Below are positions 1-64,000 of a DNA stretch of 64,000 nucleotides, piece after piece (the stretch's first letter is position 1; every line of letters begins with the position of its first letter). The stretch comes from an uncultured Chitinophagales bacterium (GTDB lineage: Bacteria; Bacteroidota; Bacteroidia; Chitinophagales; S012-47). The stretch covers positions 675 through 64,674 of the forward strand of contig CAYRDC010000015.1 of NCBI GenBank assembly GCA_964422925.1. Reading direction: 5' to 3'. The notes beneath the pieces are model-generated. The model did not search any database and had not been told where the DNA came from. It saw nothing but the letters and a program-made list of their open reading frames with translations. Both the position numbers and the translations under genes were made by a program.

Positions 1-854
1 ATGGCGGCATCTTCAAATATGATGTTGGCGGCTTTGCCGCCCAGTTCCAGGGTAACTTTTTTCCGGGTACCGGCTATGGCTTTCTGGATGATTTTGCCCA
101 CTTCGGTGGATCCCGTAAAGGCGATTTTGTCCACATCCGGGTGGTTCACTATGGCCGCCCCGGTATCGCCAAACCCGGTGACAATGTTGACCACACCGGG
201 CGGAAGGCCGCTTTCTTCAATGAGTTCGGCCAGTTTTAGGGCAGTGAGCGGGGTGGTCTCTGCCGGTTTCAGTACCACGGTGTTGCCCGTAGCCAGCGCG
301 GGGGCCAGTTTCCAGGCAGCCATCAGCAAAGGAAAATTCCAAGGAATGATCTGGCCGGCCACCCCTACCGGACGGGCTTTTCTTCCCGGGAAAGCGTATT
401 CAAGTTTATCCGCCCAGCCGGCATAATAGAAAAAGTGGGCGGCTGCCAGGGGAATGTCCACATCGCGCGATTCACGGATGGGCTTGCCCCCGTCCAGTGA
501 CTCGATCACGGCAAATTCGCGGGCCCGCTCCTGGATCATACGGGCGATGCGGTAAACATATTTACCCCTTTCCTTCGGGGAGAGTTTCTTCCAAACGTTT
601 TCATAAGCCTTGCGGGCCGCCTTAACCGCGCGGTCGACATCTGCCACAGACCCGCGGGCTACCCGCGCCAGCACTTCTTCATTGGCCGGATTAATGGTTT
701 CGAAATATTCTCCTTCAGCCGGCTTTACCCATTTGCCATTAATAAAATGGCCATATACCTTTTTCAGGGAGATATGATCGGTGCTTTCCGGGGCCGGAGC
801 ATATTCCCATTCGGTCTGAAACTGAAGAGACGGTGTTTTTTCCTTACTGGCCAT
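1..854 (-). CDS. Aldehyde dehydrogenase family protein, partial (3' end runs off the window start)
   Basis: Not in the ORF track. Manual minus-strand translation from ATG at 854: MASKEKTPSLQFQTEWEYAPAPES...IIPWNFPLLMAAWKLAPALATGNTVVLKPAE...KIAFTGSTEVG...VTLELGGK, i.e. ALDH cofactor-binding and catalytic-Glu motifs. Start overlaps the deoC stop (TAATG). Confidence 0.95.
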   Translation of the reverse strand, partial: MASKEKTPSLQFQTEWEYAPAPESTDHISLKKVYGHFINGKWVKPAEGEYFETINPANEEVLARVARGSVADVDRAVKAARKAYENVWKKLSPKERGKYVYRIARMIQERAREFAVIESLDGGKPIRESRDVDIPLAAAHFFYYAGWADKLEYAFPGRKARPVGVAGQIIPWNFPLLMAAWKLAPALATGNTVVLKPAETTPLTALKLAELIEESGLPPGVVNIVTGFGDTGAAIVNHPDVDKIAFTGSTEVGKIIQKAIAGTRKKVTLELGGKAANIIFEDAA

Positions 855-1771
855 TAGTCAATACTAAAGTAATTAATGCTTTGGTAAATGCCGGTTTCCT
901 GCTTTACGATTTGCATGAGCACATCATTAGCCAGGCTGCTGGCACCGAAGCGGAACAGTTCCGGTGTCATCCAATCCTGCCCCAGGGTTTCGCGCAGCAT
1001 CACCAGGTAATGCAGGGCCTGCTTGGCCTTGCGGATGCCTCCGGCCGGTTTCATCCCGGCTTTGTGCCCGGTTTCAAAGTAATAATCGCGGATCGCTTCC
1101 AGCATTACCAGGGTAACTTCCATGGTCGCGGCCGGGCTTACCTTTCCCGTGGAGGTTTTAATAAAATCGGCCCCGGCATGCAGGGCAATGTCACTGGCCC
1201 TGCGCACATTGTCAAGCGTGACCAGCTCACCGGTTTCAAGGATCACCTTCAGATGAGCAGGTCTGCAGGCTTCCTTTACCCGGGCAATTTCATCAAATAC
1301 ATAACTGTAATCGCCTTGCAGGAAGCGGCCGCGGGAAATAACCATGTCGATTTCATCGGCTCCTTCTTCAAGAGCATATCGTGCTTCCTGCACCTTAATA
1401 TCCATGTTGCTCATTCCGCTGGGGAAAGCGGTGGCTACACTGGCCACCTTGATGTCCGAACCCTCCAGCTCCTGCCTGGCTACCCTTACCATGGACGGGT
1501 AGACACACACGGCTGCCACCGTGGGCAGGCCGGGATAATCATCGTGCAGGTGCAATGCCTTGTAACACAATTGGCGCACCTTGCCCTGGGTGTCCTTCCC
1601 CTCCAGAGTAGTCAGATCAATCATGCCCAGCACCATCTTTAGCCCGTTAATTTTGCTTTGCTTTTTGATGCTGCGCTTACAGAACCGGGCTACCCGTTCC
1701 TGCACGGCTACCTGGTCAATCCTGCGGGATTGCCGGAAGTCAGGAATTATCGGGTTTGTGGCTTGTTTCAT
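854..1771 (-). CDS. deoC: Deoxyribose-phosphate aldolase
   Basis: IDLTTLEG, AAVCVYP, ASVATAFPSG, ADEIDMV, LKVILETGEL, DFIKTSTGK, KPAGGIR, FRFGASSL. ATG at 1771 preferred because the ORF-track start (1792) lies inside a TATATTTG promoter box. Confidence 0.95.
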   Translation of the reverse strand: MKQATNPIIPDFRQSRRIDQVAVQERVARFCKRSIKKQSKINGLKMVLGMIDLTTLEGKDTQGKVRQLCYKALHLHDDYPGLPTVAAVCVYPSMVRVARQELEGSDIKVASVATAFPSGMSNMDIKVQEARYALEEGADEIDMVISRGRFLQGDYSYVFDEIARVKEACRPAHLKVILETGELVTLDNVRRASDIALHAGADFIKTSTGKVSPAATMEVTLVMLEAIRDYYFETGHKAGMKPAGGIRKAKQALHYLVMLRETLGQDWMTPELFRFGASSLANDVLMQIVKQETGIYQSINYFSID

Positions 1772-1789
1772 GGATAGGATTTGCCTGTT

Positions 1790-1797
1790 CAAATATA
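1790..1797 (-). promoter_or_regulatory. Bacteroidota -7 promoter box (TATATTTG) for deoC-ALDH
   Basis: Exact TAnnTTTG match 18 nt upstream of the ATG. Confidence 0.6.
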
Positions 1798-2004
1798 CAA
1801 ATAATCACCCCCCTTGCCTGCCCCATCGCCCGCTGTTCCCCAGCGAAAACGCTCAAATCTGCCCTATTTTGAAAAGACAGAAATGTTCATTGTCTTAAAA
1901 AATAGATAAACAATTTGATACACATAATTAATAACAATTCTGTTAGCTGATTAGAATCATGTCTATAAGTGACAGAAGTCATATGAAAAGGGCAGGTGCG
2001 AGAA

Positions 2005-2012
2005 TACTTTTG
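2005..2012 (+). promoter_or_regulatory. Bacteroidota -7 promoter box (TACTTTTG) for the sqr operon
   Basis: Exact TAnnTTTG match 25 nt upstream of the ATG at 2038. Confidence 0.55.
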
Positions 2013-2037
2013 AATTGAACTTAAAAGCTGAAGCCTG

Positions 2038-3285
2038 ATGAAACAAATGCTGATTTTAGGAGGTGGGACGGGGGGGACCATAATGGCCAATAAATTTGCC
2101 AAAACCCTTGATCGCAGGGAATGGGAAATCACCGTAATTGACCGGGACCGGAATCACTATTACCAGCCCGGTTTTTTGTTTATCCCATTTGGAATTTATG
2201 GCAAGGACGATGTTGTAAAGCCAAAAGCCCGTTTTTTCACGCCTGAAGTAAACCTGTTGTTTGAGGAAGTCGAAAAAATTAAACCGGAAGAAAACCATAT
2301 AATACTGAAAAATGGCAAATCGGTTGCTTACGATATTCTGATCATTGCCACGGGGTCGAAAATCCAGCCTGAAGAAATCCCAGGGCTGAAAGATAAGCTT
2401 TGGAACAAAGATATTTTTAATTTCTATACGTATGAAGGTGCCCTGAAACTGGCCGAAAAATTCAGAAGGTGGGAAGGCGGCCGGCTGGTATTGAACGTGG
2501 CAGATATGCCCATTAAATGCCCGGTGGCCCCTCTGGAATTTGTATTCCTGGCCGATTGGTATTTCGATGAAGTGCGCCACATGCGCAACAAAGTGGAAAT
2601 TACTTATGTAACCCCGCTGGCCGGTGCTTTCACAAAGCCCAAGGCTACTAAAATGCTCAGCGGGTTGCTGGAAAAGAAAAACATTAATGTCATACCTGAT
2701 TTCTACCTGGAAAGGGTAGACAATGACCATAAAAAGCTGATTTCGTTTGACGAAAAAGAAGTGGAGTTTGATTTGTTGGTCAGTATACCGACTAACAAGG
2801 GGGATGATGTGATTGAACGTAGTGGGATGGGCGATGAGGATGAACTCAATTTTATCCCGACCGATAAGCACACCCTGCAATCGCCCGAGTATGAAAATGT
2901 GTTTGTGATCGGAGATGCCACCAATGTGCCTGCCTCCAAGGCGGGATCCGTAGTGCACTTTATGGCAGACATCCTTTATGAAAACGTGCTGAGTTATTTG
3001 GATGGCAGGCTATTGGAGGCCCGGTTTGACGGACATGCCAATTGTTTCATCGAAACCGGTTATGGAAAAGCGGCTCTTATAGATTTCAATTATGAAACCG
3101 AACCATTGCCCGGTAAGTATCCCCTGCCGGGTATAGGGCCGCTGGAATTGCTGGCCGAATCCAAAGCAAACCACTACGGTAAGCTGATGTTCCGCTGGTT
3201 GTACTGGCATATGCTGCTAAAAGACCGGCCCATTCCGATCGATTCCCATTTGTCCCTGGCTGGAAAAATTCTGGAAGATGCATGA
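2038..3285 (+). CDS. sqr: Sulfide:quinone oxidoreductase-like FAD oxidoreductase (probably type III)
   Basis: ILGGGTGG FAD motif, HYYQPGFLF, IIATGS, KCPVAPLEF and CFIETGYGKA cysteine motifs, VFVIGDA. Confidence 0.85.
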   Translation: MKQMLILGGGTGGTIMANKFAKTLDRREWEITVIDRDRNHYYQPGFLFIPFGIYGKDDVVKPKARFFTPEVNLLFEEVEKIKPEENHIILKNGKSVAYDILIIATGSKIQPEEIPGLKDKLWNKDIFNFYTYEGALKLAEKFRRWEGGRLVLNVADMPIKCPVAPLEFVFLADWYFDEVRHMRNKVEITYVTPLAGAFTKPKATKMLSGLLEKKNINVIPDFYLERVDNDHKKLISFDEKEVEFDLLVSIPTNKGDDVIERSGMGDEDELNFIPTDKHTLQSPEYENVFVIGDATNVPASKAGSVVHFMADILYENVLSYLDGRLLEARFDGHANCFIETGYGKAALIDFNYETEPLPGKYPLPGIGPLELLAESKANHYGKLMFRWLYWHMLLKDRPIPIDSHLSLAGKILEDA

Positions 3286-3997
3286 TGTAACTGCCATAAC
3301 CAATCATAAGGGCAGCGACCTGGGCAATCGGCTCGACCGCCTGGAACAAAAACTGGATACTATTCTTTTTGAAATCCAGCGGGAAAAAGCCCGGAATGAG
3401 TCGGCTGCCGATTTAGGTAAAGAGCTTTCTGTCGTTGCCAACGACCTGTTTCATTCCATAAGTGAAGAGCTTGACAAGCAGGGCGTGCAACTTTCTTTGA
3501 GCGATGTGAGCCGGTTGCTGATTGAGTTGATCCATAATCTTCCAGATATCATTGGATTACTCCGCTCGCTGGAAGAACTGAACGACCTATTGAAAGATGC
3601 CGGACCAATAGTCAATGATTTGTTCAAGTCAATGGTACCCAGACTGGATGAACTGGACCGGAAAGGATATTTTGAATTCTTCAGGGAAACAATTTCCATC
3701 ATCGATAATATCCTTTCCACATATTCAGCTAAAGATGTCAGGGAATTAGCTGACAATGTGGTAACAATACTGGAAACGGTGCGCAATATGACACAGCCGG
3801 ATATGCTTAAAGCAATGAACAATGGAATCCGGGTCTATAAGAACCTGGATACCCGCGACATACCGGAATATTCTCTTTGGAAAGCTTTACGTGAACTCAA
3901 CAGTCCTGAATTGAAGAAAGGCATTGGGTTCATGATTACTTTCCTGAAGAATATTGCCCGGGAAAGAGTAAATGGAGACGGAAAAAACATTACTTAA
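3278..3997 (+). CDS. DUF1641-domain protein
   Basis: Helical protein ending SLWKALRELNSPELKKGIGFMITFLKNI, the DUF1641-like C-terminal signature; overlaps the sqr stop by 8 nt. Confidence 0.75.
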   Translation: MHDVTAITNHKGSDLGNRLDRLEQKLDTILFEIQREKARNESAADLGKELSVVANDLFHSISEELDKQGVQLSLSDVSRLLIELIHNLPDIIGLLRSLEELNDLLKDAGPIVNDLFKSMVPRLDELDRKGYFEFFRETISIIDNILSTYSAKDVRELADNVVTILETVRNMTQPDMLKAMNNGIRVYKNLDTRDIPEYSLWKALRELNSPELKKGIGFMITFLKNIARERVNGDGKNIT

Positions 3998-4015
3998 CCC
4001 AAAAAACCCATTACC

Positions 4016-4327
4016 ATGACTGTAAAAACCATTGCCAACCTGAACCTGGAAGTAACCGATGAAGGATACCTGCTGGATCCTTCTCAATGGAACGAAGACA
4101 TAGCACGGGAAATAGCCCGCGAGCTGAACATTGAACTGACGGACAAGCACTGGGAGGTAATCCGCTATATCCGCGATCGCTTTGAAAAAGGCGAAGCGCT
4201 CAGCATCCGGAAAATCGGTAAATCCGGAATCGTGGATATTAAACAGTTCTACCAGCTGTTTCCGGGCGGGCCACTGAAAATGGCGACCAAAATTGCTGGT
4301 ATTCCGAAACCTGTCAGCTGTGTTTAA
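4016..4327 (+). CDS. TusE/DsrC-family sulfur relay protein (single C-terminal Cys)
   Basis: DEGYLLDPSQWNEDIA, LTDKHWEVIRYIR, LFPGGP, KIAGIPKPVSCV. Confidence 0.9.
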   Translation: MTVKTIANLNLEVTDEGYLLDPSQWNEDIAREIARELNIELTDKHWEVIRYIRDRFEKGEALSIRKIGKSGIVDIKQFYQLFPGGPLKMATKIAGIPKPVSCV

Positions 4328-4333
4328 AATGTT

Positions 4334-4897
4334 ATGTACCTAAAAACCAAGGCCATGGAAGATACATTAATGGAACCGGGCGTGGAATCCAAAGAAGCAC
4401 CCGGAAAAGAAAAACCACTGAAAAAAATATTGGTGATCTGTGCCAAGGGTAACCTGGAAGATGTATATGCAGCCCTGGTGCTGACCAATGGTGCATTGAT
4501 GGAGGGTATGGAGGCCAATATCTTCTTTACCTTTTTCGGACTGGATGCCATCACCAAAAAACGGATGGATAAGCTGCATACCGCCACTTTGGGCAATCCG
4601 GCCATGCGTATGCCAGGAGGGTTGCCTTTCCCGTCCATTTTAGGTATGCTTCCCGGTGTGGAAGCCGGTGTGTCGGCCATGATGAGAAAGGAGATGGAAA
4701 AACTGGATATCCCTCCGGTTAGTGAATTTCTGGAAATGATTAGTGCTGCCGGTGGAAAAATTTACGCCTGTAAACTGGCGGTAGACATGTTTAAACTGAA
4801 AAGGGAAGATTTTATTGATGACCTGGACGGCATCATTACCGTGGGCGAGATGTTCGCCCTGGCCGGTGGTGATGCCACACAGATTATTTTTGTTTAA
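4334..4897 (+). CDS. DsrE/DsrF-like (DsrE_2 type) sulfurtransferase
   Basis: ANIFFTFFGL, EFLEMISAAGGKIYACKLAVDMF, terminal IIFV. Confidence 0.85.
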   Translation: MYLKTKAMEDTLMEPGVESKEAPGKEKPLKKILVICAKGNLEDVYAALVLTNGALMEGMEANIFFTFFGLDAITKKRMDKLHTATLGNPAMRMPGGLPFPSILGMLPGVEAGVSAMMRKEMEKLDIPPVSEFLEMISAAGGKIYACKLAVDMFKLKREDFIDDLDGIITVGEMFALAGGDATQIIFV

Positions 4898-4949
4898 TCT
4901 CCACAAATTAAAACACACAAAAGCCGCACATTCTTTTCCTGTCACAATC

Positions 4950-5008
4950 GGGGATGCCTCTTTATATTAGGTTAGGTAATGGGCTTCAATTTCAATAGAG
5001 GCATCCCC
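4950..5008. repeat. 12-bp perfect inverted repeat with a 35-nt spacer
   Basis: GGGGATGCCTCT (4950-4961) / AGAGGCATCCCC (4997-5008). Confidence 0.9.
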
Positions 5009-5064
5009 ACCCACCTCTTTCTGAATTTTTTGATTTTCCAATTGATTAATTGCCGGTGAGGGCA

Positions 5065-5072
5065 TATATTTG
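5065..5072 (+). promoter_or_regulatory. -7 promoter box (TATATTTG) upstream of the putative 6S RNA
   Basis: Exact TAnnTTTG; TTG at 5042-5044 is 20 nt upstream. Confidence 0.55.
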
Positions 5073-5100
5073 AATCCGGATACTGTTCTTTAAAAAGTTT

Positions 5101-5295
5101 GTTGCCCGCGCTGGTCCATACTATTTGAGAAACTTAACACTATTCAATAGAAGACCTGTTCGCAGGAGCAAGAGCGGGCCCCAATCCGGCTTGCCGGATC
5201 CCGGAATCAGGGCAGGGGATACTCGACCTTCTGCGGCAACTTCAACCATGGCTATTTTGAGGTTTTCTTCAAACTCAATGGATGCGCGGGCTTTT
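5101..5295 (+). ncRNA. ssrS: Putative 6S RNA (Bacteroidota type)
   Basis: End-to-end rod: 5104-5111 pairs with 5284-5291; 5124-5135 with 5259-5273 (bulged); 5161-5168 with 5228-5235; apical hairpin 5184-5199; unpaired central bubble; followed by a 10-nt T run. Length ~190 nt. Confidence 0.7.
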
Positions 5296-5531
5296 TTTTT
5301 TGATAATTTGCCCGTTTTCTTCCACCTTCCGCACTTAAAATTTCATTAAAATTTCCACAGAATTTCACATCAGGCACTTGCATTATCCAAATGCTGACAA
5401 TGTATAAATAACTGGATTTTAGAAAATCCGAATAGATACATTGAGCGCATCCTTAAAGTATTATAAATCCCGTCCAGCTATTTTAATGATTTGTTAATAA
5501 AGGTTTCGTTGGCTCGAGCCCTGATTCCATT

Positions 5532-5539
5532 TACATTTG
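5532..5539 (+). promoter_or_regulatory. -7 promoter box (TACATTTG) for the TonB-dependent receptor
   Basis: Exact TAnnTTTG 19 nt upstream of the ATG at 5559. Confidence 0.6.
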
Positions 5540-5558
5540 CCTCAAAATCACCATTGCT

Positions 5559-8345
5559 ATGAAAAGATTACTGACCTTTATGATGAGCGCTTTGCTTGCG
5601 GTAGGTGTATTCGCCCAGGGCGGAACCATCAGCGGCAAAGTAATTGACAAAGAAACCGGTGAAACGCTGGTTGGTGCCAATGTGGTTATCAAAGGCACAC
5701 CAAGGGGTACTGCTACGGATGTCAATGGGCAGTTTACCTTGAAAAATGTTCCGGATGGAGCTGAAATCATGGCTTCCATGCTGGGGTATGAAGCTGTGAC
5801 AAAGCCCGCAGCTCCACAGATGATCTTTGAACTGGCTCCTTCAGCTACTGAACTCAGTGAATTGGAGATCGTAGCCGATCGTTCCTCCCGGGAAGCCCCG
5901 TTTGCTTTCACTTATCTGAAAAAAGAAGATGTCACGAACCGACTGGGCAGTCGTGATCTTCCGCTTGTTTTGAACAACACGCCCTCGATTTATGCTACCA
6001 ACCAGGGTGGCGGGGCTGGTGACGCACGGATTAATGTGCGCGGGTTTAACCAGCGTAATGTGGCTATTATGATTAACGGGGTCCCGGTAAACGATATGGA
6101 AAACGGATGGGTTTACTGGTCCAACTGGGATGGTATTGGCGATGCCACTTCTTCCATCCAGGTGCAGCGCGGGCTCAGTTCCGTAAACCTGGCAGTTCCT
6201 TCCATCGGTGGCACGCTGAATATTATCACTGATCCGGCCGGAAAAGTACAGGGTGCTTCCGTAAAACAGGAATTTGGTTCCTGGAACTTTAAGAAAACCA
6301 CCATTACCCTGAATTCCGGCCTGATTAATGACAAATTTGCCATCAGCGGGTCGATTGTACGCAAAACCGGTGACGGGTTCTATGAAGGGACCTACACGGA
6401 TGCCTGGGCCTATTACCTGGGTATGTCTTACAAGGCCGGTAAAAAGGACAAATTTGAACTCTTTGCCATTGGCGCTCCGCAAAAGCACGGGCAAAACCTT
6501 TACAAACAAAATATTGCTACCTACAGCCATGCTTTCGCGGAAAGCCTCAGTGACTACGACCCTGCGGCCCTGGATAAATTCCAGGAAGCCGGGCGTACGT
6601 TTAACCAAAACTACGGGACAGTGGATCCTACCTATAGAGGTAAACAGTCCTATGGCATGTATCAATATTTCAGCCATGTGGACCGTTCCAGCCCGTATTT
6701 TATTCTTGAACGGGAGAACTTCTTCCACAAGCCCCAGGTAAACCTGAACTGGTACCACACTTTCAGCGACCGTATGCAATGGGCTACCATCGCCTATTGG
6801 AGCGGTGGCCATGGCGGAGGTGCCGGAACCTATGGCAAACTGTACCGCAGGGATGCCAACGGCAACCTGGGCGACAACGATTACAAATTCTATTACGGAC
6901 CATCTCCCTGGCGCTGGGACTGGAATGCTACCATTGCCATGAACCAGGCCAATGCCGATACCTTCTGGATTGACAAAAAGCCTTACTGGAAAGAAGACCA
7001 GCAAAGTATCGGAATCCTTCGAGCCAGCCGCAACAATCAATGGACCCTTGGGGCTATTTCGAAACTTTACTACGATGTGACCGACAATTTCAAGACAGTA
7101 ATTGGAATTGACTGGCGAACGGCCCAGATCGATCACTTCCGTGAAGTGCGTGACCTGCTGGGTGGTAACTATTTCGTGTTCAAAGGCAATGACTTTGATA
7201 CCGATTCCGCCTCATGGAATAAACAGCTGGGCGACATCATCGATTATCATTTCACCAATACAGTTGACTGGTTTGGCGCTTATGTCCAGGGTCAATATGA
7301 AACATCCAACCTGAGCGCCTATCTGATGTTGGGCTGGAACACGATTGGTTACACTTACACAAACCATTTTGTGAACGCGGCCAATGATCCCAATGCTACC
7401 GCCAATGACAAAGGTGAACTGTATGCTGAAAGCAAAGGGCATATGGGTTACCAGGTCAAAGGCGGCCTGATGTACCACTTCAATGAAAACTTCGGCATTT
7501 TCGCCAATGGCGGCCTGATATCGAAAACACCCATTTTTGACGCGGTGATCAACGACCGGACAGCCACGGTATATCCCAATCCTAGAAACGAGCGCTTCCG
7601 TTCGTTTGAAAGCGGGGTTGACGCCACGCTGCTGAATGGTGACCTGACGGCCAAGATCGGATATTACAATACTACTTGGATGGACCGTACCCAGATTCTT
7701 ATAACCAACAATCAGGACGGTACCGATGGATTCATCTTCCTGACGGGGATGAACGCCAACCACGCGGGCATTGAAATAGAAAGTGCCTGGCAACCCTGCC
7801 GCCAATTCCGCCTGGACGCTGCCGCGAGTTTCGGCAACTGGCACATGATTGACGATGTTAGCGGAACTTATACCACTTGGGAACCGGATACAGCCGGTAA
7901 CCTGGTGGAAACCACCAAGGATTATAACTACTATGTGAAGGACCTGAAAGTGGGAGATGCTCCGCAAACCCAGATTGCCCTGGCGCCCACGGTTTATCCG
8001 TCCAACAGTTTGAGCATCCAGCTGGTGTATCGCTATTATGCCAATAACTACGCAAACTGGGATCCCTTCAGCCGTACGAATGAAACCGACCGCACGCAAA
8101 GCTGGAAAGCGCCAAATTATGGTGTGGTTGACATGCATGTTAATTATATCCTGCCTGTTAGCATTGAAGGTATGCAGGTGGAAACCTTCCTCCACGTATT
8201 CAACTTGTTGAATAATGTGTATATCCAGGATGCCGTGGACAACAGCCGGTATAATGCATTTGACGGCAACCATACGGCTGATGACGCGGAAGTGTTCTTT
8301 GGACTGCCCCGGAATTTTAATGCTGGCTTCAGGGTTCGCTTCTAA
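5559..8345 (+). CDS. TonB-dependent receptor with an N-terminal carboxypeptidase-regulatory-like domain
   Basis: Signal peptide, ISGKVIDKETGETLVGANV, plug motif INVRGFNQRNVAIMINGVPVND, C-terminal RNFNAGFRVRF. Confidence 0.92.
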   Translation: MKRLLTFMMSALLAVGVFAQGGTISGKVIDKETGETLVGANVVIKGTPRGTATDVNGQFTLKNVPDGAEIMASMLGYEAVTKPAAPQMIFELAPSATELSELEIVADRSSREAPFAFTYLKKEDVTNRLGSRDLPLVLNNTPSIYATNQGGGAGDARINVRGFNQRNVAIMINGVPVNDMENGWVYWSNWDGIGDATSSIQVQRGLSSVNLAVPSIGGTLNIITDPAGKVQGASVKQEFGSWNFKKTTITLNSGLINDKFAISGSIVRKTGDGFYEGTYTDAWAYYLGMSYKAGKKDKFELFAIGAPQKHGQNLYKQNIATYSHAFAESLSDYDPAALDKFQEAGRTFNQNYGTVDPTYRGKQSYGMYQYFSHVDRSSPYFILERENFFHKPQVNLNWYHTFSDRMQWATIAYWSGGHGGGAGTYGKLYRRDANGNLGDNDYKFYYGPSPWRWDWNATIAMNQANADTFWIDKKPYWKEDQQSIGILRASRNNQWTLGAISKLYYDVTDNFKTVIGIDWRTAQIDHFREVRDLLGGNYFVFKGNDFDTDSASWNKQLGDIIDYHFTNTVDWFGAYVQGQYETSNLSAYLMLGWNTIGYTYTNHFVNAANDPNATANDKGELYAESKGHMGYQVKGGLMYHFNENFGIFANGGLISKTPIFDAVINDRTATVYPNPRNERFRSFESGVDATLLNGDLTAKIGYYNTTWMDRTQILITNNQDGTDGFIFLTGMNANHAGIEIESAWQPCRQFRLDAAASFGNWHMIDDVSGTYTTWEPDTAGNLVETTKDYNYYVKDLKVGDAPQTQIALAPTVYPSNSLSIQLVYRYYANNYANWDPFSRTNETDRTQSWKAPNYGVVDMHVNYILPVSIEGMQVETFLHVFNLLNNVYIQDAVDNSRYNAFDGNHTADDAEVFFGLPRNFNAGFRVRF

Positions 8346-8362
8346 GTATAAACACCAAGCCA

Positions 8363-8404
8363 TGAAAGAGAGAAAGCCGCGAATTCGCGGCTTTCTCTCT
8401 TTCA
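8363..8404. terminator. Perfect 42-bp palindrome, probable bidirectional terminator
   Basis: TGAAAGAGAGAAAGCCGCGAA|TTCGCGGCTTTCTCTCTTTCA between convergent genes. Confidence 0.8.
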
Positions 8405-8761
8405 GTTGCACTGCTGCAACTTAAAACCGAGGAGATGGTAATACTGGTAATCCTCTAGGTATGTGGGTGAGGCTTTATCCAAGCTCTTTAATGCCTGCAG
8501 GCAGTAACTCCTGGCAAGACGGTATTGCCCGTTTTCTTCCTTGATCTGGGCCAGGAATCCATAGATATCCGGTAACAGGTTGCTTGATTCCAGACGTGCC
8601 TGACGCAAAGCCAGCCGGGCGGTCTGCTGGGCATGTAATTTCAGACCGGCATTGTACAGCCGGATGGCTTCTGAAAAAAAATATTGACTGGTTGCTGATG
8701 GTTCCCGGGAGTGTATTACCTTCAGTACCGGGGCTTCCAATTGTTTTGCTGCGTTCATCAT
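8402..8761 (-). CDS. Hypothetical TPR-like helical protein downstream of the WYL regulator
   Basis: 119 aa; helix pairs EAIRLYNAG...ARLAL and IYGFLAQIKEENGQYRLARSYCLQAL; has its own -7 box. Confidence 0.65.
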   Translation of the reverse strand: MMNAAKQLEAPVLKVIHSREPSATSQYFFSEAIRLYNAGLKLHAQQTARLALRQARLESSNLLPDIYGFLAQIKEENGQYRLARSYCLQALKSLDKASPTYLEDYQYYHLLGFKLQQCN

Positions 8762-8778
8762 GTTATAACTTTTGAACC

Positions 8779-8812
8779 CAAAGCTATAGGGGAAGAACGC
8801 AGCCTATTTGCG
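8779..8812 (-). promoter_or_regulatory. -7 box TAGCTTTG (8779-8786) plus inverted repeat CGCA-N7-TGCG (8798-8812), candidate WYL binding site
   Basis: Both motifs read directly in the 93-bp gap between the WYL gene and the TPR-like gene. Confidence 0.5.
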
Positions 8813-8854
8813 GTCAGGATTTTTTTTGGAAGGTCATCTAAAAGATATGCCGCA

Positions 8855-9865
8855 TTAAAGGTCTTTGTACCTGGTTAATGTCTTTTCCAAAGTTTTCCGG
8901 ATCTCCCTGGCAAACCAGTCAGGCGATTCTACCTTTACCGAAGGGCCGTAACCGAGTATTAGCATTCTGAGCTCCACGGTGGGATATACCCTGATTGTAA
9001 CCTTGAATACTTCCTGATTGTCTTCCAGTATTTCCTGGGTGTGGTGTAAAGGCTGGGTTTTCAGGTATTCGCCCTGGATGGGCGTGAAGCTCAGGACAAT
9101 ATCCACCGGGTCTCCGTCATAGGTGGTGATTCCAATAGCGTAGCGGAAGTATTCTTCCGGTTCAAAGCCTGCGTGGCTGCGCCATGGTATCTCCGCTTCT
9201 TCCAGCAAGCTGATGCGGTCTAACCCGTAGGTGAGTATGACCTCGCGTCTGTCGTGCATGCCAACCAGGTACCACCGGTTGCGGTATTCTTTCAGAAGGT
9301 ATGGGTGCACGGTATGCAGTTTGGGAATGTCCCGGTCGAAACGTTTGTACTGAAACTGTACGGTTTTTCGCTGTTGTATGGCTTCCAGCAAGGGTCCGAT
9401 CCATTCGCGCCCTTTCTGGTAGGGCACCTGTTCGAACCGGATCACGGGTTCGCTGCCTTCTTCCAGCACCCGGCTCAGGTTCACGGCCTCCATGATTTTG
9501 TCCACCGCGTTGCTGTATTGCCTGAAAATGGTAATGTCCCGGAACTGTTCGAGCACCGCGGCCGCAAACCAGATCGATTTTATATCGTGTTCATTCAGGG
9601 GAATGGAAGCGATGGTGTAGTTAGGGTCTTCATAGTAGTACCCGTCATGCGCTTTGCTGTACCGGATAGGTGCCAGGTATCCCAGGGCGTTGTCTTCCCG
9701 CATGGCTTTGATGTCCTTTTGAATGGTGGACACCGAGAATTCTTTGCCCAGTTTTTCTTCCATTACCTCGCGCAAACGTTCCATGGACGGATAGGGGTGG
9801 TATTTGTTGCGCAGGCAACTGTCAATGATCCGGTACCGGATCAAGGCTTCCTTGTTTTTGGGCAT
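8855..9865 (-). CDS. WYL-domain transcriptional regulator (wHTH-WYL-WCX)
   Basis: N-terminal HTH (SVSTIQKDIKAMR), PYLLKEYRNRWYLVG, YGLDRISLL, C-terminal LRMLILGYGPSVKVESP. Confidence 0.92.
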   Translation of the reverse strand: MPKNKEALIRYRIIDSCLRNKYHPYPSMERLREVMEEKLGKEFSVSTIQKDIKAMREDNALGYLAPIRYSKAHDGYYYEDPNYTIASIPLNEHDIKSIWFAAAVLEQFRDITIFRQYSNAVDKIMEAVNLSRVLEEGSEPVIRFEQVPYQKGREWIGPLLEAIQQRKTVQFQYKRFDRDIPKLHTVHPYLLKEYRNRWYLVGMHDRREVILTYGLDRISLLEEAEIPWRSHAGFEPEEYFRYAIGITTYDGDPVDIVLSFTPIQGEYLKTQPLHHTQEILEDNQEVFKVTIRVYPTVELRMLILGYGPSVKVESPDWFAREIRKTLEKTLTRYKDL

Positions 9866-9979
9866 GGCTGTTTGTATGGTTTTGTGGCGGAATATATTCT
9901 CCGCTTATCTGCTTTAAGCGGCTTTAGGACATAAAGTTTTAATTTTGGCGTTAATTCTGAAAACGGAAAACAAACTTTT

Positions 9980-10657
9980 ATGAAAAAACTCATTATTTTT
10001 TGTTTCTGCCTCTTTTTTTCTGTTTCCCTGTGGAGCCAGATCAAGGGCAGCAGCGATCGCTATGTGATGGAAATTAACTGGAATTACTGGTTAAACGCTC
10101 CGCAGGATATACAGGTAAAACCTTTCAGCCGCGGTTTCAATACGTTTGTCATGTTTGATTTCCCGTTTAAGGAAAAATCGCATTTCAGCGTAGCCCTGGG
10201 ACCGGGGTTGAGTTCTGAGAATGTTTATCATAATGGCCGGTTTATAAATACTGACACCACCACCCAACTGGTACCTATCAACGACAGCATTAAATATAAG
10301 CGTAATAAGCTCAATACAAACTATCTGGAAGCGCCCTTGGAGTTTCGCTTTCGTACCAAGCCCCTGGTGAAAAGCTACCGGCTGAAAATTGCCGTTGGGT
10401 TGCGGGGCGGAATGCTTATTTCCAGCCATATCAAATTTATCGGACAGGGGACGGCTTTCGGACAGCCTGGGGATAATGTCAAAATCAAGGAATACAAGGT
10501 GCCCAACCTGGCTAAATACCGTTACGGGTTAACGGCCCGTGTGGGTTTTGGCCCTTTCAATTTTATCGGCTATTACGGTCTCAGTACCCTCTTTGACCAG
10601 GGGCTTGGGCCGGCCATTGTTCCTGTGTCCATTGGCTTTACTTTTAACATGCTATAG
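9980..10657 (+). CDS. Outer-membrane beta-barrel (porin-family) protein
   Basis: Signal peptide, alternating beta strands, YLEAPLEFRFR, YRYGLTARVGF. Confidence 0.8.
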   Translation: MKKLIIFCFCLFFSVSLWSQIKGSSDRYVMEINWNYWLNAPQDIQVKPFSRGFNTFVMFDFPFKEKSHFSVALGPGLSSENVYHNGRFINTDTTTQLVPINDSIKYKRNKLNTNYLEAPLEFRFRTKPLVKSYRLKIAVGLRGGMLISSHIKFIGQGTAFGQPGDNVKIKEYKVPNLAKYRYGLTARVGFGPFNFIGYYGLSTLFDQGLGPAIVPVSIGFTFNML

Positions 10658-10681
10658 AAAGCCGTATTTTTTTACTTGCAG

Positions 10682-10707
10682 GGAGGCTTTGCAGGCCTCC
10701 TTTTTTT
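10682..10707 (+). terminator. Rho-independent terminator
   Basis: GGAGGC-TTTGCAG-GCCTCC followed by T7. Confidence 0.55.
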
Positions 10708-10714
10708 GCATTCT

Positions 10715-11473
10715 ATGCAGGAGAAACCCAAAAATCAGAAACCCGGTATCCGGCTCAACAAGTTCCTCGCGCACGGGGGCGTAGCCTCCAGGCGCAAGGC
10801 CGATGAACTGATCCGGGCCGGGAAAGTGACCGTGAACGGCAAGACGGTGACCGAAATGGGTTACCTCGTGCAGCCGGGCGATCAGATTACCTGCAACGGG
10901 AAACCTGTCCGGGGCGAGCGCTTTGTGTATATTCTTATGAATAAACCTAAAGACTTTCTCTGTACCCGGTCTGATGAAAAAGGCCGCAAAACCGTAATTG
11001 ACCTGTTGCATGGTCGCATCCGCGAAAGGGTTTACCCCGTGGGGCGTCTAGACCGCAATACCACCGGCCTGCTTTTGCTGACCAATGACGGTGACCTGGC
11101 TCAGCGCCTTGCCCATCCTTCGGGCCGGGTTGAGAAACTCTACCATGTGCGCCTGGACCGTGATTTGGCTCCGGAAGACCTCGAAGCTATCCGGGCCGGG
11201 CTGGAACTGGAAGACGGCTTTATCCGGGTCGACCAGGTTGACTATGTGGCCGGTGCGCCACCCAACGAAGTGGGGGTCCGCCTCCACAGCGGGCGCAATC
11301 GCATCATAAGGCGTATTTTTGAACACCTGGGTTATCGCGTCAAAGCGCTTGACCGCGTGAAATATGCCGGCCTGACCAAAAAAGACCTGCCGCGGGGTAA
11401 ATGGCGCCTGCTGGCTTCCCGAGAAATCGGGTTCCTGAAACAACAGGCCGGGAATAAATCCAAGACCAAATGA
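10715..11473 (+). CDS. rluB: rRNA pseudouridine synthase with S4 domain (RluB/RsuA family)
   Basis: RLNKFLAHGGVASRRKAD S4 domain, VGRLDRNTTGLLLLTNDG, GRNRIIRR. Confidence 0.85.
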   Translation: MQEKPKNQKPGIRLNKFLAHGGVASRRKADELIRAGKVTVNGKTVTEMGYLVQPGDQITCNGKPVRGERFVYILMNKPKDFLCTRSDEKGRKTVIDLLHGRIRERVYPVGRLDRNTTGLLLLTNDGDLAQRLAHPSGRVEKLYHVRLDRDLAPEDLEAIRAGLELEDGFIRVDQVDYVAGAPPNEVGVRLHSGRNRIIRRIFEHLGYRVKALDRVKYAGLTKKDLPRGKWRLLASREIGFLKQQAGNKSKTK

Positions 11474-12708
11474 AAAGAGCAACTTTTTACCTGTCACTGC
11501 TGATACTCGCAGCTTGTCAATCCGGGAATAAGCATCCGCAACCGGGCCTCCTGCGAACCGGGTCTTGGCATGCCACACTCAACGCCCCGGGGGTAACCAT
11601 TCCTTTTGATGTGCGCGTGGAACAGGCGGACTCGGCCTTTGTGTTTCATATCCTCAACGCGGCAGAAGATATACCTGCTGAACAGGTCATCGTGGATTCC
11701 GATTCGGTGCACATTATCCTGCCGGTTTTTGATTCCCGCTGGAACCTGGCCCGCGTCAACGATTCCCTGCTCAGCGGTACCTGGCTCAAATACAGCCGGT
11801 ACAAGCCATACACTATGGATATCCGCCTCGAGGCGGGAGAAAAACCCCGTTTCCCGGTTTCGGACCCTGAACCCAGAGTTGACTTTTCAGGCGACTGGAG
11901 GACTGTTTTCAGCCCCGATAACATCGAAGATACTTACATGGCCCTGGGCCGGTTTTCCCAGGAGGACAGCCATATTACTGGCACTTTCCTCACTACCACG
12001 GGCGATTACCGTTTCCTCGAAGGTACCGTGCAGGGCGACAGTCTCTTTTTAAGTTGCTTTGACGGCTCCCATGCCTTCCTCTTCAAAGCCAGGCTTCAAA
12101 ACGATACCATCTACGGCCGTTTCTGGTCCGGCAAGCACTGGGAGGAACCCTGGATTGCCTGGAAGGAACCCGGCTACCGGCTTCCGGATCCGGATTCCCT
12201 CACTTTCCTGAAACCCGGCTACGACCATATCGACTTTACCCTTCCCGACCTGGACAGCAACCTCGTGAGCCTTCACGATGAAGCTTTCCGCGATAAGGTG
12301 ATTGTCCTGCAGATCATGGGCACCTGGTGCCCCAACTGCATGGATGAAACTGCCTTTATGTCGGAGTATTACAACGCCCATCCCTCCGATGACCTGGTAT
12401 TCATCGGTCTGGCGTTTGAGCGCACCAATACTTTTTCGCAGGCGGTGGATAATGTCAGACGGCTCATTCAGCGCTTTGATATCCGATATCCCATTTTGCT
12501 GGCCGGCTTTCCCTCCCGCGACCGGATCAATGAAGTGCTACCCATGATCGATCATTTCATGAGCTATCCCACTTCCATCTTTATCGACCGGGAAGGCCGC
12601 GTCAGGCGTATCCATACGGGATTTGCCGGCCCCGCCACGGGCAATGACTTCGAAATCTTTAAAAAGGAATTTGACGAGCTGATCCGTGAAATGCTCGGAA
12701 CATCCTGA
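11470..12708 (+). CDS. TlpA/redoxin-family disulfide reductase lipoprotein
   Basis: Lipobox LAAC, C-terminal MGTWCPNC, YPTSIFIDREG. Confidence 0.85.
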   Translation: MKRATFYLSLLILAACQSGNKHPQPGLLRTGSWHATLNAPGVTIPFDVRVEQADSAFVFHILNAAEDIPAEQVIVDSDSVHIILPVFDSRWNLARVNDSLLSGTWLKYSRYKPYTMDIRLEAGEKPRFPVSDPEPRVDFSGDWRTVFSPDNIEDTYMALGRFSQEDSHITGTFLTTTGDYRFLEGTVQGDSLFLSCFDGSHAFLFKARLQNDTIYGRFWSGKHWEEPWIAWKEPGYRLPDPDSLTFLKPGYDHIDFTLPDLDSNLVSLHDEAFRDKVIVLQIMGTWCPNCMDETAFMSEYYNAHPSDDLVFIGLAFERTNTFSQAVDNVRRLIQRFDIRYPILLAGFPSRDRINEVLPMIDHFMSYPTSIFIDREGRVRRIHTGFAGPATGNDFEIFKKEFDELIREMLGTS

Positions 12709-12737
12709 GCCTGAAGGGAGATTTTGCAGAAACTTTT

Positions 12738-13346
12738 TTAGAGTATTTTCACCATGCGGTAAAAACGGAAATCCCGGCCACCTGCTCTGGCATGGGTTTC
12801 CCTGATAACTGAGAAACCCAGATTTTCATACAGCTTTTTTGCCCGGTGGTTATGGGTCTCCACGTCCAGTACCAGTTTCGGGATACCCGATTTCCGGGCT
12901 TGCTCTCCGGCATCTTCCAGTAACCTCCGGCCCAATCCTTTCCCGCGGTATGCGGGGTATACCGCCACATTGCTAATGTAGAATTCATCCGGTTCCAGGC
13001 GGCCGATGGCCCGGTTCAATGCCAGGAATCCCGGCAGGAGGCGAAAGAGCCTGCCACCGTTGTACCGGAACATCAGCCACCCGGTGCGTGGGTCTTGCCT
13101 GTGCTTGGTCCGGTACCCGTAGCCCAGCAGCATGCCGGCCACCTTCCCGTTGGTTTCCGCAACCCTGACAAGCTCATAACTGAACAGGTTCCGTTTCAGC
13201 CTGTACAGGGTTTCGAGCTTATTGTAAAGCCCGGACCCGAACAAAACCCTGAAAAGCTCCGGAGCGCTTTCCACCATCAGCCGGGCAAAATCCACCCCTT
13301 GCCTCCTGGTGGAATTCCTGATCGCTATGCTTTCTGCCAGGTCCAT
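12738..13346 (-). CDS. GNAT-family N-acetyltransferase
   Basis: YISNVAVYPAYRGKGLGRRLL, NHRAKKLYENLGF. Confidence 0.9.
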   Translation of the reverse strand: MDLAESIAIRNSTRRQGVDFARLMVESAPELFRVLFGSGLYNKLETLYRLKRNLFSYELVRVAETNGKVAGMLLGYGYRTKHRQDPRTGWLMFRYNGGRLFRLLPGFLALNRAIGRLEPDEFYISNVAVYPAYRGKGLGRRLLEDAGEQARKSGIPKLVLDVETHNHRAKKLYENLGFSVIRETHARAGGRDFRFYRMVKIL

Positions 13347-13420
13347 ACTATCAGGAAATTTGAGAGAGACTAATAAAAATAAAGTTACAGCCCGTCCCGG
13401 TTTGTTTTACTATCAGTTAC

Positions 13421-13448
13421 AAAAAAACCCAGCCTTTGGTCGGGTTTT
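13421..13448 (-). terminator. Rho-independent terminator of the C1 peptidase gene
   Basis: Minus strand CCCGACC-AAA-GGCTGGG (one mismatch) then T7. Confidence 0.6.
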
Positions 13449-13466
13449 CTTCCTGTTTCGTGGTTT

Positions 13467-14696
13467 TCAGGAATCGTTGAAGCGTTTCAAAATATCTTTC
13501 ACCGCGTCCTTATGTACGGTGAAAGTCATCATTTTCAGCTTCACATAATCCTCATGATAAAAATACCATCCCTTATTGTTGCCGTTGCGGGCTCCGCTGC
13601 CCGAGTCTTTGACCAGGAACCACCAGCCGTTGGGCTTGATGGTATAACCCACAATGTGGATGGCATGGTCGTCCGTAGTGCTGTGATTGGTGAAGCGGAA
13701 CTGCCGGGCGTATTCGTCAATATACTCGCTGGGGATATCGTAGGTGGGCACCATGGCTACATCGTTTTCCGGGCTGTACCCGCTTTCTGAGACATCCCCG
13801 CCAATGGCCACGGTGTAGCCGTTTTTCACGGCTTCCTTGATGGCGTCCATAAACACATCCAGCGGCACGTTGTGGTAATCCTTGCTGTGCCACCAATTGT
13901 CCGGCACCTTGTACTCGGCCAGGGTCCAGTAGGGTGCTTCCATCAGCGACATGAAATTCACGTAATCGTCCGGGTTGTAATGCGCCACTTCCTTCATCCA
14001 TTCCAGCGGGGTGTATTCCTTTCCTTTCCAGGTGAACTTTTCAGGCGGTGTGCCGATGTAATGGTCCAGTATGGCACGGATGGTCCGGATCACCGACTCT
14101 TCATCCCAGGCATTGGTGGCTTTTACATGATCCAGATAGCCTTTCATTTCCCGGAACATGGGCGCGTGGTTATAAAACTCCTGGTTGTCCGGTTTACCCG
14201 GGAAAACTTCATATGGTACAATGCCGTGCAACCGGATCATCCGGGCCGGGGCGTTCGTTTCCGAGCCTTCCCCGAAAAACGACTCCCCGCGGGTGCGCAC
14301 AAATTCGCGGGCTTTTTCCACGTATTCCCAGTACACCGTGTACATCTGGGACAGCTTTAGCGCCTGGCCCGTTTGCCGGTAAATTTCTGATTCGTAAAAG
14401 GAAGTCGTGGCAAAGCACCAGCACGTGCCTGTGTTCCCTTGTGAAACCGGCTCGTTACACCAGCTTTTCGTGAATTCATCCACGCTTTTGGGAATGTCGA
14501 TTCCCGTAAAGTCCATCCGGAAAACCCTGTGCATTGCGTGCGCCTGGGATTCACGGGCTATGCTTTGCCGGATTTTGCTGTAAAACTCATTGTGGTACTC
14601 TACAAAAGCCCCTTTGTCGTGGCGTGGCGCCTGCCCCTGAGCCAGCAGTGGGATCAGCAGCAGGGCGACCGGTAAAAACCGTTTAGCTCCTTTCAT
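13467..14696 (-). CDS. Peptidase family C1 (aminopeptidase C / bleomycin hydrolase-like), exported
   Basis: QGNTGTCWCFAT, TDDHAIHIVG, LVKDSG; signal peptide. Confidence 0.88.
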   Translation of the reverse strand: MKGAKRFLPVALLLIPLLAQGQAPRHDKGAFVEYHNEFYSKIRQSIARESQAHAMHRVFRMDFTGIDIPKSVDEFTKSWCNEPVSQGNTGTCWCFATTSFYESEIYRQTGQALKLSQMYTVYWEYVEKAREFVRTRGESFFGEGSETNAPARMIRLHGIVPYEVFPGKPDNQEFYNHAPMFREMKGYLDHVKATNAWDEESVIRTIRAILDHYIGTPPEKFTWKGKEYTPLEWMKEVAHYNPDDYVNFMSLMEAPYWTLAEYKVPDNWWHSKDYHNVPLDVFMDAIKEAVKNGYTVAIGGDVSESGYSPENDVAMVPTYDIPSEYIDEYARQFRFTNHSTTDDHAIHIVGYTIKPNGWWFLVKDSGSGARNGNNKGWYFYHEDYVKLKMMTFTVHKDAVKDILKRFNDS

Positions 14697-14745
14697 GATC
14701 CTTGTTTTTTGTGTATGGTAAAGCTAAAAAAAATCAAAGTTGAAC

Positions 14746-16839
14746 TTACATCAGAGCCCGTACCAGGTGAAAGGCTCCCGTACTCACCAGGTAGGCAATG
14801 CCCGTCATAAACACCAGTTGCAGCAGCGGCCATTTCCAGGATCTGGTTTCCCTGTGCACAATGGCCAGGGTGCTCATGCATTGCATGGCCAGGGCAAAAA
14901 ACAACAGCAGGGAAATCCCGGTGGCCAGCGTATACACGGGCTCGCCCGTTTCGGGGTCCCGGTCGTTCAGCATGGCTTCCCGGACCGACTGGTGATTACT
15001 GCTCTCGCTTTCCACCCCATAGATGGTCGCCATGGTGCCGACAAACACCTCCCTGGCGGCAAAACTCGTAAGCAGGGCAATTCCCATCTTCCAGTCGAAC
15101 CCCATTGGGCGTATCACCGGCTCTATCATCCGCCCAAACTTACCGGCAAAGCTGTTCAGCAACTCCTGGCTGGCTCCGTGCATCGATTCAGCCTGCTCTG
15201 TCTTCGCCTGGCTTTTTTTCCCCAGGCCTATGTCCTCCGGTCCGTAGGAAGCCAGGAACCAAAGGACCATGGAAATAATGAGAATGATTTTTCCGGCCTG
15301 CAGAGTGAATACCTTCGCCTTTTCATACATCGCTTGCAGTACATTGCGCCAGCGGGGGGCCCGGTACAAAGGCAGCTCCATGGCAAAAAAACCTTCATTG
15401 TCTCCTTTCACTGTCTGGTTCAGGATGGCCGCCACTCCAAATGCCATCAGCATTCCAAACAGGTATAAACTCATGAGCACCACGCCCTGCACGTTTACAA
15501 TATGCAGGAACATCATGTTCGGGATGAACATCGCTATCACCAGGGTATAAACCGGTATCCGGGCCGAACACGATATAAAAGGCGTGACCAGGATGGTAAT
15601 AAGCCGGTCTTTGGGATTGTCAATGCTCCGGGTTGACATAATAGCCGGTATGGCGCAGGCCATTCCGCTGATCAGGGGAATGACTGATTTGCCGTTTAAC
15701 CCCACCATGCGCATCAGGCGGTCTGTCAGGTAGCTTACCCGCGCCATATACCCGCTGTCTTCCAATATGCTCAGCAAGCCGAATAATATGGCGATTTGCG
15801 GAATAAAGATAATTACTCCGCTGATGCCCGCCATCACCCCGTTAATCAGTAGGTCAGAAAGCCAGCCCTCCGGTATAATGTTCCATAACCACCCGCTTAA
15901 AGCGGCTGTTCCCTGTTCTACCAAATGCATTGGGTAATCAGCCAGCAGGAAGATAAACTGGAAAATGGTGAACAAAATCATTCCCAGGAAGAAATATCCC
16001 CAGATGCGGTGGGTCAGCACCCGGTCAATCCTTTCCGTTAGCTGATTTCCGGGATTTTCGGGCACTTTGACCGTTCGTTCAAATATTTCCTGGATCTTCC
16101 GGTACCGCTCCATGGTTTCTTTGGCCTGGAAAGCAGCCAGGCTGAAAGATGGCCCCCGGATCATCTTGCGCAGGGGTAGAGAGCGTTCATCCTGCAGGTA
16201 AGGCACCCGTTCCGGAAAGACAAGATGATGCAGGACCTTGTAGTTGCTTATGCCAGGGTAGGCTTTGGCTGCAGCATCTGAAAATTCAGGAATCAATAAG
16301 TCAAGGTTTAGTAAATGCGCTTTGGCCGGATGCAAAGGCCCGGCCAGTATTTGCTTCAGTTCTTCCAGGCCACGACCTTTGCGGGCATTGGTGGGGACTA
16401 CCGGAATGCCAAGTGCTTTGGACAGCTTTTCATGATCGATCCGGATACCGTCTTTCTCCACGATATCCATCATATTCAGCGCGATGACAACCGGCAATCC
16501 AAGGTCAATAATCTGCGAACAAAGTAACAGGTTTCGCTTGAGGTTACTGCTGTCCACTACAATCAAGACAGCGTCCGGATGGTCTGACCGGGTTTCATCC
16601 AGCAGGATCTTGTAAACAATTTCTTCATCCCGGGATTTGGGATAAATGCTGTAAGTGCCCGGGAGGTCTATGATTTCAAGCACTTTGCCTTCAGGCAGTT
16701 TGGCTTTCCCGGTTTTTATATCGACAGTAACGCCCGGGTAATTACTGATTTTTTGGTTCAGGCCGGTTAACCCGTTGAATACGGTAGATTTCCCGCTGTT
16801 GGGATTGCCGACCAGGGCTATTTTGGAAAAGCTGTTCAA
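14746..16839 (-). CDS. feoB: Ferrous iron transporter B
   Basis: GNPNSGKS, NYPGVTV, DLPGTYS, gate motifs ISCSARIPVY and EVFVGTMATIY. Confidence 0.97.
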   Translation of the reverse strand: MNSFSKIALVGNPNSGKSTVFNGLTGLNQKISNYPGVTVDIKTGKAKLPEGKVLEIIDLPGTYSIYPKSRDEEIVYKILLDETRSDHPDAVLIVVDSSNLKRNLLLCSQIIDLGLPVVIALNMMDIVEKDGIRIDHEKLSKALGIPVVPTNARKGRGLEELKQILAGPLHPAKAHLLNLDLLIPEFSDAAAKAYPGISNYKVLHHLVFPERVPYLQDERSLPLRKMIRGPSFSLAAFQAKETMERYRKIQEIFERTVKVPENPGNQLTERIDRVLTHRIWGYFFLGMILFTIFQFIFLLADYPMHLVEQGTAALSGWLWNIIPEGWLSDLLINGVMAGISGVIIFIPQIAILFGLLSILEDSGYMARVSYLTDRLMRMVGLNGKSVIPLISGMACAIPAIMSTRSIDNPKDRLITILVTPFISCSARIPVYTLVIAMFIPNMMFLHIVNVQGVVLMSLYLFGMLMAFGVAAILNQTVKGDNEGFFAMELPLYRAPRWRNVLQAMYEKAKVFTLQAGKIILIISMVLWFLASYGPEDIGLGKKSQAKTEQAESMHGASQELLNSFAGKFGRMIEPVIRPMGFDWKMGIALLTSFAAREVFVGTMATIYGVESESSNHQSVREAMLNDRDPETGEPVYTLATGISLLLFFALAMQCMSTLAIVHRETRSWKWPLLQLVFMTGIAYLVSTGAFHLVRALM

Positions 16840-17123
16840 TCTGCGTTGCCTTCCTTTTCTTCCAGGTAAATCAACGAAGCCTCTTTCTTGCGAAGGCTGA
16901 GCGTGTATCCTGCTATCCGTATGGCCATGGGATCGCCCAGCGGGGCAATGCGCAGCACCATAACTTCTTCTCCCGGTATGCAGCCCATTTCCATCAGTTT
17001 CAGGCTTGCCTTGTGATCGACAAATCCTTTGATCCGGGCTTTCTCTCCGGGTTTTAATGAAGCCAGCGTTCGCATCAGGCTTTGCTTTTGCTGTAAAAGG
17101 GACGCCAAAGTAGGATTTTTCAC
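16836..17123 (-). CDS. feoA: Ferrous iron transport protein A
   Basis: LMEMGCIPGEEV, APLGDPMAI, LSLRKKEA; overlaps the feoB start. Confidence 0.95.
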   Translation of the reverse strand: MKNPTLASLLQQKQSLMRTLASLKPGEKARIKGFVDHKASLKLMEMGCIPGEEVMVLRIAPLGDPMAIRIAGYTLSLRKKEASLIYLEEKEGNAD

Positions 17124-17162
17124 GCTGATTTGAAAAGTATTATCTGAATTTTGACAACATCC

Positions 17163-17345
17163 TCATTCCTCGTCCTTTCCGCGGTTGTAGCCGGAATGCC
17201 GGATAGTCGCGTAGTCTTCCGGGGCCGTTTGGCTCATTCGGGCTTTCCGGTTATTAAAACGCGGGCAATCGCAGTCTTTTTTAAAGACGCGGCAGCCTGC
17301 CATCATCAGGGAAAAAAGCGCAACAAGAATGAAAACTCTTTTCAT
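17163..17345 (-). CDS. Small lipoprotein with a CDCP motif
   Basis: 60 aa; MKRVFILVALFSLMMAG-C lipobox; KKDCDCP. Confidence 0.65.
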   Translation of the reverse strand: MKRVFILVALFSLMMAGCRVFKKDCDCPRFNNRKARMSQTAPEDYATIRHSGYNRGKDEE

Positions 17346-17409
17346 GGGTATGTAGCAAATTACCGCTTTTGTTGCATAAACGTTCCCAATACCCTTCTAT
17401 TTTAGCATC

Positions 17410-18495
17410 GTGGAGGAACCAAAAGTTTTTTTCGGTATTCTCAATTGGGGGCTTGGCCATGCGACCCGTTCAGCCCGGCTTATCCGGTGGTTTCAGAAAA
17501 AGGGATGGAAAGTGGTAATTGGCTCTGACGGAGAGGCGCTGCGTTTCCTGCGGCAGGCTTTTCCTGATCTGGTAACTATTGAGATGCCGGGACGGCCCGT
17601 TCGTTACCAGCGCAAAGGCCCATTATGGCCGGTCCTGCTCCGGCAAATGCCCTCTTTTCTTCGCTCCATTCAGAAAGACACCTTGTTCGTGCGGCAGCTT
17701 ATCAAACAGGAGCCTTTCCGGCTGATTGTATCGGATAACCGGTATGGGTGTTATCATGACACAGTCCCTTCGGTTATGCTGACCCATCAACTGAACCTGC
17801 ATCTTCCATCCGGCCTGGGCTGGGCTGAAAAGCCGGTCAACCGCTGGCTGCGTAACAGGCTGAAAAAATTCCGGCAAATCTGGGTTCCGGATTTTCCTGG
17901 CCTTACTGATTCCCTTTCCGGCACTTTGTCTCATCCTCCGCCATTTATTGAAAAGACCTTTTTCATTGGCCCGCTTTCCCGGTTTGAACTTAGCCCCCCG
18001 CTTTCCGGATCCGTTCGTTTTGACTGGCTGTTTTTACTTTCCGGGCCGGAGCCGCAGCGCACCCAACTTGAAAATATCCTGCTTAAAAAAGCGGCTGACC
18101 TGGAAGGATATTTGGCTTTGGTTCGGGGTACTTCCGGGCCGGTTAAAAGGCCGGTTCCGGATAATGTGGAAGTGTTTGATTTGCTTCAGGATAAAGAGCT
18201 GGCCGGTTTGCTGGGAGCATCTTCCAGGGTGCTGGCACGCTGCGGGTACAGCACGGTGATGGATCTTTATGTCTGCGGAAAACCCGCCCTGTTCATTCCA
18301 ACGCCCGGTCAGTCTGAACAGGAATACTTGGGAAAATGGCTGGATGGCCGTTTCCGGTTCACTGTTCAGAAGGCTAACCGGTTGGAACTTCGCCAGGCTA
18401 AAAAAACCCTTTCTTCCATGAGGCGGAACCAACCGGCTTTCCCCGGATTTGATACATCAACCTTTCAGGGGGCTGTCGATGCACTCGGTTTGTAA
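17410..18495 (+). CDS. Glycosyltransferase (GT28 C-terminal-like)
   Basis: LNWGLGHATR, IVSDNRYG, LLSGPEPQRT, RCGYSTVMDL, FIPTPGQSEQEYL. Confidence 0.85.
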   Translation: MEEPKVFFGILNWGLGHATRSARLIRWFQKKGWKVVIGSDGEALRFLRQAFPDLVTIEMPGRPVRYQRKGPLWPVLLRQMPSFLRSIQKDTLFVRQLIKQEPFRLIVSDNRYGCYHDTVPSVMLTHQLNLHLPSGLGWAEKPVNRWLRNRLKKFRQIWVPDFPGLTDSLSGTLSHPPPFIEKTFFIGPLSRFELSPPLSGSVRFDWLFLLSGPEPQRTQLENILLKKAADLEGYLALVRGTSGPVKRPVPDNVEVFDLLQDKELAGLLGASSRVLARCGYSTVMDLYVCGKPALFIPTPGQSEQEYLGKWLDGRFRFTVQKANRLELRQAKKTLSSMRRNQPAFPGFDTSTFQGAVDALGL

Positions 18496-18944
18496 AGAGA
18501 TACGGCCTTTTCAGCCAACCGCAGCAAATCCGAAGGATTTTTGAATCCCTGTGCGGAATAAACCACCTGTCCACTGGGATCCAGGAAAAGCAGAGTAGGC
18601 AGCAGGGTGATATTGTACCGTCTGGAGAATGGAATTCCTTCTCCTTTATCCGTATTAACCTGCAGGTTTATGAAATGTTCATTGAAATACCGGCCTACCT
18701 CCGCCTGGGTAAATACGGATTTGGCCATTTGGCGGCAGGGCAGGCACCAATCCGCATAGGCGTCTACAAAAACCAATTTATCTTCCCGGGCCGCCTCTTC
18801 AAAGGCTTCGGCAACCGAAAGTTCGCGGAATGCAATCCCTGCTGAAGCACTTTCCTTTTGACTTCCGCATGAAGAAACATATAAGGCCAGGAGCAGAATC
18901 AGGCCGGCTGTCTTTGAGCTTTTATTCCCCTTTGTGAATATCAA
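18465..18944 (-). CDS. Thioredoxin-family lipoprotein (start uncertain; TTG at 18944 proposed)
   Basis: FVDAYADWCLPC, PTLLFLD; lipobox VSSC; the ORF-track start at 19043 lies deep inside murI. Confidence 0.75.
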   Translation of the reverse strand: MIFTKGNKSSKTAGLILLLALYVSSCGSQKESASAGIAFRELSVAEAFEEAAREDKLVFVDAYADWCLPCRQMAKSVFTQAEVGRYFNEHFINLQVNTDKGEGIPFSRRYNITLLPTLLFLDPSGQVVYSAQGFKNPSDLLRLAEKAVSLYKPSASTAP

Positions 18945-19731
18945 TTTGCTCCAAATGAATTTTATTGCCGTAAAAAATTTGGGTTGTCTTCTCAAAGGAT
19001 TCTGTATAGTCCGAAACATAAAATCTATGATGCGTCTTTCCATTGTGGTTTAACAGACTGTTTTTTTCCAGAATTAGTTCCACTTCTCGGGCAATGATTC
19101 CGGTGGAATCGTAAATACGCACTTTCCCGTTGAAAAACCGCTCGATTTGCGGGCGGAGCAGCGGATAATGAGTACAGGCCAGTATCAGGGCATCAATCTG
19201 CTTGAAATCAGGGAAATTCAGGTAAGCCTGCAATATCGCTTCAGAGAGCGTATTGTTGTAAAAACCTTCCTCAATCATCGGTGCCAGCAGGGGCGTGGGC
19301 ACCGAAACCACATTCCTGGTATTGTCCAGGGTCAAAATTCTTTTTTCATATTCATTGGCCCGGATTGTGGCTTTTGTGCCGATGACGCCAATGGTCCGGT
19401 TGACGCTTTCTCGGACTACTTCTTTGACAATAGGATCGATAACATTTACAATGGGTACCCGGCTGCCAAACTCCTGCACCAGGCTGTCATACGCCACTGA
19501 AGAGGCCGAATTGCAGGCAGATATTATGATTTTGCAACCGGAATCAACCAGGAACCGGGTGATATTCCGGGCGTATTCCGTGATGGCGGCCGGTGATTTA
19601 TCGCCATAGGGCAGGTGCCTAGTGTCTCCGAAATAGAGAATGGATTCTCCGGGCATTTGCTGGCTGATGGCCCGGGCTACTGTCAGCCCGCCAATGCCCG
19701 AATCAAAGATGCCTATGGGTTTCTGATTCAT
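18922..19731 (-). CDS. murI: Glutamate racemase
   Basis: IGIFDSGIGGLTV, YFGDTRHLPYG, ACNSAS, LACTHYP. Confidence 0.97.
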   Translation of the reverse strand: MNQKPIGIFDSGIGGLTVARAISQQMPGESILYFGDTRHLPYGDKSPAAITEYARNITRFLVDSGCKIIISACNSASSVAYDSLVQEFGSRVPIVNVIDPIVKEVVRESVNRTIGVIGTKATIRANEYEKRILTLDNTRNVVSVPTPLLAPMIEEGFYNNTLSEAILQAYLNFPDFKQIDALILACTHYPLLRPQIERFFNGKVRIYDSTGIIAREVELILEKNSLLNHNGKTHHRFYVSDYTESFEKTTQIFYGNKIHLEQIDIHKGE

Positions 19732-19787
19732 AAAAAAACAGCCCGTGCAAAATGGCACAGGCTGTAAAAATACATTTTGTCAATTGC

Positions 19788-20291
19788 CTATTGCGTAATG
19801 CCCAGTTTTTTCTTTACATCCTCCATAATATTGTCACTATCATCGGCATAAACCGGGTTGCCCAGACTGGTGTCAAACACATATTTATACCCTTTTTCTT
19901 TAGCTACCTGGGCAATGGCATCATTGATTTTATCCATTATCGGCTTCAGGAGTTCCTGTTGCTTTTTTTGAAGGTCTTGCTGGGCTTTTTGTTCAAAATT
20001 GGCGATACGGCTTTGCATATCTGCCAGTTCCTTGGCCCGGGTTTCCCGAATCGATTCCGGAAGGTTTTCCGCATCTTTCTGGTACTGTGCCTGCTTGGTG
20101 GCATACTCCTGCAGCATCATGGAATAATTCGTATCCAGGGTGGCCGCGAATTTTTGAAGTTCTTCCTGGTAGGTTTTCATTTCCGGCATCAACTGCATCA
20201 GTTCAGCTTCATTGATATGGGCAATCTGGCCACTGACAGTTGCTGAAACCAGCATAAATAAGCCCAGTATTCCTTTCATCATTTTTTTCAT
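19788..20291 (-). CDS. skp: OmpH/Skp periplasmic chaperone
   Basis: IAHINEAELMQLMPE, QQELLKPIMDKINDAI, GYKYVFD. Confidence 0.9.
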   Translation of the reverse strand: MKKMMKGILGLFMLVSATVSGQIAHINEAELMQLMPEMKTYQEELQKFAATLDTNYSMMLQEYATKQAQYQKDAENLPESIRETRAKELADMQSRIANFEQKAQQDLQKKQQELLKPIMDKINDAIAQVAKEKGYKYVFDTSLGNPVYADDSDNIMEDVKKKLGITQ

Positions 20292-20334
20292 TTCGGAGAA
20301 TTTAGTCGGTAATCAAAATTGGAGTACAAAGTTA

Positions 20335-20844
20335 TCAATAACCCAAGGCTTTCAAAATATCGTCACTTTTATCATACCTCGGGTTGGCATAGAGCATATA
20401 TGGGCCGCCATTGGCCTTGTCAAAAACAAAATCATACCCTTTTGATTCAGCCATATCTTTAATGGCATCAAATACTTTGTCCTGGATGGGCTTAACCAGT
20501 TCCTGGCGTTTTTTAAACAAATCTCCTTCAAAGCCAAAACGTTGTTTCCGAAGCTCTTTTACGGCTTTTTCTTTTTCCATTATTTCATTTTCCCGTTCGG
20601 CTTTGGTCTTTTCGTCCATCAGGTATTGCTCTGCCTGGTATTTGCGGTACATTTCATCGATTTTGTCATATTCTGCTTCTATTTCCTGTTTCCATTGTTC
20701 CGCGATGGCATCCAGTTTTTTTTGCGCATCCTGGTATTCAGGAATTTTTTCCAGGATATAATCCGAATCAACAAATACAAAACGTTGAGCTATAAGTCCG
20801 GTAGTGCTTAAAGCCAGAAGTAATGTAGTTACTATGGTTTTCAT
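20335..20844 (-). CDS. skp: OmpH/Skp periplasmic chaperone (second copy)
   Basis: FVDSDYILEKIPEY, RQELVKPIQDKV, GYDFVFD. Confidence 0.9.
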   Translation of the reverse strand: MKTIVTTLLLALSTTGLIAQRFVFVDSDYILEKIPEYQDAQKKLDAIAEQWKQEIEAEYDKIDEMYRKYQAEQYLMDEKTKAERENEIMEKEKAVKELRKQRFGFEGDLFKKRQELVKPIQDKVFDAIKDMAESKGYDFVFDKANGGPYMLYANPRYDKSDDILKALGY

Positions 20845-20856
20845 AATACAATTTTT

Positions 20857-23517
20857 TTATTCAGGTTCAAATCCAAGTTTAAATTGGAATGCGCCTTTGG
20901 TGAGTTTCTCCCCGAAATTCAGGTCTCTCATGCCTGGTTCATCAAAGCCTATGCCATAGTCAAAGCCGAGCAGCCCGAACATGGGCAGGTATACCCTGAT
21001 GCCAACGCCCACAGAACGCCTCAGGTTGAACGGATCATAGTATTTGAAACTGGCATAACTATTACCGCCTTCCATAAATGCCAATGCATAAATTATGGAA
21101 GAGGGATTCAGCGAAAAGGGATATCTTAATTCAATGGTAAACTTGTTAAATATCGGGGCATTCAGGTTGGTGGAACTGCCGCCAACCGGAGCAAAGGGGT
21201 TCTCTGTGCCCCGGAGTGAAATGATATCATAGCCATACAAGGTGAAACCGCCCGTTAGCCCGTCACCGCCTACCCGGAACCGTTCAAAAGTCGACAATCC
21301 CAGGTCGCGGTTATACAATCCCAGGAATCCTGTTTTAAACCCGGCTTTTAATACCAGTTGTTTCTTTCCTTGACCTGTGCTCCCTGCCAGCCTCTTGTAC
21401 CACTCTGCGTTGAACCGCCATTTGTGGTATTCCACCCATTTGTACTTCTCATTGTCCGGCTTGTTGAGAAAATCAGGGATCAGGTAGCTGTACGGAGGAG
21501 TGAGTTGTAGGGATAATATAATATTTGAACCTCCGGTGGGGAAAAGGGGATTGCCGGTGGTGGAATTCCTGGCCAGGGTTTCTTTTATATAAAAGTTATT
21601 GGCTGCCCCATTGGAAATTACAAAACCCGAATAATTGCGCAGATAGTAATTTTCCAGATTGATGGAAGTCCCGAGGGTAAAATAATCATCCGGCCAGCTG
21701 AGGCGTTTGCCATATCCCAGCGTGACCCCGCGCGTAATTATGAAACTGGTATTTTCATCCGTCCGGTCCAGTCCGGTGGGATTCCATAAAGTGTAATTGA
21801 TGGAGGTGGAAAAGGAATTGGGTTTTTTACCGCCAAACCAGGGTTCATTGAAAGACAGGGTATAGGATTGCAGGAATTTGCCGCGTGATCGCATCCGGAA
21901 AGAAAACTGCTGCCCATCACCCATAGGTATTGGCTTCCAGGCGCTTTTGTCAAATATTTTGTTGATTGAAAAGTTGTTGAATGAAATACCGGCTGTTCCG
22001 TACAATCCGCCTACAGCGCCTCCCCATCCTGCTGACAGCTCTAATTGGTCACTCGATTTTTCCACTACCGTATATTCTATGTCTACGGTTCCGTTCTCAG
22101 GATGCGGTTTTGGCACTATACCAATTTGTTCCGCATCGAAAAACCCTAAAGAAGCGATTTCCCGCTGAGAGCGGATCAGGTCAGAGCGGCTGAATTTTTC
22201 TCCCGGCAGGGTACGCAACTCCCTGCGCACCACATGTTCTTTGGTCTTGGTGTTTCCTTTGATAGTTACATCATTAATCAGCGCCTGGGGTCCTTCATAT
22301 ACTTGTATCAGGATGTCAATCGAGTCGTTTTCAACTTTTACTTCCTGGGGGGTTACATTAAAGAAAAGGTACCCGTCATCCATGTAAAGCGTGCTTACAT
22401 CCCCGCTGTTCAGGTCCATGAATAGCTTGTCATTCAGGCGTTTCTTGCTGTACACATCGCCTTTTTTAATCCCAAGTACAGCGCTCAGGACTTCATCCGG
22501 ATATCTTGAGTTGCCTTCCCAGGTGATGTTTCTGAAATGATATTTCGGGCCTTCATTTATCCGGATTTTTACTATAAGATTCCCCGGATCCTGCTGATAT
22601 ACTGTGTCAAATTCAATAATTGCATCGCGGTAGCCTTCGTTGTTGTAAAAATCTATCAGATTTCGTTTGTCAGCTTCATATTTTTCCTCAATAAATTTCG
22701 AAGCGGTGAATATGGAAAAATGCACCTTGTCCGAAAGGTAATTGCTTACTGTCTCATAACTGATGTTACCCAGCATGTCAAAGGGATTGAAAGGTTTGGA
22801 GGTATCTCTTTTAAGCCAAACCTTCAGGTCGGGATTTATACGGGTTTTGATCTTGGTGTCTTTCATTTGTTTCAGCAGCCTGCGGTCTTCAACTTGCTGG
22901 TTACCTTCAAATTGAATATCTGCGATTCGAACTTTAGGTCCTTTGTCAATATGCACATACAGTTTTACCGTGTTGGGTTTTGAGGTGTCAGCTTTTTCGA
23001 TGATTTCCGTTTGCACATTCAGAAAGCCCTTGTCGATATAATGCCGTTCTATGATATTCCGGATATTGGCCTGGTCATAAGGGGTAACCGGATCGCCCTG
23101 GCGTAAATGAAATTGCTCTTTCAGGTCATCCGCGTCATTTTTGCCGATTCCTTTCACAATCAGTTCGGAAAGGCGGGGTTGCTCTTTGACTTCAATTTCG
23201 AGGAAGGCTATATTCTTTATGGTTTTTATCAAATGAATCTGCACATCTGAAAACAGATTCATACGCCATAACCTGCGCACTGCTTCGGCCGTTTCTTCTC
23301 CAGGAATGTTGATTACCTGTCCCACTGCCAGGCCGGTGCGGGCTATCAGGGCAGATTCGTTAAAATTTGATATGCCTTTGATGGTAATACCTCCAATCTC
23401 ATATTTAACCGGAAGGTTGTAATCAACAGCAGAGGAGTCTTTACCCGGAATTCCCTGGGCAAAGGTGCAGGTTGTAATCCATAGAATAATACCGGTTAGT
23501 AGAAATCCTTTCCTCAT
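20857..23517 (-). CDS. bamA: Outer-membrane protein assembly factor BamA
   Basis: POTRA repeats (GNTKTKEHVVRRELRT), barrel VEYHKW, SLRG, YLPMFGLLGFDYG. Confidence 0.96.
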   Translation of the reverse strand: MRKGFLLTGIILWITTCTFAQGIPGKDSSAVDYNLPVKYEIGGITIKGISNFNESALIARTGLAVGQVINIPGEETAEAVRRLWRMNLFSDVQIHLIKTIKNIAFLEIEVKEQPRLSELIVKGIGKNDADDLKEQFHLRQGDPVTPYDQANIRNIIERHYIDKGFLNVQTEIIEKADTSKPNTVKLYVHIDKGPKVRIADIQFEGNQQVEDRRLLKQMKDTKIKTRINPDLKVWLKRDTSKPFNPFDMLGNISYETVSNYLSDKVHFSIFTASKFIEEKYEADKRNLIDFYNNEGYRDAIIEFDTVYQQDPGNLIVKIRINEGPKYHFRNITWEGNSRYPDEVLSAVLGIKKGDVYSKKRLNDKLFMDLNSGDVSTLYMDDGYLFFNVTPQEVKVENDSIDILIQVYEGPQALINDVTIKGNTKTKEHVVRRELRTLPGEKFSRSDLIRSQREIASLGFFDAEQIGIVPKPHPENGTVDIEYTVVEKSSDQLELSAGWGGAVGGLYGTAGISFNNFSINKIFDKSAWKPIPMGDGQQFSFRMRSRGKFLQSYTLSFNEPWFGGKKPNSFSTSINYTLWNPTGLDRTDENTSFIITRGVTLGYGKRLSWPDDYFTLGTSINLENYYLRNYSGFVISNGAANNFYIKETLARNSTTGNPLFPTGGSNIILSLQLTPPYSYLIPDFLNKPDNEKYKWVEYHKWRFNAEWYKRLAGSTGQGKKQLVLKAGFKTGFLGLYNRDLGLSTFERFRVGGDGLTGGFTLYGYDIISLRGTENPFAPVGGSSTNLNAPIFNKFTIELRYPFSLNPSSIIYALAFMEGGNSYASFKYYDPFNLRRSVGVGIRVYLPMFGLLGFDYGIGFDEPGMRDLNFGEKLTKGAFQFKLGFEPE

Positions 23518-24272
23518 GCCTTTTTTAATTGTTCACTGGTCATCCCAAAACGCCTTTCCCTTAGTTGAAAGGCGATAATAGCCTCATAAAGATCTTGCTT
23601 CCGGAATTCAGGCCAGAATTTTTTGGTGAAATATAGTTCAGTATAGGCAATTTGCCATAAAAGAAAGTTGCTGATTCTTAATTCGCCACTGGTACGGATC
23701 AGCAATTCGGGATCGGGTATTTTATGGGTTGTGAGATAGCTGGAAAAAACGTTTGCATCAATATTTTGCGTAGTTATCAAACCGTTTTTAACATCTTCAG
23801 CCAGCAGGCGGGCTGCACGTGTGATTTCCCACCGGGAGCTGTAGCTGAGTGCCAGGATCAGGGTCATCCGTGTGTTGTTGGCTGTGGCCTTTACCGTAGC
23901 TTCCAGCTCTTTGCGGCATTCGGTGGGTAAAGTTTCCAGCTCGCCTATGGTTTTCAACCGGATCTGGTTTTCATTCAGTTTCCGGGTTTCTTTTCTGAGC
24001 GTACTCACGAGCAAAGACATCAGGGCGTCAATTTCCCTGCGGGGTCGGTTCCAATTTTCGGTAGAGAATGCATATAAGGTCAAATATTCCACCCCAAGTT
24101 CCGCACAGGCTTCCGTTACTTCCCTGACAGATTTTACCCCGTTTTTATGGCCATAGACCCGCGACTTTCCATGCTTTGTGGCCCAGCGCCCGTTGCCGTC
24201 CATGATAATGGCAATATGCCGGGGCAGCTTGTTTTTGTCCAGTTCAGGTGGAATGCTGTTCAATTCAGGCAT
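23514..24272 (-). CDS. uppS: Undecaprenyl-diphosphate synthase (isoprenyl transferase)
   Basis: HIAIIMDGNGRWA, LYAFSTENW, RTSGELRISNFLLWQ. Confidence 0.97.
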   Translation of the reverse strand: MPELNSIPPELDKNKLPRHIAIIMDGNGRWATKHGKSRVYGHKNGVKSVREVTEACAELGVEYLTLYAFSTENWNRPRREIDALMSLLVSTLRKETRKLNENQIRLKTIGELETLPTECRKELEATVKATANNTRMTLILALSYSSRWEITRAARLLAEDVKNGLITTQNIDANVFSSYLTTHKIPDPELLIRTSGELRISNFLLWQIAYTELYFTKKFWPEFRKQDLYEAIIAFQLRERRFGMTSEQLKKA

Positions 24273-24281
24273 TTCTGATTC

Positions 24282-25148
24282 TTAATAACGTTTTGATGGA
24301 TAGGGGCATAACAGGGAACGGAAAGTATAGGAAATGCTAATGCCATGGATCATATAGGCATCCCTTCTTTTTACATCGCCACGTTGTTTTCCTTCCGTTC
24401 CAATGGGTTCGCCAATGGCCGCTACGGACCGGTCGGCCAGGGTAGCGGCTGTAGTTCCGTTCGCCCCTGACATCAAGACCTGTTGATCGACATAAGTGGT
24501 GCTTATATCATCCAGGTAATCCGTAAATGTAAACCGGTAACCAAATTCCAGCCCAAGAGTCAGGTGGGAAGTTACGCTGTATTTAAATCCTCCCCCAAAT
24601 GGAATTCCCACCTGAAACAGCTTATAGGGCTTGCGCCCATAGAAATCCGGGAATTGCTGACCTTCCGTACCCAAGGGTTGGAGAGCAATCCAACTGCCGT
24701 TCAGGTATGCCTTTGGATTATGATAAAAAGCCGAAACACCCACGAACAAATAAGGGGAAAAATTATTCTTGTTATCTCCCAGGATGTAAGGGAAGAAATT
24801 GAATTCAAACTGGGAAGCTATCTCAAAGATATCAGACCGGAAGCTTAGATTGCGGGCTTGTTCAAATGCACTCTTTGACCAGGCATCGTTTCCTATGATG
24901 CGCGCGTAATTGCCGGATAGCTTGACGGCCAGGCGTGGATTCAGAATTTTTCTCGCGTACAGTCCGCCTGCCTGGCGAAAAATCTTATAGGCTTGCAAAA
25001 TATCGGGGTGTATATCCCCGAAATAATTGGCGCCACCTGCCCATAAACCGATTTCCCATTTTTGGCTTACATTCCGCTGTGCTGCAGCCTGAAACGAAAG
25101 GCTAAAAACAATTAAAACTCCGGCTATATAGGTGTATGATTTTTTCAT
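24282..25148 (-). CDS. DUF6089-family beta-barrel (PorG-like, T9SS-associated)
   Basis: GGANYFGD, RNLSFRS, LQPLGTEGQ, FTFTDYLDDIS; position next to uppS. Confidence 0.8.
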   Translation of the reverse strand: MKKSYTYIAGVLIVFSLSFQAAAQRNVSQKWEIGLWAGGANYFGDIHPDILQAYKIFRQAGGLYARKILNPRLAVKLSGNYARIIGNDAWSKSAFEQARNLSFRSDIFEIASQFEFNFFPYILGDNKNNFSPYLFVGVSAFYHNPKAYLNGSWIALQPLGTEGQQFPDFYGRKPYKLFQVGIPFGGGFKYSVTSHLTLGLEFGYRFTFTDYLDDISTTYVDQQVLMSGANGTTAATLADRSVAAIGEPIGTEGKQRGDVKRRDAYMIHGISISYTFRSLLCPYPSKRY

Positions 25149-25235
25149 AAACAAGCAGGAACCTGCAAAGTTATGGAAATCCCGCTAATAACGGAATTTC
25201 ACCCACCTATGTTGCGGAGCAGCTATGTGATTGAT

Positions 25236-26153
25236 TTACAAGTTTTTCGGACAATAATACTTGCTGCCCCTGTTGGTGCTGAACGTATAGGACAAGGTTA
25301 CCCCTGTAAAGAAATACGAATCGTTGTCTGACGGATCGCCACGTTGCTGGCCGGGGGCTGTTTTGGACGGATGCTCTCCCGTTGAACGGTCAGAAAGGGC
25401 TGCCGCCAGGGCTGCCTGCTGAGGCGGATAATTGGCATAGAAAAAGGCGGGATCCGGATAGGTGGTGCTTACATCGTCAATATAATCGGTTGTAGTAACC
25501 CGGTGACCTATTTCAAAGCCCAGCGTATAATGACTGTTCAGGTTGGTTTTTACACCCACTCCCATTGGGAAAGCCAGTTGAATCAGCGAATATTTCCGTT
25601 TTTCTGGATACTGGATCAACCCCTGTCCTTCGGTTCCCAGGGGTTGCAAGCGAACCCAACTCCCATTGTAATAAGCTTTAGGATCAAAACGGAAAGCTCC
25701 GGCACCGGCAAATATATAAGGCGTAAAACGATTGTTCATGCTTCCTGGTTCAAAGGGAAGCAGGTTTAATTCACCCACTACGGAAGCCTCGATAATATAA
25801 CTCCGGAAGCTGAGGTTCCGGTAATAGCGGTGCCATCCGCTGCCGGCTGCCGGTGTTTTGGCATTGGTTAACGCGTCATCGCCCCAAACCCGGGCGTAAT
25901 ATCCGTTAAACCGTAAAGCAAACCGATAACCGATACTTTGCCTGAAGAATATTCCTATTGCCGGTCGCGTGGAAAATAAATCCAGATCATATACGAAAGC
26001 ACGGCCTATACTATTGGCTCCTCCCAGATCGCCTAAAAAGCTGCTGCTTCCAACGCTAATGCCTACTTCTGAAGATACACTGGAATTGTATTGGGCAAAG
26101 GAAAGGGTTGAAGTCAATACAATAATCAGTCCAAATAGTAAAATCCTTTTCAT
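25236..26153 (-). CDS. DUF6089-family beta-barrel (second paralog)
   Basis: FLGDLGG, RNLSFRS, LQPLGTEGQ, TTTDYIDDVS, QRGDP. Confidence 0.8.
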   Translation of the reverse strand: MKRILLFGLIIVLTSTLSFAQYNSSVSSEVGISVGSSSFLGDLGGANSIGRAFVYDLDLFSTRPAIGIFFRQSIGYRFALRFNGYYARVWGDDALTNAKTPAAGSGWHRYYRNLSFRSYIIEASVVGELNLLPFEPGSMNNRFTPYIFAGAGAFRFDPKAYYNGSWVRLQPLGTEGQGLIQYPEKRKYSLIQLAFPMGVGVKTNLNSHYTLGFEIGHRVTTTDYIDDVSTTYPDPAFFYANYPPQQAALAAALSDRSTGEHPSKTAPGQQRGDPSDNDSYFFTGVTLSYTFSTNRGSKYYCPKNL

Positions 26154-26254
26154 ATCATTGGGGTTTTGGGCTTGCGCATAGATACAATCATTCCGCAAAA
26201 ATACTGTTGAGTATTACGATTAACGTGTCTTTAAGTTACAAATTGTCAACACGT

Positions 26255-27133
26255 TCAATTCCGTTTGTCTACACCCCAAAAAAGTTTGGATCTCAAGGTA
26301 GGCAGGAAATGCTCATTACGGAGGCGAACCAGGTGGATTGGAAAATCTTCTTTCCGGATACTTAATTGATAAGAAGTATCGATGGTTTCCATCCGGGAAT
26401 CCAGGGTACAAAGAAATGAATCTGAACGGCCTTCAATTTCAAAAGAAATAACAGAAGTGTCAGGAACTACCAAAGGCCGGGTGCTTAAATTATGCGGTGC
26501 TACGGGAGCAATCACGAAATTGCAGGAGGTCGGGTAGATTACCGGACCACCGCAGCTTAAAGCGTACCCGGTTGACCCGGTTGGGGTGGAAACCACAATG
26601 CCATCAGCCCAGTATGTATTCAGGAACTCCCCGTTCAGGTAAGTGTGAATTTTAATCATGGCAGAAGTGTCCTTCCGGTGAATGGTAAAATCATTCAGAG
26701 CGTATGGGATCCCATCAAACAAAGGCTTGTTGGAATCCAGGTGCAGGAGTTCCCTTTTATCCACAATATAAGTTAGGTTTTCCAGCGCGTCTAAGGCATT
26801 GGAAATTTCATCGGCACTTATACTTGACAAGAAACCCAGTTTGCCGAAATTGATCCCCATAATGGGCAGTTCCGTATCCCTGACAAGAGATATGGTATCC
26901 AGCAGGGTCCCGTCACCGCCCAGGCTGAAAATAAATTCCACCTTATCCCTGATCTCTTCATGCGAAGAGAACAGCTCAAATTTTTCTAAATCCTTGATTT
27001 TATGTAAAAGATGCGGATAAAAGCCTTCATGGATGCAAAATTTTATATCCCGTCTTTTCAGTTCATCAAACAGGAATTGTGCAAATCCGGCTTTCTGGAG
27101 CTCCAGCAGACGACCGTATATGGCAACCTTCAT
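26255..27133 (-). CDS. nadK: NAD kinase
   Basis: SLGGDGT, GINFGKLGFL, LNDF, DGIVVSTPTGSTGYALSCGGP. Confidence 0.96.
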   Translation of the reverse strand: MKVAIYGRLLELQKAGFAQFLFDELKRRDIKFCIHEGFYPHLLHKIKDLEKFELFSSHEEIRDKVEFIFSLGGDGTLLDTISLVRDTELPIMGINFGKLGFLSSISADEISNALDALENLTYIVDKRELLHLDSNKPLFDGIPYALNDFTIHRKDTSAMIKIHTYLNGEFLNTYWADGIVVSTPTGSTGYALSCGGPVIYPTSCNFVIAPVAPHNLSTRPLVVPDTSVISFEIEGRSDSFLCTLDSRMETIDTSYQLSIRKEDFPIHLVRLRNEHFLPTLRSKLFWGVDKRN

Positions 27134-27189
27134 CCTTACCGGTAGTTGAAATGCAAATATAATTCTTTTTTAGCAGGAGCCGTGACGGC

Positions 27190-27852
27190 TTAAATATTAA
27201 GCCAGCGCATCAGGCTGTCATACCGGTCTTTCAGGAAATCGGTTTGGTCAGATTTGTTAAAGGACCCCACGATTTTGTATTCAAACCGTTCAAAGGTGGC
27301 AATGATATCCCTGATATCCTGTTTATTGACTTTGATGGTAACATTCAGCCGGGTGCTGTTCTGCTGTGTATTGGTAAATACGGACAAGATACTGGCTCCG
27401 CAGGATTCTACGATCCGGGCTATTTCACTCATGGAATAATCCTTAATCCCCATTTCAAGTACGAGGATTCCCCCCGGTTCCCGTATGGAAGAAAACCCGG
27501 CAAATTTTTCAAGCAATGAATGCATGGTAATCACGCCCATGTAGTTATCCTGGTCATCTACTACAGGGATTATGGTGAGGTTAAGCTCGGCAAGCAGTTT
27601 CAGCGCGTCAAACAAATGGGCCGTATGTTGTATACAGGGCTTTTGGTAATGCAGCGGATAATTGCCAATAGGTTCTTCAAGATCATTCAGGTTCAGGATA
27701 TCGTCTTCAGAGATCAGGCCGAGTAATTGGGTATTGTTCACTATAGGCAAATGCCGAATCAGGAACTCATTCATCCAGTTGAGCGCCTGCCGGCCTGTGT
27801 CGGACGTTTTTAAAGGAGGCAATGAATCGGATATCAGTTCACTGGCAATCAT
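27190..27852 (-). CDS. CBS-domain protein with a C-terminal ACT-like region
   Basis: Tandem CBS motifs (HLPIVNNTQLLGLISE; IPVVDDQDNYMGVIT). Confidence 0.85.
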   Translation of the reverse strand: MIASELISDSLPPLKTSDTGRQALNWMNEFLIRHLPIVNNTQLLGLISEDDILNLNDLEEPIGNYPLHYQKPCIQHTAHLFDALKLLAELNLTIIPVVDDQDNYMGVITMHSLLEKFAGFSSIREPGGILVLEMGIKDYSMSEIARIVESCGASILSVFTNTQQNSTRLNVTIKVNKQDIRDIIATFERFEYKIVGSFNKSDQTDFLKDRYDSLMRWLNI

Positions 27853-28622
27853 GTGGCCGTGGTTTGATATACCTTGTCGAGAAATTCTTTGAGGATTTTA
27901 TTAAAAATTTCCGGCCGTTCCATCATCGGGGCATGTCCGCACTTGTCAATTAGATACAGTTCAGCCCGTGGCAGTTTGTTTTTGAAATCTTCTCCCACAA
28001 AAGGAGGGGTAATATTGTCGTTTTTCCCCCATATCAACAAAACCGGGCAATCGAGCTCATGCAGGCGACTGCCAACGTTATTGCGAATGGCTGACTTTGC
28101 TGTTTTAATAACCCGGATGGCTTTGTTCCGGTTGTTCACTATTTCAAAAACCTCTTCCACCAGCTCCTTGGTAGCCGTTTTCGGGTCGTAAAACGTATAT
28201 TCCGTCTTGGTTTTGATAAATTCATAATTTCCCCTTTTAGGGAAGGTAGCACCCAATGAATTTTCATAAAGCCCTGAACTTCCTGTCAGGATCATTGAGG
28301 TAATTTTTTCTTTGTTTTCCAAGGCATACAGGATAGCAATGTGGCCGCCTAAAGAATTTCCCAATACATTGACTTTGTCATAACCCATATAATTGACAAA
28401 ATCTGTTACATGTTTTACCAGCCCTTCCAGGTTGGCTTGCTTCAGGGGCAATTCATAGATGGGCAGCAGGGGGATGACTACTTTATAATCCTTGCAGAAG
28501 GCATTGAAAACATCTTTATAATTGCTCAGGGCGCCAAACAAGCCATGCAACAACAGTAAAATCCGGCCTTCCCCTTCTTCTATATAATGAAATTTACCTG
28601 ATTGCTTGATTTCTACGTTCAT
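27849..28622 (-). CDS. Alpha/beta hydrolase
   Basis: LLHGLFG, GNSLGG nucleophile elbow, CGHAPMME. Confidence 0.9.
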   Translation of the reverse strand: MNVEIKQSGKFHYIEEGEGRILLLLHGLFGALSNYKDVFNAFCKDYKVVIPLLPIYELPLKQANLEGLVKHVTDFVNYMGYDKVNVLGNSLGGHIAILYALENKEKITSMILTGSSGLYENSLGATFPKRGNYEFIKTKTEYTFYDPKTATKELVEEVFEIVNNRNKAIRVIKTAKSAIRNNVGSRLHELDCPVLLIWGKNDNITPPFVGEDFKNKLPRAELYLIDKCGHAPMMERPEIFNKILKEFLDKVYQTTAT

Positions 28623-28672
28623 GGAAAAAACAGTTAGGGAGATCAGTGTTGTAAAAGTACGGAATTTCAGTT

Positions 28673-29248
28673 TTAACAGATGTTATGCACCATTTTTATC
28701 CAGTTGGAAAGTATTTGCTTCCCTTGCTGTGTCAGTATGGATTCCGGATGGAATTGGAGGCCTGCAAGAGGGAGTTGGGGGTGGGCAATAGCCATTATCT
28801 CTCCTTCAGGGCCACGGGCTGCCACCTCCAGGGTGGTTTCTTCCACTTGTACCAGAACCAGGGAATGATATCGCATTACCTCGAACGGATTGGGCAGCCC
28901 CTCGAACAGGCCTTTCCGGTTGTGGGTAATCATAGAGGTTTTTCCATGAACCGGTTGGGAAGCTTTTACTAACCAGGCACCAAAATAAAGGCCCAGAGCC
29001 TGGTGCCCCAGGCAAATGCCCAGAATAGGTATTTTTTGGTGAAACCGGTCAATACATTCCATACTGATACCTGCCTTCTCCGGGGTCCCGGGACCTGGGG
29101 AAATCACAATGCCAATGGGTTTCCATTTATCAATGGCTGACAAGGTTACCCGGTCATTGCGGCAAACCTTGCATTCCGCTCCCAATTGAATCAGGTAGTC
29201 ATACAGAATGTACGTGAATGAATCATAATTATCGAGAAGAAGAATCAT
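28673..29248 (-). CDS. Anthranilate/aminodeoxychorismate synthase component II (GATase)
   Basis: LDNYDSFT, ISPGPGTP, LGICLGHQ, MRYHSL, QFHPESI. Confidence 0.93.
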   Translation of the reverse strand: MILLLDNYDSFTYILYDYLIQLGAECKVCRNDRVTLSAIDKWKPIGIVISPGPGTPEKAGISMECIDRFHQKIPILGICLGHQALGLYFGAWLVKASQPVHGKTSMITHNRKGLFEGLPNPFEVMRYHSLVLVQVEETTLEVAARGPEGEIMAIAHPQLPLAGLQFHPESILTQQGKQILSNWIKMVHNIC

Positions 29249-29790
29249 GAAGCATTGTTATCCGAAGGGGTTTTGTTTTCAATCTGCTGTTCGATTTTAT
29301 GATAAATGTCTTTTAAAAAAGGCAAAACCACACTCGCTCCTTGTATTACCGTGGGAGAAACCGGCTCGATATAAGGCCAGGCGCGCGAATCAGCCCGCGC
29401 CTGTTCGGTAATGATGTTGCTTTTGGATAAATACCAGACGGCCGTGCTTAATAGAAAAATGCCGGTAAATGTCCAGACCACGGCTCCGCCCAGACGGTTC
29501 AGAAAATTCAGTTGGGTGGCTTTCAGCAGGTTCTCAATCAGTTTTGCCAGCAGCAGCATGCCGGCTAAAATCAGGATAAAAACAACTGCAAATGACAGGA
29601 TCGGCAAATAGGCGGAATCGATGTTGAAGGACTGCCGGAGATACCCGGAGGCTACATATCCGAACCGGAGGGCCAGTGCCGTTCCAAGCACGAGGCCGAT
29701 GACATAAAAAAGTGAATGAATCAATCCTGAGCGGTAGCCTTTTACGAGACCCGCAATCAGGATCAGAACTGTTGTGATGTCAATCAACAT
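29245..29790 (-). CDS. CvpA-family membrane protein
   Basis: KGYRSGLI, LNFLNRLGG; four to five TM segments. Confidence 0.85.
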   Translation of the reverse strand: MLIDITTVLILIAGLVKGYRSGLIHSLFYVIGLVLGTALALRFGYVASGYLRQSFNIDSAYLPILSFAVVFILILAGMLLLAKLIENLLKATQLNFLNRLGGAVVWTFTGIFLLSTAVWYLSKSNIITEQARADSRAWPYIEPVSPTVIQGASVVLPFLKDIYHKIEQQIENKTPSDNNAS

Positions 29791-29792
29791 AA

Positions 29793-30242
29793 TCAGGAAC
29801 TAAGTAATTCCCGTACGATGGAAGCTACCATTTTATTATCAGCCTTGCCGGCAAGTTCGCTGGTGGCTTTTCCCATTACCCGGCCCATGTCCTTCATGGT
29901 TTCAGCGCCCATTTCACGGATCAGGTTTTCAAGATAAGCCCTCAATTCTGTTTCAGGCATTTGCTCCGGGAGGTAAGCAGACAACACCTTCAGCTCTTCT
30001 TCCTCTTTCAGGGCGAGGTCCCCGCGTTTTTGCTCCCGGTACAGTTTCAGGGAATCTTCTCTTTGCTTGATCAATTTGCGGACTATCTGTAATTCACGTT
30101 CGCTGGTCAGGTCACGACCGCCTTTTTCGGTTTTTGCCAGCATGAAAGCGGATTTCAGGTTTCTGAGCGCCCGTAGCCTGGCCTCATCACGTTGGCGCAT
30201 CGCGTCTTTTATGTCTTGGTTAATCTGTTCAAAAAGGCCCAT
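29793..30242 (-). CDS. GatB/YqeY-domain protein
   Basis: DIKDAMRQRD, KLIKQREDS, YLPEQM, KDMGRVMG. Confidence 0.92.
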   Translation of the reverse strand: MGLFEQINQDIKDAMRQRDEARLRALRNLKSAFMLAKTEKGGRDLTSERELQIVRKLIKQREDSLKLYREQKRGDLALKEEEELKVLSAYLPEQMPETELRAYLENLIREMGAETMKDMGRVMGKATSELAGKADNKMVASIVRELLSS

Positions 30243-30337
30243 ACCACATGATTTGATGTTATCGCAAAAATATAGATATTCAATAAGTTGAAAGAACCTG
30301 TTCACTGGATTGACCGGCCGCAAGCGTAAACTTATTT

Positions 30338-30529
30338 TTATTCTACTTCTTCGTAGTCGATATAATCGCCTTCCTGGTTTTCAGTTTTTTCTTCAGGCGC
30401 CCGGTCCACACGTACGCCTGATTGGTTTTTACCGGAGTTGCGGGATGGGGACCGGGGGGCGAATAGTGGCCTAAGGATGAAATCCCAAATCAGGTAAAAT
30501 AACAGCCCATATAAAAGAATCCGAAGCAT
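30338..30529 (-). CDS. DUF4834-like small membrane protein
   Basis: N-terminal TM helix; C-terminal GDYIDYEEVE. Confidence 0.7.
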   Translation of the reverse strand: MLRILLYGLLFYLIWDFILRPLFAPRSPSRNSGKNQSGVRVDRAPEEKTENQEGDYIDYEEVE

Positions 30530-30646
30530 GAAACAGCGATGTTCAAAGATAATAAGTTATGATTGGAGCAGCCTTGAAATGATGAGAAAATGGAAAATCT
30601 TTCGTAAATTAGCTAAATACGCTTGCCTTGTTAAAATTAAAACATT

Positions 30647-31513
30647 ATGAAAGCCTATAACCTGATGATTAAAAGCTTGCCCTTAATCTTGGTGTTGGGA
30701 GTTCTGATTTTTGATACAACTTCCTGTAAGAAGAAAGAAGGTTGCACCGATCCGCAGGCATTAAATTATGATGCGGAAGCCAAGGTAGACAATGGAAGTT
30801 GCCTGTATCCTACAGAAAGCAGGAAGGTTACTTTCATTGAATTTACGGCTACCTGGTGCTTGCAATGCGGGAGCTGGGGATCTGATGCTTTTCATCAGAC
30901 CCTGGCCGACAACCCGGATGAATTAATTGGTATTGCATCGCATTCCTCACCGACTGATCCAATGTACAATTCGGTAGCCCAGGCATTTATTGATAATTTT
31001 TCTATTGACAACTGGCCCAATTACTGGATAGGAAATGATTTCCTCGCAAACAATTACTTCCAGGTGAATAATTACCTTCCGACTTATATGGCTCAGCCCG
31101 TGGTTGCCAATGTCCTAGCCCTGTACTCCATTGACGCCACTGGCATTACGGTGCGCACTTCCACAAAATTTTTTAAGGATGCTACGGGAGATTTCTACCT
31201 TGGAGTGTATGTGCTGGAAAGTGGCATAGACGGAAGTCCCACAGCCGGTGCCTATGCACAAAGCGGTACGAATGACCCCAATTATACGCATGACCATGTT
31301 TTACGTGCCGCTGCGACAGCCAATCCCTGGGGCGATCAGATTGTCAGTGGTTCAGCTACAGCCGGTGAAATCATAAATATGACCTATACCATCCCGCTGC
31401 AGGTTGAATGGAATACCGAAAACCTGGATATTGTTTGCGTGATCTGGAAGGCTAACGGTTCTTCATACGATTATGTAAACGCAGCCGAGGGGACAGAAGA
31501 AACAGTTAATTAA
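30647..31513 (+). CDS. Omp28-related outer-membrane lipoprotein
   Basis: Lipobox TTSC, GCTDPQALNY...DNGSC, EFTATWCLQC, YTHDHVLRA. Confidence 0.75.
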   Translation: MKAYNLMIKSLPLILVLGVLIFDTTSCKKKEGCTDPQALNYDAEAKVDNGSCLYPTESRKVTFIEFTATWCLQCGSWGSDAFHQTLADNPDELIGIASHSSPTDPMYNSVAQAFIDNFSIDNWPNYWIGNDFLANNYFQVNNYLPTYMAQPVVANVLALYSIDATGITVRTSTKFFKDATGDFYLGVYVLESGIDGSPTAGAYAQSGTNDPNYTHDHVLRAAATANPWGDQIVSGSATAGEIINMTYTIPLQVEWNTENLDIVCVIWKANGSSYDYVNAAEGTEETVN

Positions 31514-31541
31514 ATCCTGTTATGGCATTATTTCTATTCAG

Positions 31542-31570
31542 GCCTTCCGCCCTCTGTGGGAGGCTTTTTT
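31542..31570 (+). terminator. Rho-independent terminator
   Basis: GCCTTCCGC-CCTCT-GTGGGAGGC followed by T6. Confidence 0.65.
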
Positions 31571-32174
31571 AATTTGGATATAATGCTTTTTCACCAGCCA
31601 GGATGGGAATATCGAGCCAATTTTCCCTGGGTGGGATGGGGCACGACCATTTGTAGCTGTATGCGCAGTATGGGTTATAGGCCCTGTTGAAATCGATGAG
31701 GACAGAGTCCGATTCCGGTATCCGGAGGTCGAGGTAGCGGCCCCCGCCATAAGTTTGTTTCCCGTTGGTGGCATCCTTGAAAGGCAGGAACAAATAATCG
31801 GCATACTCGGGATTACCGGCCAGGCGCAGGTTCTGATACACCATCAGTTCCAGGGGCCTTCCCTGAAGAGTGAAATAAAGCCTGCCGTACCTCTTATATG
31901 GGTCAGCCACTTTGCCGGATACTTCCATTTCAAACACAGAATCCTCCTCCAGCTTTTCAAACCTGGCCCACACCCGGTATGAAGAATCCACCGGGAAATA
32001 TTTCAGGCCTGTAAATCCTTCCAGCGTGTCCAACGGGGATTGTTCCGGATCTTTGAACAGAAGATCTTTCTCCGAACGTTCTTCCAGGATTTGCTTTTCA
32101 TAATTACCGGGCTTTTTTTCCCGGCAGGAACCCATCAAAACCAAGAGGACGATAGCAGTAAGTGTAAAACGCAT
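31569..32174 (-). CDS. DUF1684-family lipoprotein
   Basis: LFLPFKDATNG, TYGGGRYLD, DFNRAYNPYCAY. Confidence 0.9.
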   Translation of the reverse strand: MRFTLTAIVLLVLMGSCREKKPGNYEKQILEERSEKDLLFKDPEQSPLDTLEGFTGLKYFPVDSSYRVWARFEKLEEDSVFEMEVSGKVADPYKRYGRLYFTLQGRPLELMVYQNLRLAGNPEYADYLFLPFKDATNGKQTYGGGRYLDLRIPESDSVLIDFNRAYNPYCAYSYKWSCPIPPRENWLDIPILAGEKALYPN

Positions 32175-32192
32175 GTTCGCAAAGATAACAGA

Positions 32193-35006
32193 TCAGCGGC
32201 TCAGGTACATGGACTTTTGGCGGTACATCTCCCGGAAGTACGTATCGTGCAAGTCATTGATGAACAGGATCGACTCTCCGGTGCTGCGCATTTCAGGCCC
32301 CAGTTCCTTGTTTACGTTCGGGAATTTATCGAAGGAAAAAACAGGTAGCTTAATGGCAAATCCATTCAGTTTCCGGTTGAAATCAAAATCCGACAGCCTG
32401 GCATGCCCTGTCATAATTTTTGTGGCAATATTCAAAAACGGAATCTGGTACGCTTTGCTGATAAAGGGCATGGTCCGGGAAGCTCTCGGGTTAGCTTCTA
32501 TCACGTAAACGTTACCATTTTTTACGGCAAACTGGATATTAATCAGGCCTTTGATATTGAGCGCCAGGGCCAGTTTCTCGGCATATTCCTGCATAGTGTC
32601 CATTACACGGGGCGAAAGGTCGTAAGGGGGCAACACTGCGCTGCTGTCGCCTGAATGAATACCAGCCGGTTCGATATGCTCCATGACCCCCATGACCACC
32701 ACCTGCTCCCCGTCACAAATGGCATCTATTTCCGCTTCTTCGGCCCGGTCCAGGAAATGATCAATCAAAATGGTGTTGTTCGGAAAATGCTTGAGAATGC
32801 CTATAACGGTTTTTTCGAGGTCTTCATCGTTGATAACGATGCGCATTCGCTGCCCGCCCAGTACATAACTGGGCCGGATGAGCACCGGATAGCCTACTTC
32901 TTTGGCCACTTCCAGGGCTTCTTCTGCGGTATAGGCCACTCCGTAATGCGGGTAGGGGATATCGAGCTTCTGCAGGAGCCGGCTGAAACGGCCCCGGTCT
33001 TCGCACAGGTCCATGCTTTCAAAGCTGGTTCCCACAATGGGAATACCTTTTTCATTCAGTTTGCCGGCCAGTTTTAGGGCGGTTTGCCCCCCAAGCTGTA
33101 CGATTATCCCGTCCGGCCGCTCCAGCTCTATGATATCGTTAAGATGCTCCCAGAATACCGGTTCAAAATACAGTTTGTCGGCAATGTCGAAATCAGTCGA
33201 TACGGTTTCCGGGTTGCAATTGATCATGATGGCTTCATAACCGATTTCCCGCAATGCCATAACCCCATGCACGCAGCAGTAGTCGAACTCAATACCCTGT
33301 CCGATCCGGTTTGGGCCGGAACCCAGTACGATGATTTTTTTCCTGTTGGAGGGGATGCTTTCGTTTTCCTCGTCATAAGCTGAATAATAATAGGGAGTCC
33401 GGGCATTGAATTCGGCCGCGCAGGTATCAACCAGCTTATACACCCGTTTTAAACCCAGCGCTTTTCTGCGCTGTTCTATGGTTTCTTCATCGGTATTGAG
33501 GAGCCAGGCAAGCTGGGCGTCTGAATAGCCCCATTGTTTGGCTTGTTTCAATACTTTCCGGGGCAGGTTCTCGTGCGTGTATCGCCTGATTTCGGCTTCC
33601 AATTTTACCAGTTGCTGAATTTGCAGGATAAACCAGCGGTCGATCCGCGTGAGTTTTTGGATGGTTTTTACTGGGACCCCAAGGCGCAGGGCTTCCTTTA
33701 TCTTGAAAACACGGTCCCAGCCGGGATGTTGCAATCCGCCCAGCAGGTCTTCCACTTTCCGCCAGGTTCTTCCATCGGCCCCCAACCCTATCCGGTTGTT
33801 TTCCAATGATTGACAGGCTTTCTGAAGCGCTTCGTTAAAGCTTCGGCCGATAGCCATTACCTCTCCGACCGATTTCATCTGCAGCCCGAGCGTTTCGTCA
33901 CATCCCGGGAATTTGTCAAAATTCCAGCGGGGCACTTTTACCACTACATAATCCAGGGCCGGCTCGAAAAATGCAGAAGTATCCCCAGTGATTTGATTGG
34001 TCAGTTCATGGAGCCGGTAACCGATGGCCAGCTTGGCGGCCACTTTGGCAATGGGATAACCGGTGGCTTTTGAAGCAAGGGCAGAAGAACGGGAAACCCT
34101 TGGATTGATTTCTATGGCAATCAAGTCTTCGTTCTCCGGGTTCAGGGCAAACTGGACATTGCACCCTCCGTCAAAATTGCCCAGGGCCCGCATCATGCGA
34201 AATGACATATCCCGCATCTGTTGAAAGGCTTTGTCGGAAAGGGTCATGGCAGGCGCTATGGTGATGCTGTCCCCGGTGTGGATTCCCATGGGGTCCATAT
34301 TTTCGACTGTGCAAATAATCACTATATTGTCATCCCGGTCGCGGAGGAGTTCCAGTTCAAATTCCTTCCAGCCAAGCACTGCCTTTTCAACCAGCACTTC
34401 ATGGGTTGGGGAAGCTTTGAGACCGCGTTCCAGCGCCTGGTCCAGTTGCTCTTTATCATAGACCAGGCTGCCCCCGGTTCCCCCGAGCGTATATGAAGGG
34501 CGGATGACCAGTGGGAAACCGATTTCCTGGGCGATTTCCTTACCTTCCAGGAAAGAGTTGGCAATTTTTGAAGGAGGAATGGGCACATCAATTTGAGCCA
34601 TTAACTGGCGGAAGGATTCCCGGTTTTCTGTCAGTTCAATAGCGTGCATATCCACACCAATCAGTTTCACCCCGTATTTATCCCAAATGCCCAGTTCACT
34701 GGCTTCCTTGCAAAGGTTCAGGGCAGTTTGGCCGCCCATGGTGGGCAATACCGCATCGATTTTTTGCTCTTTCAGGATTTGTTCGATGGATTCTACAGTC
34801 AGCGGCAGCAGGTAAATATGGTCTGCAGTAACCGGATCGGTCATGATGGTGGCCGGGTTGGAATTGATCAGCGACACTTCAATGCCTTCTTCCCGAAGGC
34901 TCCGGGAAGCCTGCGATCCGGAATAATCAAATTCACAAGCTTGGCCAATGATAATGGGTCCGCTGCCGATAATAAGGACGGATCGAATAGAATTGTCTTT
35001 GGGCAT
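32193..35006 (-). CDS. carB: Carbamoyl-phosphate synthase large subunit (short form)
   Basis: GSGPIIIGQACEFDYSG, two ATP-grasp halves, GSGPNRIGQGIEFDYC, EANPRASRT. Confidence 0.97.
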   Translation of the reverse strand: MPKDNSIRSVLIIGSGPIIIGQACEFDYSGSQASRSLREEGIEVSLINSNPATIMTDPVTADHIYLLPLTVESIEQILKEQKIDAVLPTMGGQTALNLCKEASELGIWDKYGVKLIGVDMHAIELTENRESFRQLMAQIDVPIPPSKIANSFLEGKEIAQEIGFPLVIRPSYTLGGTGGSLVYDKEQLDQALERGLKASPTHEVLVEKAVLGWKEFELELLRDRDDNIVIICTVENMDPMGIHTGDSITIAPAMTLSDKAFQQMRDMSFRMMRALGNFDGGCNVQFALNPENEDLIAIEINPRVSRSSALASKATGYPIAKVAAKLAIGYRLHELTNQITGDTSAFFEPALDYVVVKVPRWNFDKFPGCDETLGLQMKSVGEVMAIGRSFNEALQKACQSLENNRIGLGADGRTWRKVEDLLGGLQHPGWDRVFKIKEALRLGVPVKTIQKLTRIDRWFILQIQQLVKLEAEIRRYTHENLPRKVLKQAKQWGYSDAQLAWLLNTDEETIEQRRKALGLKRVYKLVDTCAAEFNARTPYYYSAYDEENESIPSNRKKIIVLGSGPNRIGQGIEFDYCCVHGVMALREIGYEAIMINCNPETVSTDFDIADKLYFEPVFWEHLNDIIELERPDGIIVQLGGQTALKLAGKLNEKGIPIVGTSFESMDLCEDRGRFSRLLQKLDIPYPHYGVAYTAEEALEVAKEVGYPVLIRPSYVLGGQRMRIVINDEDLEKTVIGILKHFPNNTILIDHFLDRAEEAEIDAICDGEQVVVMGVMEHIEPAGIHSGDSSAVLPPYDLSPRVMDTMQEYAEKLALALNIKGLINIQFAVKNGNVYVIEANPRASRTMPFISKAYQIPFLNIATKIMTGHARLSDFDFNRKLNGFAIKLPVFSFDKFPNVNKELGPEMRSTGESILFINDLHDTYFREMYRQKSMYLSR

Positions 35007-35152
35007 GCTGTCCGCTTGTCCGAAAAGTTGGTCAAAATTAGGTGATTTGAGGCGTAATCTTTAATAAAATGACCCTTCAATTTGCCATTGTGGAAAATTT
35101 ATCAGATTTCATCCTGTGGCTTCTGGGGTATTCGTAGCTTTGAGTGCCGGGA

Positions 35153-35974
35153 GTGGAAAGCCAGACAGAACATCATTATCTTGAATGGAAGGGTAACCGC
35201 CTGCATTACCTGAGATTCGGCCATGGGGCAAAGATTATGCTCGCTTTTCATGGATTCAGCGATGATGCGGGCATTTTTCTTTCATTGGCAGAAACGCTAT
35301 CCGACCGGTACACTGTGTATGCTTTTGATTTTCCGTTTCATGGGAAAACCATCTGGAATTACCGCCACCCCCTGATCCTTCCCCTGTTTTACCGCATTTT
35401 CGACCGTTTTTTGGAAAAAAACCATATAACAAAATTCACCCCGTTCGGATTCAGCATGGGCGGGCGTGTTGCCTTTTCACTCGTAGAACATTATCCGGCC
35501 AGGATCGAAGCCCTGATCCTGGCAGCTCCGGATGGCTTGCAAACCCACCGGGTGTTTAACCTGGCTGTTTATCCGGCCTGGGGTCGCTTTCTCTTTCGCC
35601 AGGTTATGCGCAGACCGGGTCTTTTCTTTTTCCTTCTGAAAAAGTTGTATGCCTGGGGCCGTATCAGTAAGTTCCTGCATGATTTTACGCTGAATAATAT
35701 GGACACGGAAGAAAAGCGCAACCGGCTGTATTTTACCTGGATCACTTTGCGGCAGTTTAAGCCGGATATGAGGCACATAAAATACCTGCTGAATGAACAC
35801 AAAATTCCCGTGCGCCTGTTCTTAGGGCAGCGTGATGAAGTGATCAGCCCGGCAGCCGGTAAAAAGTTTTCCGAAGGGCTGGATAACGTGCAATTGTATG
35901 TCGTGCCCAAAGGCCACCGGCTGATTACCCAATCTTTAAACCCGGTGCTTAAACAGGCTTTGAAAGGATTATGA
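35153..35974 (+). CDS. Alpha/beta hydrolase
   Basis: AFHGF, GFSMGG; GTG at 35153 preferred because a -7 box TAGCTTTG ends at 35142. Confidence 0.85.
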   Translation: MESQTEHHYLEWKGNRLHYLRFGHGAKIMLAFHGFSDDAGIFLSLAETLSDRYTVYAFDFPFHGKTIWNYRHPLILPLFYRIFDRFLEKNHITKFTPFGFSMGGRVAFSLVEHYPARIEALILAAPDGLQTHRVFNLAVYPAWGRFLFRQVMRRPGLFFFLLKKLYAWGRISKFLHDFTLNNMDTEEKRNRLYFTWITLRQFKPDMRHIKYLLNEHKIPVRLFLGQRDEVISPAAGKKFSEGLDNVQLYVVPKGHRLITQSLNPVLKQALKGL

Positions 35975-37080
35975 TCTGGATGTTCTATACTGCAACTGGA
36001 TTATTGGCCGGTTACCTGTTTTGGCTAATCCGCCTGCGGTCAGGGTGGCGAAAACTCTCTTGGCAGGAACCGGAAACCGGTGATGCCATTCCGTTTACCG
36101 TGCTAATTCCCGCCCGGAATGAAGGCGGTACCCTGCCTGCTTTGCTCCGCGACCTCGCGCGGCAGCAATATCCTCTTCATGCCTTGGAAATCATCGTGGT
36201 GGATGACCACAGCGAAGACAGCACACCACAAGTGGCCCGTTCTTTCAGGGGCATTGCATTGGAATGCTTGCAACTGCCCGAGGGGAAGCGGGGCAAAAAA
36301 GAAGCCCTGGACAAGGGGATCGCAGCAGCTGCCAACCCCTGGGTTTTCACGCTGGACGCGGACGTACGAATCAGCCCGGACTGGGCCGCAGCAATGGCAA
36401 GCCGAATTACAGAAGGAGTAAACCTGATTTGCGGCCCGGTTGCCTGCATGCAACAGCGCGGTTTTCTTTCCGCCTTTCAGCAACTGGATTTTCTGGGTTT
36501 GCAATTCGTAACGGCCGGGACATTCGGGAACGGGAAACCCGTTTCCTGCAACGGGGCAAACCTGGGTATCCGGAAAGAGGCCTTCCATGCGGTCGGAGGC
36601 TATAAAGGGAACCGGCATTTGTCCTCCGGGGACGATGTGTTCCTGCTGCAGAAGATGGAAAGTGAATTTCCGGGAAGCACCCGTTTTGTAAAACACCCTG
36701 CTGCCATGGCCTGGGTCCAACCGCTTGCCTCCTGGCCGGCATTTTTCCGCCAGCGCATGCGCTGGGCCGGGAAATCCATTTATTATCCTGACCGGAAAAC
36801 ATTGCTCCTGCTTGTGGCGGTATACCTGCTGAATGTGTCGCTCTTGCTTTCCATATGGGAGGGTTGGTTCAGCGGACATTGGCTGTGGGTGGGCGCTCTC
36901 TGGGGCGCAAAGCTGTTGGCGGAGGGAATGTTCCTGTATCCTCCGGCCCGGTTTTATGACTGTGCTAAAACATTCCGCTGGTTTTTGCCGGTTGGTTTGC
37001 TTCATGTGCCTTACACGGTGCTGGTGGGTTTTTTGGGTATCTTTATTCCGGTAACCTGGAAAGGGCGCAGATCACGATAG
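35971..37080 (+). CDS. Glycosyltransferase family 2, membrane-bound
   Basis: LIPARNE, VDDHSED, TLDAD, SGDDVFL, QRMRWAGK. Confidence 0.9.
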   Translation: MIWMFYTATGLLAGYLFWLIRLRSGWRKLSWQEPETGDAIPFTVLIPARNEGGTLPALLRDLARQQYPLHALEIIVVDDHSEDSTPQVARSFRGIALECLQLPEGKRGKKEALDKGIAAAANPWVFTLDADVRISPDWAAAMASRITEGVNLICGPVACMQQRGFLSAFQQLDFLGLQFVTAGTFGNGKPVSCNGANLGIRKEAFHAVGGYKGNRHLSSGDDVFLLQKMESEFPGSTRFVKHPAAMAWVQPLASWPAFFRQRMRWAGKSIYYPDRKTLLLLVAVYLLNVSLLLSIWEGWFSGHWLWVGALWGAKLLAEGMFLYPPARFYDCAKTFRWFLPVGLLHVPYTVLVGFLGIFIPVTWKGRRSR

Positions 37081-37122
37081 GAAGGACAGGGGATTCGCAA
37101 TTATGCTGTTACCAAGAACTCT

Positions 37123-38355
37123 ATGAACCGGGATGACCATATAAAAAGCCCGCTAAACCCGAACCGGCTTGCTTTCAGACGTTTTGTCCGGAACAAATTT
37201 GCCCTGGCCGGCCTGATTTTTATTGCACTGGCTGTATTGGCGGCCATTTTTGCCTATACCTTCATTCCTGATAAAACCCAGTGGGCGAACCAGCAGATGA
37301 TAGAACTTAAATTGCTGAAACCGGGGGCTACAGCCCGGGTGCTGGTTTTCCGGAACAACACCGGGGTGCGCCCGAGGCCGGGCTGGATAGCGGCTTTCCG
37401 CGGGCAGCGATTGTTGTACCGCTACATCCCCCTGATCGATTACCAGGTCAGGGACGGGCAATTGCGGATTACCCGCTACATTGGTTTCCCGGACCGTGGC
37501 CCGGTGGAGCAATATGCCCTCGCTGATATCCTTTATCCTTTGGGAACTGTGGCCCGAAAACCGGATGGCAGGGTGGTTGTTCACACCCTCGATGGAAAAG
37601 AAATAACAACAACCCTGACTGAACTGGAAAATGAAGTGACTGGCCGGCATATCCGGAAAATCCGGTTCTGGCTGGGAACCGATGCCCTGGGGCGGGATTT
37701 TTTAAGCCGGCTGGTTTTGGGAATCCGCGTTTCCATGGCGGTAGGCCTGATGGCTGTACTGATCTCCCTGGTTATCGGGGTGGTGCTGGGTTCACTGGCC
37801 GGTTATTTCCGCGGTAAGGTCGACCTGGTAATCATGTATGTGATTAACGTGTTTTGGTCGGTACCTACCCTGTTGCTGGCGTTGTCGCTGGCCTTGGTCA
37901 TGAAAAACGGGCTGACCCAGGTATACCTGGCCATTGGGTTAACCATGTGGATTGAAGTGGCCCGTATCGTCCGGGGGCAATTCCTGCTTTTTCGTGAAAT
38001 GGATTTTGTAAAAGCCGCACGGGCTATGGCCATTCCCCGGTGGCGGATCATTTTCAGGCATATCCTGCCCAATCTCACAGGTCCACTGGTGGTGGTCATT
38101 GCATCCAATTTTGCCGCGGCTATTTTGCTGGAAGCAGGGCTGAGCTTTTTGGGTTTAGGCGTTGCCCGGCCCATGCCATCGCTGGGTATGATGCTCAATG
38201 ACCATAAAACCTATCTCATTGCCGGGCTGCCGCACCTGGCACTGCTGCCGGGTATCCTGATCAGCCTGCTGGTGCTTGCTTTCTTCCTGCTTGGCAACGG
38301 ACTGCGAGATGCATTTGATGTGAAATCCAAATCATCTTTAGTTGAAATGCAGTAA
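37123..38355 (+). CDS. ABC transporter permease (OppC/DppC-like)
   Basis: WLGTDALGRD, ARIVRGQ, DFVKAARAMA, HILPN, EAGLSFLGLG. Confidence 0.92.
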   Translation: MNRDDHIKSPLNPNRLAFRRFVRNKFALAGLIFIALAVLAAIFAYTFIPDKTQWANQQMIELKLLKPGATARVLVFRNNTGVRPRPGWIAAFRGQRLLYRYIPLIDYQVRDGQLRITRYIGFPDRGPVEQYALADILYPLGTVARKPDGRVVVHTLDGKEITTTLTELENEVTGRHIRKIRFWLGTDALGRDFLSRLVLGIRVSMAVGLMAVLISLVIGVVLGSLAGYFRGKVDLVIMYVINVFWSVPTLLLALSLALVMKNGLTQVYLAIGLTMWIEVARIVRGQFLLFREMDFVKAARAMAIPRWRIIFRHILPNLTGPLVVVIASNFAAAILLEAGLSFLGLGVARPMPSLGMMLNDHKTYLIAGLPHLALLPGILISLLVLAFFLLGNGLRDAFDVKSKSSLVEMQ

Positions 38356-38373
38356 TTTTGTTTTGCATCATAA

Positions 38374-39630
38374 TTGAATAAGCCCTTGGCTACAACCGAA
38401 ACATCCGATGTAGGTCAGCTACAAAAAAAGCTCCGGATCAAACAACTGGAAGTTAATTCACTGCTGGAAGTTACCCAGGCCATAAACAATAATCTTTCAG
38501 CAGACAAGCTGTTCCGTATCTATGAGTTTATCCTCAGAGCTCAGATCTCGGTGGAGCGCATGAGCGTTTATATCAAGGACAAGGAGTTTTACTGCGTTTG
38601 CCAATATGGTTTGGACAATCCGCCTGACCATGATACAGTAATCCGGGAATTACTGAAATACCGGAAGTTGACCATATTGGAAAACGATTATAAAGGGATG
38701 CTGAAGGATTATGATATCATCATCCCTGTGTTCCACAAAGACCAGCCCTTGGCTTACGCCTTACTGAGCAAACCGGTCATTGATATGTATGAAACCCTGG
38801 ATGAAAAAATCAAGTTTATCCAGACCATCACCAATATCATTGTGGTTGCCATTGAAAACAAACGGCTCTTCCGCCTGCAAATCGAGCAGGAACGCTTGAA
38901 ACAGGAACTGGAACTGGCCGGCCAGGTGCAGTCGCATCTCATTCCCAAGGAGTTGCCGGACAACGATTTCATTCAGATGGCGGCCATTTACCTTCCGCAC
39001 CGGAACATCGGGGGAGATTATTACGATTATATTGACCGCAATGAAGAAGAACTGGTTTTTTGCATAGCCGATATTTCCGGAAAGGGAGTGGCAGCCGCCA
39101 TTCTGATGGCGAATTTCCAGGCTATTCTGCGGACTCTTATCAAAGACATGGATAACCTGGTGGAATTCATCCATCGATTAAATGAGCGGGTCCTTGAAAT
39201 AACCCGGGGCGAAAAATTCGTCACCTTGTTTATTGTACGTTATTTCAAAAAAACCCGGGAACTGGAATATGTCAATGCCGGGCATAACCCCAGCGTGCTG
39301 ATCCGTGGCGGTAAGGTGGAAATGCTGGAATCCGGCTGCACCATCCTGGGGATGTTTGACCCCCTGGGGGAAGTCGAGCGCGGGCATATCAAGCTCGGGA
39401 AGGAAGACGCCATTTTGCTGAATTATACAGACGGCCTGACAGACCTCGAAAACGAAAACGGGGAAAGTTTCAAAATAGAACGCCTGCTGGCTTTCCTCAA
39501 CGACCATTACGGCAACGATATGAACGAGCTGAACAACCGCCTGATGAATGCTATCATGGATTTCAAAGGCAGACAACCTTTCGTGGACGATATCAGTGTG
39601 TTAAGCTGTCGGTTTAAGCGCCCGCTTTAA
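38374..39630 (+). CDS. SpoIIE/RsbU-like PP2C phosphatase with an N-terminal GAF-like region
   Basis: IGGDYYD, IADISGKG, NAGHNP, YTDGLTD, DDISV. Confidence 0.9.
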   Translation: MNKPLATTETSDVGQLQKKLRIKQLEVNSLLEVTQAINNNLSADKLFRIYEFILRAQISVERMSVYIKDKEFYCVCQYGLDNPPDHDTVIRELLKYRKLTILENDYKGMLKDYDIIIPVFHKDQPLAYALLSKPVIDMYETLDEKIKFIQTITNIIVVAIENKRLFRLQIEQERLKQELELAGQVQSHLIPKELPDNDFIQMAAIYLPHRNIGGDYYDYIDRNEEELVFCIADISGKGVAAAILMANFQAILRTLIKDMDNLVEFIHRLNERVLEITRGEKFVTLFIVRYFKKTRELEYVNAGHNPSVLIRGGKVEMLESGCTILGMFDPLGEVERGHIKLGKEDAILLNYTDGLTDLENENGESFKIERLLAFLNDHYGNDMNELNNRLMNAIMDFKGRQPFVDDISVLSCRFKRPL

Positions 39631-41046
39631 CTGCAGGTGGCAGTTGACCAAAATGGCCAGGCAGGTAAAGAAAAAGGGCCCCACCTTGGGAGTTTCAATC
39701 AAATCGCTGAGCATGGTTTGCACAAAGATGGCAGTAAGGCAAAGGATAACGGCTAAAATCCATTGCTGCAGCACGGGATCGCTACTGAGCCGGTAAATCT
39801 TCTCCCCGTAGAAAAACATGGCCACCAATAACACGAAAAACAGCAGGAAACCCGGCAGGCCTTGTTCGACCAGCATCAGCAACAGGTAATTGTGAACAGT
39901 CGATTTTTCCTTGTTATCGCTGACATAGGTCCGGAAATCATTTACCGTATAGGCTTTGTAATAGGGGTAAAAATTGCCGGGGCCGAAACCCGTGAGGGGC
40001 CGGTCGCGAAACATGTACCAGGCAGCAATCCAACGATATACGCGTTCCGCGGAAGATACATCGCTCATGGCAATAGTGGCTTCAAGGTGCCCGCTCAGGC
40101 TTTTATGGTAAATGGTTTTTTCATAATCGGGTGAAAAGTTCAGGTACCGGTTGTTCCAGAGAAAAAACGTGATGACTGCCGCCAGTACTAGCCCGCCCCC
40201 GAGAGCCGTGATTTTCAGCAGGCGCCACCGGATAATCCATTGTATAGCGATCATAGCCCCAACGGCCAGCCAGGCGCCCCGTGTGTAGCTGAAATAAATT
40301 CCGGCCAACATGATCAATAACCCCGCGTTGATCACCATCCGTGTCCAGCTTCCTTCCGCGTACCATTTGCGCGCATACCAGACAAAAGGCAAAACCAGCG
40401 TCAGCATGGCGGCATAGCTGACATGATTCTTGAAATATGGCGTTACGGTCCGGTTCACCAGGTCAAATTCAAATCCGTAAGCCGCGTGCCGGGCAATGGT
40501 AATTACCGTGAGGATGACAAGGGGAATGAAAACAGCCCAGAAAACCGGCTTGAAATCTACGGGGCGTTTCAGGATTACCCCGCCCATAAACAGGAACACA
40601 CCCACGTACCAAAGTTTGGCCAGCAGAAATTTAAAGGAGTAAATGAAAGCCACGGAATACATCAATAAAAAGGCAGCCCAAACGATTTGCGCCAGTACCA
40701 GCAGAATCAGCGGATGTTTCCAGAAGCCATTTTCAAGGGCATCCGGACGGATGAGCAAATAAATGACAATCACCAGCAACAAACCCACCATCAAAGGTTC
40801 TGCCGGCAGGTCAACCGACATGCCGTTGGAAAAGGTGTAATGAATGGATAGCGGCAGGCTGAAGAAGAGGAACAGGTAAATTTTTCTGAAATCCAGTATA
40901 GCAGCGGTCACAATCAAAACCACTGCGGGAGCCAGCATGAGCATTTCTTCTTTTAGAAGAATGGCCGAAAAAAGGCTGAGAAGCGTCAGGGCCGCAAAGC
41001 CCCACAGCCATTTTTTGATTACCCGGTCAGAGGCAATGTTAGGCAT
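39601..41046 (-). CDS. O-antigen ligase family protein (WaaL/Wzy_C-like)
   Basis: Multi-TM; SYTRGAW, ERVYRW, GFGPGNF, HNYLLLMLVEQG. Confidence 0.85.
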   Translation of the reverse strand: MPNIASDRVIKKWLWGFAALTLLSLFSAILLKEEMLMLAPAVVLIVTAAILDFRKIYLFLFFSLPLSIHYTFSNGMSVDLPAEPLMVGLLLVIVIYLLIRPDALENGFWKHPLILLVLAQIVWAAFLLMYSVAFIYSFKFLLAKLWYVGVFLFMGGVILKRPVDFKPVFWAVFIPLVILTVITIARHAAYGFEFDLVNRTVTPYFKNHVSYAAMLTLVLPFVWYARKWYAEGSWTRMVINAGLLIMLAGIYFSYTRGAWLAVGAMIAIQWIIRWRLLKITALGGGLVLAAVITFFLWNNRYLNFSPDYEKTIYHKSLSGHLEATIAMSDVSSAERVYRWIAAWYMFRDRPLTGFGPGNFYPYYKAYTVNDFRTYVSDNKEKSTVHNYLLLMLVEQGLPGFLLFFVLLVAMFFYGEKIYRLSSDPVLQQWILAVILCLTAIFVQTMLSDLIETPKVGPFFFTCLAILVNCHLQLKRALKPTA

Positions 41047-41929
41047 TCCGGATTCCATTGCGAATCTCACGAAACTGTTCAAATATCAATATGCTGAACA
41101 CCGCAAATAGAAAACCTAGGAAGGTAGCGCTTACCACGATCAGCCAGCGTACGGGGCGGCTTTTCCGGTCGGCCGGCTTGGCTTCCTCTATCACAAACAA
41201 CGAGGAAAATTCATTGTTTGCCGAAAATTCATACTGATCTTTCAGGGTGCGTAGGTTGTTGTAATCCTTCACCACTTTGCTCGTTGTTTTCCGGAGGATA
41301 GTATAGTGAATATCTGTCGTATCCGAAAAGCTGGCCAGGCTGTCGGTCAGGCGCAGCAGTTCTTTTTCTTTGGCTTCAAGCTGGTCCCGGATATTTTCCG
41401 AGATCGTTTTGTACCGGTCTGTTACCATGCCCGTGTACAACCGATCGGTCCGGTTCATGATATAATTGGCCATTTCGGCTGCCACCAGCGGGTCACGGTC
41501 CCAAACTGATACTTCAATGTTGCCCAGTTCAGTGCGCACGGCCTTGTAGTTGGATAAAAATTCGCGGATCACCTTGGAATGCCATTTCGGGCTGCTGGTG
41601 TCAATGCCATAGCGTTCTGCCAAGTTAAATCGATAGATTACATCGCCAATAAGGTCGGAAGAACGGGTTACCGCCAGCATGCGGCTTACATCTTCCTTGC
41701 TTCCGAAATAGTTCAGCACCTTGTCGCTGCTTTCCGTACTGAATAATATGACCCGATCAAAAGTGGCAATATTGGACGGGTAAAATATAGCCGTGGACTT
41801 ATAATAATTGGGCAGCAACAGAGAAATAACCGTGCTGCCCACAGCTGCCAGCACGGTTAGAATGATTAGATATTTTCTCCAGCGCCATAGCTTTCCGAAC
41901 AAACCGACCAGATTTTCCTGTGAAACCAT
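41039..41929 (-). CDS. Wzz-like chain-length determinant / polysaccharide copolymerase
   Basis: TM helices at both ends, YYKSTAIFYP, KSRPVRWLIV. Confidence 0.8.
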   Translation of the reverse strand: MVSQENLVGLFGKLWRWRKYLIILTVLAAVGSTVISLLLPNYYKSTAIFYPSNIATFDRVILFSTESSDKVLNYFGSKEDVSRMLAVTRSSDLIGDVIYRFNLAERYGIDTSSPKWHSKVIREFLSNYKAVRTELGNIEVSVWDRDPLVAAEMANYIMNRTDRLYTGMVTDRYKTISENIRDQLEAKEKELLRLTDSLASFSDTTDIHYTILRKTTSKVVKDYNNLRTLKDQYEFSANNEFSSLFVIEEAKPADRKSRPVRWLIVVSATFLGFLFAVFSILIFEQFREIRNGIRNA

Positions 41930-41977
41930 AAAAATGTAAGTTTTTGCAAAGCTAAAAAATTCACCGCAGGGTGGTTT

Positions 41978-43420
41978 TCAGGCCCGGGCCGGTTGATCCA
42001 GCCAGTCTTTTATCCTGAGTATTCCGGTCAGGAAACCCAACAGCAGCGAGGCGGCAAATCCGGCAGCAGCCGCAATGAACCAATGAACCGGCAGGAATGA
42101 AGACAAATAAAACAGAACAGGAATCAGGACCAGGCCTGAAACAAGCGGAAAAACACGCATGAATGGTGTCCTCAGCCGGAATAGATAGATAACAAGGGTT
42201 ACCTGTACCAGGGCAATTCCCCATTGGGTTACCAGGGTGGCCACGGTAGCTCCCAAGGCCCCGTAGCCGGGAATCAGCATCGCGTTCAGGGCAATGTTTA
42301 CGACCACTCCGCTTAAGGCCAGGATATTCATTTTTTTGAGTTCACCGGCCGCTGTAAGCAAGGTGCCGAAAATGTACATGGTACTGACTCCCGGAAAACA
42401 TATCATCAGCCAGGAAAACACCCTGGCCCAATACGCGTCCGCTTCGTGGTAAAGCAGGTGCATCACCGGTCCGGCAAATACCACACAAAAAGAGGCAATG
42501 GAAATGGAAAGGACCAGGATATTGCCATAGGAAACCCGGAGCAGGCCCCGGATGGGGATTTGTTTTTTAAGCATGCGGGAAAACATGGGTAGCAATATGG
42601 TGGCAAACGCGAAACCGGCCATGTTCACCGCGTCCAATATGCGGTAGGAGGCGGCATAAATACCGGCTTCCTGCGGGCCGTCATTGCCCAGCATGCGCTC
42701 CAGCATTACACCATCGATGCGGTTATAAATTGACATGAGCAGTCCCAGGGTGGCAAACGGCAAAGCGTATCGCAAAACTCTTTTGAACAAACGGTAATCC
42801 CAGCGGAAGGACAGCGATCCGGCTTTCCAGCGTACGGCTCCAAAGGCCAGAACCGTGGTGACTCCGTAAGCAATGCTTTGCCCGTAAACCAGCCATTCGA
42901 TCCGGAAAGGCTGTCCGGGATAACCTCCCCAGATCATCACCGAAAGTATGGCAATCATCAGCACCTTATCCGTTACTGATAGCAAAGCATCCAGCCTGAA
43001 ATGGTGCAAAGCGCTGATGTTGGAGCGGAAATAGAGGATGAAGGAAATGAGTATCTGGTTCAAAGCCAGGAACGCCAGCAGGTGCAGCGAAAAACCGCTG
43101 AACCCAACCAAACGGGCAATGGCAAAGGTAACCAGCAGGTAAAGGACCGCCAGCAGGAACTTGGCTATGAAGATGTTGGGCAGCAGGTGTTTTACCAGCG
43201 ATTCGTGCCGCGCCACAGCGCGGTTGTTAAAAGCGTTTATGCCAAAGTCCAGGATAATGTGGAAGAGAAAGGAGAAGTTGAAAATGGCGAAGTAGGCTCC
43301 GTACGTGCCCGTGCCCACCAGGTTCTGGACGGTACGGTCAATGCCGAAAATCCAGAAAGGTTTAACCAGCAGGTTTACCAGGATGAGAAAAGCCAGGTTT
43401 AGGAGGAATTTACGCTTCAT
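41978..43420 (-). CDS. Wzx-like polysaccharide flippase
   Basis: About 12-14 TM; YGAYFAIFNFS, DFGIN, AGIYAASYRILD, YGALGA. Confidence 0.88.
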   Translation of the reverse strand: MKRKFLLNLAFLILVNLLVKPFWIFGIDRTVQNLVGTGTYGAYFAIFNFSFLFHIILDFGINAFNNRAVARHESLVKHLLPNIFIAKFLLAVLYLLVTFAIARLVGFSGFSLHLLAFLALNQILISFILYFRSNISALHHFRLDALLSVTDKVLMIAILSVMIWGGYPGQPFRIEWLVYGQSIAYGVTTVLAFGAVRWKAGSLSFRWDYRLFKRVLRYALPFATLGLLMSIYNRIDGVMLERMLGNDGPQEAGIYAASYRILDAVNMAGFAFATILLPMFSRMLKKQIPIRGLLRVSYGNILVLSISIASFCVVFAGPVMHLLYHEADAYWARVFSWLMICFPGVSTMYIFGTLLTAAGELKKMNILALSGVVVNIALNAMLIPGYGALGATVATLVTQWGIALVQVTLVIYLFRLRTPFMRVFPLVSGLVLIPVLFYLSSFLPVHWFIAAAAGFAASLLLGFLTGILRIKDWLDQPARA

Positions 43421-43473
43421 GCCTACCGGGTAAAAGTAATTAAATAGCATTAGATTTGAGCAGCACTGCGCGT

Positions 43474-44604
43474 ATGAGAATAGCGGTTAACACGCGGTTA
43501 TTGCTCCCTGGCAAACTGGAGGGAATCGGATGGTTTACTTATGAAACCTTGCAACGCATCGTCAGGAGTCACCCGGAACATGAATTTCATTTCTTATTTG
43601 ACCGTCCCTATAGCCGTGAATTCCTTTTTGGCCCCAATGTAACGGGCCATGTCATTCCACCCCCGGCCCGCCACCCACTGCTTTGGTATCTGTGGTTTGA
43701 ATGGTCCCTCCCGGGAAAGCTCAAACGGATTAAGCCGGATGTATTTTTATCTCCGGACGGATTCCTGAGCCTGAAATGCCGGGTCAAAACCCTGATGGTA
43801 ATGCATGACATTGCCTTTGAGCATATGCCGCAAAATGTGCCGCTCCTGGTTCGCTGGTATTACCGTCATTTCTCACCGCGGTACGCGGCAAAAGCTACCC
43901 GTATTCTCACGGTCTCGGAATTTTCGCGGAAAGACATTGCAGAGCGGTATAGCGTTCCCCTTGGAAAGATTGACGTGGCGCCTAATGGGGTCAGCAACAT
44001 ATTCCAGCCCCTGTCACAGGATGAGCAGTTGGCCATCCGAAGCGCCTGGACAGACGGATTGCCTTTTTTTCTGTTTGTATCGGCCCTACAGCCACGGAAA
44101 AATTTGCCGGGATTGCTGAAAGCCTTCGACCGGTTCCGCGCCAGGAACCCGGAGGCTAAAGTGAAATTGTTGATTGTGGGAAGCCGGTATAAGATGCATG
44201 CGCAGATTGAAAAAACCCTTAAGGAGATGAAATTCGCGGAGAATGTGGTAATGGCCGGGCACATGGACCGGGAAACCCTGGCCGCGGTCACCGCTTCGGC
44301 TATGGCCATGGCTTACGTGTCTTACCTGGAAGGATTTGGTATCCCCATCCTGGAAGCCATGAAAAGCGGCACCCCGGTGATCTGCTCCAATACCTCCAGC
44401 ATGCCGGAAGTGGCCGGAGGGGCCGCGCTTTTGGTGAATCCTCATAACCCGGATGATATGGCCAATGCTCTGGAAAAAATCTGGAAAAACAGTAACCTGC
44501 GCACGGAACTGGTGCGGAAAGGCCTTGCCCGGGCGAGGGATTTTACCTGGAACGTCTCCGCTGAAAAAGTATGGCAGGCCCTGATGAAGACGGTTGACAG
44601 CTAA
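43474..44604 (+). CDS. Glycosyltransferase family 4 (GT-B)
   Basis: TVSEFSRKDI, PRKNL, EGFGIPILEAM. Confidence 0.92.
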   Translation: MRIAVNTRLLLPGKLEGIGWFTYETLQRIVRSHPEHEFHFLFDRPYSREFLFGPNVTGHVIPPPARHPLLWYLWFEWSLPGKLKRIKPDVFLSPDGFLSLKCRVKTLMVMHDIAFEHMPQNVPLLVRWYYRHFSPRYAAKATRILTVSEFSRKDIAERYSVPLGKIDVAPNGVSNIFQPLSQDEQLAIRSAWTDGLPFFLFVSALQPRKNLPGLLKAFDRFRARNPEAKVKLLIVGSRYKMHAQIEKTLKEMKFAENVVMAGHMDRETLAAVTASAMAMAYVSYLEGFGIPILEAMKSGTPVICSNTSSMPEVAGGAALLVNPHNPDDMANALEKIWKNSNLRTELVRKGLARARDFTWNVSAEKVWQALMKTVDS

Positions 44605-46088
44605 TGGGATTGATTGTCCAGGAAACGGACGGTTTTTTCAATGTCCCGGTACAAAACCCTGTCAGCAGACAAAGGCGGAACCACCGTCCGGTAATTCCGC
44701 AGGAAAGCTTCTATCACGCTTCCGCTCTGCATGGGCCTTCTGAACTCCATGGCCTGGGCTGCTGTCAGCAATTCGATGGCCAGGATTTTTTTCAGGTTCT
44801 CCATGATGCGGATGGCTTTGTTGGCGGCATTGGCTCCCATGCTCACATGATCTTCCTGGCCGTTGCTCGAAGGAATGGAATCGGCCGAAGCCGGATAGCA
44901 TAATTGTTTGTTTTCACTCACGAGGGCGGCAGCGGTGTACTGTGGAATCATCAGGCCGGAATGCAGCCCGGAATTTTTGACCAGGAAGGGGGGAAGGTCC
45001 CTTTCCCCGGAAAGCAGCTGGAAAGTTCTTCTTTCGGAAATATTGCCCAGCTCGGCCAGGGCAATGCCCAGGAAATCCAGTGCAAACGCCAGGGGTTCTC
45101 CATGAAAATTGCCTCCCGAAAGGATTAGCCCTTCCTCCGGGAAAATGCTTGGATTGTCCGTAACACTGTTGATTTCCGTTTCGAGCGTTTGTCCGGACTG
45201 TTTTAATACATCCCGCACGGCACCGTGTACCTGGGGTATGCACCGGAAGCTGTAAGGATCCTGGATTTGCGATTTGGGCATACTGCATATAGAGCTGTCG
45301 CGGAGCAGCCAGCGGATATTGGCAGCTGTAATTTGTTGCCCTTCATGGGGACGTATGTGATGGATGAGTTCCGCGAAAGGTTCAATCCGGCAACACCAGG
45401 CATCCAGCGAAAGGGCGGCCACCATTTCCGCGATGGCAATGTAATTGGTGGCTTCGTTCAGGACATAAGCCAGGCAGGCTGACATATATTGCGTGCCATT
45501 GATCAGCGCCAGCCCTTCCTTCGACTGGAGGGATACAGGTTCCAACCCTTCCTGTCTGAGGGCCTCTGCGGCCGGTATGCGTTTGCCTTTGTACCAAACT
45601 TCTCCCAAACCGATCAAGGGAAGGCTCAAATGAGCCAGCGGGGCCAGGTCACCCGAGGCGCCCAGGCTTCCCTGAGTGTACACGACCGGCAGGATATCCC
45701 GGTTAAATAGCTTAATCAGCAAATCCATGGTTTCGGGGCTGATACCGGAATATCCCATAGCCAGCGACTGGATTTTCAGCGCCATCATCAGGCGCACCAC
45801 CTGGGCCGGTGCTTCTGGGCCTGTTCCGCAGGCATGTGACATCAGTAAATTATGCTGGAGCTCCCGTATCTGCCCCGCGGATATCCTGACATCACATAAA
45901 TCTCCAAAACCCGTGTTAATGCCGTAAAAGAGGTCATCCGATTCGCTTAACTTACGATCCAGGAAATCGCGGCTTTTTTTTACCCGCTCACTGGCCGCTT
46001 CGCTCAACCTGATTTCCGGGCCCTGCTGCAGGATTTCCAGGTCCGCCAGGGTTAACCGGTGGTCGCCTATGGTAAAGGATGCCGTCAC
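44601..46088 (-). CDS. hutH: Histidine ammonia-lyase
   Basis: YGINTGFG, GSLGASGDLAPL (MIO), QDPYSFRCIPQVHG, GGNFHG, QEDHVSMG. Confidence 0.97.
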   Translation of the reverse strand: MTASFTIGDHRLTLADLEILQQGPEIRLSEAASERVKKSRDFLDRKLSESDDLFYGINTGFGDLCDVRISAGQIRELQHNLLMSHACGTGPEAPAQVVRLMMALKIQSLAMGYSGISPETMDLLIKLFNRDILPVVYTQGSLGASGDLAPLAHLSLPLIGLGEVWYKGKRIPAAEALRQEGLEPVSLQSKEGLALINGTQYMSACLAYVLNEATNYIAIAEMVAALSLDAWCCRIEPFAELIHHIRPHEGQQITAANIRWLLRDSSICSMPKSQIQDPYSFRCIPQVHGAVRDVLKQSGQTLETEINSVTDNPSIFPEEGLILSGGNFHGEPLAFALDFLGIALAELGNISERRTFQLLSGERDLPPFLVKNSGLHSGLMIPQYTAAALVSENKQLCYPASADSIPSSNGQEDHVSMGANAANKAIRIMENLKKILAIELLTAAQAMEFRRPMQSGSVIEAFLRNYRTVVPPLSADRVLYRDIEKTVRFLDNQSH

Positions 46089-47431
46089 GTGTTTTGTAAT
46101 TTTTGGATGATGGATTCAATGGGCAGTTGTTCCTGGTTTCCTGTGGCCATATCCCGCAAACCGTATTTTTCCTCCTGCATTTCCGTTTCCCCAACGATGA
46201 CCACCCATGGAATACGGCCGGCATTAGCATATTTCATTTGTTTTTTCATTTTGGCCAGGTCCGGATACAGTTCCGAAGCAATGCCGGCCTCTTGGAGTTG
46301 TACCAGCAATCGCAATCCATGCGAGCGGGTGGTCTCGTCAAAATGCGCGATGAGCACCATGGGGCCCGAGCGGACCGTAGCCGGGAAAAGCCCCAGTTCT
46401 TCCATCACATCATAGATCCGTTCCAGGCCGAAGGATATGCCGACCCCCGGAACACCTTCCAGGCCGAACAGTCCGGTCAGGTTGTCGTAACGGCCGCCAC
46501 CGCAAATGCTTCCTATGCTTACGTCCCGTGCGCTTATTTCAAAAATGGTTCCGGTGTAGTAATTCAGCCCCCGGGCCAGGGTAAGGTCGAAAGAAAGGGT
46601 GGTGTGTTCGTGGCGGAAAGCGTTGAAAATGAATTCCAAGGCTTGCAGGCCCTGCTCTCCGCTTGCCTGTCCGCGAAGGGCATCGGCAGCTTTCTCCATG
46701 GGAGATATACCGTCATTAAGGAGTGTGGAGAGGAAATCTGTCAGCCCTTCCGGGAATCCTGTATCCCGCAGACCGGCACATACGCCATCGATTCCGATTT
46801 TGTCGGTTTTATCGAGCCAGGTGGTGAATTCCGTAAACCGGTTGCCGATCCCGAAGGTTTCTGCCAGGCCTTCCAGGATTTTCCGGTGGTTGAGCCGGAT
46901 GCGCACGGGAATTTTCAGGTCGCCCAGGGCCCTGTCAGCAATCCGGATTAGCTCCACCTCATTCATCAGGGAATCGCTGCCGATAATGTCCACGTCACAT
47001 TGCCAGAACTCCCGGTAGCGGCCTTTTTGCGGGCGGTCTGCCCGCCACACAGGTTGTATCTGGTAGCGCTTGAACGGAAAAGTGATTTCATGGCGGTGCA
47101 TGACCACGTAGCGGGCCAGCGGTACCGTCAGATCGTACCGCAACCCTTTTTCTGCGATATAGGATTGCAGTTTCCGGCTATCACCCGATTGCAAAATATC
47201 CGGTTTTACCCCGGATAGAAAATCCCCGCTGTTCAGAATCCGGAAAAGCAGTTTATCACCTTCTTCCCCGTACTTGCCCGTCAGGGTTTCCATCAGCTCC
47301 ATGGCCGGGGTTTCAATGGGATGGAATCCAAATAATTCAAAAACATGGCGCAGTTTCCCGGTGATGTACTGCCTGCGCAGCACCTGGACCGGGCCAAAAT
47401 CACGGGTTCCTTTGGGTATGGCAGGTTTCAT
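46085..47431 (-). CDS. hisS: Histidine--tRNA ligase
   Basis: LRYDLTVP, WRADRPQKGRYREF, LARGLNYYTG, GGGRYD. Confidence 0.97.
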   Translation of the reverse strand: MKPAIPKGTRDFGPVQVLRRQYITGKLRHVFELFGFHPIETPAMELMETLTGKYGEEGDKLLFRILNSGDFLSGVKPDILQSGDSRKLQSYIAEKGLRYDLTVPLARYVVMHRHEITFPFKRYQIQPVWRADRPQKGRYREFWQCDVDIIGSDSLMNEVELIRIADRALGDLKIPVRIRLNHRKILEGLAETFGIGNRFTEFTTWLDKTDKIGIDGVCAGLRDTGFPEGLTDFLSTLLNDGISPMEKAADALRGQASGEQGLQALEFIFNAFRHEHTTLSFDLTLARGLNYYTGTIFEISARDVSIGSICGGGRYDNLTGLFGLEGVPGVGISFGLERIYDVMEELGLFPATVRSGPMVLIAHFDETTRSHGLRLLVQLQEAGIASELYPDLAKMKKQMKYANAGRIPWVVIVGETEMQEEKYGLRDMATGNQEQLPIESIIQKLQNT

Positions 47432-47907
47432 GTTCTGTTTTTCCTGAGGGCAGACGGGGCATGTTGTTCAATCAGCGCGTTCGTGGCAATATCCAGCAGC
47501 TGGTACACCTGTTCAAACCCATCATCATCCCAGTAGGGATCGGGTACGCTGCGATGCTTGCCGGGATAAGGGATGTCAAGGAGTAGTTTTACCTTTTCCC
47601 GGTCTTTGTCGTTGCGGGCCAGGTCCATAACTTCCCGGTAGTTGGACTGGTCCATGGTTAGGATCAGGTCAAACCGGTCAAAATCACCCGCCCTGAACTG
47701 CCGGGCTCGTAAATCGCTGATATCCGTCCCGTGCAGGCGCATGGCCAACACCGCCCGCGCGTCCGGGGCTTCCCCTATATGCCACGAACCGGTACCGGCT
47801 GAATCCACTTCCCAATCAAGCCCGTATCGCCTGATCTTTTCCCTGAGTATTCCTTCGGCCATAGGCGACCGGCAAATATTGCCCAGGCAAACCATCAATA
47901 TCTTCAT
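47428..47907 (-). CDS. Low-molecular-weight protein-tyrosine phosphatase
   Basis: VCLGNICRSP, DSAGTG, VPDPYW. Confidence 0.95.
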   Translation of the reverse strand: MKILMVCLGNICRSPMAEGILREKIRRYGLDWEVDSAGTGSWHIGEAPDARAVLAMRLHGTDISDLRARQFRAGDFDRFDLILTMDQSNYREVMDLARNDKDREKVKLLLDIPYPGKHRSVPDPYWDDDGFEQVYQLLDIATNALIEQHAPSALRKNRT

Positions 47908-48109
47908 CCGGTAAAAATAGAAATTTTCAGTGCTGAAATGCACTTTGAAAATTCAAGCATGCTTTCCGCTTTTGCAGACTTTTACCCGGAATACTGTTTT
48001 TGCGGTCCGTACTACGGCCACCAATGAGTATGGCGCTTCAATAAGGCATTGCCGGACCTTTCGACTGAAAAAACCTGTACCTGCTGCAGGCTTACTAACT
48101 TTGTCCTGC

Positions 48110-49489
48110 ATGAACGCAGTGAAATACCAGGCTGGGGATACTATTGCCGCCATTGCTACGCCACCGGGCACCGGGGCCATCGGCATGGTGCGCCTGTCGG
48201 GGCCTGATGCCATCCGCCTGGCCGGAAGCGTATTCCGCGGGGCCGGACTCGAAAAGGCTCCCGGGTATTCCGCCCACTTCGGGCAGATTGTTGACGGGGA
48301 GCGCCTGCTGGACGAAGCAGTAGCCATCCTTTACCGGGCCCCGCGCTCCTATACCGGGGAAGATATGGTGGAATTCAGCTGCCACGGCTCACCCTATATC
48401 CTGCAGTCCGTGCTGCAACTGCTGTTGAGCAAGGGGGCCCGCCTGGCCGGTCCGGGAGAATTCACGATGCGCGCGTTCCTCAATGGCAAGCTCGACCTGA
48501 GCCAGGCCGAAGCCGTGGCCGACCTGATTGAGGCCCGGACGGAGGCCTCACACCGGGCAGCCATCAGCCAGATGCGGGGCGGTTATGCCAGCGAACTGCG
48601 TTCCTTGCGTGAAAAGCTGGTGCATTTTGCCTCCCTCGTGGAGCTGGAACTCGATTTCAGCGAAGAGGATGTAGAATTTGCCCAGCGCGACCAGCTGCTG
48701 GATACCGTCCGGCAGCTGAAGCAGGTCACTTCCCGCCTTATCAAGTCCTTTGCCCTCGGCAATGCCATCCGCGAGGGAGTGCCCACTGTCATTGCCGGTC
48801 GGCCCAATGCCGGGAAATCCACCCTGCTCAATGCCCTGTTGCGGGAAGAACGGGCCATCGTCTCCGAAATCCCGGGCACCACGCGCGATACCATCGAGGA
48901 AGTGCTGAACCTGCAGGGCATCCTCTTCCGGCTGATCGATACTGCCGGTCTGCGCGATGCGGCCGATGCCCTGGAAGCCATGGGCGTGCAGCGCACCCTC
49001 GAGAAAATCCACCAGTCGGCACTGGTGATCTATGTGTTTGACCCCATTGGCTCCACGCACCAGGACGTGGAGGAAGGGCTACGGCAGATCCCGGAGGGGG
49101 TGCCGGTGCTGCTGGCCGCCAGCAAATGCGACCTGACGGAAGCTGCGGAAGTGGTGGCGGACTTCAAAGGGCTGCCCAACCTGTTTGTGCTTTCCGGGAA
49201 AACCGGGGAGGGCCTGCAGGCCCTGGAGGAAGCCATGGTGCAGAGCATCATGAGCGAGGAAATCAGCCCGGAAAGCCCCATCGTGACCAGTCTGCGCCAT
49301 GCCGAAGCCCTGCAAAGGGCCCTGGCGGCCCTGCATGACGTGGAAGCCGGGCTGCAGGAAAAACGCTCGGGCGAGCTCCTGGCCCTCGACATCCGCGTGG
49401 CCCTGGACGCCCTGGGCACCATCACCGGGGAAGTGACTACCGATGACCTTCTGGAGAATATCTTTTCGAGGTTTTGTATCGGGAAGTAA
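48110..49489 (+). CDS. mnmE: tRNA modification GTPase MnmE
   Basis: TIAAIATPPG, YTGED, GRPNAGKS, GTTRD, DTAG, FSRFCIGK; ATG at 48110 follows a TAACTTTG box (48096-48103). Confidence 0.98.
   Translation: MNAVKYQAGDTIAAIATPPGTGAIGMVRLSGPDAIRLAGSVFRGAGLEKAPGYSAHFGQIVDGERLLDEAVAILYRAPRSYTGEDMVEFSCHGSPYILQSVLQLLLSKGARLAGPGEFTMRAFLNGKLDLSQAEAVADLIEARTEASHRAAISQMRGGYASELRSLREKLVHFASLVELELDFSEEDVEFAQRDQLLDTVRQLKQVTSRLIKSFALGNAIREGVPTVIAGRPNAGKSTLLNALLREERAIVSEIPGTTRDTIEEVLNLQGILFRLIDTAGLRDAADALEAMGVQRTLEKIHQSALVIYVFDPIGSTHQDVEEGLRQIPEGVPVLLAASKCDLTEAAEVVADFKGLPNLFVLSGKTGEGLQALEEAMVQSIMSEEISPESPIVTSLRHAEALQRALAALHDVEAGLQEKRSGELLALDIRVALDALGTITGEVTTDDLLENIFSRFCIGK
49377..49489 (+). repeat. Left copy (attL-like) of a 113-bp direct repeat = last 36 codons and stop of mnmE
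   Basis: 100 of 113 nt identical to 52971-53083 by manual alignment. Confidence 0.95.
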
Positions 49490-50055
49490 TTTTTAATACC
49501 CCTTCGTTTTATGCTGATTTCCAGAAATTTAACTGAAAGTGAAGGTTGCTCAGGGCCTTGAATATTATAACTTTATATGTAATCTAATTTAGTTTACAAG
49601 CAGGGGTCCCACCATTCAGAAACTTGAACAAGTCGATTTGTTGCTTTAGTTAACGAATAGTCCAGTCAAAAGCAGGAAGGATTTAAATTGTGTCAATTAC
49701 ATGATTGATGAATCACTGGTTTAAGTTGTAACCGTAAGCCGGAATATGGTTAATGGTCTGATTCTTCGCTCATCTTTACCACAAATGCATCAACAGCAGA
49801 GAAGGGAAGCGTGCAGATTCATACTTACGAATAAATGAATGATTTATTAATAAATGTGTTCTTTTATGAATGCTGTGGATTATTGGTTATTGGAAAAATA
49901 AACTATGTCAACAAAACTTATTGATTATGCAGGTTCTTAAAGATTTTACGTACAAATGACTGTATTATTTCCTTCCGTACATTTTAAAAGGATAAATTAC
50001 CGCATGATTGTGCGTCAGAAAAAAATATATTACAGGTCTATTGACTGAAACGATT

Positions 50056-51519
50056 ATGAAATGCTTGTTAAAATATGCGTTAGCGTTTCTTTCGCTTAAT
50101 TGTCCTTATAGCTTATATGCTCAGGCACCTGATACCTTATGGACGAAGACGATTGGAGGTGTGGATTGGGAATGGGGTAGATCAGTACAACAAACCATAA
50201 ATGGAGGATACATTGTAACAGGATGCACTTATTCTTTTGGAAATGGGGAAGGCGATATTTATCTGTTATATATAGATGCGACAGGAAAGATGCAATGGTC
50301 AAAAACTTTCGGAGGAGCTGATAATGATGAAGGTTATTCAGTGCAGCAGACTAGCGATGGTGGATTTATCATTGCAGGAAAGACATATTCTTATGGTGCA
50401 GGAAGTAGTGATATAATACTTCTCAAAACAGATGCAAATGGAGACTCGATTTGGGCAAGAACTTTTGGCGGTACTGATATGGATGAAGCTTACTCGGTAC
50501 AGCAGACAATGGATGGTGGATATATTCTTACAGGAATTACAATTTCGGATAGTACCGGCCTTAGTGATATTCTTCTCCTTAAGACAAACCCAAATGGAGA
50601 TTCTTTATGGGCAAAGACTTTTGGTGGAAATCAACTAGATATAGGCGAATCAGTACAGCAGACAGCCGATAGTGGATATATTATTGTAGGATACACTTTA
50701 TCCTATGGAGCAGGTGGTGATGTTTATATTATAAAGACAGATATTAATGGTGATACAATTTGGACAAAAATCTATGGTGATGTGTTTACTAATTACGGTA
50801 GATCAGTCCAGCAGACAACAGATAGCGGATATATCATCACAGGATATACAGATCCTTATTGGGGAACGACTTATGCGTTTCTTATAAAAACTGACGTTAA
50901 TGGCGATACAATATGGACTAAAAACTATCATAATGGCATGGGGATTGGTTCTTTTGTACAACAAACAACTGATGGTGGGTATATTATTGCAGGTTATAAT
51001 TGGAGATACGGGTTCAATAGTTATGATGTTTTTCTAATTAAAACAAATGCAATTGGTGATACAATTTGGACAAAGACAATAGGTGGTGCCGCTGATGATG
51101 GAAGCTATTCGATTCAACAAACAAATGATGAAGGCTATATTGTTACAGGTTGGACCAAATCTTATGGTGCAGGCAAACACGATGTCTATCTGATAAAGTT
51201 AAAACCTGAAAGCAATGGTATTGAAGAAGTGACAAACAATAATTTCGTTTTAATATCTAATCCTGAACCCAATCCCTTCTTTAATCGAACGACTATAAGA
51301 TATACATTGCAAAAACAGACTGATTTGAAGATAGATATTTATAATCTGACAGGACAGAAAATAAAAGAATTATTTTCCGGGAGGCAATATCCGGGTAGTT
51401 ATCAAATATGCTGGGATGGAACAGGAAATCGGGGGGAAAAACTTTCAAGTGGAATATATTTTTTGGTAATAAAAGAATTTAATAGCCAAACGAACAGGAA
51501 ACTATTACTATTAAGGTAA
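50056..51519 (+). CDS. Secreted seven-repeat beta-propeller protein with a FlgD-Ig / T9SS-type C-terminal domain
   Basis: Signal peptide; seven ~50-aa repeats W.KT.GG...SVQQT.DGGYI..G....G..D..L.K; C-terminal PNPF...IYNLTGQ...WDG...SSGIYF. Confidence 0.88.
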   Translation: MKCLLKYALAFLSLNCPYSLYAQAPDTLWTKTIGGVDWEWGRSVQQTINGGYIVTGCTYSFGNGEGDIYLLYIDATGKMQWSKTFGGADNDEGYSVQQTSDGGFIIAGKTYSYGAGSSDIILLKTDANGDSIWARTFGGTDMDEAYSVQQTMDGGYILTGITISDSTGLSDILLLKTNPNGDSLWAKTFGGNQLDIGESVQQTADSGYIIVGYTLSYGAGGDVYIIKTDINGDTIWTKIYGDVFTNYGRSVQQTTDSGYIITGYTDPYWGTTYAFLIKTDVNGDTIWTKNYHNGMGIGSFVQQTTDGGYIIAGYNWRYGFNSYDVFLIKTNAIGDTIWTKTIGGAADDGSYSIQQTNDEGYIVTGWTKSYGAGKHDVYLIKLKPESNGIEEVTNNNFVLISNPEPNPFFNRTTIRYTLQKQTDLKIDIYNLTGQKIKELFSGRQYPGSYQICWDGTGNRGEKLSSGIYFLVIKEFNSQTNRKLLLLR

Positions 51520-52033
51520 TTAAAAAAAACACATAGAAAAAACATGGATAAATTAAATCGATGGGATAGTTCACATGCAGTTTGAGGTCCTTGAGTGGAT
51601 TGCGTTCTATAGTGCCCCATGCGAAATATACATTGCAGATAGCAAAGTTCCGCGAGTGGTCTATTTTAGCACCGGTGTCCTGACGAGCCCTTTGGGCTGT
51701 CACGATGCTGATTATAGCGTCAGCATAACTTAAACCTTTCAATAATGGAAAGTTTGAAACTTTTCTAAATCAAAATAACAGGAAAACCATCAGCCCCCGA
51801 TAGGGATTTTAATTGATTTGGCATAAGTTACAAATGTAAGTCGGGATGTGGTTGTAGGTTTATCCCTCCGCACATTGCTACCGCAAAGATCAATAACAGC
51901 CGAAAATAGAAAGACCACATTAAGCGTAACTCCTGAGATATCCGTAATCAAGGTATTTGTTACTCGCAATATTTTTAAAATGTTTGCTTATATTGCAATT
52001 TCAAAGCGGGTCAATATTCCTTAATTTGTTGCG

Positions 52034-52567
52034 ATGAGAATTCTAATTTTTGCGACAATGATTGTGCTTACTGTTTTAGCAAGGTCTCAGCAGTTAGGCA
52101 ATCTTTATTTTGAAAATGAAAAAGTGGTTTACAGAAAAGTGTTTGAGGTAGATACGATTAATGCTGATGAATTACAAAAAATGCTTGAAAATCATCTAAT
52201 AAGAATACCTGCAGTAAAAGAATTACAATATATTGGGGAATTCATCGGAATCATTAATGGTATGTTTGTAGATGTAGATAAGTACTTAGGTAAACGATTG
52301 ACCTATTGGAGTGAATTATCAAAGCCAATGGATGCTAAGATGAAGATACAAGTAAAAAATGGACGATATAGGGTGATTATTGAGGAGATAAAGTTTATTA
52401 ATCCATCACCTTATTCTGTATTTTCATTAGACATAATTGCATCAGAAAGGAATCTTAAAACAACACTGAGCAGTAATTTCTATAAAAGGTCTTTAGGCTA
52501 TTTGGATCAGTTCCTAACAGATTTATTTACACTTAAGATTGAATCATTTAACCAGGATGACTGGTAA
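52034..52567 (+). CDS. Exported hypothetical protein (DUF4468-like by resemblance)
   Basis: Signal peptide, VVYRKVFEV, IQVKNGRYRVIIEEI. Confidence 0.7.
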   Translation: MRILIFATMIVLTVLARSQQLGNLYFENEKVVYRKVFEVDTINADELQKMLENHLIRIPAVKELQYIGEFIGIINGMFVDVDKYLGKRLTYWSELSKPMDAKMKIQVKNGRYRVIIEEIKFINPSPYSVFSLDIIASERNLKTTLSSNFYKRSLGYLDQFLTDLFTLKIESFNQDDW

Positions 52568-52707
52568 ATAGTGTAAATACATAGGATTATTATTCTAACC
52601 TTTTATATTTTCTGCTTTAGAATGCGCTTTAGTGAGTCGGCCTATATCTGGATCTTAAAAAGATAAAATTTAGTTAAATTGGATCCGGATCATTAAAAAA
52701 CACTAAC

Positions 52708-52887
52708 ATGAAAACTTTTTGTTGGGTCATCGCCTTATTAGGATCAATTGCTGCTGGGGCAGTATTTGTTGAAATGATGTCTGTGGCAACAAGTGCCCCA
52801 CAGGAAGCTGCTGGTGCAGCAATAGCAGTGGGTATTGCAATAATCCCTTATGTGCTAGCAAGAGCAGTTTCAGAACTAAGTAAGTGA
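52708..52887 (+). CDS. 59-aa two-TM membrane protein with a SAPQ.AA...IPY..AR motif
   Basis: Below the ORF-track cutoff. Manual translation: MKTFCWVIALLGSIAAGAVFVEMMSVATSAPQEAAGAAIAVGIAIIPYVLARAVSELSK; A-rich translation initiation region. Confidence 0.75.
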   Translation: MKTFCWVIALLGSIAAGAVFVEMMSVATSAPQEAAGAAIAVGIAIIPYVLARAVSELSK

Positions 52888-52970
52888 AATATAGAAATTC
52901 GTGTAAAGTAGGCCTGGCTTTTTATAGCCATATAAACTGATTTTTGGGAATAATGTATTGCTAATTTACA

Positions 52971-53083
52971 TCCTGTCCCTTGATATCCGCGTGGCCCTTG
53001 ACGCCCTGGGCACCATCACCGGGGAAGTCACCACCGATGACCTCCTCGAAAATATCTTTTCACGGTTTTGTATCTGGAAATAA
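52971..53083 (+). repeat. Right copy (attR-like): orphan mnmE 3' fragment
   Basis: Encodes [36 protein letters not shown] versus [36 protein letters not shown]. Confidence 0.95.
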
Positions 53084-53182
53084 TCCTCTGCGCATCCTGA
53101 CAAAAAGTTCATCCCGGAAAAGATGCTCAATGTGGGCTGTCGTTTAACCTTGATTTGCAGGTTTTTTTGGCAAAACTTGCAA

Positions 53183-53225
53183 TTTACTCAATGAGTTGAG
53201 TAAAATTACTCAGTGCTCTGAGTAA
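53183..53225. repeat. Tandem pair of palindromes TTACTCA-N6-TGAGTAA, 22-bp period
   Basis: TTTACTCAA-TGAG-TTGAGTAAA (53183-53204) and TTACTCAG-TGCT-CTGAGTAA (53206-53225). Confidence 0.9.
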
Positions 53226-53293
53226 AATGACCGGGTATTAAATCAGGGGCTTTTGCTTTTATCCTCAGCGTCTCCGTTTTTAACGGGAAAAGT

Positions 53294-53354
53294 GTAAATA
53301 TGTCGATTATGATCGACATATTTACGTAAATTTGTCGATTATGATCGACAGATT
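53294..53354 (+). promoter_or_regulatory. Tandem pair of palindromes TGTCGAT-TATG-ATCGACA (32-bp period) covering the -7 box TAAATTTG (53327-53334) and the ATG at 53341
   Basis: Identical 18-bp cores at 53301-53318 and 53333-53350; the first has perfect 14-bp arms (53294-53325). Confidence 0.8.
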
Positions 53355-54462
53355 AATCATTCCACGGATTATAAAATGGCTCTCTAAGGGCAAGATGATT
53401 CTGATTTTAGGCGCCCGGCAAGTCGGAAAAAGCACGTTGCTGAAACAACTGGAAGAAGCACTTCAGGAAAATGCTGTTTGGATTAATGGGGATAACCCGG
53501 AAGACAGGGCGCTTCTGCAAAATGTTAATTCCCGTACTGCGCAACAATTGTTCAAGCCGGGTCAATTGGTTTTTTTGGATGAAGTGCAGCGGATACCGAA
53601 TGCCGGTTTGTGCCTGAAAATTATTTACGATCACGTTAATGGAATCCGGTTGGTGGCTACTGGATCAAGTGCCCTTGAACTGACCGATCAAATCAAAGAA
53701 GCCTTAACCGGCAGGAAGATGGAATTCAGATTATTTCCGCTTTCTCTGGCGGAGTTGGAAACATGTATCTCCAAACTGGACTTAATCAAACAGCTGGAAA
53801 CCCGGATTTTGTTTGGGAATTATCCGGAGGTAATTAATAATCCCGGGGATGAGAAAGAAATATTATTACAGCTTGCCTCGGATTATTTGTTTAAAGATGT
53901 TTTTTCAATGATTGGTTTGAGAAAACCGCTTCAACTGGAAAAACTTGTGCAGGCAATTGCTTTACAAATAGGCAATCAGGTATCGAACCGGGAATTATCT
54001 CAGTTAACTGGTTTGGACAATGGAACAGTCGAGCGCTATTTAACACTCCTGGAAGAGGCATTTATCATTTTCAGGTTACCCTCGTTTGCCAGGAACCTGA
54101 GAAATGAGCTGAAACGGTCCAGAAAAATTTATTTTTATGATACCGGAATCAGAAATGCCTTGATTAATCGGTTTCAACCTTTTAATCTCAGAGATGATAT
54201 CGGAGTCCTTTGGGAAAACTTTTTTATTTCCGAGAGATTGAAAATGCACCATTATTCGGGCCGGTACGTCAATATGTATTTCTGGCGCACCCATCGTCAG
54301 CAGGAACTTGATCTTGTGGAAGAACAGGAAGGTAAACTTTCTGCTTTTGAGATAAAATGGAATCCGAAAGCGCGAAAAAGAATCCCGCATATATTTCAAA
54401 AATCATATCCGGAAGCAAATGTTCAATGGGTGCACCGGGAAAACTTTTGGCAATATTTTTAG
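53341..54462 (+). CDS. AAA_14 / DUF4143-like ATP-binding protein with a C-terminal PD-(D/E)xK-like motif
   Basis: GARQVGKS, FLDEVQ, ATGSS, LTGR, KIYFYDTG, LWENFF, QELDLVE...AFEIKW; spot GC 18/60 at 53881-53940. Confidence 0.88.
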   Translation: MIDRLIIPRIIKWLSKGKMILILGARQVGKSTLLKQLEEALQENAVWINGDNPEDRALLQNVNSRTAQQLFKPGQLVFLDEVQRIPNAGLCLKIIYDHVNGIRLVATGSSALELTDQIKEALTGRKMEFRLFPLSLAELETCISKLDLIKQLETRILFGNYPEVINNPGDEKEILLQLASDYLFKDVFSMIGLRKPLQLEKLVQAIALQIGNQVSNRELSQLTGLDNGTVERYLTLLEEAFIIFRLPSFARNLRNELKRSRKIYFYDTGIRNALINRFQPFNLRDDIGVLWENFFISERLKMHHYSGRYVNMYFWRTHRQQELDLVEEQEGKLSAFEIKWNPKARKRIPHIFQKSYPEANVQWVHRENFWQYF

Positions 54463-54517
54463 TTTATTCCTGAACATTGTCTAATGCCCGGGAGGGAGAG
54501 TTGTTTTCTGAGCGCAT

Positions 54518-55804
54518 TTATAATACTACCATCTTCCTTATTTGTTTGCCATAACCGGTATCAACAGAAAGCAGGTAAATGCCGGGTTTCAGCCCGGACA
54601 GGTCAATAGTGAGCGTACGGGTTCCCGCTGGTTTTTCCCAGGCAGCCACCAGCCGGCCGCTCAGGTCGCGGAGGCGGATGACGGCCGCGGGGTCCTGCAC
54701 GGTTTCCAGTACCAGGTGGTTTGCGGCCGGGTTCGGGTAAAAGCGGAACCCGGAAAGTTCCTGTACCGGTTTCATGGTCAGCCCGGTGACTTCCGCTGAA
54801 TCATTCTGGATATATATGGTGTCTTCCATGATAATCTGCCGGCAGTCATCGCAAAGAATCCGTTTCAGGAAAAGGCCTTCCCTTTCCAGCCGGTAATCCA
54901 CCGGGAACACCCCGTGCCCTCCGCCCGGGAGGTAATCCAGTTCGTAGCAACCGTTGAGCGATTCCATTCGCTGCTGCATTGGCAGTGAGCCGTACAGTTC
55001 GGGCGCATTCGGGCAGTTATAGGCGGCCCCGAAGACGTAGGGCACAATCTGGTCGTTGGTGCCGTGCATCATCATAAGCGGCACCTGGTCCTGGCCGGTG
55101 ATCAGGGTCGTATCCGGCAGGCCTCCCCACAGCGATATCACGCCCCGTATGCGGAAGGATTCCGTGAACACATTGCCGGAAGAATCCAGCGGCCCCAGCA
55201 GGCCGTGCAGGTCAATGGTGTCAATGAGCGTGTCGAGTTCCACTTGCTGGGCATAGGCCATCAACAAAGATATGACGGCCCCAGCGCTGGAACCGCCAAT
55301 GAACAGGTAATTGGTGTCGATATGAAAGCTGTCGGCAAAATGCACAAAATACCGCATGGCCGCGTGCGCGTCCTGAAGGGCCCGGTACATGGCCATCACC
55401 TGCTGGCCATAATTCCCGTCACAATGCGAAGGTCCGGTCCCGATATCCCATCCCACGCGGTAATTAATACTGGCTGACACATAGCCTCTTTGCGCCATCA
55501 CGATGGCCGGGTAATCCATTACAGCTTTATCACCCGTCCAGAAGCCTCCACCGTGTATCCACATGACAAAAGGCAGATGCGAAAAAGTATCAATGGCAGT
55601 ATGCGGCATGAACAAATCATACGTCAGCGTGTCGGGTTGCCCCAGCCAGTCTGTAGCCGTCCCGTAAATGCCATTGAAGCGATGATGCAATTCAGGATAA
55701 GTAAAAATCCGGGCTGTGTCAAACCGGCCCGGAAGGCAATAATCCTGGGCTGAAAGCAGGGAACCGATAAAAAAAATCAGAAAAAGTTGAATCGTCCTTC
55801 TCAT
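54518..55804 (-). CDS. Esterase/lipase (alpha/beta hydrolase) with a T9SS type A sorting domain
   Basis: IHGGGF, GGSSAG, HGTND, GGHG; C-terminal FYPNPA...DLSGLKPGIYLL. Confidence 0.88.
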   Translation of the reverse strand: MRRTIQLFLIFFIGSLLSAQDYCLPGRFDTARIFTYPELHHRFNGIYGTATDWLGQPDTLTYDLFMPHTAIDTFSHLPFVMWIHGGGFWTGDKAVMDYPAIVMAQRGYVSASINYRVGWDIGTGPSHCDGNYGQQVMAMYRALQDAHAAMRYFVHFADSFHIDTNYLFIGGSSAGAVISLLMAYAQQVELDTLIDTIDLHGLLGPLDSSGNVFTESFRIRGVISLWGGLPDTTLITGQDQVPLMMMHGTNDQIVPYVFGAAYNCPNAPELYGSLPMQQRMESLNGCYELDYLPGGGHGVFPVDYRLEREGLFLKRILCDDCRQIIMEDTIYIQNDSAEVTGLTMKPVQELSGFRFYPNPAANHLVLETVQDPAAVIRLRDLSGRLVAAWEKPAGTRTLTIDLSGLKPGIYLLSVDTGYGKQIRKMVVL

Positions 55805-55888
55805 GCTGACATTTAGAGGGTTAAGTTAAAGAATACCTGGCATCCACACCCCAGGGAAGGTTAAATCTTCATGCAATACTTGCAAAGT

Positions 55889-55904
55889 TTACCCAAATGG
55901 GTAA
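55889..55904. promoter_or_regulatory. Probable TetR operator TTACCCA-AA-TGGGTAA
   Basis: Perfect 7-bp arms overlapping a TAACTTTA -7-like box, 9 nt upstream of the TetR ATG. Confidence 0.7.
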
Positions 55905-55913
55905 CTTTACGGC

Positions 55914-56525
55914 ATGGCCCAAAACCCCACCAAAGAAAAGCTTATCCGTGTAGCGGAAGCCGTGTTCCATGAAAAAGGGTTTGACGGGGCCAGGATGCGC
56001 GACATTGCCGAGCGGGCCAGCATCAATAAGGGATTGTTGCATTATTATTTCCGCACCAAGCAAAAATTGTTTGAGAAAGTTTTTGCACTGGCTTTCGGGA
56101 AGATGGCCGGCCGAATCAATGAAATTCTTGACCTGAACATTCCCCTGATTGACAAGCTTGAATTGTTCGTGGATCGTTACCTCGATTTCCTGGAAGCCCA
56201 TCCACATTTGCCTTTGTTCGTCATACACGAGCTCAACCGCAGGGGACACGATTTTCCGGCTGCCCTGCTTGCGGAGGTAAAGCGGCCTGCCGTGCAACAG
56301 TTTAGGCTGCAGATCAATGAGGCGGTTTCGGCCGGCATTATCAGGCCGGTGGACCCCGAACAGCTGATGGTTCACATCATCGGCATGTGCATTTTCCCCA
56401 TTGTCGCCAGCCCCATGATCCAGAACCTGATGGGCAAGTCGAAGGAAGAATTTGATAAACTCCTGGGGGACAGGCGGCAGGCGGTGAAACAATTTTTACG
56501 CATGGCATTATTGCCAGAAAACTAA
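55914..56525 (+). CDS. TetR/AcrR-family regulator
   Basis: AVFHEKGFDGARMRDIAERASINKGLLHYYFRTK. Confidence 0.95.
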   Translation: MAQNPTKEKLIRVAEAVFHEKGFDGARMRDIAERASINKGLLHYYFRTKQKLFEKVFALAFGKMAGRINEILDLNIPLIDKLELFVDRYLDFLEAHPHLPLFVIHELNRRGHDFPAALLAEVKRPAVQQFRLQINEAVSAGIIRPVDPEQLMVHIIGMCIFPIVASPMIQNLMGKSKEEFDKLLGDRRQAVKQFLRMALLPEN

Positions 56526-56537
56526 AACCCGGATAAC

Positions 56538-57812
56538 ATGAAAAGGGTCATTTTTATTTTTTGGATCGCTTGTACCCGGATTTTGCCCGGGCAGGAGCTG
56601 CAGATTAGCTTATCGCAGGCTTATGACATGGCCATGGGCCAGCGGCCGGCAGCATTGGTACCGGGGCTGTTGCGCGAATCAGCAGGAGCCCGGCAGGAAG
56701 CGTTGGGAACTGCCTATATGCCCCAGCTCAGCCTGGCCGGACGGGCCACTTACCAAACCGATGTCATCAGTATTCCGGAGCTGTTTCCCGGCATGCCGGG
56801 TTTTGAAATATCCAACGACCAGTACCGGGCTACACTGGATGTGCAACAGCTCCTGTGGGATGGCGGCCGCGTAAAGGCCGCTCAAAACCTGATACGCACT
56901 GAAGCCGAGACCACCATTGCAGAGCAGGAGGTGACCTTGCAGGGTGTCAGGAAGCAAGTGAACCAGGCGGTAATAAGCCAGTACCTCGTTCAGGCCCAGA
57001 TGGAATCCTTGCGTACGATTAAGCAAACCCTGCTGGCCCGGAAAAAACAACTGCAATCCGCTTTTGAAAACGGTATTGTCCCTTCAGCGGAACTGGATCG
57101 TATTGAAGTAGAGATTCTGCAAATTACCCAGCAGCTCCGGTCGCTGGAAGGAAATCGACAGGCCGCGCGCAGGAGCCTGAATCATTTACTCGGGTTGCCG
57201 GATTCTGCCCGGGTTATTGTGCGCGCGGATTTTTCAGAAATTCCTGAGTCAGCCGGTTATGCCGGGCGTGCGGAGCAACAGGTTTTCACAAACCGCCTCC
57301 ATTTCCTGGATGCACAAAGCGACCTGAGTCAGAAAAGCCGTTATCCGAAAGTGGCTGCCTTTGTGCAGAGCGGCTACGGGCGGCCGGGGCTGAACCTGCT
57401 GGACGACAGCTTCCAACCCTGGGCGGTGGCCGGAGTCACTTTTTCCTGGCAATTATGGGACTGGGGTAAATCCAGGAAAGAAGCCCAAGCCATTGCGCTG
57501 CAGAAGGAAGTGGTCCGCCAGCAACAACTCGACTTTGAGCACAACCTGGAAACCGCCCGCGTCTCCCTGCTGGCCCGTATGGATGCCCTGAAAAATAACC
57601 TGGCAACAGATGATTCGATCATTCAGTTGCAGCAAAACATCAGGCAAAGCGAGACCGAACGGCTGGAGCAGGGGATAAGCCTAACAGCCGATTATATAGC
57701 TGCCGTCCAGGCTGAAAAAAAAGCCCGGCTTCAGAAGAATTTGCATGAAGCACAGTTGATGGAACTGCAGCTCGAATACCTCAATTTACTTGGATTACCG
57801 AAAATCAACTAA
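56538..57812 (+). CDS. TolC-family outer-membrane efflux protein
   Basis: YMPQLSLAGRATYQ, VQQLLWDGG, YPKVAAFVQSGYGRPG. Confidence 0.9.
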   Translation: MKRVIFIFWIACTRILPGQELQISLSQAYDMAMGQRPAALVPGLLRESAGARQEALGTAYMPQLSLAGRATYQTDVISIPELFPGMPGFEISNDQYRATLDVQQLLWDGGRVKAAQNLIRTEAETTIAEQEVTLQGVRKQVNQAVISQYLVQAQMESLRTIKQTLLARKKQLQSAFENGIVPSAELDRIEVEILQITQQLRSLEGNRQAARRSLNHLLGLPDSARVIVRADFSEIPESAGYAGRAEQQVFTNRLHFLDAQSDLSQKSRYPKVAAFVQSGYGRPGLNLLDDSFQPWAVAGVTFSWQLWDWGKSRKEAQAIALQKEVVRQQQLDFEHNLETARVSLLARMDALKNNLATDDSIIQLQQNIRQSETERLEQGISLTADYIAAVQAEKKARLQKNLHEAQLMELQLEYLNLLGLPKIN

Positions 57813-57813
57813 C

Positions 57814-58707
57814 ATGAAGAAAACTAATCAGGCCCTGCTGGTTGTCACACTGGTATGGCTGCCGGCTTGCCAGTCGCAGCAACATGAGGCGGATGCCTAT
57901 GGCAATTTTGAAGCTACGGAGATCAATGTGTCGGCCGAAGTAGCAGGTAGGATATTGTACCTGGACGCGGAGGAAGGCTTGCCCTTGGATTCCGGGCAGG
58001 TGGTCGGCCTGGTGGATACCATGCCCCTGCACCTGCAACTGGAACAGCTAAAAGCCAACCGTCAGGCCATTGCGGCCCAATCAGAACCCGTAGTGGCCCA
58101 AATGGATGTATATGAAACCCGGCTTGCCCATCTGAAATCGGAATTAGCCCGTTTTCAGAAACTGCTGGCCTCGGGGGCAGCTACCCAAAAACAGGTGGAT
58201 GACCTCGCCAGCCAGGTGGAGGTTACGGAAAGCCAGATCAAAAGCATTGCCGCTCAGCACGCGCCTATCATCAGCCAGGTGAGGGCAGTGGATGCCCAGA
58301 TGGCATCACTCCGCGATAAGATTAACCGCTGTCGCATCGTGAATCCCTCAGCAGGCACGGTGCTGGTCAAGCTGGCTGAACCGGGCGAACTGGCCGCGCC
58401 AGGCAAAGCGCTTTACCGCCTTGCCCGGCTCGACTATTTGTATCTGCGGGCCTATGCTTCCGGAGCCCAGCTGGCTTCCTTTGCCATAGGCGATACGGTC
58501 AGGGTTTGGATCGACAAAGACCGCAAAACCGACCAGTCGCTCCAGGGGCGTATTACCTGGGTTTCTTCCGAAGCCGAGTTTACCCCCAAAATCGTTCAAA
58601 CCAAGGAAGAACGGGTGGACATGGTGTATGCCTTTAAAGTCCGGGTCGAAAATGACGGAAGGTTGAAAATCGGGATGCCGGGCGAAGTGGAATTCCTGAA
58701 AAAATAA
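57814..58707 (+). CDS. HlyD-family efflux adaptor lipoprotein
   Basis: Lipobox LPAC, GNFEATE, AEFTPKIVQT, KIGMPGEV. Confidence 0.92.
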   Translation: MKKTNQALLVVTLVWLPACQSQQHEADAYGNFEATEINVSAEVAGRILYLDAEEGLPLDSGQVVGLVDTMPLHLQLEQLKANRQAIAAQSEPVVAQMDVYETRLAHLKSELARFQKLLASGAATQKQVDDLASQVEVTESQIKSIAAQHAPIISQVRAVDAQMASLRDKINRCRIVNPSAGTVLVKLAEPGELAAPGKALYRLARLDYLYLRAYASGAQLASFAIGDTVRVWIDKDRKTDQSLQGRITWVSSEAEFTPKIVQTKEERVDMVYAFKVRVENDGRLKIGMPGEVEFLKK

Positions 58708-58712
58708 CGGTT

Positions 58713-59630
58713 TTGATACAGCTCGAAAAAGTAAGCAAGCAGTATGGTAAGGTCAGGGCGCTGCAGGATGTGAGTTTTACGGTGGAAACCGGAACACTCT
58801 TTGGACTGATCGGGCCGGATGGAGCGGGAAAAACCACGTTGTTCCGGATCCTGGCCACCCTGATCCTGCCGGACAGCGGCAGGGTATCGGTTCTCGGCCT
58901 TGACCCGGTGAAAGATTACCGCGCCCTGAGGCTGAAGCTGGGGTACATGCCCGGGCGATTCAGCCTTTACCCGGACCTGACCGTCCGCGAAAATCTGGAC
59001 TTCTATGCACGGGTCTTCGGAACTACTGTCCGCGAAAATTACAATCTGGTGCGCCCGGTGTATCATATGCTGGAACCGTTTGAGAACCGCAGGGCCGGGC
59101 AGTTATCGGGCGGCATGAAGCAGAAGTTGGCACTTTCCTGCGCCCTTATACACCGGCCGGAGGTTTTATTGCTGGACGAGCCAACCACCGGGGTGGACGC
59201 GGTTTCCCGCAAGGAATTCTGGGATTTGTTGCAGGAGATTCGGCAAACCGGCATTACCATATTAGTTTCCACGCCTTACATGGACGAAGCCACCCGCTGC
59301 CAGCGCGTGGCCCTTTTCCAGGAAGGCCGCATTTTGGCGGTTGACACACCGGCAGGTATCATGAAGTCGTTTCCGCGGCCGCTTTACGGGCTGCGTACCG
59401 ACAATACCTACAGTCTGCTGGAAACCTTGCGCCAGTGGCCGGGCGCCCGTTCAGTGCATCTTTTTGGTGATTCTGTCCATTTATCGGCTGACCGGCAGCC
59501 GGAAGAAATGGAAGAATTACACCGCTGGCTGAAGGCAAGAGGCTTGGCGGATGTAGAAATTCAGTCTCTGGATTCCGGCATTGAAGATTGTTTTCTCGAA
59601 CTGCTGGCTAAACACAACGGACATGGCTGA
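58713..59630 (+). CDS. ABC transporter ATP-binding protein
   Basis: GPDGAGKT, LSGGM, LLLDEPTTG. Confidence 0.95.
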   Translation: MIQLEKVSKQYGKVRALQDVSFTVETGTLFGLIGPDGAGKTTLFRILATLILPDSGRVSVLGLDPVKDYRALRLKLGYMPGRFSLYPDLTVRENLDFYARVFGTTVRENYNLVRPVYHMLEPFENRRAGQLSGGMKQKLALSCALIHRPEVLLLDEPTTGVDAVSRKEFWDLLQEIRQTGITILVSTPYMDEATRCQRVALFQEGRILAVDTPAGIMKSFPRPLYGLRTDNTYSLLETLRQWPGARSVHLFGDSVHLSADRQPEEMEELHRWLKARGLADVEIQSLDSGIEDCFLELLAKHNGHG

Positions 59631-60345
59631 ACCTGTAATCTACACCCGGGAACTGACCCGGAAATTCGGTGCTTTCACGGCCGTTGACCGGATCAGCTTT
59701 GAAGTGGAAAAAGGAGAAATTTTTGGATTCCTGGGAGCTAATGGAGCCGGGAAAACCACCGCCATTCGCATGCTCTGCGGGTTGTTAAAACCCACAAGTG
59801 GTGAAGCAGTGGTAGCCGGCTGGGACATACGCAGGCACCCGAACCGGGTCAAACAGCGAATCGGTTACATGAGTCAGCGGTTTTCACTCTATGAAGACCT
59901 GACAGTAAAGGAAAATATTTACCTCTACGGGGGGATTTACGGCCTGAAACCCCGGCAGCTTAAAAAGGCCGCTGCCCGACTGGTGGATGAAGTGGGCCTG
60001 GCCGGCCTGGAAAACCGTCTGGTCAGCGACATACCGCTCGGCTGGCGGCAGAAACTGGCCTTTTCCGCAGCCCTCATCCACGAGCCGGATATTGTTTTCC
60101 TGGATGAACCGACCAGTGGAGTGGACCCCATCACACGGAAGCAATTCTGGGAAATGATTTACCGGATTGCTGCACAGGGAACCACTATGTTCATTACCAC
60201 GCATTACATGGATGAGGCCGAGTACTGCAACAGGGTGTCGATCATGTCGGCCGGCAGAATCCAGGCACTCGATACCCCGCTGGCATTAAAGAAACAATTC
60301 AAGGTGCCGGATATGGAAGGTGTATTTATACAATTAGCAAGATGA
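59623..60345 (+). CDS. ABC transporter ATP-binding protein (second NBD)
   Basis: GANGAGKT, degenerate signature IPLGW, FLDEPTSG, TTHYMDE. Confidence 0.93.
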   Translation: MAEPVIYTRELTRKFGAFTAVDRISFEVEKGEIFGFLGANGAGKTTAIRMLCGLLKPTSGEAVVAGWDIRRHPNRVKQRIGYMSQRFSLYEDLTVKENIYLYGGIYGLKPRQLKKAAARLVDEVGLAGLENRLVSDIPLGWRQKLAFSAALIHEPDIVFLDEPTSGVDPITRKQFWEMIYRIAAQGTTMFITTHYMDEAEYCNRVSIMSAGRIQALDTPLALKKQFKVPDMEGVFIQLAR

Positions 60346-61457
60346 AAGATCTGAAAAAGCTCTGGGCATTTATTCGAAAGGAGATCCGGCATATCCTCCG
60401 GGACAAACGGACTTTGCTGATCCTTTTTGGAATTCCGGTAGTCCAGGTCATTTTATTTGGCTTTGCCATAACGACCGACCTGAACGAAGCCCCGGTGTCA
60501 ATAAATGATCAGGCAAAGGATAATGTTACGCTTGAAATACGGAATGCTTTGCTGTCTTCCGGTTACTTCCGCCTGGTTAGCGACCTTGAATCGCCCGGAC
60601 AGGTAGAAAAGGCTTTCCGGAAAGGAGAAACCCGCATGGTCATTGAGTTTGCCCCGGATTTTTACCACAACATGCTGACAGGCCAGGGCGCGCAGATTTT
60701 CCTGGCAGCTGATGCCTCCGATCCCAATGTGGCCAATATGCTGGTGGCTTATGCCAGTGGAATTATCCTGAAATACCAGCAGCAACAGCTGGAGACGGCA
60801 GGTACTCTTCCGGGCATTACCTCGGAAGTCCGCATGTATTTCAACCCGGCCATGAAAAGCGTGTTTATGTTCGTGCCCGGGGTCATGACCGTCATCCTCA
60901 TGCTCATTTCCGCTATGATGACTTCTATAGCCATCACCCGTGAAAAAGAACAGGGCACCATGGAGGTCCTGCTGGTGTCACCGGTCCGGCCGGCACAGAT
61001 CATCCTGGGCAAGGTGATTACCTATTTTCTGCTGGCGCTAATCAATGCCATCACCATTGTAGTGCTGGGTTACCTGGTTTTCGGCATGCCGGTTATGGGA
61101 AGCCTTTGGCTACTCACTGTGGAAACCATGCTCTTTATCATCGTGTCTCTTTCGCTGGGAATCCTGGTTTCAACGGTAGCCAAAACGCAGCAGGTAGCTC
61201 TCATGATTTCCCTGATCGCCTTCATGCTGCCCACTATCATGCTCTCGGGCTTTATTTTTCCAATTGAAAACATGCCGAAGCTGCTCCAGGGAATTTCACT
61301 CATCATCCCGGCCCGCTGGTTCCTGGTCATCATCAAGGATATCATGCTGAAAGGGGCCGGCATTGCCTTTTTCTGGAAAGAAACGCTCATCCTGGGCGTG
61401 ATGGCGGTGATCCTGCTCTCTGTCAGTATTAAAAAACTCAAAATCAGGTTGCAGTAA
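60342..61457 (+). CDS. ABC-2 type permease (YbhS-like)
   Basis: LLILFGIP, FVPG, REKEQGTME, LSGFIFPIENMP. Confidence 0.92.
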   Translation: MKDLKKLWAFIRKEIRHILRDKRTLLILFGIPVVQVILFGFAITTDLNEAPVSINDQAKDNVTLEIRNALLSSGYFRLVSDLESPGQVEKAFRKGETRMVIEFAPDFYHNMLTGQGAQIFLAADASDPNVANMLVAYASGIILKYQQQQLETAGTLPGITSEVRMYFNPAMKSVFMFVPGVMTVILMLISAMMTSIAITREKEQGTMEVLLVSPVRPAQIILGKVITYFLLALINAITIVVLGYLVFGMPVMGSLWLLTVETMLFIIVSLSLGILVSTVAKTQQVALMISLIAFMLPTIMLSGFIFPIENMPKLLQGISLIIPARWFLVIIKDIMLKGAGIAFFWKETLILGVMAVILLSVSIKKLKIRLQ

Positions 61458-61459
61458 TT

Positions 61460-62566
61460 ATGCGCAGAATAAAGTTTTTATTGAAAAAGGAGTTTTTGCA
61501 GGTTTTCCGGAACCGGGCTATCCTTCCCATTGTCTTTATTTTGCCGGTAATCCAGCTGCTGATCCTGGCGCACGCAGCCACCTATGAAATCCGGAATATA
61601 AGCCTCACCATTGTGGACAACGACAACAGCCAGTTATCCAGGCAGTTGGCCGGGCATTTTGATGCCTCTCCCTATTTTATCCTGGATGAACCGGCAGCGC
61701 CTGGTAAATCCCTCGACAGGTTGTACAGCGACCGGGCTGACATGGTTTTGCATATCCCAAATCATTTTGAAAGGGATTTGCTCAGGGACAGAAATGCCAA
61801 AGTCTTATTCTCTATCAATGCGATCAACAGTTCCAAAGCGGCTGTCGCCTATAACTATGCGCAGAGCATCCTGCAACAGTTTAACCGGCAAATTCTTGCT
61901 GAGTGGTCTGATGCCCCGGCCATGGCCGCGATCCGGATTACCTTTGCCAACTGGTTCAATCCGGAACTCAATTACATAACCTATATGGTTCCCGGAATCC
62001 TCGTGCTGCTGGTAACGATTATCGGTATGTTCCTGTCGAGCATAAACATTGTGCGGGAAAAAGAAATGGGCACCATAGAACAGATCAATGTAACACCTGT
62101 TTCGAAGGGAATATTCATCATCGGCAAGCTCACTCCGTTCTGGGTTATCGCAATGATAGAGCTGGTGTTCGGAATGGCCATAGCCAAATTGTTTTTCCGG
62201 ATTCCCATAGAAGGCAGCCTGGGATTGATATTTGCCTTTGCTGCTGTGTATTTACTGGTGGTCCTCGGGTTGGGATTGCTGATATCCACCGTTTCCGAGA
62301 CCCAGTACCAGGCCATGTTCCTTACCTGGTTTTTTATGGTGGTCTTTATATTGATGAGCGGCTTGTTGACCCCGATTGAAAGCATGCCCACATGGGCCCA
62401 GGAGCTTACCAGGATTAACCCCATTGCCTATTTTGTCCGGATTATACGTATGGTAATGCTGAAAGGAAGCGCCTTCAGCGATATAGCGCATGATTTCCTG
62501 TTTATCAGCATCTTTGCCGTTGTTGTGAATCTGCTGGCTGTCATTAATTACCGGAAAACCGTTTAA
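61460..62566 (+). CDS. ABC-2 type permease (YbhR-like)
   Basis: PVIQLLIL, MVPG, REKEMGTIEQ, SGLLTPIESMP. Confidence 0.92.
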   Translation: MRRIKFLLKKEFLQVFRNRAILPIVFILPVIQLLILAHAATYEIRNISLTIVDNDNSQLSRQLAGHFDASPYFILDEPAAPGKSLDRLYSDRADMVLHIPNHFERDLLRDRNAKVLFSINAINSSKAAVAYNYAQSILQQFNRQILAEWSDAPAMAAIRITFANWFNPELNYITYMVPGILVLLVTIIGMFLSSINIVREKEMGTIEQINVTPVSKGIFIIGKLTPFWVIAMIELVFGMAIAKLFFRIPIEGSLGLIFAFAAVYLLVVLGLGLLISTVSETQYQAMFLTWFFMVVFILMSGLLTPIESMPTWAQELTRINPIAYFVRIIRMVMLKGSAFSDIAHDFLFISIFAVVVNLLAVINYRKTV

Positions 62567-62623
62567 CCCCGGTTTTGCAGAACAAAATCCGGTGATTCGG
62601 CATTATATAATTGCGTGAAACGT

Positions 62624-62668
62624 GGTGACTTAGATCACTTGAAAACCAAGTATCTCTTTTTACATTTG
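62624..62668 (+). promoter_or_regulatory. GTGA-N6-TCAC (CRP/FNR-like) box at 62625-62638 and -7 box TACATTTG at 62661-62668
   Basis: Motifs read directly upstream of gltA. Confidence 0.4.
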
Positions 62669-62703
62669 GAGCAGCAGAATTTGTCAACAAAAAAATATAT
62701 ACA

Positions 62704-63993
62704 ATGAGTCACACAGCCAAAATCGAAGCCAACGGCCATGTAATTGAACTACCTGTCATTGAGGGATCGGAACATGAGCTGGGGATTGATATATCCAAGC
62801 TTCGCGGCCAGAGCGGCCTGATCACGGTAGATCCCGGGTTTAAAAACACCGGTTCCACTACCAGCGCCATTACATTTTTAAACGGGGAAGAAGGCATTCT
62901 TCGCTACCGGGGATATCCCATTCAGCAGCTGGCTGAAAAATCCTCCTTCCTGGAAGTAGCTTATTTGCTCATTTTCGGAGAGTTGCCCAATAAGCAGCAG
63001 CATGACGAGTGGGTGAATGACATAAAACATCATACCCTCGTGAATGAGGATATGAAAAAATTCTTTGAAGGCTATCCTTCCAGTGCGCATCCAATGGGAA
63101 TGCTGGCTTCCATGGTATGTTCCCTCTCGGCTTATTACCCGGAATCTCTGAATCCGAACCAAACCGAGGAGGAACAGTTGTTGACCATCAAGCGCTTGCT
63201 GGCCAAGATGCCTACCCTGGTCGCATGGATTCATAAAAAATCGCATGGACATCCGTTTATCTATCCGGATAACTCGCTGGATTATGTTTCCAATTTCATG
63301 AAGATGACCTTTGGGTATCCTACGGAAGCATACGAAGTGGATCCGGTCAGCGTGGAAGCCATGAACAAACTACTGATCCTTCATGCTGATCATGAGCAAA
63401 ACTGCTCAACTTCGACTGTCCGGATGGTAGGTTCATCGCAGGCTAACCTCTATGCTTCCATTGCTGCCGGCATTACGGCATTGTGGGGCCCGCTACACGG
63501 AGGTGCCAACCAGAAAGTGATTGAAATGCTGGAAGCTATTAAAGCTGACGGAGGCGATGTGCAGAAATACATTGCCAAGGCAAAAGATAAGAATGATCCG
63601 TTCCGCCTGATGGGCTTCGGACACCGGGTTTACAAGAATTTTGACCCGAGGGCACAGATTATCAAATCCTCGGCTGACCAGGTGCTTGGTAAACTGGGTG
63701 TTGCGGATCCCGTACTGGATATTGCCAAAACCCTGGAGGAAACAGCATTGCAAGATGAATACTTCATCGAAAGGAAATTATTCCCCAATGTCGATTTCTA
63801 TTCAGGCATTATTTACCGGGCCTTGGGATTCCCGGTACAGATGTTTACCGTTCTGTTCGCGCTTGGTCGCCTGCCCGGGTGGATTGCCCAATGGAAGGAA
63901 ATGCTCGATCAAAAGCAACCCATTGGCCGTCCACGGCAGATTTATACCGGCCCGGGTATAAGGGATTATGTGCCAATGGAACAACGTGGTTAA
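62704..63993 (+). CDS. gltA: Citrate synthase
   Basis: LRYRGY, HADHEQNCST, GPLHGGAN, GFGHRVYK, PNVDFYSG. Confidence 0.98.
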   Translation: MSHTAKIEANGHVIELPVIEGSEHELGIDISKLRGQSGLITVDPGFKNTGSTTSAITFLNGEEGILRYRGYPIQQLAEKSSFLEVAYLLIFGELPNKQQHDEWVNDIKHHTLVNEDMKKFFEGYPSSAHPMGMLASMVCSLSAYYPESLNPNQTEEEQLLTIKRLLAKMPTLVAWIHKKSHGHPFIYPDNSLDYVSNFMKMTFGYPTEAYEVDPVSVEAMNKLLILHADHEQNCSTSTVRMVGSSQANLYASIAAGITALWGPLHGGANQKVIEMLEAIKADGGDVQKYIAKAKDKNDPFRLMGFGHRVYKNFDPRAQIIKSSADQVLGKLGVADPVLDIAKTLEETALQDEYFIERKLFPNVDFYSGIIYRALGFPVQMFTVLFALGRLPGWIAQWKEMLDQKQPIGRPRQIYTGPGIRDYVPMEQRG

Positions 63994-64000
63994 CGGTTAG

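Follow-up and report, generated by a model that had tools for sequence, protein, structure and literature searches.

The window analysed here is a 64,000-nt stretch of the genome of an uncultured Chitinophagales bacterium (GCA_964422925.1, contig CAYRDC010000015.1, positions 675-64,674, forward strand). At 2038-4897, it holds four open reading frames on the + strand:

2038..3285, + strand: type III SQR, Cys form, 415 aa (NF049943; human SQOR alignment)
3278..3997, + strand: DUF1641 protein (PF07849), ForE/YjgD-like, 239 aa (PF07849; profile match to ForE1)
4016..4327, + strand: TusE/DsrC-family sulfur carrier with a single Cys, 103 aa (PF04358, TIGR03342; 1sau alignment)
4334..4897, + strand: DsrE2-like (DrsE_2) sulfurtransferase, 187 aa (PF13686; 2qs7 match)

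The first two genes overlap by 8 nt, through which the DUF1641 gene is translationally coupled to that of SQR, and gaps of 18 nt and 6 nt separate the remaining ones. These coordinates agree exactly with the original prediction, which described four co-oriented genes with this spacing and read them as a relay from SQR to TusE and DsrE, and HMM searches bore out each of its four family assignments (SQR, DUF1641, DsrC family and DrsE_2). No transmembrane helices were seen in any of the four proteins, and an Rfam scan of window positions 1-12000 at gathering thresholds gave no matches. The source genome has a size of 2.72 Mb and is 96% complete.

Type III is described as the least-known type of SQR (PMC10205796). 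Its members are reported to couple the oxidation of H2S to the reduction of quinone, with a gene that is induced by H2S (PMC10205796). The protein in the window scores 642.1 bits with the type III model NF049943 (cut-off 525), in an alignment that spans positions 1-405 of the 406 in the model, and also matches Pyr_redox_2 in Pfam. It carries an N-terminal FAD motif, GGGTGG, starting at residue 7, and no signal peptide was found in it. There are exactly two cysteines, Cys161 (KCPVAPLEF) and Cys336 (CFIETG). Both are invariant across 105 orthologues and align with the two active-site cysteines of human SQOR, the closest solved structure (E = 2.5e-41), confirming that the two Cys motifs noticed at the outset are indeed kept. 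The name of NF049943 refers to a selenoprotein subtype; the SQR frame is open, with Cys at both catalytic positions, and all 98 matches that exceed the cut-off in a sample of 401 genomes from the phylum are free of in-frame stops. The SQR of the window is thus the Cys form of type III and not a selenoprotein.

Human SQOR (type II; 6oi5, 8dhk) shares with this enzyme not only the catalytic pair but also C-terminal amphipathic helices, and the C-terminal helix of the SQR in the window (NHYGKLMFRWLYWHMLLKG) aligns with that of the human protein. Loss of this membrane helix in the SQRs that are linked to DUF1641 was considered and rejected, since the helix is conserved in SQRs both with and without the linkage.

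The order SQR-DUF1641-TusE-DsrE2 is found in all 80 related loci (73 complete, seven ending at contig ends). Carriers of the four-gene module include a Carboxylicivirga isolate as well as MAGs labelled Draconibacterium and Mariniphaga. The fixed four-gene arrangement is far beyond chance, and the gene-neighbourhood survey therefore upholds the co-occurrence that had been predicted. The phylum sample of 401 genomes, in which co-occurrence counts are uncorrected for phylogeny, gives a broader picture. Here, 96 of the 98 SQR carriers also have a DsrC-family gene, and a TusE-like gene is nearly absent where SQR is lacking. Outside one dsrAB-bearing family (f25), the TusE gene follows directly 3' of the SQR gene in 40 of 40 carriers, with DUF1641 interposed in 12. 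The SQR-linked DUF1641 subfamily occurs in just these 12 of the 401 genomes, solely between the SQR and TusE genes (12/12), and is missing from the other 28 carriers. The core of the system is therefore SQR-TusE-DsrE2, with DUF1641 as a recurrent add-on, and SQR works without DUF1641 in most lineages. This qualifies the relay with a DUF1641 adaptor that was originally proposed: the relay part is supported by the HMM matches, the order in 80/80 loci and the lack of a TusBCD-like gene in the genome, but the conserved unit does not need DUF1641, which is present in 12/40.

The DUF1641 protein has no Cys and no transmembrane helix. Its match to PF07849 (29.5 bits against a gathering threshold of 21) is confined to residues 199-226, at the C-terminus. 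A family profile (A1) reaches further and matches ForE1/YjgD (PDB 8rqz) with E = 4.4e-5, in a stretch of some 120 residues to which the head domain belongs and in which profile positions 105-224 are aligned to chain residues 33-158. Neither Ncp nor HucM was detected by this profile, so that ForE alone is reached by sequence. Syntaxin matches from a single-sequence search of the PDB were chance hits, and ForE1 came within reach only with the family profile. An AF2 monomer is all-helical, although the model is poor (pLDDT 56.8, 42-row alignment), and a Foldseek search of the PDB with it returned nothing at E <= 0.001.

The DUF1641 protein had originally been called uncharacterised, a description now superseded. 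HucM, ForE and Ncp, all DUF1641 proteins, have been described as quinone-transporting scaffolds (PMC13524794), and ForE is needed for menaquinone binding and formate:menadione activity and also matters for the structural integrity of ForC (PMC8808070). The earlier guess of a membrane adaptor thereby gains a concrete, testable mechanism. As in Ndh-Ncp of B. subtilis, ForCE and HucM, a small helical DUF1641 protein without transmembrane segments is encoded beside a quinone-reducing enzyme and translated together with it, and SQR and NDH-2 belong to the same flavoprotein superfamily. There are differences as well. The SQR partner has a membrane helix of its own, whereas Ndh linked to Ncp is missing key membrane-interaction residues (PMC13524794), and the 239-aa DUF1641 protein of the window is longer, with an N-terminal coiled-coil-like extension. 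Hydrogenase, formate dehydrogenase and NDH-2 are so far the only enzymes for which such scaffolds are known, and Ndh-Ncp is described as confined to Bacillota (PMC13524794). No report of SQR as a DUF1641 partner was found in the literature searched.

A different role for the DUF1641 protein can be envisaged, in which it has nothing to do with quinone and acts as a structural bridge or chaperone that joins SQR to the sulfur carriers, or as a stabiliser of SQR. The position of its gene between those of SQR and TusE would fit such a role, as would the membrane/quinone helix that SQR retains despite the linkage, the 28 of 40 carriers that manage without DUF1641 and the influence of ForE on the integrity of ForC (PMC8808070). 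Nevertheless, a bridge of this kind is unlikely, given that the homology to ForE takes in the head domain over some 120 residues, that the protein lacks Cys and that the enzymes characterised as partners of DUF1641 proteins all reduce quinone (PMC13524794).

The third protein is a member of the TusE/DsrC family with 104 bits to PF04358. It passes the broad TusE/DsrC/DsvC subfamily model TIGR03342 (88.2 bits, cut-off 53.5) and does not reach the TusE equivalog NF008562 (73.5 bits, cut-off 191). Its sole Cys is Cys102, the penultimate residue, which is invariant in 101 orthologues and forms the only Cys column among them. In the alignment with A. fulgidus DsrC (1sau), Thr91 sits opposite CysB, and 0/101 orthologues have Cys in that column, so that the protein is not a two-Cys DsrC. 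The predicted pattern of a penultimate Cys with Thr at the second position is thereby verified.

The fourth protein matches PF13686 (DrsE_2) with 100.8 bits against 25 and scores 103 bits with the NCBIfam equivalog NF047629, below the cut-off of 210. Among solved structures, the DsrE2B protein 2qs7 comes closest (E = 1.4e-14); it is matched in two blocks, and relative to it the DsrE2-like protein has a conserved, Pro/Gly-rich hydrophobic insert. Cys146 (YACK) is 100% conserved in 88 orthologues and aligns with the Cys of 2qs7.

In the 96%-complete genome, there is no second DsrC-family gene, and no second DsrE or DUF1641 gene was found elsewhere. PF02635 finds just the DsrE2-like gene of the module, leaving no TusBCD-like gene, and TIGR02064 (dsrA) has no match. 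The absence of dsrAB and tusBCD that had been noted for the window thus holds, and the genome also lacks dsrA and any TusBCD-like gene. Consequently, the TusE-like protein cannot act in tRNA thiolation as the partner of TusBCD, a case that had been named as one that would speak against the relay.

TusE is a tRNA-thiolation carrier in E. coli. The two small proteins might likewise be biosynthetic carriers that bring sulfane sulfur from SQR to thiolated tRNA, thiamine or molybdopterin, with no part in detoxification or energy metabolism. The E. coli role of TusE is in keeping with this, as are the thiS-thiG-thiH genes that adjoin the orthologous SQR in some f25 genomes and the lack of further DsrE or DsrC carriers in the genome. 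What makes it improbable is that a housekeeping biosynthetic carrier would not be expected to be tied to SQR in 40/40 carriers and nearly absent without it; the equivalog score of 73.5 is also far under 191, and a TusBCD-like gene is absent. The carrier pair has counterparts in TusBCD-TusE of E. coli and DsrEFH-DsrC of Allochromatium vinosum, each of which combines DsrE-family proteins with a DsrC/TusE-family protein that has a penultimate Cys (PMC3397948, PMC11094781). The module in the window differs from these in having one DsrE2-type gene rather than three DsrE/F/H-type subunits, in its proposed donor, SQR, and in residing in a genome without MnmA-linked TusBCD or dsrA.

Three features that suggest how the operon is controlled were found upstream of the SQR gene:

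1948..1959, + strand: FNR/CRP-type box 1, TGATTAGAATCA (motif TGA[TC]N4[GA]TCA), kept in the closest relative (L127)
1970..1981, + strand: FNR/CRP-type box 2, TGACAGAAGTCA, which reads TGACCCCTGTCA in L127
2005..2012, + strand: Bacteroidota-type promoter -7 element, TACTTTTG (TAnnTTTG), kept in L127

TAnnTTTG is the -7 consensus of Bacteroidota promoters. The motif TGA[TC]N4[GA]TCA occurs 5' of SQR in 55 of 73 related loci, compared to 1.4 expected from shuffles, and in other loci it usually has a fixed position, 46 nt upstream of the -7 element. In the window, the distance from the start of box 2 to the -7 element is 35 nt, one helical turn below the usual spacing. Box 1 is conserved in L127 though its flanks diverge. 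A divergently oriented Crp/Fnr regulator gene lies upstream in 57/80 loci, and C10, C13 and C111 of its product are invariant. In the window, no regulator adjoins the operon, and the best homologue in the genome is 30% identical. An FNR-like regulator of the Crp family, with three invariant cysteines, probably controls transcription and would bind the predicted TGAT-N4-ATCA boxes 5' of the promoter.

Persulfide reduction is known among relatives in the same flavoprotein superfamily. That the flavoprotein works in reverse or with a different substrate, as a persulfide or polysulfide reductase that depends on quinol or on a carrier and to which TusE and DsrE2 deliver sulfur, is very improbable, for while such relatives and an FNR-like control that would suggest anaerobic expression, if it senses O2, might favour it, the NF049943 match is well over the cut-off, the catalytic Cys pair is that of human SQOR and type III SQRs are reported to pass electrons from H2S to quinone, with an H2S-induced gene (PMC10205796).

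The reading that best accounts for the locus, and one that we hold to be somewhat more probable than all others together, is a sulfide oxidation operon that operates at the cytoplasmic face of the inner membrane, sending electrons to menaquinone and sulfane sulfur to DsrE2 and TusE. The type III SQR would oxidise H2S at Cys161/Cys336 and pass two electrons via FAD to menaquinone, and the quinol would be re-oxidised by the heme-copper oxidases, two of which are encoded in the genome. The DUF1641 protein would most likely be found in a stoichiometric complex with SQR, as ForE, Ncp and HucM are with their enzymes, and would act as a scaffold that opens the membrane quinone to the flavoprotein. 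The sulfane sulfur left on SQR may then be handed over as a protein persulfide on Cys146 of the DsrE2-like protein and Cys102 of the TusE-like protein, a pair that would correspond, in minimal form, to TusBCD-TusE and DsrEFH-DsrC. The acceptors to which human SQOR passes its sulfane sulfur are small molecules, glutathione or sulfite for example, whereas the operon of the window encodes dedicated carrier proteins, and these may replace the small-molecule acceptors used by the related type II SQRs.

A bolder version, which we put forward tentatively and consider a little less likely to be right than wrong, is that SQR and DUF1641 form a fourth class of DUF1641 conduit, after Huc, ForCE and Ndh-Ncp, with the carriers docked as sulfane acceptors in place of small thiols and with an FNR-like switch. 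If true, this would be the first such conduit for a sulfur enzyme, and in the Gram-negative Bacteroidota. The DUF1641 partner would thereby connect sulfide oxidation with the newly recognised quinone-transporting scaffolds.

The closest precedent for the module is an operon of Methylacidiphilum fumariolicum SolV, MFUM_v2_0219-0221, which encodes a type III SQR, a TusA homologue and DsrE2. H2S induces this operon, for which a function in the oxidation of sulfide to sulfur has been proposed (PMC10205796). In both operons, the gene for a type III SQR precedes those for a small Cys carrier and a DsrE2-type protein. In the window, the carrier is a single-Cys TusE/DsrC-family protein instead of TusA, DUF1641 follows SQR and the host belongs to Bacteroidota; both relays are putative. 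The statement in the original prediction that no characterised pathway has exactly this composition stands to the extent that no paper on the combination SQR-DUF1641-TusE-DsrE2 was found, although Methylacidiphilum comes near to it (PMC10205796).

How type III SQRs dispose of their sulfane sulfur is a question to which a conserved operon with two Cys carriers would provide a testable answer, namely protein persulfide acceptors. A candidate sensor of oxygen or reactive sulfur in Bacteroidota is provided by the FNR-like regulator, together with its box at a fixed position.

The SQR of family f25 also matches NF049943 above the cut-off and has a DsrC-family gene nearby. However, this neighbour is a genuine two-Cys DsrC within a dsrN-dsrC-dsrA-dsrB cluster, and the slot holds neither DsrE2 nor DUF1641. 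GTDB places green sulfur bacteria in Bacteroidota, and f25 probably represents them, judging from dsrNCAB. The literature search found no paper on CT0876, the SQR homologue of Chlorobaculum.

The split between three-gene and four-gene operons (28 and 12 genomes in a sample of one phylum) offers a natural comparison of what the scaffold contributes. A single origin of the DUF1641 linkage was examined on a quick SQR tree, in which the linked SQRs are spread over at least two or three groups, with two changes needed for the DUF1641-linked label and three for all three labels together. The cassette itself recurs in hundreds of related species.

The module is real, strongly conserved and directly testable, and the activities proposed for it are predictions. 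It consists of four co-oriented genes:

2038-3285, + strand: type III SQR, 415 aa (NCBIfam NF049943, 642 bits; curated cut-off, 525)
3278-3997, + strand: DUF1641 protein, 239 aa (PF07849, 29.5 bits against 21)
4016-4327, + strand: DsrC/TusE-family protein (TusE), 103 aa (PF04358, 104 bits; TIGR03342, 88 bits against 53.5)
4334-4897, + strand: DsrE2-like protein (DsrE2), 187 aa (DrsE_2, PF13686, 100.8 bits)

The layout is exactly that of the original prediction, with an 8-nt overlap between the SQR and DUF1641 genes followed by gaps of 18 nt (DUF1641 to TusE) and 6 nt (TusE to DsrE2), and all four of the families that it had named were recovered by these HMM matches. The third ORF falls far short of the TusE equivalog HMM (73.5 bits, cut-off 191), and the fourth scores 103 bits with the DsrE2 equivalog HMM (cut-off 210). 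All four proteins lack transmembrane helices. The G+C content of the module (2038-4897) is 45.8%, compared with 48.9% for the window and about 52% for the adjoining 2-kb bins. An Rfam gathering scan of positions 1-12000 of the window gave no family match, including at 5065-5301, where a 6S RNA had been proposed.

A DUF1641 family profile run against species-representative genomes found at least 509 loci, 80 of which were kept for comparison. The four genes co-occur in the fixed order SQR-DUF1641-TusE-DsrE2 in all 80 loci (73 complete, seven cut by contig ends), which are labelled Bacteroidota except for two labelled “Chlorobiota”. Among 401 sampled genomes of the phylum, 98 have an SQR above the NF049943 cut-off, 107 have a DsrC-family gene and 96 have both. 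More than half of the SQR carriers (58 of 98) belong to f25, a family of dsrAB-bearing genomes of 2-3 Mb. In each of the other 40, SQR has a DsrC-family gene directly downstream, in the same orientation, after a gap of 37-209 nt in 28 and a slot of 724-836 nt in 12; a DUF1641-profile search of the 401 genomes found the subfamily in exactly these 12 wide-slot genomes, and only in that slot. Since 28 of the 40 carriers lack DUF1641, and since TusE is followed by DsrE2 in 17 of the 17 three-gene loci examined, the conserved core is SQR-TusE-DsrE2, with DUF1641 as a recurrent add-on.

In a quick tree of SQR sequences, the DUF1641-linked enzymes form at least two or three groups, and a long terminal branch (0.44) leads to the window SQR at the base of the largest. 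Its closest relative, 77% identical in SQR, shares both the genes and their surroundings; this synteny (aldehyde dehydrogenase-deoC, module, TonB receptor-WYL regulator) is retained despite the low G+C and the long branch. At one locus, L016 (genome:contig G016:C1, 759488-760012), the DUF1641 gene aligns to the profile at positions 3-177 alone and has a TGA in frame, and may be a decaying copy en route to the three-gene form. The module is preceded in 13-14 of loci L034-L113 by a pair of half-size YeeE/YedE (Sulf_transp) genes together with a gene for a membrane-anchored rhodanese (for example, L094 405-938, L082 2358-2954 and L044 1938-2567); tblastn found no YeeE/YedE homologue in the window’s genome.

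In f25, which we infer probably represents green sulfur bacteria filed by GTDB under this phylum, the genes after the orthologous type III SQR are dsrN, a two-Cys dsrC, dsrA and dsrB, or, in a different f25 genus, thiS-thiG-thiH (f25 loci: L124, G242:C25, 1177-6950; also L020, L022 and L030). The association of SQR with DsrC-family genes thus persists even in genomes with a different relay.

SQR has exactly two cysteines, Cys161 and Cys336, corresponding to the two motifs picked out in the original prediction; both are invariant in 105 orthologues and align with the two active-site cysteines in human SQOR, which is the closest solved structure (E about 1e-41). The DsrC-family protein does have only a penultimate cysteine: the second Cys of Archaeoglobus DsrC aligns with Thr91, and none of 101 orthologues has a cysteine in that column. 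DsrE2 has an invariant Cys146, and the DUF1641 protein contains no cysteine whatsoever.

DUF1641 can no longer be called uncharacterised, since roles have been described for ForE, Ncp and HucM (PMC8808070, PMC13524794). Bacillus subtilis ForC requires ForE (YjgD) for menaquinone binding and formate:menadione activity (PMC8808070). A 2026 paper shows that Ndh, an NDH-2 enzyme, and Ncp (YjlC) assemble into tubes which sequester and transport menaquinone, and it ascribes to the DUF1641 superfamily (HucM, ForE, Ncp) conserved functions as scaffold, in attachment to the membrane and in quinone transport; DUF1641 proteins occur in 5,479 genomes, but Ndh-Ncp in only 684, all Bacillota, and SQR partners are not mentioned in the available text (PMC13524794). 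The window’s family profile matches ForE1 (PDB 8rqz; E = 4.4e-5) over about 120 residues, so that homology reaches past the 39-residue Pfam domain. A simple analogy with Ndh-Ncp is disfavoured: a C-terminal amphipathic helix is common to DUF1641-linked SQRs, unlinked SQRs and human SQOR, most carriers lack DUF1641, and the AF2 monomer of the DUF1641 protein is poor and gave no fold match. PF07849 appears as “HMP” in the precomputed Pfam annotation of loci L127 (the closest relative) and L128 but as DUF1641 in the Pfam copy searched; the family has apparently received a new name in a later release.

The absence of dsrAB and tusBCD extends beyond the window to the whole 2.72-Mb assembly (96% complete), in which a dsrA search gave no match and the only DsrC-family, DsrE-family and DUF1641 genes are those of the module. 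The scenario that would refute the original prediction, a TusE serving only tRNA thiolation with TusBCD, therefore does not apply. The same assembly has one SQR, two heme-copper oxidases and ten rhodanese domains, with no cytochrome bd found and no convincing TusA. Two of the rhodanese domains belong to a 462-aa MBL-fold fusion encoded on a different contig, and two small rhodaneses follow it (C11:35409-37550). The fusion, one possible sink for sulfane sulfur downstream of SQR, is a weak candidate for a persulfide dioxygenase (GloB-like, 55 bits; Blh, 39 bits).

Composition, conservation and residue-level features together suggest a sulfide relay in which a cytoplasm-facing SQR would oxidise sulfide on the Cys161/Cys336 pair and hand electrons to menaquinone via FAD. 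The Cys-free DUF1641 protein, presumably translationally coupled to SQR, would serve as a scaffold of the ForE/Ncp kind, by which access to quinone is improved or relocated. Sulfane sulfur would pass as persulfide to DsrE2 (Cys146) and TusE (Cys102), a pair that would be a minimal counterpart of TusBCD-TusE and DsrEFH-DsrC. The nearest described system, the SQR-TusA-DsrE2 operon of Methylacidiphilum fumariolicum, likewise has a type III SQR and DsrE2; it is induced 1.7-fold in cells adapted to sulfide, and its proposed role is the oxidation of H2S to sulfur (PMC10205796). However, its carrier is TusA whereas that of the window is TusE/DsrC-type, and the window adds the DUF1641 insert. DsrE2A-type proteins are still described as having an unclear function (PMC11094781), and a literature search found no paper pairing SQR with a DUF1641 scaffold.

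Beyond what the original prediction covered, a divergent Crp/Fnr-family regulator with three invariant cysteines (C10 and C13 in a CxxC, and C111) accompanies 57 of the 80 four-gene loci, at a median of about 140 nt from SQR (range -97 to 325). A TGA[TC]N4[GA]TCA box precedes SQR in 55 of 73 loci (shuffles: mean 1.4, maximum 6), starting 46 nt before a TAnnTTTG -7 element in 37 cases; in 13 cases there is a second box another 16 nt upstream. The box tracks the regulator, being present at 52 of 57 loci with the regulator and 3 of 16 without. The window module has no adjacent regulator, its upstream gene being deoC, but it still keeps two boxes and a -7 element:

1948-1959: box 1, starting 57 nt before the -7 element
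1970-1981: box 2, starting 35 nt before the -7 element
2005-2012: -7 element

These starts equal 46 plus and minus 11 nt, a placement that we read as keeping helical phase. The closest relative retains both boxes, whereas the flanking sequence has diverged, and an FNR-like homologue (30% identical, same Cys pattern) is encoded on another contig of the window’s genome. In a second four-gene clade, a Cys-rich MerR regulator replaces the FNR-like one. At L004-L008 and L011, this MerR-family protein (140-163 aa, with a Cys-rich C-terminal domain) is encoded on the + strand, co-oriented with SQR and about 20-30 nt upstream of it.

Follow-up and report, generated by a model that had tools for sequence, protein, structure and literature searches.

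A recombinase-free cargo cassette sits at the very end of mnmE in the genome of an uncultured Chitinophagales bacterium, and it is a true insertion: one copy of the mnmE 3' end precedes the cargo and completes the gene, while a second copy behind the cargo is a relic of the resident mnmE end. We found it in a stretch of 64,000 nucleotides (the window) from a MAG of mat and vent samples that is 96% complete. The cassette is a member of a class of small integrase-less cassettes with long mnmE tails, not of the integrase family that uses the same site, and it may well have spread by homologous recombination through its long repeats. The features on which this rests are collected in Table 1.

Table 1. 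Features of the mnmE island, its surroundings and the two further cassettes of the host genome (positions in the window unless a contig is named).
Feature	Position	Strand	Evidence or properties
mnmE, tRNA-modification GTPase, intact	48119..49489	+	Pfam TrmE_N, MMR_HSR1, MnmE_helical
Proximal repeat copy: working last 37 codons and stop of mnmE, ends CIGK	49377..49489	+	
TTTTGTATCGGGAAGTAA, exact 18-mer, attachment core of the mnmE-specific integrase family in Bacteroidota	49472..49489	+	
Cargo cassette, 3481 nt	49490..52970	+	35% GC, codon GC3 0.25-0.28
Non-coding left end of cassette, 518 nt	49490..50007	.	
Cargo gene 1, 503 aa, probable start 50056	50008..51519	+	Pfam, NCBIfam matches; ~156-nt repeats
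Cargo gene 2, 177 aa, N-terminus signal-peptide-like, orphan	52034..52567	+	
Cargo gene 3, 59 aa, hydrophobic, predicted small membrane protein	52708..52887	+	Own sequence
Distal repeat copy: displaced mnmE tail, 5' side cut off, ends CIWK	52971..53083	+	
TTTTGTATCTGGAAATAA, degenerate 18-mer core	53066..53083	+	One mismatch to pattern
AAA_14/DUF4143 ATPase	53332..54462	+	41% GC; Pfam; PADLOC PDC-S01, E 5e-152
TetR-family gene	55914..56525	+	Homologue behind mnmE in same-family genome
dinB cassette	C46		118-nt repeat, 90%; 1.46 kb, 36% GC
DUF7033 cassette	C25		112-nt repeat, 94%; 1.8 kb, 34% GC

The direct repeat is 113 nt long and, by our own count, its copies differ at 13 positions, 11 of them synonymous. 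The initial annotation of this DNA had described the repeat in these terms, with 29 nt as the longest stretch of identity, and was right in every detail; that stretch is 49406-49434, equal to 53000-53028, and a repeat search matched 49377-49490 with 52971-53084 at 89%. Nei-Gojobori counting for the two tails gave 11.0 synonymous and 2.0 non-synonymous differences (pS 0.395, pN 0.025, ratio 0.063), and the binomial probability that at least 11 of 13 mismatches are synonymous is 1.5e-5. Such a bias excludes in-place decay of a target duplication as the source of the differences. It also bears out the proposal of the annotation that both copies were once functional and that a tail was imported from another lineage, and the substitution pattern supports the view that the two tails evolved as functional gene ends in different lineages. 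Decay of the displaced copy, likewise proposed there, is evident at the terminal CIGK, whose G has become W in the distal copy; this end is intact in all twelve other translated tail copies, which fits the conserved 18-mer.

The start of mnmE probably lies near 48119, since the TrmE_N domain begins at residue 71 of a reading frame open from 47930. With a GC content of 0.628 and a GC3 of 0.761, mnmE ranks in the top 0.7% and 3.3%, respectively, of the long ORFs of its genome, and the GC contrast is steep: 35% in the cassette against 50.5% in the genome and 63% in mnmE. Both tail copies have a host-like GC3 (0.78 and 0.67) whereas that of the cargo is low, so that tail and cargo have separate histories. 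Two other kinds of repeat-associated element were considered and rejected. The region contains no RT domain and the mismatches lack adenine specificity (the distal-copy bases at the 13 positions are T, T, T, T, C, C, C, C, A, A, C, T and A), which speaks against a diversity-generating retroelement; for an integron cassette, the flanking repeats are mnmE coding sequence and there is no integrase in the region.

Both junctions are backed by contigs of independent metagenomes, and the island is not a misassembly. In run X3, from another study and another year, a 923-nt contig covers 52289-53211 and a 486-nt contig covers 49324-49809, each with 0 differences, so that contiguity, which the annotation had wanted checked, is upheld at either end. 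An 18.2-kb Logan contig of run X1 extends from upstream of 48500 through 53031 in the same order. Flank and cargo occur together in four runs from two studies; among the public runs with the flank, read as contigs, all carry the cargo, and no joint skipping it was found. Scanning JGI metagenome contigs for exact 29-mers returned no match, and a protein-guided scan for relatives yielded only MnmE proteins of at most 59% identity. These runs and contigs thus gave neither an empty site nor a donor. The genus has no other representative, its best MnmE match being 59-60% identical.

The cargo matches its earlier description as 3481 bp of AT-rich DNA with three genes and no recombinase: we find three ORFs, and Pfam detects no recombinase in the island. 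Neither a match nor a remnant was returned by tblastn of mnmE-linked integrase, HTH and excisionase proteins against it. Cargo gene 1 encodes a beta-propeller protein with about seven repeats of 52 aa (delta-60/DUF5122 type) and a T9SS sorting domain at the C-terminus, and is about 50% identical to its best non-self homologue. Cargo gene 2 has no match in Pfam, PADLOC or NCBIfam, and a search of 5.8 billion proteins returned only itself. There is no tRNA in the region, no significant Rfam match, and no second copy of the island elsewhere in the genome.

Low GC extends beyond the distal copy to about 54480 and takes in the AAA_14/DUF4143 gene. This gene, a candidate for defence (PDC-S01), is a second, older insert at the mnmE hotspot and is not enclosed by the repeats. 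Pairs of palindromes occur at 53183-53354, and no third mnmE tail or core is present behind the ATPase gene or elsewhere in the window. In a same-family genome (G001, locus L002), tblastn places the end of MnmE at 2847 and a homologue of the TetR gene at 3055-3645 (48% identity), about 200 nt after mnmE. The TetR gene follows mnmE directly in that genome and lies 6.4 kb downstream of it here; by its gene order, the G001 arrangement serves as a proxy for the ancestral empty site. Acquisition of the MnmE protein from outside the family was unsupported, HisRS, PTP and MnmE all being about 58-60% identical to their G001 counterparts.

That mnmE 3' ends are integration sites, as the annotation stated, proves true in Bacteroidota. 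We identified more than 566 relatives of an mnmE-specific tyrosine integrase in this phylum, and in 77 of the best 80 integrase loci the element stands just behind mnmE. The layout, again in 77 of the best 80, is an HTH/excisionase-like gene with a tyrosine integrase of about 380 aa (Phage_int_SAM_5 and Phage_integrase), located 0.6-0.9 kb past the mnmE stop on the same strand. The annotation knew of no such family in Bacteroidota; the family exists and is very common, although the literature on mnmE/trmE-targeting elements that could be searched covers gammaproteobacterial systems and none from Bacteroidota. The repeats of the family cover no more than the final 18-20 nt of mnmE, the sequences upstream of the core are dissimilar, and at the protein level none of 14 genomes with integrase elements has a second tail. 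Arrays with three cores occur in two genomes (G410 and G411), and Nafulsella has a truncated long tail with an integrase element behind it.

The window island lacks this layout by Pfam, tblastn and blastn. Nothing in its left end resembles the left ends of those mnmE elements that bear an integrase, and its non-coding parts resemble 80 integrase-bearing mnmE loci at chance level only. The 113-nt repeat goes beyond the 18-20 nt of the family, yet the 18-mer lies inside both copies. Given the short family repeats and the absence of sequence in common, the island is not an evident relic of this family.

Small cassettes flanked by long mnmE tails form a class of their own, rarer than the tyrosine-integrase family at the mnmE hotspot. 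They were found in 7 of 360 Chitinophagales and 3 of 69 metagenome loci, compared with 0 of 379 for a YchF control. With the window, 11 cassettes have both repeats on the same contig (the others being G053, G269, G168, G046, G356, G220, G321, L143, L179 and L184), and none has an integrase between the copies; since the search was biased towards small inserts within one contig, larger elements with long tails and an integrase could be missed. All repeats terminate at the mnmE stop codon plus 1-3 nt, while their lengths (41, 73, 75, 83, 113, ~125, 126, 130, 179, 233 and 235 nt) are spread too widely for a single fixed crossover. The cargo consists of toxin-antitoxin, Abi, restriction-type or secreted-protein genes without a recombinase, and some inserts (659-830 nt) are wholly taken up by two intact genes. 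Four further candidates were discarded: an isolated tail in G027 is a contig end, and the tails of about 137-142 nt at contig starts in G209, G164 and G311 are k=141 assembly overlaps that branch past the stop rather than long duplications.

The tail pairs are of two kinds, near-identical with random differences (G053, with 1 synonymous and 5 non-synonymous, and G046) or diverged with a strong synonymous bias (the window, G269, G168, L179 and the DUF7033 cassette). Judged from these substitutions, the two kinds would fit birth within a lineage and later transfer between lineages. A higBA cassette of the class, from an organism other than that of the window, is 99.2% identical in two lineages, with full (100%) identity in the proximal tail. 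In the distal tail, the 46 nt nearest the cargo contain 1 difference and the following 134 nt contain 15, a switch point that rests on few sites (P about 0.03-0.06), and the flanks beyond are unrelated. In one population the cassette joins two different native tails and flanks, a mosaic that fits recombination inside the tail; in other higBA strains the breakpoints fall within the mnmE body, with a diverged patch at -235 to -50.

Elsewhere in the host genome, dinB and a DUF7033 gene are each followed by a cassette built in the same way, and the ends of the three have no motifs in common. PF00589 has only two matches in this genome, both in reading frames that, at about 308 aa, are as long as Xer recombinases. 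Two other tail-like matches were dismissed: that in C24 is a spurious ORF within a repeat protein, and that in C10 is a diverged paralogue. The three anchor genes are GC outliers over their whole length (GC 0.62-0.63 and GC3 0.76-0.79; the genome averages 0.52 and 0.61). More generally, core-like genes with low-GC DNA just downstream have a raised GC3 (0.689 versus 0.630, P = 8e-5), whereas those with low-GC DNA upstream show no rise, as expected if the upstream gene is the recombining arm; other causes of this association are possible.

Taken together, the absence of an integrase from all 11 cassettes, the spread of repeat lengths, the two additional cassettes in the host and the mosaic higBA population incline us to homologous recombination. 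Between the alternatives offered by the initial annotation, the evidence thus leans to a non-autonomous cassette moved by homologous recombination and away from an evident relic of an integrase family. Ahead of its cargo, the incoming DNA brought the end of mnmE in working order, its last 37 codons, from a lineage that is related and equally GC-rich. The imported tail now completes mnmE, and the resident tail, displaced 3.6 kb downstream, is decaying. By the route that we infer, a double crossover, mnmE would provide the left arm and the tail remnant the right one; since the cassette stands between a full mnmE and a remnant of it, both arms lie within one conserved gene. RecA could then recombine DNA of a carrier lineage into any related genome, whatever follows mnmE there, and the recipient's own tail would become the 3' part of the new remnant. 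This route has about an even chance in our judgement. The absence of an empty site and of a donor from the runs and contigs searched counts against it, and the 11% difference between the tails would make RecA recombination inefficient.

We favour homologous recombination over a decayed element of the e14 or phage 21 type, a serious rival that we nevertheless consider unlikely. Here an attP with a substitute mnmE 3' end would have been brought in by the element's own tyrosine integrase, cutting inside mnmE about 113 nt or more from the stop, and the integrase module would later have been deleted, with att sites and cargo kept. The layout is that of e14 in E. coli, in which icd runs into the prophage and a C-terminal pseudogene, icdC, is found on the other side (PMC13626634); that integrases target mnmE is proven, the tail divergence is no obstacle to site-specific integration, and the addictive cargo of the sister cassettes (TA, Abi, RM) is what decay would spare. 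However, neither an integrase nor a recognisable remnant occurs in any of the 11 cassettes, even where the tails are 97-98% identical, some inserts are full with their two intact genes, and the non-coding parts yield no relic by tblastn or blastn. The scatter of repeat lengths argues against it as well, as do three such loci in a genome without a tyrosine recombinase of other than Xer size.

Mobilisation in trans, as a CIME- or satellite-like element moved by the mnmE-specific integrase acting at the 18-mer, is improbable. It would draw on a widespread integrase family whose core is present in both copies, exact in one and with one mismatch in the other, and the three-core arrays and the Nafulsella arrangement speak for it. 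Still, it leaves the extra 95 nt of duplicated tail unaccounted for, the integrase elements having short repeats and no second tail; the nearly complete host genome encodes no such integrase, and the dinB and DUF7033 cassettes go unexplained. That the repeat arose as a target-site duplication, identical at birth and diverging in place, is very improbable: some sister tails are indeed 97-98% identical without synonymous bias, as in G053, but the substitution pattern contradicts it here, because the selected proximal copy would need about 10 times the neutral distal rate per site (0.36 per synonymous site versus about 0.03 per site). Least probable of all is an assembly chimera of two strains fused at mnmE; the X1 Logan contigs do break within the distal copy, overlapping at 53010-53031, but the zero-difference contigs of the other study, the shared order in the independent 18.2-kb contig and the four runs with flank and cargo contradict it.

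Should homologous recombination be the true route, small defence, toxin-antitoxin and surface-protein cassettes would spread through the phylum without a mobility gene of their own. We tentatively propose that Bacteroidota harbour recombinase-free, 'homology-armed' cassettes that carry a spare 3' end of a conserved gene, which supplies both recombination arms, are moved by RecA between diverged lineages whatever stands downstream, and leave behind displaced tails and GC3-enriched anchor genes. Island finders keyed to integrases miss such cassettes, for which displaced gene tails would offer a simple signature. Bacteroidota have a major integration hotspot at the mnmE stop codon, which the integrase family and the integrase-less cassettes share, and the family, common as it is and located at the 18-mer of SGI1, has no description in the searchable literature and is a potential tool for site-specific integration in Bacteroidota.

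Several known systems resemble the island in part. The icd tail copies of e14 differ mainly at synonymous sites. In E. coli, e14 and phage 21 supply icd with a substitute 3' end, and the original end survives beyond the insert as the truncated pseudogene icdC (PMC13626634); the window insert likewise occupies the 3' end of a housekeeping gene that is kept whole, its native end being a truncated pseudogene on the far side; e14, however, has its own integrase and excises site-specifically, whereas the window and its 10 sister cassettes have no recombinase and a variable repeat length. SGI1 uses the last 18 bp of thdF as attB and can form tandem arrays (PMC2297512). The target, mnmE (trmE/thdF), and its conserved end are the same here, and the Bacteroidota integrase family uses the homologous 18-20 nt, but the window island has a 113-nt repeat and lacks integrase, excisionase and mobilisation genes. 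CIMEs, known from the ICESt1/3 system of Streptococcus thermophilus, are flanked by att sites, lack recombination genes, and rely on short att sites and the integrase of a cognate ICE. In the island, too, DNA that is cargo only lies between duplicated attachment regions at a conserved gene's 3' end, though its repeats greatly exceed in length the att of the one integrase family that we found there. Minimal mobile elements (MMEs) of Neisseria lie between conserved genes and are exchanged as cassettes through transformation and homologous recombination. The likeness lies in a small integrase-less cassette at a fixed site, with cargo that varies by strain and homologous recombination as the proposed route; the arms of an MME are two different flanking genes with no gene-end duplication, while those of the window cassette both come from one gene, by way of a duplicated tail.

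The intact mnmE of the window (Pfam TrmE_N, MMR_HSR1 and MnmE_helical) ends in the proximal copy of a direct repeat, while the distal copy is a fragment truncated at its 5' side and terminating in ...FCIWK* instead of ...FCIGK*. The 3481 nt between the copies have a GC content of 35%, against 63% for mnmE and 50.5% for the genome, and carry three cargo genes. A Pfam search of the island returned no recombinase domain, the region holds no tRNA or significant RNA family match, and no second island copy is present elsewhere in the genome. The initial annotation, which had described an mnmE-tail repeat with mostly synonymous mismatches around recombinase-less AT-rich DNA, is thus borne out on both counts.

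The same annotation had considered that two strains might have been misassembled at mnmE. Flank and cargo are both present in four public runs from two studies (a microbial mat, 2020, and a hydrothermal vent, 2017). In one metagenome run (X3), a contig covering 49324-49809 crosses the left junction and another covering 52289-53211 crosses the entire distal copy plus both sides, with 0 differences; in a second run (X1), an 18.2-kb contig takes in the upstream genes and the cargo and ends inside the distal copy. The island is not an assembly artefact. Neither an empty site nor a back-joint was seen on any contig, a form of assembly that drops rare variants. The X1 Logan contigs end or start within the distal copy at 53010-53031 with a 22-nt overlap, and the two tail copies share no 30-mer; a recombinant variant at low abundance in the sample may account for this break.

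The source genome, G000, is a Chitinophagales MAG of 2.72 Mb with 96% completeness. Since the MnmE proteins of its nearest relatives among those compared are only about 59-60% identical, there is no close empty site for comparison. A genome of the same family keeps the hisS-PTP-mnmE synteny and has a TetR homologue ~200 nt after mnmE, an arrangement that serves as a proxy for the empty site. The window's TetR gene lies at 55914-56525, so that this lineage has gained 6.4 kb after mnmE: the cassette with the displaced tail, an AAA_14/DUF4143 ATPase gene of low GC content and a T9SS esterase gene. The ATPase gene appears to be an independent insert that reached the mnmE hotspot earlier.

A genome-wide search of G000 for partial C-terminal duplications yielded two further cases, behind dinB and behind a VimE-like/deacetylase-like DUF7033 gene. 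No end motifs are common to the three cassettes, and the only two tyrosine-recombinase matches in the genome are both ~308-aa frames, the size of Xer recombinases. All three anchor genes, whose 3' ends are duplicated, are GC outliers over their whole length (GC 0.62-0.63 and GC3 0.76-0.79; genome means 0.52 and 0.61) and fall within the top few percent of the genome for GC. Core-like genes of G000 with low-GC DNA in the 1 kb past the stop have a GC3 of 0.689 versus 0.630 (P = 8e-5); no such enrichment is found in genes with low-GC DNA before the start. Elsewhere in this genome, C41:5111-12058 is an array of low-GC lipoprotein-like gene pairs with 200-440-nt repeats between pairs, and the pairs are distantly paralogous (22-31%) to the cargo of the dinB cassette. 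At C5:524-6754, a 1205-aa ORF is followed by a 246-aa ORF with a 225-nt segment common to both (86%), which by eye resembles an Rhs-type orphan C-terminal module.

Cassettes of this build recur at mnmE in other genomes. A search of 400 Chitinophagales genomes with the C-terminal 66 residues of MnmE gave a second match in 16; in seven of these, both copies share a contig and strand, and the end of the DNA repeat coincides exactly with the stop codon. By contrast, the same search with the C-terminus of YchF, which is as conserved, turned up no genuine duplication downstream of the gene in any of 379 genomes (Fisher's exact P = 0.006). Another 69 mnmE loci, an independent set from metagenomes, added three long-tail cases, none with an integrase. 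The perfect 73-nt duplication in G321 may have arisen very recently or may reflect an assembly error. Tails of ~140 nt at contig starts were rejected as long duplications: they represent overlaps of the k=141 assembly where it branches just past the stop codon, and show polymorphism there without a long duplication.

Repeats, cargo and neighbouring features of the long-tail cassettes (C, contigs of G000; G, compared genomes; L, extracted mnmE-region loci)
Feature	Location	Repeat or size	Content
Window mnmE tails, direct repeat	49377-49489 / 52971-53083	113 nt, 89% identity	13 mismatches; longest identical run 29 nt
Window cargo ORF 1		503 aa	beta-propeller repeat protein with T9SS sorting domain
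Window cargo ORF 2		177 aa	orphan; only self-match among 5.8 billion proteins
Window cargo ORF 3		59 aa	hydrophobic, predicted membrane-bound
Palindromes	53183-53354		near start of AAA_14/DUF4143 ATPase gene
AAA_14/DUF4143 ATPase	53332-54462		41% GC; outside repeat pair; PADLOC candidate defence family PDC-S01 (E 5e-152)
dinB cassette	C46:237-3077	118-nt repeat, 90%; 1.46 kb, 36% GC	two small lipoprotein-like ORFs; no recombinase
DUF7033 cassette	C25:12125-15398	112-nt repeat, 94%; 1.8 kb, 34% GC	one 424-aa ORF; no recombinase
mnmE cassette	G053	233 nt, 97%	8.5 kb between copies: type-ISP-like methylase and 1485-aa helicase protein
mnmE cassette	G269	235 nt, 88%	201-aa and 270-aa ORFs; by eye AbiEi/AbiEii-like pair
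mnmE cassette	G168	126 nt, 90%	two small ORFs; by eye DUF433/DUF5615-type toxin-antitoxin pair
mnmE cassette	G046	130 nt, 98%	three ORF pieces; by eye frameshifted DUF1016-like nuclease
mnmE repeat	G356	about 125 nt, 93%	1-nt deletion in distal copy
mnmE repeat	G220	83 nt, 73%	
mnmE repeat	G321, L029:2538-2683	73 nt, 100%	perfect tandem duplication in mnmE 3' end; frame shifted before CIGK end
Metagenomic case		41 nt	
Metagenomic case	L179	179 nt	higBA pair enclosed
Metagenomic case		75 nt	cupin gene enclosed

The window tails differ at 11 synonymous and 2 non-synonymous sites (pS 0.395, pN 0.025; binomial P = 1.5e-5). In-place decay would require a per-site rate of change about tenfold higher in the selected copy than in the neutral one; one of the tails therefore comes from another lineage, as the initial annotation had proposed. 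A synonymous bias is also found in G269 (P = 7e-5), G168 (P = 1e-4), L179 (P = 4e-8) and the DUF7033 pair (P = 0.01), while the tails of G053 and G046 are near-identical with unbiased differences. GC3 is host-like in the window tails (0.78 and 0.67) but 0.25-0.28 in the cargo, so tail and cargo have not been long fellow travellers.

The mnmE 3' end is a hotspot that holds two different things, long-tail cassettes and integrase elements. In G109 and G187, an HTH gene and then the gene of a 380-aa tyrosine integrase come after the mnmE end, the two integrases being 67% identical. A search with their alignment, one genome per species, recovered more than 566 relatives in Chitinophagales, Cytophagales, Flavobacteriales, Bacteroidales and Sphingobacteriales, and in 77 of the best 80 loci the mnmE end lies 0.6-0.9 kb upstream on the same strand; the initial annotation had known of no mnmE-targeting family in Bacteroidota. 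Loci L044-L123 carry an integrase of ~380 aa with an HTH/excisionase-like gene ahead (for example L050:3200-5140 and L112:2960-5143), and 8 of the 69 metagenomic loci have the integrase behind mnmE. The elements mostly measure 7-13 kb, some 41-48 kb. A second tail was undetectable at the protein level in 14 genomes with integrase elements; a copy of the last 18 nt of mnmE, TTYTGYATHGGNAARTAR, is found again 7-47 kb downstream in the same orientation, with two such copies in G410 and G411, and alignments limit the repeat to about 18-20 nt of the mnmE end. The three same-strand copies in these two genomes (G410:C11:491113/499155/508662 and G411:C5:300576/269073/256264) suggest tandem element arrays at the mnmE end, as in SGI1. 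In Nafulsella turpanensis ZLM-10 contig0033 (L116:1-2283), a truncated mnmE tail of ~49 codons with stop codons ahead directly abuts an HTH-integrase element, so both kinds of insert can stack. The window island shares with the family only the 18-mer inside both of its tails.

The higBA cassette, represented by about 20 contigs from many samples, offers a view at population level. Between two lineages the cassette is 99.2% and the proximal tail 100% identical; their distal tails show 1 difference in the cargo-side first 46 nt and 15 in the other 134 nt, and continue into unrelated downstream DNA. Another strain shares the cassette, distal tail and flank, but its mnmE body diverges by 8.5% and the gene upstream is a different one; in yet another, mnmE contains a diverged patch between -235 and -50. 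A single tail allele occupies the proximal position in certain strains and the distal position in others. Such a mosaic would result from homologous recombination running through mnmE and through the tail remnant; the placement of the switch point within the remnant depends on a small number of sites (P about 0.03-0.06).

With about even confidence, we read the window cassette as an import from a related lineage by homologous recombination, in which donor DNA would recombine via mnmE as the left arm, with the tail remnant acting as the right arm. Such exchange would account for the absence of a recombinase, the spread in repeat length, the presence of three loci in a single genome, the host-like character of the foreign tail and the high GC of the anchor genes. 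It leaves the origin of each first duplication unexplained, and the 11% tail divergence is unfavourable for RecA recombination. Its main rival, a decayed e14-type element, is possible although we think it rather unlikely; E. coli icd/icdC provides a precedent for site-specific elements that supply substitute gene ends (PMC13626634), and the sampling of cassettes is biased to small inserts.

We consider it improbable that the 18-mer integrase family mobilised the cassette in trans, for this leaves the extra 95 nt of tail unaccounted for. Of the alternatives in the initial annotation, homologous recombination is the one to which we lean; the island is no evident relic of the Bacteroidota mnmE-specific family, with which it shares only the 18-mer. 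In-place duplication, incompatible with 11 of 13 differences being synonymous, is very improbable, and misassembly, given the junction-crossing X3 contigs without differences, is the least probable of all.

Tail replacement at an integration site is already known, as is mnmE/trmE as a target in Proteobacteria. What appears to be new is that recombinase-free long-tail cassettes recur, that they occur at several genes of one genome, and that Bacteroidota also harbour, alongside them, a very large family of mnmE-specific integrases; the trmE-targeting elements found in the searchable literature are all gammaproteobacterial, and no description of the Bacteroidota family turned up there. That family resembles SGI1, whose attB is the last 18 bp of thdF/trmE (PMC2297512), in that it targets the homologous 18-mer at the mnmE end.
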